Shown here: in pieces, positions 1 through 12,377 of the stretch
Layout: every line of letters begins with the position of its first letter
How positions within the stretch are numbered: the first letter of the stretch is position 1
DNA from: Deinococcales bacterium
GTDB taxonomy: Bacteria; Deinococcota; Deinococci; Deinococcales; JAAFIG01
DNA: 12,377 nt
Direction of reading: 5' to 3'
Assembly (NCBI GenBank): GCA_043778225.1
Contig: JAYWGM010000102.1
Span: 1 to 12,377 of the forward strand
The notes under the pieces: generated by a model
The model's input: the letters and a program-made list of their open reading frames with translations, nothing else
The model's database searches: none
What the model was told of the DNA's origin: nothing
Program-made: the position numbers and the translations under genes

Positions 1-241
1 GTGCCAACTGCCACTTCGCCCTTGGCGCTCCAAGTGCTGTTTTTAAGCCTCCCAGACAAATTTAGTCGCACCGCTTGGCGCTCGAATTGGGTATTCTCGA
101 GCTTGGTCTTGAATGTCAGTGTGTCATTTTTCCAAGTTGCCTCGAGTATACCCAATTCGAGCGCCAAGCGGTGCGACTAAATTTGTCTGGGAGGCTTAAA
201 AACAGCACTTGGAGCGCCAAGGGCGAAGTGGCAGTTGGCAC
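1..241. repeat. Long inverted repeat / fold-back (arms 1-101 and 141-241, 39-nt loop 102-140); probable chimeric contig start
   Basis: 1-94 is the exact reverse complement of 148-241. After one mismatch (95/147), CTCGAG 96-101 pairs with CTCGAG 141-146. Both arms are coding sequence of the TamB-like gene. Confidence 0.95.
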
Positions 242-3200
242 AAGCCGCTCGAGTTTTGAGGCTTCAGAAACTGGTATCCGAGCGCCAAAACTCGATTTGG
301 ATTTGCGTTTAGCACGGCTTTTGGGCTTAGATTTAAATGGACGAATCCTCGGGCAACTCGAGCTTCCAAAATACCAACTCGGGCAACTCGAGGCGGACTT
401 AAAAATTCAAAAAGCAACAGGTTTTGGCGTATCTGCCGATGGATTTTTCCAAGCCAGCCAAGGAAAAATTGTTACCGATTTGCGCGGTCAGACTCCGCTT
501 AATCTCGAGTACAGCTTGATTGGGGCAGTTTACCCAAACCTTAATCTGGCGCTGCAACTCGGGCAACTCAAGGGGCAAGTTTTAGGTAGTCGGCTCGAGT
601 TTACCGACCGCAACCTCAGTCTGGCTTTGGCGGGTCGTTACCTCGAGAAAAGCACCAGTCTCAAAGCCGAAATAAAAGGCGACCAAGTTCGCGCCGAAGC
701 CACTTGGGATGCTGCCCAACTCGAGGCAAGTGGCGAAATCTCGAACTTAAAGGCTTTAGGAACTGTAAAAATAGCTGATTTACAAGGTTTGGCTGGAGTG
801 GCGGGCAGTGCCAGTGCCAAACTCGAGTACAACAACAGTGTGCTAAGTATCTCGAGTATTCTTGCCAAGGCAGCAGGCTTTGAAGCGACGGGCAGTGCCA
901 AATTTGCCGCTGGGATTTTAAGTTTTGAGCAACTCAAGCTGATTGGTGAAGATATAGAAGCTCTTGGCAGTGGGCAAATTTTACCAAAACTCGAGCTTAC
1001 TGGCAGCGCCAAAACCACTTTTGACTTTGCCCCGACGGCTTTGACGTGGCGGGCTACAGGTTCACTCGAGCAACCCAACGTGTTTGCCAATGGTAAATTA
1101 TTGGCTGCCAAACTCGGTTTGATTGCGCCAGATACCACCATCGAAGCTCAGTTCAATGGCAAGTCATGGCGCTTACAATTATCAGGAGAAGCCCTCTCGG
1201 GGGTTGCCGAAGGCGGGCTGAGTTTTGTCTCGAGCGCTAATTTTCGCGTGGCTGCACCAATTATTTTTGAGGACAACCGTTTGAACGCCAAAGGCAACCT
1301 TGCTTGGAATACGCAAAATGGTTTTTCGGGCGGTCTGGGTATTCTTGGGCAGCTTTTTGGACAAGCTGGCGAACTTAAAATTATTGGCAAACAAGAACTC
1401 GAGGTCAACAGCACATGGCGTGATTTGAAACTTCGTGCCACCCTGCCAAGCCAAATCGGGGCAGAACTCGAGGCAAAACTCGAACTCGAGCGTTTGGATT
1501 TGGGGGCGTTGTATGGCAAACCCAAAGCCATTTTTCTCGAGGGCAGTGGACTGGCAAGTGGGCAGTGGGCAAATCCAGAACTTGTGTTTACGGGTTTGCT
1601 GGTCAGTGCCGATACGCTGCTTGATGCTGAGTTGCAATTACAGTATGGCAAAGGAAAAGCCGATTTCAACCTGATGGGTAAAAACCTGCGCGGCAATGGA
1701 ACTTGGGCAAATGGAACTTGGCAAGCCGTGGCTGAGCTTAAAAAAATCGCCCTCGAGCCTTATGTGCCACTGCCTAAGGAACTCGAGCAACCGATTGTCT
1801 CAGGGGCGTTGACGGCTTCAGGAAACGCTACAATATGGCAAGTCAGCAGTAACTTTGATGCCACGGCTCAGGTCGCCATGGTAGGTGCAGTGCGCCTGAC
1901 TGGCAGTGCCAAACTAATGCCAGAGCGCCTACAAACCGCTTTACAACTCGAGGCATTGGGTGGCAATAGCCGCCTGCAAGTTGAAGTTCAAAATCCGCTC
2001 GAGACCGAAAAAGCCATAATTTTACTCAAGGCTGACTTACAAAAAATCGATGTTACCAAACTCAAGGATTTGCAACTGCGCGGTTTGGTTTCTGGGGGCT
2101 TGACGATCAAAGGCAAATTACTCGACCCAAATGTCAATGCCGATTTAACCCTCGAGAAGGTAGGTCTGAGCAGCCAAGATTGGTCGGTCTCGAGCAACCT
2201 CCAAGCCTCGGGGCGATTACTCAATCCTAGCCTGAGTGGCAAAGCGGTTTTATCAGGCAGTGGCGCTGGCAGTTTTGATTGGGTGACTTCTGAGGTGCTG
2301 TCTGATGCCCCCAAAATTCTTTGGGACGGGAGTGCTAAAATCCCATTGGGCAGCGCTCAAGGGCGACTGGAGGGCGCACTACCAAATTTAGCTGGCAAAC
2401 TCGAATTGGTCATCCCACAACTTCCCGAGACCATCGAGATTATAGCGTCTGGCGATGGCACATACCAAGTCAGTAGCAGCAATTTTGCCAACGGCACGGT
2501 CAAGCTAAAAACCCAAAATTCGTGGCTCGAGGGTGCTTTGACTGGTCTGATTCGGGTCAAGACCAATACCGATATTTTTGTGCAGGGCGTGTCCGCCTCG
2601 GTGCTGGGCGATGTACGCTTGGCAGGCACAGTCCAAAATCCGCTGGTCAGTCTCGAGGAAACCCGCCTGATTCGAGCCGATGGCACAGTGCTGGCGGCTG
2701 GGTCAGTTTATCCAAAACTCGATTTACGTGGCACAGCCGAGAGTCAGCTTGAATTTGCCCCAGCTAAGCTCGAGTACCGCTTAGCTGGTTCGTTTGAAAA
2801 ACCAAAGCTAGAGGTTTCTGGGGTGTTAGGCACAGCCCAAGTCGGTCTGATTGCCCCAAATACCCAACTCCAAGCCAGTTTTGATGGTGCAAAGTGGCGC
2901 TTGAATTTGCGCGGCGAAGCCATTTCAGGCGTTCTCGAGGGCGATTTAAGCAGTCTGGCTCGAGTCGAGCTTGCCTTAAATGCACCGATTTTATACAACG
3001 ACACCAGCCTGACGGCACTGGGCAATTTGGCATGGGACAACAACCTTGGTTTTGCTGGCAGCCTAAACTTGCAAGGGCAGTTATTTGGTCAAAACACCAA
3101 GCTCGAGCTTGTTGGACAAAATCAACTTTTGGCAAAATTAAATTGGAAAAATGGGGTTTTACGGGCTTCATTGCCTAGTCCGACCTCAGAAAAATTGGTT

Positions 3201-6200
3201 GCTTCATGGGATTTTGAACGTTTTGACCTTGGCGCGTGGTGGCAAAAACCAGACCAACTTTGGATTGCTGGGGCTGGAAAAGCAACTGGCAGATGGATAA
3301 ATCCCGAATTGGTTTTTGATGGGAGGTTAGAAAGTCTGGATGGCTCGCTGGACTCGAGCCTGAATGCCAGTTATCTGGCAGGGCTGATAAAAGCAAAATT
3401 ATCGGGCGCAAAAACCAAAATCGAAGGGCAATACAAAAACGAAGTCTGGAATGCCAAGGGCAGCCTCGAAAAAGTCGTACTGAATGCCTTACCGACCAAT
3501 CTGGTTAAAGAACTCGAGACCAGCCTCAACTTTGTGGCAAGTGGCAACCCGCAGGGTTTAGAAATCAGCCTAACAAAACTCGAGGCTAAGGGCAAACTCG
3601 AAACCATTGGCGAATTTAGCGCCAGTGCGACCGCCATAAAAACCGATTTAGAAGCTAGGCTCGAGGTCAATAATCTGGCAGTCATGGCACTTGGCGGGCA
3701 AGCAAAATTGGACGGTCAGCTTGCGGGGCAATTACAACTCGGTCTCGAAAAACTAAACCTCGAGCCATTGGGGCTGCAAGGGCTGGTTTCGGGCAACTTT
3801 GACTTGACTGGGAAACTTTTTAATCCGTCGGTCTCGGGGAATCTCCAAGCCTCTGGACTTGGTTTAGCGAACCAAAAATGGTCTGTGGATTCAGAACTCG
3901 AGGTCAGCCGCGAATTATTCAATCCAGCCCTATCTGGAACGCTTTTGTTCAAAGGAACGGGCAGTGGAAAAGTGGCGATTAAGGCTTCTGAGCTTTTCTC
4001 GAGCCGTCCAAATTTGGTCTTAGATGGCGCAGTTCAACTGCCCTTTTTAAGCGCCAAAGGCAATTTAGCTGGGCGTTTTCCAGACTTGCTTGGCTTACTC
4101 GAGATAACCCTGCCAACTGCGCCCTTGGCACTGCGTCAGGTACAACTCGAGGGCATCGGAAAAAATCAATTTCGCGTGGTGGTACAAAAAGTGCTGCAAG
4201 GACAACTCGAGTTGACCAGCGCCAAGACCTTGCTCGAGACTGGGCTGGGTGGTGAGTTTAGTGTCAATGCACCGCTCGAGACCAGTCTAGCGGGTCTGGT
4301 GGCTGGGGCAGATGGCAATTTACAAGGACAAGGGCAAATTTCGGGGACGCTCCAAGCCCCTAAAGTTAGTCTGATTGGCAGCTTAAAGTCGGCTGGTCTA
4401 GCAGGTGTTCAACTTGGCAATGCCAGCCTCAAGGCAAACTATGACGGCAACATCAGCGCCTTTTTAGATTTTGAGGGCGGTCAGTTAAAACTCGAGTCCG
4501 ACCGCCTTACTGCCAGCAATCTACCGCTCGAGGTGGCTGGAATCAGGGCGGCGGTCAATATCTCGGGAAGAACTGCACCATTTGATTTGAACTTCTCGGG
4601 TCTTGTGTCTGGTCTGGCAACGGGTAGCCTTGAGGGTCGCTTGGTCGGCGAACAGCTTGGCTTAAAACTCGATTTGAACTCAAGTGGGGTGCGTTTGACG
4701 GGTACTGCCAACGCCAGTCCAAACAATGGCTGGGGCGGACAAATCAATTTATTTGGCTTACCCAAAGCTGCGCCAATTTCTGGGAAAACCCTGACTGGCA
4801 CAGCCCAATTTGCACTGTCTGGGGCATTTGCTGCTCCGCGTATTGCGGGTACTGGCGATGTTTACGGCGCAAAATTTGCCGTTGGTGGCAGCCTTAGCCC
4901 ACTCTCAGCTAACCTAGAATTGCTCGAGGCTGGTTCTGGCAGTCTGCGACTCGAGGACAACAGCCTGTTCGGTACAATTATTTATCAAGACCAAGCCCTC
5001 AAACTCGAGCTTACTGCCAGTGGGTCTTTGAGTATTCCCGGGGCAGACTTTAAGTTTGGGGTTGGTCAGCTTCGTGCCGATGGCAAGGTCAGGCTCGAGA
5101 ATAACGCCGTCAGTGCAGCTTTTGACCTGACCGACGGCAACCAAAAAGGGCGTTTTCGATTTGAAGATGGGCGGATTATTGGGGAAGTCAAGAATCTATC
5201 GCTGGATAGTTCTGGATTGGCTGGCTACGCAGGTACACTCGACCTCGAAGCTGATTTACGCCAAGACCCAAGCAGCGACTTTGGTTGGCAGGGCAGGGCA
5301 GCAGCAGTCTGGAAAAACCTCAAGACTCCTTTGGAAATACCGACCCTTGGTTGGAAAATAGATGGCTCTGGACGCGCCACACTCAGCACAAAACCAGTGC
5401 GGGTCTTACTCGAGTACGCTGGAACGCCGGGCGTGGCGAGTGGCGACCTTGAATTTCAAAAAGGACTCTGGCAGGGCGATGTGCTGGTGGATTTACGTGG
5501 GGCAGAAGGCAAAGGCGCAGTCAAAGGCAAAATTCGAGCCGACCAAAAAGGATTCACTGGCGATTTGACAGCCCAGAATTTACCGTTGGCTTTTGAGGGT
5601 ATCCGCGCCACAGTTTCGGGTAAAGTGGATTTAACAGGCGATTCGTTTCGTTTGGACGGCAAAGGGGCAGCCCTTGGTGGCGATGTCAAACTAAGTGGTG
5701 GTGGTGGTTTGTCTGATTTGTTGCCATTGCTCGAGTCGTATACCAAAACCCAACCGGGCGACTTACCCATCAACCTGACCGCCAACTTATTTACAGTTCG
5801 TTTGCAAGACCTTGCCCAAGTTCGGGCAGTTGCACCTTATTTGCGTGGGCGGGTCAATGGAACATTAAAAATTGTGGATGACATCACTAACTTTGAGCTT
5901 ACCCAATCCGAAATTAGTCTGCCCGACCAAAACGGCAAGCGCATCACCTTGGCGGCTCGTATTAAAGGCACACTGGCGGGCAATTTAATCAATTACTCAG
6001 GTTCATTTTTGGATACCTTAAATCCAAATCCAAACTTGAGCGCCCTTTCTTTGGCGGGCATTGGCGAATCGCGTTTTACAGGGCGCTTTAATGGCAAAGT
6101 GGCGACTGGCACACTCGAGTTAAGCCGTGCGCCACTTCATGCCTTTGTGGCAAGTGTGCTTGGTGAAATGCCCGGTACTGCGCTTGCCACCGGTTTTGCC

Positions 6201-8126
6201 CGCTATGAAATTCCAATCAATAACTTGTTAGCCGCCACCGTCAAAATGGATTTTGTACCGCTCGAGATTTCGGGTGGCGGCGATACGCTAACTGGCAAAG
6301 GACGCTTAATTTATAGCAATGGCAACTTACAATTTGACAATTTAATTTTGCGCGGTAAAGGCGAGTGGCGCATTAACGGTGATTATGCCAAAGAAAAAGT
6401 GGATTTAGCGATGTCTTTTAAGGACACAGTTTTTACTCCAATTCTAGATTTATTGCCCAGCATCAAAGATTACGACCCTCGAGCCACAGGCAGTTTAGAT
6501 TTACAACTGAGTGGCAAGTACGGTGCGCCCAACGCCAAAGTCAGTCTAAAAAACTTAACCGCTTCAATCAGTGGGATTCAATTGACCGCCAAAGAATTGC
6601 TCGGCAGCCTCGAGAATGGCGCACTCGAGGTTCGTGGTGTTTTGACTTCCGACGATAGCCTTGGCGCAACTTTGGACACCACCGCCAAAGCCAAACTGAC
6701 TTCGTACACCCCAATTCAACTCGAGGACTTAGAAGCCTTGGCAACTGGCAGCCTCAATATCCGACCAATTGGTTTAATCCGCGCCATTAAAGCTCGAGCC
6801 TACGGTGATTCAGGTGGTTTTAAGCTCGACCTAACCGCCCAAAAAGGTGGTGATTTATCGTTGCGTGGCGACATCAGTCCACGAATTCAACTCAAACTCG
6901 AGGGTAAAGCACTGGTGATGCCGATTCCAGATTATTTTGTTGCCGACAGCTTACTCGATGCAATTTTGACTTTTGAAGGTGATGGCGGACGCTTTTACAA
7001 TGTTGGTGGACAACTAAATATTGCGCGTTTACAAACCCAATTGCAACAAAACAGCAGCCCAGTTGCTCCAAAACCCAGCAGCGATGCCAAGCCCAATCCG
7101 TTTTTGCAACAGGTGCGTTTTCGTGGCATCGAAGTGATTGCGCCGCAGGGCATTCGTATTTCTGAATCTTTCTCAACGCTCGAGGCTGGCGGCAAATTGG
7201 TGATTACTGGCACAATGGCAAACCCAGAACTGAGTGGCGCACTCGAGGCAGTTGGCGGCTCTGGTGGGCGCGGTACAGTTCGGCTTGGCATCAACAATTA
7301 CACCATTCAGACCGCAATGGCTGGCTTTAGTCCAATCGAAGGGATTTATCCAAGCATTGAAATTAAATCCAAAGGCGAAGTCAAAGCCTCTTGCACCACC
7401 TTGTCAACACCGATTACAAGCACTGTTTTGGCAATTCCAATTGACCTGATTATTCGGGTGCGTTGGTTATCGGACAGCAAAAATCCAAGCCTAAAACGCA
7501 TTGATGTCCAGCCGACAGTCACGGGTAACTGCCCAGACAATGGAAATTTTCGTCAACTGACCCCTGCCGAATTGTATTCTTTGGTGACCCTAGGCAGCAG
7601 CAATGCTAACCTTGGGGGCTTAGCACAGCAATCTTTAGACACGGTACTTTCGGTTTTTATTCTTGGCGAATTGACCCGACAAATTAAAGCTGCCACGGGT
7701 ATTGACATTGATTTTCGCAGCAATTTAATCGAAGTGGTGGCTCAAAACATCACCGACCCAGCCACCCAAGCGGTGATTAACTTTACGCTTAACTTTGGAA
7801 TTGACCTTTCTCGAGCCGTGCGTTTGAATGTACAAATCAACAACAACCGAATTTACACCGACCCAGAAAACCCCGATAAGCCGAGTCAGTTACTTGGTGG
7901 CGCAATCAATCTCAATTGGCAGTCCGACGATGGGCGTTTTGGAATTCGCTTTGGTACACCATTTTTCTTACCAGACCCAAAACAACAACTCAATGTTTTT
8001 GATGTTATCCAACCAGAAGCCCAATTTAGCTTTAACCTCTCCAATGCTTGGGCAATTTCAACCACCCTTGGCATTCCGGCTGGCAATAACTTTAGAGTCA
8101 CTTTTGGGGTCAGCTTTAGATTCTAA
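75..8126 (+). CDS. tamB: Giant TamB/DUF490 (AsmA-like, translocation and assembly module) envelope protein, 5'-partial. The TTG at 75 lies in the fold-back arm and is probably not the real start; reliable sequence begins at about 141-148.
   Basis: 2683-aa open frame rich in Gly/Leu with alternating beta-strand pattern and recurrent 'G(T/S)LxxPxxxG' turns. The C-terminal region (PFLQQVRF..IEVIAPQGIRI..EAGGKLVITGTMANPELSG) resembles DUF490/TamB C-termini and ends FGVSFRF. No N-terminal anchor helix is present, consistent with truncation. Family recognised by eye; no HMM was run. Confidence 0.8.
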   Translation: MALELGILELGLECQCVIFPSCLEYTQFERQAVRLNLSGRLKNSTWSAKGEVAVGTSRSSFEASETGIRAPKLDLDLRLARLLGLDLNGRILGQLELPKYQLGQLEADLKIQKATGFGVSADGFFQASQGKIVTDLRGQTPLNLEYSLIGAVYPNLNLALQLGQLKGQVLGSRLEFTDRNLSLALAGRYLEKSTSLKAEIKGDQVRAEATWDAAQLEASGEISNLKALGTVKIADLQGLAGVAGSASAKLEYNNSVLSISSILAKAAGFEATGSAKFAAGILSFEQLKLIGEDIEALGSGQILPKLELTGSAKTTFDFAPTALTWRATGSLEQPNVFANGKLLAAKLGLIAPDTTIEAQFNGKSWRLQLSGEALSGVAEGGLSFVSSANFRVAAPIIFEDNRLNAKGNLAWNTQNGFSGGLGILGQLFGQAGELKIIGKQELEVNSTWRDLKLRATLPSQIGAELEAKLELERLDLGALYGKPKAIFLEGSGLASGQWANPELVFTGLLVSADTLLDAELQLQYGKGKADFNLMGKNLRGNGTWANGTWQAVAELKKIALEPYVPLPKELEQPIVSGALTASGNATIWQVSSNFDATAQVAMVGAVRLTGSAKLMPERLQTALQLEALGGNSRLQVEVQNPLETEKAIILLKADLQKIDVTKLKDLQLRGLVSGGLTIKGKLLDPNVNADLTLEKVGLSSQDWSVSSNLQASGRLLNPSLSGKAVLSGSGAGSFDWVTSEVLSDAPKILWDGSAKIPLGSAQGRLEGALPNLAGKLELVIPQLPETIEIIASGDGTYQVSSSNFANGTVKLKTQNSWLEGALTGLIRVKTNTDIFVQGVSASVLGDVRLAGTVQNPLVSLEETRLIRADGTVLAAGSVYPKLDLRGTAESQLEFAPAKLEYRLAGSFEKPKLEVSGVLGTAQVGLIAPNTQLQASFDGAKWRLNLRGEAISGVLEGDLSSLARVELALNAPILYNDTSLTALGNLAWDNNLGFAGSLNLQGQLFGQNTKLELVGQNQLLAKLNWKNGVLRASLPSPTSEKLVASWDFERFDLGAWWQKPDQLWIAGAGKATGRWINPELVFDGRLESLDGSLDSSLNASYLAGLIKAKLSGAKTKIEGQYKNEVWNAKGSLEKVVLNALPTNLVKELETSLNFVASGNPQGLEISLTKLEAKGKLETIGEFSASATAIKTDLEARLEVNNLAVMALGGQAKLDGQLAGQLQLGLEKLNLEPLGLQGLVSGNFDLTGKLFNPSVSGNLQASGLGLANQKWSVDSELEVSRELFNPALSGTLLFKGTGSGKVAIKASELFSSRPNLVLDGAVQLPFLSAKGNLAGRFPDLLGLLEITLPTAPLALRQVQLEGIGKNQFRVVVQKVLQGQLELTSAKTLLETGLGGEFSVNAPLETSLAGLVAGADGNLQGQGQISGTLQAPKVSLIGSLKSAGLAGVQLGNASLKANYDGNISAFLDFEGGQLKLESDRLTASNLPLEVAGIRAAVNISGRTAPFDLNFSGLVSGLATGSLEGRLVGEQLGLKLDLNSSGVRLTGTANASPNNGWGGQINLFGLPKAAPISGKTLTGTAQFALSGAFAAPRIAGTGDVYGAKFAVGGSLSPLSANLELLEAGSGSLRLEDNSLFGTIIYQDQALKLELTASGSLSIPGADFKFGVGQLRADGKVRLENNAVSAAFDLTDGNQKGRFRFEDGRIIGEVKNLSLDSSGLAGYAGTLDLEADLRQDPSSDFGWQGRAAAVWKNLKTPLEIPTLGWKIDGSGRATLSTKPVRVLLEYAGTPGVASGDLEFQKGLWQGDVLVDLRGAEGKGAVKGKIRADQKGFTGDLTAQNLPLAFEGIRATVSGKVDLTGDSFRLDGKGAALGGDVKLSGGGGLSDLLPLLESYTKTQPGDLPINLTANLFTVRLQDLAQVRAVAPYLRGRVNGTLKIVDDITNFELTQSEISLPDQNGKRITLAARIKGTLAGNLINYSGSFLDTLNPNPNLSALSLAGIGESRFTGRFNGKVATGTLELSRAPLHAFVASVLGEMPGTALATGFARYEIPINNLLAATVKMDFVPLEISGGGDTLTGKGRLIYSNGNLQFDNLILRGKGEWRINGDYAKEKVDLAMSFKDTVFTPILDLLPSIKDYDPRATGSLDLQLSGKYGAPNAKVSLKNLTASISGIQLTAKELLGSLENGALEVRGVLTSDDSLGATLDTTAKAKLTSYTPIQLEDLEALATGSLNIRPIGLIRAIKARAYGDSGGFKLDLTAQKGGDLSLRGDISPRIQLKLEGKALVMPIPDYFVADSLLDAILTFEGDGGRFYNVGGQLNIARLQTQLQQNSSPVAPKPSSDAKPNPFLQQVRFRGIEVIAPQGIRISESFSTLEAGGKLVITGTMANPELSGALEAVGGSGGRGTVRLGINNYTIQTAMAGFSPIEGIYPSIEIKSKGEVKASCTTLSTPITSTVLAIPIDLIIRVRWLSDSKNPSLKRIDVQPTVTGNCPDNGNFRQLTPAELYSLVTLGSSNANLGGLAQQSLDTVLSVFILGELTRQIKAATGIDIDFRSNLIEVVAQNITDPATQAVINFTLNFGIDLSRAVRLNVQINNNRIYTDPENPDKPSQLLGGAINLNWQSDDGRFGIRFGTPFFLPDPKQQLNVFDVIQPEAQFSFNLSNAWAISTTLGIPAGNNFRVTFGVSFRF
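972..4375 (+). repeat. Intragenic tandem duplication in the TamB-like gene: copy 1 about 972-2660, copy 2 about 2700-4375 (period 1728 nt = 576 aa at the 5' end)
   Basis: Three anchors share an exact 1728-nt offset: PKLEL/PKLDL (990/2718), GQLFGQ (1347/3075) and NPELVF (1572/3300). Further matches are GLIAP, GNLAW, GLVSG..GKL, WSV.S.L and GT(V/L)Q.P.VSL. Confidence 0.9.
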
Positions 8127-9471
8127 AAGCCTCCTCGAGACTTTCTTGTACAATTCCAACAATCTCGGTGATTTCAGCGCTCGAGACGGTGAGCGGCGGC
8201 GCAATCGCAATACCATTATCGCCACAACGCACAATCAAACCACGTTTTCGGGTAGCAACTTGGAGCTTGCTGCCAATCGAAAGCGGCGGATAAGCGGCTT
8301 TGGTGGTTTTATCCTGCACCACTTCGACCAGCATCATTAAGCCCTTGGCGCGAACATCACCAACGTTGGGATGTGCCAGTACACTCTGCATTTGCTCGAG
8401 TAATTCTAAGCCACGCACTCGAGCATTTTCGGGCAACGTTTCCGACTCGAGGATAGCAATGTTCTCGAGTGCCACAGCGCACGCCACTGGATGCCCCGAG
8501 TAGGTAAAGCCGTGCATAAACATTCGGTCGGGTTGAATCAGTTGGTTATAAATCGCGTCGGTCACACCGACCGCCCCAAGTGGAATATAGCCACTGGTGA
8601 TGCCTTTAGCCAGACACAAAATATCTGGCGCAAAGTCATAAGTCTGAATACCAAACATCTTTCCCGAGCGTCCAAAGCCAGTAATCACCTCATCGGCAAT
8701 CAACAAAATCTGGTATTTATCGCAGACTTGACGAATCATTTGCCAGTAGCCATCTGGGGCGGGGCAAACCCCACCCGCGCCTTGGGTTGGTTCACCTAAA
8801 AATGCGGCAATGGTCTGTGCGCCCTCACGTGCAATTGTCTCCTCGAGTTCGGTTTCAAGGCTTTTAAGAAAGGCTTCTGGCTCGAGATTATGCGGGTTGG
8901 AACGGTAAAAATTTGGGCTGCTGACGTGTAAAAAACCAAGTGCGGCTGGACCAAAATCTTTCCAGTAGGCGGGTACGCCCGTGGCGGTTGTGGTCAGACC
9001 ACCAATGCCGTGGTAGGCATTGTGTCTCGAGATAATTTTAATCTTTTCGGGTTGGTTTTGAATTGCCCAAAAGTACCGCGCGATTTTGATGGCGCTTTCG
9101 TTGGATTCCGAGCCACCAGAGGTAAACTGAAAATGATTGATGCTGCCCGGTACGATTTGCGCCAGTTTGGCTGCCAATTCAATACTTGGTGGTGTGGCTA
9201 AACCAAAAAAATTAGGCGCAAATGCCAAAGTGTTCATCTGGGTTTTGGCGGCTTCGGCAAGTACGCTGCGCCCGTGTCCGACGTTGATGTTCCAAAGTCC
9301 AGCAAAGCCATCTAGGTACGATTTTCCAGTGCTGTCCCAAACTCGAGTGCCTTGTCCTTTGGTCAGGATTAAAGCTCCAGTTTTGGCATGGCGGTGCAAA
9401 TTGGTGACTGGGTGCAGAATATGCGCTAAATCTAAAGCCAGAAGCCGTTCGGTATCCCAAGATGAGGTCAT
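8116..9471 (-). CDS. Class-III PLP-dependent aminotransferase (omega-amino acid / polyamine:pyruvate transaminase-like)
   Basis: 451 aa with motifs YLDGFAGLWNINVGHGR, SGGSESNE, AYHG, EPTQGAGG, LLIADEVITGFGRSG, LAKGITSGYIPLG (PLP lysine) and HGFTYSGHPVACAVA. Substrate cannot be fixed from the sequence. Confidence 0.93.
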   Translation of the reverse strand: MTSSWDTERLLALDLAHILHPVTNLHRHAKTGALILTKGQGTRVWDSTGKSYLDGFAGLWNINVGHGRSVLAEAAKTQMNTLAFAPNFFGLATPPSIELAAKLAQIVPGSINHFQFTSGGSESNESAIKIARYFWAIQNQPEKIKIISRHNAYHGIGGLTTTATGVPAYWKDFGPAALGFLHVSSPNFYRSNPHNLEPEAFLKSLETELEETIAREGAQTIAAFLGEPTQGAGGVCPAPDGYWQMIRQVCDKYQILLIADEVITGFGRSGKMFGIQTYDFAPDILCLAKGITSGYIPLGAVGVTDAIYNQLIQPDRMFMHGFTYSGHPVACAVALENIAILESETLPENARVRGLELLEQMQSVLAHPNVGDVRAKGLMMLVEVVQDKTTKAAYPPLSIGSKLQVATRKRGLIVRCGDNGIAIAPPLTVSSAEITEIVGIVQESLEEAFRI

Positions 9472-9477
9472 AAACCA

Positions 9478-9483
9478 ATTCTA
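9478..9483 (-). promoter_or_regulatory. Putative -10 box (TAGAAT) of a leaderless promoter for the aminotransferase
   Basis: Minus strand reads CTCGAG-G-TAGAAT-tggttt-ATG(9471). TANNNT lies 6 nt before the ATG, matching the leaderless architecture known to be common in Deinococcus. Confidence 0.65.
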
Positions 9484-9534
9484 CCTCGAGAAAGGTCTGC
9501 TTTTATCTCGAGAACAACCGATTTGCCATGAAAG

Positions 9535-10386
9535 TCACTGAGCCTGCATTTTGGCAGCCAACACCGTGTTGTACAGTAAATGTGAGACCGTCATTGGTCC
9601 AACCCCACCGGGGACTGGTGTAATCGCGGAGGCTATCGCCGTTACGTCAGTGCTACAATCGCCAACCAGTTTTTGGGTACCATCCACCAGAATTCGGTTA
9701 ATGCTGACATCTATCACCACCGCACCCGCTTTGACAAATTCTGGGGTAATAAAATTCACCCGTCCCACAGCCGTGACCAAAATATCGGCTTCCCTTGCCA
9801 CACTTGCAAGCTCAACCGTTCTCGAGTGGGCAATCGTGACGGTGGCGTTGCGCTCGAGACACAGGGCTGCCAAGGGCTTACCAACCAATTGCGAACGGTT
9901 GATAATCACGACTCGCTTACCCTCGAGTGGAATGTTGTAAAAATCGAGCATTGAAATAATCCCAGCTGGTGTACAACTGCGTAAGCCAACCTGTCCAGCC
10001 CAGAGCCGTCCAGTGTTGACGACGTGCAAGCCATCCACATCTTTATTGGGGTCAATGGCTGCCAGAATCACGCTTTCGCGGATGCTTGAGCCTTTAGGAA
10101 AAGGCAACTGCACCAAAATACCATGTGTGCCACTATCGGCATTCAAAACTTTAATCAACTCGAGCAAAGTGTTTTCCGAGGTATCGGCGGGCAATTCGGT
10201 CAGGGTGCTGTCCATGCCGATTTTTTTGGCACGGCGGGCTTTAAGGCGAGTATACGAAACACTGGCGGGGTCATCGCCAACCCGAACAACGTGCAAATGT
10301 GGTTTGAAACCTAAAGCCGCCATTTGGGCTTGGGCTTGCTCGAGTAATGCTGCCGCCGCGAGGTTGCCATCTAAAATTTGGGTCAT
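9535..10386 (-). CDS. folD: Bifunctional methylenetetrahydrofolate dehydrogenase/cyclohydrolase FolD
   Basis: 283 aa with VGDDPASVSYTRLK (YxxxK), HGILVQLP, IDPNKDVDG, CTPAG, RSxLVGKP, ATVTIAHSRT, ADILVTAVG and ITPVPGGVGPMT. ATGA overlap with the nusB stop (10383-10386). Confidence 0.97.
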   Translation of the reverse strand: MTQILDGNLAAAALLEQAQAQMAALGFKPHLHVVRVGDDPASVSYTRLKARRAKKIGMDSTLTELPADTSENTLLELIKVLNADSGTHGILVQLPFPKGSSIRESVILAAIDPNKDVDGLHVVNTGRLWAGQVGLRSCTPAGIISMLDFYNIPLEGKRVVIINRSQLVGKPLAALCLERNATVTIAHSRTVELASVAREADILVTAVGRVNFITPEFVKAGAVVIDVSINRILVDGTQKLVGDCSTDVTAIASAITPVPGGVGPMTVSHLLYNTVLAAKMQAQ

Positions 10387-10961
10387 GGCGTTCCGCTTTG
10401 GCTGCTGCGCTTTTTGGCACTGCGCCCTTTATTGGCTCGTTTTTCTGGCGAGGCTTCACGCTCGAGTAACCGCGCCAAAACACCATTGACAAATTTGCTC
10501 GAGTCGTCGCCACCGTAGCGCTTGGCAAGGCGCACCGCAATTTCGATGGCTACAGCAGCTGGGGTCGGGAAGTGCAGAATTTCAAAACTGGCAAGGCGTA
10601 AAATGGCTAAATCGGTTTGGCTCATTTGGCTAAACGTCCAGCCCTCAATCACCCGTTGCAAGGTCTGGTCTACGTGGTCGCGGTATTCGTCGTAACCAAG
10701 CAATAAGCGGTGGGCAAAGGCAATCGCTTCGGGGTTAAGGCTCTCAGAGCTTGCCTCGAGCATTCCCTCTTCGGTTTCGGGGTCGAGGGCATCATCGAGG
10801 GCGTGCTGTAAATCGAGTTTGGCTTCCGCCCATGCAACGTTAATGCTGTGTTTACCTTGTTCGCTCGAGAACAAAACCCGAAATGCAAGTTCTCGAGCTT
10901 TGTTACTGCCATTTAAGACAGGTGAACTGTTACTGCCATTCAGCGTAAGTGCTTCAGACAT
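10383..10961 (-). CDS. nusB: Transcription antitermination factor NusB (start placed at ATG 10961, MSEALTL)
   Basis: Motifs ARELAFRVLF, GWTFSQMSQTDLAILRLA.FEI and VAIEIAVRLAKRYGGDDSSKFVNGVLARL. Lies between asp23 and folD, a conserved context. ATG 10961 overlaps the asp23 stop (ATGTCTGA), suggesting translational coupling. Confidence 0.95.
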   Translation of the reverse strand: MSEALTLNGSNSSPVLNGSNKARELAFRVLFSSEQGKHSINVAWAEAKLDLQHALDDALDPETEEGMLEASSESLNPEAIAFAHRLLLGYDEYRDHVDQTLQRVIEGWTFSQMSQTDLAILRLASFEILHFPTPAAVAIEIAVRLAKRYGGDDSSKFVNGVLARLLEREASPEKRANKGRSAKKRSSQSGTP

Positions 10962-11307
10962 TGGCAACCATAGGCAGCACAACACCTTGCACCGTCACAT
11001 TGACGCTTTGCACACTTAACCCAGTCATCACTTCGATGTTTTCGGCAACTGTGCGTTGGACTTCTTTAGCCACATCGGGAATAACCCTGCCATAATCAAC
11101 ATTGACGCTTAAATCGACCACGACATTGCTGCCGTCCCTCGAGACGTTAATGCCTTTAAGGCGTTTACCATTAAAAAATTCGCCGAGTTGCAATGGCGGC
11201 GAGACTGGCACTACGCCTTGCACACTCTCGAGGGCGATACTGGCAATACCAGTAATCACGTCTTTGTTAATATCTACATCCAAATTTTTCGCGCCTTTAG
11301 CAGCCAT
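10954..11307 (-). CDS. Asp23/Gls24 family envelope stress response protein
   Basis: 117 aa with VITGIASIALESVQGV, KGINV, VVVDLSVNVDYGRVIPDVAKEVQRTV and IEVMTGLSVQSVNVTVQGV. Directly upstream of nusB. Confidence 0.93.
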   Translation of the reverse strand: MAAKGAKNLDVDINKDVITGIASIALESVQGVVPVSPPLQLGEFFNGKRLKGINVSRDGSNVVVDLSVNVDYGRVIPDVAKEVQRTVAENIEVMTGLSVQSVNVTVQGVVLPMVANV

Positions 11308-11313
11308 AGGCGT

Positions 11314-11319
11314 ATTCTA
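11314..11319 (-). promoter_or_regulatory. Putative -10 box (TAGAAT) of a leaderless promoter for the asp23-nusB-folD operon
   Basis: Minus strand reads CTCGAG-C-TAGAAT-acgcct-ATG(11307). No Shine-Dalgarno sequence; same spacing as the aminotransferase promoter. Confidence 0.7.
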
Positions 11320-11327
11320 GCTCGAGA

Positions 11328-12260
11328 ATGAATTGTTTTCTAGGTCTAAAAGCTGACGCAGCCCAAGCTCCAAGCCCATCCTCGAGCAACACCGCCCCAC
11401 TCCAAGCTGCACCAAGTGGGGTCGCTGTGACAGCCAGCAGTGTCTCGAGTCCAAATAGTGTTCCAAGTGCGCCAAGTGTTACCGCCTCGAGTGTCACCAG
11501 CCCTAATGCCAGTGTCTCGAGTCCGAGTGTAGTCTCGAGTGTTAGTAGTCCTAGTGCCTCGAGTTCGGCTTCTGTGGTCTCGAGTGTTACGCCTGTTGGT
11601 GTGACTGTTAAGCCGTTGGATTTAACGGCTGGTCAAATTGCTGGTGTGAAAAAGATTCTCCAAGATATTTATAGTCCCGCCATGTCCTTAGCCGATAATG
11701 CCGAATTGAGTGAAAAAGAAACTCAGCTCTTGCTTGATGAAATAGAAGCACGGTCACAACAAGAGATGGCAAACCAAACAGCAGCCATGTACTTACGCAC
11801 TGGGCAATGTGCTTCGGCTGGTGCGTGTCAAAAGAAAGCCGAAGAGGATGTAAAAGCAATTTTTGAATATCAAAATGTGATGGGAATGTCCCAAGAAGAC
11901 CGAATCAAAATGAACGCTGATTTAGCAGTTGGCTTGTACACTGGGGCAACCAATAAAGATAAATTCGAGGGTATCAGACATGATGCAGCTTGGACAGTCA
12001 ACACAGTAAAAGCCTGTGAGAAAAATGGTCAACTTGGTGCTGATTGTAATAAATTAAATGCTTTGGCTAAAAGTGGAGCATATAAGCCTGGTGGTAAGAT
12101 GGACTTAGCAAATCGTGCTAATAGTTATTTGGGTAAAGAAAGTAAAGCACTTGTTAATGGTGCTGAGAATACTGCAATTAGACACATCAATCGCGGAATA
12201 TTAAACTATTGTCAGAGCTTAGAGCGTGTTTATAAAGTGGGTAAAGTCGGTCAGAATTAA
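11328..12260 (+). CDS. Hypothetical protein with Ser/Pro/Val-rich low-complexity N-terminus and Cys-containing helical C-region; probably 3'-truncated by an IS at 12222 (possible pseudogene)
   Basis: 310-aa ORF with no recognisable family. The last 12 residues and the stop (ERVYKVGKVGQN*) come from the apparent IS end. The start codon is uncertain, being only 20 nt from the divergent asp23 ATG. Confidence 0.6.
   Translation: MNCFLGLKADAAQAPSPSSSNTAPLQAAPSGVAVTASSVSSPNSVPSAPSVTASSVTSPNASVSSPSVVSSVSSPSASSSASVVSSVTPVGVTVKPLDLTAGQIAGVKKILQDIYSPAMSLADNAELSEKETQLLLDEIEARSQQEMANQTAAMYLRTGQCASAGACQKKAEEDVKAIFEYQNVMGMSQEDRIKMNADLAVGLYTGATNKDKFEGIRHDAAWTVNTVKACEKNGQLGADCNKLNALAKSGAYKPGGKMDLANRANSYLGKESKALVNGAENTAIRHINRGILNYCQSLERVYKVGKVGQN
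11381..11585 (+). repeat. Degenerate coding repeat G(T/C)CTCGAGT encoding (V/A)-Ser-Ser
   Basis: CTCGAG at 11381, 11444, 11486, 11516, 11534, 11558 and 11579. The last six are GYCTCGAGT. Spacings 63, 42, 30, 18, 24 and 21 are all multiples of 3. Confidence 0.8.
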
Positions 12261-12377
12261 GCTGTGAAACAAAAAACCTATACCAGTAGCCTTACCCGTG
12301 AACAGTTTAAGCGTCTCGAGCCATTATTACCACTGGCTAAAAGTGGTGGTCGTCCAAGAACAGTAGAAATGTTCGAG
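12222..12377 (+). mobile_element. Left end of an IS5-family insertion sequence (IS1031-like), truncated by the window
   Basis: TTA (12219-12221), a TWA-type target, is followed by GAGCGTGTTTATAAAGT, resembling IS1031-group terminal inverted repeats as I recall them. A transposase start follows 42 nt inside. The right end is not visible, so the boundary is inferred. Confidence 0.75.
12264..12377 (+). CDS. IS5-family transposase N-terminus (DUF4096-like), 3'-partial
   Basis: GTG start gives MKQKTYTSSLTREQFKRLEPLLPLAKSGGRPRTVEMFE, matching the Y-x-S-x-L-(T/S)...(L/I)EPLLP...GGRPR N-terminal signature of IS5 transposases. Too short to appear in the ORF track. Confidence 0.88.
   Translation, partial: MKQKTYTSSLTREQFKRLEPLLPLAKSGGRPRTVEMFE

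Follow-up and report, generated by a model that had tools for sequence, protein, structure and literature searches.

Introduction

For three decades, highly iterated palindromes (HIPs) have to our knowledge been described in a single phylum; their role is debated among methylation-linked repair, chromosome structure and transformation. In the account of Xu et al. (2018, PMC5861425), the cyanobacterial palindrome HIP1 (GCGATCGC) is over-represented 15-300 fold, occurs within and between genes, is conserved above background and is spread periodically along the chromosome at 10-90 kb. Two orphan methylases are associated with HIP1 (PMC4390886), and recent work ties it to natural transformation (PMC13756078; bioRxiv 10.1101/2024.09.10.611283). 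The hexamer CTCGAG, described here from a window of 12,377 nt (the whole stretch of DNA that was analysed) and from its genome, that of an uncultured relative of Deinococcus, resembles HIP1: it is palindromic, genic and intergenic, conserved between genomes and lineage-wide with exceptions. It differs from HIP1 in phylum, in the word itself and in length (6 bp versus 8 bp), and no family-wide methyltransferase was found for it. At one copy per 162 nt, CTCGAG is also denser than HIP1.

Alternate cyanobacterial HIPs, for example GGCGCC in Calothrix PCC 7103, are hexamers with extreme observed/expected (O/E) ratios (Elhai 2015, PMC4390886). CTCGAG is likewise a palindromic hexamer and an extreme O/E outlier in a particular lineage. 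However, the alternate HIPs belong to single genomes or small groups, whereas CTCGAG occupies a whole family and, more weakly, the order. Each alternate HIP is reportedly paired with a methylase of matching specificity; none was found for CTCGAG.

Uptake sequences (DUS in Neisseriaceae, USS in Pasteurellaceae) are short words that occur genome-wide, are conserved in families and distort proteins. They are asymmetric, 9-12 nt long, present at about 1/kb and have extended flanks. Their accumulation can be explained by molecular drive (PMC1939737). CTCGAG is similarly abundant in genes and spacers, family-conserved and protein-distorting, and competence genes are present, but it is a 6-bp palindrome at 6/kb that has no flank signal.

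Short words can also be shaped by repair or restriction. Very-short-patch repair by Dcm and Vsr at CCWGG in E. coli is a repair activity that shifts the frequency of a short palindrome-related word; its effect is small and the T-containing neighbours are depleted. CTCGAG, in contrast, is in 27-48-fold excess with neighbours that are not depleted. Restriction sites are normally avoided in genomes, and CTCGAG is the word of XhoI and PaeR7I. No published report of CTCGAG hyper-abundance was found in the literature.

The CTCGAG array of the window

Exact matching gave 94 copies of CTCGAG in the window (7.6/kb), the first at 96-101. In 200 dinucleotide-preserving shuffles the mean was 1.82 and the maximum 6, so that none of the 200 reached 94. 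The count of about 94 in the sequence-only reading was therefore exact, and so was its statement that 94 of the 132 TCGA cores (71%) are flanked by C and G. GAGCTC, in which the half-words are swapped, does not occur in the window. The word is found in each of the six long ORFs, at 5.7-8.3/kb, and only four copies lie outside them (Table 1), as had been read from the letters.

Table 1. Features of the window that carry CTCGAG
Feature	Position	Strand	Basis
Array, 94 copies of CTCGAG (7.6/kb), whole window	96..12320	.	Exact count versus 1.82 expected
Giant ORF, 2683 aa, no Pfam family, 61 copies (7.6/kb)	75..8126	+	Pfam scan, count
Class-III aminotransferase gene, 10 copies	8116..9471	-	Pfam scan, count, orthologue comparison
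Two intergenic copies (9485-9490, 9507-9512), gap between aminotransferase gene and folD	9485..9512	.	Count
folD, 5 copies	9535..10386	-	Pfam scan, count, orthologue comparison
nusB (5 copies) and Asp23-family gene (2 copies)	10383..11307	-	Pfam scan, count
Intergenic copy, gap between Asp23-family gene and next ORF	11321..11326	.	Count
ORF of 310 aa, no Pfam family, 7 copies bunched at 11381-11584	11328..12260	+	Pfam scan, count
End of multi-copy insertion sequence with the last copy (12315-12320)	12218..12377	+	Repeats on other contigs, depth

The last copy had been assigned to a transposase. The final ~100 nt of the window, which include it, recur at 96-99% identity on four further contigs, in two cases at the end of the contig, and the contig depth there is ~10-fold higher. 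This means that the copy belongs to a multi-copy insertion sequence, in which it encodes Leu-Glu in a transposase-like N-terminus. One frame there presumably resembles the N-terminus of an IS5-type transposase. The earlier view that the responsible gene lies outside the window agrees with the scan of the six ORFs, none of which matched a family of DNA methylases or nucleases (two have no Pfam family).

Abundance in the genome

The genome (4,029,277 nt in 107 contigs, the longest 139 kb) contains 24,877 copies of CTCGAG (6.2/kb), by far its commonest hexamer, and ~3.7% of its bases fall within the word. The O/E ratio is 26.7, 47.5 and 15 under Markov models of order 0, 1 and 2, respectively. 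The excess is not restricted to the contig of the window, since all 107 contigs carry 3.99-10.6/kb. Genome-wide, 68% of TCGA is part of CTCGAG. The flanks contain at most 0.04 bit per position, at -3 to -1 only, in line with the earlier reading of a 6-bp unit with variable flanks.

One might suspect that codon usage, an abundance of Leu-Glu in proteins or base composition produces the excess, because 59% of CTCGAG in coding DNA falls in the CTC-GAG frame (13,002, against 4,445 and 4,617 in the other two) and because in G022, a high-GC relative from another genus, codon usage fully accounts for the count (0.71 times that of synonymous shuffles, with GAGCTC equally common). Nevertheless, 22,064 coding copies stand against 2,302-2,457 after synonymous shuffling in which proteins and codon usage stay unchanged, a 9.4-fold excess, and the non-coding control agrees: 1,425 short intergenic spacers hold 931 copies (6.43/kb) versus 23 in shuffles (0.18/kb expected), a 40-fold excess. 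The densities of coding and non-coding DNA are equal (6.17/kb vs 6.19/kb), the excess is seen at loci of family genomes with 45-66% GC, and GAGCTC has only 24 copies in the genome. This explanation is refuted, and we leave it practically no probability.

Spread as part of a short mobile repeat is refuted as well, as is an artefact of assembly or library, and both are equally close to impossible. The genome does have repeats, namely the insertion sequence at the end of the window and an element of ~140 nt present about 30 times. However, the reference copy of the latter has no CTCGAG, the flanks of CTCGAG are unrelated and uninformative, and orthologous in-frame sites occur in genomes of separate records, including a single-contig one. 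What is in excess is therefore the word of double-stranded DNA itself; neither codons or peptides nor a mobile repeat are its basis.

Around gene starts and stops the density stays level at 6-7/kb and dips only within the first 20 coding nt. Short-range spacing is near-geometric (CV 1.00); only the 3-nt coding period stands out, and spacings of 8-17 nt are in deficit. The one-off neighbours are near baseline (O/E 0.15-1.41). Low-GC restriction-modification islets contain no copy in about 3.4 kb, and many other palindromes are nearly absent from the genome.

Distribution in the family and the order

All 18 other sampled family genomes carry CTCGAG at 4.3-6.8/kb. Weaker enrichment is seen in other families of the order. 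Several other genera have 1.4-3.6/kb, and the relative G021 from another family has 1.7/kb. A locus with Meiothermus in its record title has 2.9/kb. In the largest genus of the order the word is avoided. This grading rests on about 200 sampled genomes. The nearest FolD loci carry Deinococcota and Deinococcales MAG titles, and a HIP-like word outside the cyanobacteria, which the sequence-only reading had offered as a candidate, is supported by the genome-wide excess; the survey of other Deinococcota that it proposed finds enrichment throughout the family, and elsewhere in the order enrichment that is weaker, absent or replaced by avoidance.

Retention of sites and cost to proteins

Between 50 and 73% of the CTCGAG sites of G000 are common to each of seven genomes of the same genus, versus 18-32% for control hexamers. 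Inferred ancestral sites were kept in 84-86% of cases, versus 53-55% for the controls, with 8-10 gains and 4-7 losses of CTCGAG in the same ancestral-site inference. Loss of CTCGAG is thus about three times rarer than that of control hexamers, yet turnover of its sites continues.

The word has driven Leu-Glu into proteins. Leu-Glu is the most over-represented dipeptide (O/E 2.33), and 69% of it is coded by CTCGAG. At the four in-frame CTC-GAG positions of folD, 29 of 32 cells are not Leu-Glu in eight out-family orthologues; column 302 is Leu-Glu in 12/12 family orthologues and in 0/8 out-family ones. In the aminotransferase, the Leu-Glu positions coded by CTCGAG are mostly other residues in an out-family orthologue.

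With an excess of more than an order of magnitude, occurrence in genes and spacers beyond codon and peptide usage, and conservation above background, CTCGAG is almost certainly a real, lineage-wide highly iterated palindrome.

Methylases, nucleases and repair enzymes

In a HIP1-type model (Elhai 2015), one or more CTCGAG or TCGA methyltransferases, together with a methyl-dependent mismatch-repair or restriction-like activity, would make and keep the sites. CTCGAG ranks among the classical type II sites, the near absence of many other palindromes fits such a model, HIP1 itself has its two orphan methylases, and the genome has many methylase-family matches (8 Eco57I-type, 6 N6/N4, 6 C5 and 4 D12). 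However, no methylase orthogroup was common to more than three of the five or six family genomes surveyed with five Pfam families at ≥35-40% identity, a survey in which four of the five comparison genomes were draft assemblies of 87-94% completeness, and which is blind to specificity, so that unrelated enzymes of the same specificity or new folds would escape it. No C5 methylase was found in the family genome G010, and no N6/N4 methylase in the single-contig family genome G013. TaqI_C-type enzymes occur in 5/18 family genomes, the TaqI_C-bearing enzyme of the source genome in only 2/18, and the D12 enzymes split into unrelated groups (about 25% identity).

As for restriction, the XhoI-family nuclease (PF04555, the one family of CTCGAG-cutting nucleases searched) was found in 0/19 family genomes. 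The same model does match G021, where the sole such nuclease found in the order adjoins an N6/N4 methylase. That G021 has this pair and still carries 1.7/kb speaks for the HIP1-type model. However, none of the family methylases collected is more than 29% identical to the G021 methylase over the full length. Neither Vsr nor an XhoI-type nuclease was present in 18 family genomes. The transition neighbours are not depleted (O/E 1.41 for CTTGAG/CTCAAG and 1.37 for TTCGAG), that is, neither C carries a deamination signature, and one-off variants are unbiased as to the outer positions.

These results speak against the methylation link and the Vsr-like repair drive that had been suggested from the window, and the HIP1-type model appears quite improbable to us. 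On our reading, CTCGAG is maintained independently of any conserved cognate methyltransferase. That no such enzyme was found speaks against an essential role of methylation in highly iterated palindromes.

Transmission bias or selection as possible explanations

The data seem best read as a fixation bias specific to the word, which a DNA reader of two-fold symmetry would set and which is probably one of transmission, although as a mechanism we give drive slightly less than an even chance. In a simple reversible model, each copy would have a weak fixation bias of ~ln(27-48), or about 3.3-3.9 population-scaled units. A dimeric reader of the exact hexamer would set this bias. The mechanism that we favour is molecular drive, and not selection by the organism on each of 25,000 sites: word-bearing alleles would be favoured at DNA exchange or heteroduplex correction. 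Fragments with the word might be taken up and recombined preferentially, in the manner of uptake sequences, or correction might be biased towards the word. The near-baseline one-off neighbours are what a reversible fixation bias predicts, and the absence of the word from the low-GC islets may be counted as a sign of slow build-up. Since no reader protein was found, we infer drive from population-genetic reasoning. The deficit of 8-17 nt spacings needs an extra cost beyond drive, and Thermus and Deinococcus take up DNA irrespective of its sequence, which counts against this reading. The competence genes do not discriminate: the comEC and dprA families are each found in 17/18 family genomes, and both are present in 12/12 out-family genomes, equally so in families where the word is missing or avoided.

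Alternatively, dense binding sites of an abundant dimeric protein, either a nucleoid or architecture factor or a "self" mark for defence or repair, might be selected at the level of the organism, more sites making it fitter. Xu et al. (2018, PMC5861425) favour selection and a nucleoid role in their account of HIP1. The exact palindromic hexamer suggests a dimeric reader, the lack of the word in recently acquired islets means that its density separates self from foreign DNA, and the deficit of spacings below about 20 nt could be a footprint. Retention above background is also expected here, and therefore does not discriminate between drive and selection. However, one site in 25,000 should bring a tiny benefit, yet the per-site bias is clear. 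The flat density across promoter regions and gene ends is unexpected under tight protein binding, no short-range periodicity other than the coding period is seen, and the candidate protein was not found. Selection of this kind is possible, but we consider it rather unlikely.

As to what the drive reading might mean for function, CTCGAG may be a methylation-independent palindromic signal in DNA exchange or self-recognition, used either as a word for uptake or recombination or to mark "self", that spread through Deinococcales by molecular drive. A protein-binding or uptake signal had also been among the suggestions of the sequence-only reading. This is a speculative proposal, and the chances seem to us to lie against it.

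Implications

CTCGAG adds to HIP1 an independent second case of a highly iterated palindrome, of higher density, in another phylum and with another word, but with the same hallmarks: it acts at the level of the word, is conserved and has a cost to proteins. Because enrichment varies in degree across the order and gives way to avoidance in one large genus, the responsible factor could be sought by phylogenetic correlation, and culturable relatives could serve to test it. XhoI or TaqI would give very small fragments from unmodified DNA of the genome. If the signal reading is true, the lineage would be a natural experiment, independent of the cyanobacteria, for the reader protein and the purpose of highly iterated palindromes. 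Within the genomes of this Deinococcales family, the density of CTCGAG marks native versus recently imported DNA.

Abundance of CTCGAG in the window and in the genome

The 12,377-nt window contains 94 CTCGAG, whereas 200 dinucleotide-preserving shuffles of it gave 1.82 on average and never more than 6. The manual count of the sequence-only reading was exact, and the share of TCGA cores flanked by C and G that it gave also held (71% of the 132 in the window). All six long ORFs contain the word (61, 10, 5, 5, 2, and 7 copies), and four copies lie outside them.

Coordinates of features in the window and in the compared genomes
Location	Feature	Details
Window 75–8126 (+)	Single ORF, 2,683 aa	No Pfam family at E ≤ 0.001; carries 61 of the 94 copies
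Window 9485, 9507, 11321, 12315	Non-ORF copies of CTCGAG
Window 12218–12377	End of multi-copy insertion sequence	Repeats on contigs C36, C100, C79, and C41; ~10-fold contig depth
G000:C19:9937–12769	tRNA cluster	Ser, Cys, Glu, and Met within 3 kb, each with internal CTCGAG
G000:C89:21497–24828	dprA	Two genes upstream of a 380-aa D12-class methylase-like ORF
G000:C101:44335–44474 (L350:4335–4474)	~140-nt repeat	~30 copies in G000, 79–99% identity; dozens in same-genus genomes
G021:C1:73699–77256 (L386)	XhoI-family endonuclease (312 aa)	Convergent neighbour: N6/N4 methylase, 340 aa

The final ~100 nt of the window match stretches on the four contigs listed for its 3' end at 96–99% identity, two of these stretches being at contig ends. 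One reading frame in this region resembles the N-terminus of a transposase, probably of the IS5 type. With the repeated end and the raised contig depth, this makes it plausible that the copy at 12315 lies in a transposase, as had been proposed. The multi-copy insertion sequence, one end of which lies in this region, explains the stop of the contig. The contigs of two runs that carry the window were both identical to its sequence.

The window is the entire contig C102 of the genome G000 (4,029,277 nt, 107 contigs, 48.7% GC). CTCGAG is present in 24,877 copies in this assembly (6.17/kb), which cover 3.7% of the bases. It ranks first among hexamers by a wide margin; ranks two to six are its one-base extensions. 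The observed/expected (O/E) values were 26.7, 47.5, 15.1, and 3.6 under Markov models of order 0, 1, 2, and 3, respectively, higher orders being saturated by the word itself. The density was 3.99–10.6/kb over all contigs, and the flanks contained no more than 0.04 bit of information, confined to positions −3 to −1. An origin of the excess in repeats or artefacts is refuted, and its probability is negligible.

CTCGAG accounts for 68% of TCGA in G000, and the other TCGA are unremarkable. The 8-bp palindrome CCTCGAGG has 243 copies, approximately 3-fold below the prediction from independent flanks; the three remaining palindromic extensions are mildly low (0.74–0.88, by arithmetic from the counts). 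GAGCTC, in which the half-words of CTCGAG are swapped, has 24 copies in G000. Of 18 family genomes, 15 have 0–25 copies, and G019, a genome of another family, has 62. This scarcity may be a footprint of SacI-type restriction, or may be tied to a reader, a putative protein recognizing CTCGAG. Other palindromes are also nearly absent from G000 (GGCGCC, 3; GACGTC, 1; AGGCCT, 1; GGGCCC, 1; CTGCAG, 13; TGCGCA, 11; GTGCAC, 9), and TTTAAA has 129 copies against ~2,580 expected. This scarcity of palindromes is accompanied by at least 20 DNA methylase matches in the genome.

Codon, peptide, and position controls

A crude ORF set was used (3,474 ORFs with a minimum length of 100 aa, covering 88.9% of G000). 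The density was 6.17/kb within these ORFs and 6.19/kb elsewhere. In short intergenic spacers (n = 1,425; 144.9 kb; 43% GC), 931 copies were found (6.43/kb) against 23 in shuffles. When synonymous codons were shuffled within genes, with the proteins and the codon usage of each gene fixed, 2,302–2,457 copies were obtained against 22,064 in the real ORFs. All three reading frames are in use (13,002, 4,445, and 4,617 copies). The profile from −300 to +300 at starts and stops is level at 6–7/kb, with a sole dip to 3.9/kb in the first 20 coding nucleotides. Codon usage or base composition is therefore refuted as the cause, and hardly any weight can be given to it. The excess noted in the sequence-only reading persisted under the Markov models and codon shuffling and across the contigs.

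In the encoded proteins of G000, Leu-Glu exceeds expectation more than any other dipeptide (n = 18,795; O/E 2.33), and 69% of its occurrences are encoded as CTCGAG. Ser-Ser is raised too (O/E 1.58). At the 13 in-frame CTC-GAG positions in the four conserved genes of the window (class-III aminotransferase, folD, nusB, and Asp23-family), most orthologues from outside the family differ from Leu-Glu; at folD column 302, Leu-Glu is found in 12 of 12 family orthologues versus 0 of 8 from outside.

The tRNA genes are poorer in the word: 6 of 68 contain CTCGAG (~1.1/kb). They took the place of rRNA genes as a constrained control, since three primer-like patterns detected no rRNA gene in the assembly.

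Spacing, retention, and turnover

The spacing of CTCGAG is near-geometric (mean 160.6 nt, CV 1.00), and no prominent periodicity up to 600 nt was seen besides the 3-nt coding period. Spacings of 8–17 nt are depleted to 0.2–0.6 of the baseline. There are no pairs at 6 nt, because such a pair would form GAGCTC, which is nearly absent. The 7-nt spacing (CTCGAGNCTCGAG) shows a small excess (123 cases), some within terminator-like hairpins; it was rejected as a repeat family, since nearly every case has a unique context and each of the four bases is found at the centre. A ~140-nt repeat of the genome is possibly a miniature mobile element, and its reference copy has no CTCGAG.

Retention was examined by aligning 32 kb of G000 with orthologous pieces from seven same-genus genomes (72–80% identity); these genomes share ancestry, so that the counts are not independent. 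Of the G000 sites, 50–73% were also CTCGAG in the other genome, versus 18–32% for all other hexamers; in a first test on the window only, 90 of 141 were shared, versus 28%. Where the word was present in two other species, G000 retained 84–86% of the sites versus 53–55% of identically defined control hexamers. Turnover was also seen: each triplet showed 8–10 private gains and 4–7 private losses. Where a loss could be identified, it was mostly a single transition. One-off ancestral words stood at 1–4 positions per triplet, too few for a gain rate. Recently imported low-GC restriction-modification islets contain no CTCGAG in ~3.4 kb; this means that the word accumulates slowly.

Distribution among relatives

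The closest FolD loci (82–83% identity) are titled Deinococcota or Deinococcales MAGs, followed by a Meiothermus sp. MAG (58%). The 18 further family genomes sampled, from five genera, all contain CTCGAG at 4.3–6.8/kb; the loci examined from them have 45–66% GC. In a 6.8-kb locus titled Meiothermus sp., the word is present 20 times. Genomes outside the family were sampled at 40–60 kb each, of which only 4–13 kb is non-coding, and 201 genomes of the phylum, all carrying one order label, were surveyed.

CTCGAG density in sampled genomes and in the 201-genome survey (f2–f5, other families; g7–g15, genera). Ratio: observed ORF copies over the mean count from synonymous shuffles
Sample	CTCGAG/kb	Ratio	Remark
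G030 (f5)	2.57	3.5	Non-coding 2.4/kb
G021 (f4)	1.8	1.9
G025 (f4)	2.63	2.0
G019 (f2)	1.5	1.5
G022 (f5, g9)	1.2	0.71	Accounted for by codon usage
G020 (f3)	0.05	0.26	Depleted
Survey, family of G000	5.2–6.2
Survey, g13, g14, g15	1.4–3.5		GAGCTC far rarer
Survey, G196	3.6		13,562 copies in 3.8 Mb
Survey, f2	0.3–2.6
Survey, g9 (30 genomes)	0.6–1.6		GAGCTC as common
Survey, g7 (83 genomes)	≤0.27		26–1,010 copies

The high g13–g15 and the low g9 lie within one family. Within another, the contrast between G196 and g7, the main genus of that family, is sharp. The excess is therefore graded over the order, extreme in the family of G000, and reversed in one genus (g7).

As to carriage by phages, at least 126 stretches of viral contigs with three closely spaced CTCGAG were found. 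Among the 80 examined, nearly all are high in GC with GAGCTC common too, and none resembles the 49%-GC G000; five loci (L246, L303, L231, L253, and L225) have 2.6–3.9 CTCGAG/kb with 0–2 GAGCTC.

Search for a cognate enzyme

G000 has 8 Eco57I-type, 6 N6/N4, 6 C5, and 4 D12 methylase matches. When all methylase loci from 5–6 genomes of five genera were clustered at 35–40% identity or more, no orthogroup reached beyond three of them. Drafts (87–94% complete) make up four of the five genomes compared, unknown folds are outside the reach of such a survey, and specificity is not readable from sequence. No C5 methylase was found in G010, and no N6/N4 methylase in the single-contig G013.

Several candidates were rejected. 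A 650-aa TaqI_C-bearing methylase of G000 (C65) is present in 2 of 18 family genomes (TaqI_C domains, in 5 of 18). D12 (Dam-like) methylases matched in all five searched genomes, yet they form unrelated groups with ~25% identity; the 380-aa D12-class ORF near dprA was not found in four other family genomes searched. The top orthogroups of HsdM-type N6 methylases, which are members of type I systems with bipartite sites, reach three of five genomes.

The XhoI nuclease family was found in none of 19 family genomes, and its model matches G021. Despite this XhoI-type system, G021 has ~1.7 CTCGAG/kb, 5 times the order-0 expectation, and its methylase shows at most 29% full-length identity to the collected family enzymes. 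Vsr was found in none of 18 family genomes. In G000, neither cytosine of CTCGAG shows a deamination signature, and transition neighbours are not depleted. The link to methylation or repair suggested from the sequence alone was thus not borne out by the survey.

HIP1, the highly iterated palindrome of cyanobacteria, and the alternate HIPs (Elhai 2015, PMC4390886; Xu et al. 2018, PMC5861425) are the nearest known systems. They share their defining behaviour with CTCGAG and differ in lineage, word, and conserved methylases. Phylogenetic correlation has been applied to HIP1 (PMC13756078), and recent work reportedly links HIP1 to natural transformation (PMC13756078; bioRxiv 10.1101/2024.09.10.611283). 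No report of CTCGAG abundance was found in a search of largely open-access main texts, the HIP1 literature among them. A HIP-like model linked to methylation seems improbable here, given that no family-wide methylase, XhoI nuclease, or Vsr was found in the family genomes surveyed.

Possible mechanism

The hexamer, both exact and symmetric, suggests a two-fold-symmetric reader of double-stranded DNA. The data are consistent with a reversible fixation bias that would be weak at each site, at an ln(O/E) of approximately 3.3–3.9: the density is equal everywhere, the spacing is near-random, and build-up in imported DNA is slow. One-off neighbours near the baseline, and retention alongside turnover, also suggest such a bias.

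Selection for a binding array or a "self" mark could also raise the word. At the level of the organism, this requires sensing of a single site out of 25,000, and such selection seems rather unlikely. Because of this requirement, a transmission bias is tentatively favored. Of 18 family genomes, 17 have comEC and 17 have dprA, and both genes likewise occur in all other families; their presence is compatible with a transmission bias, in the sense that it does not refute it. Under a transmission bias, word-bearing alleles would gain during DNA exchange, by uptake or recombination, or in heteroduplex correction.
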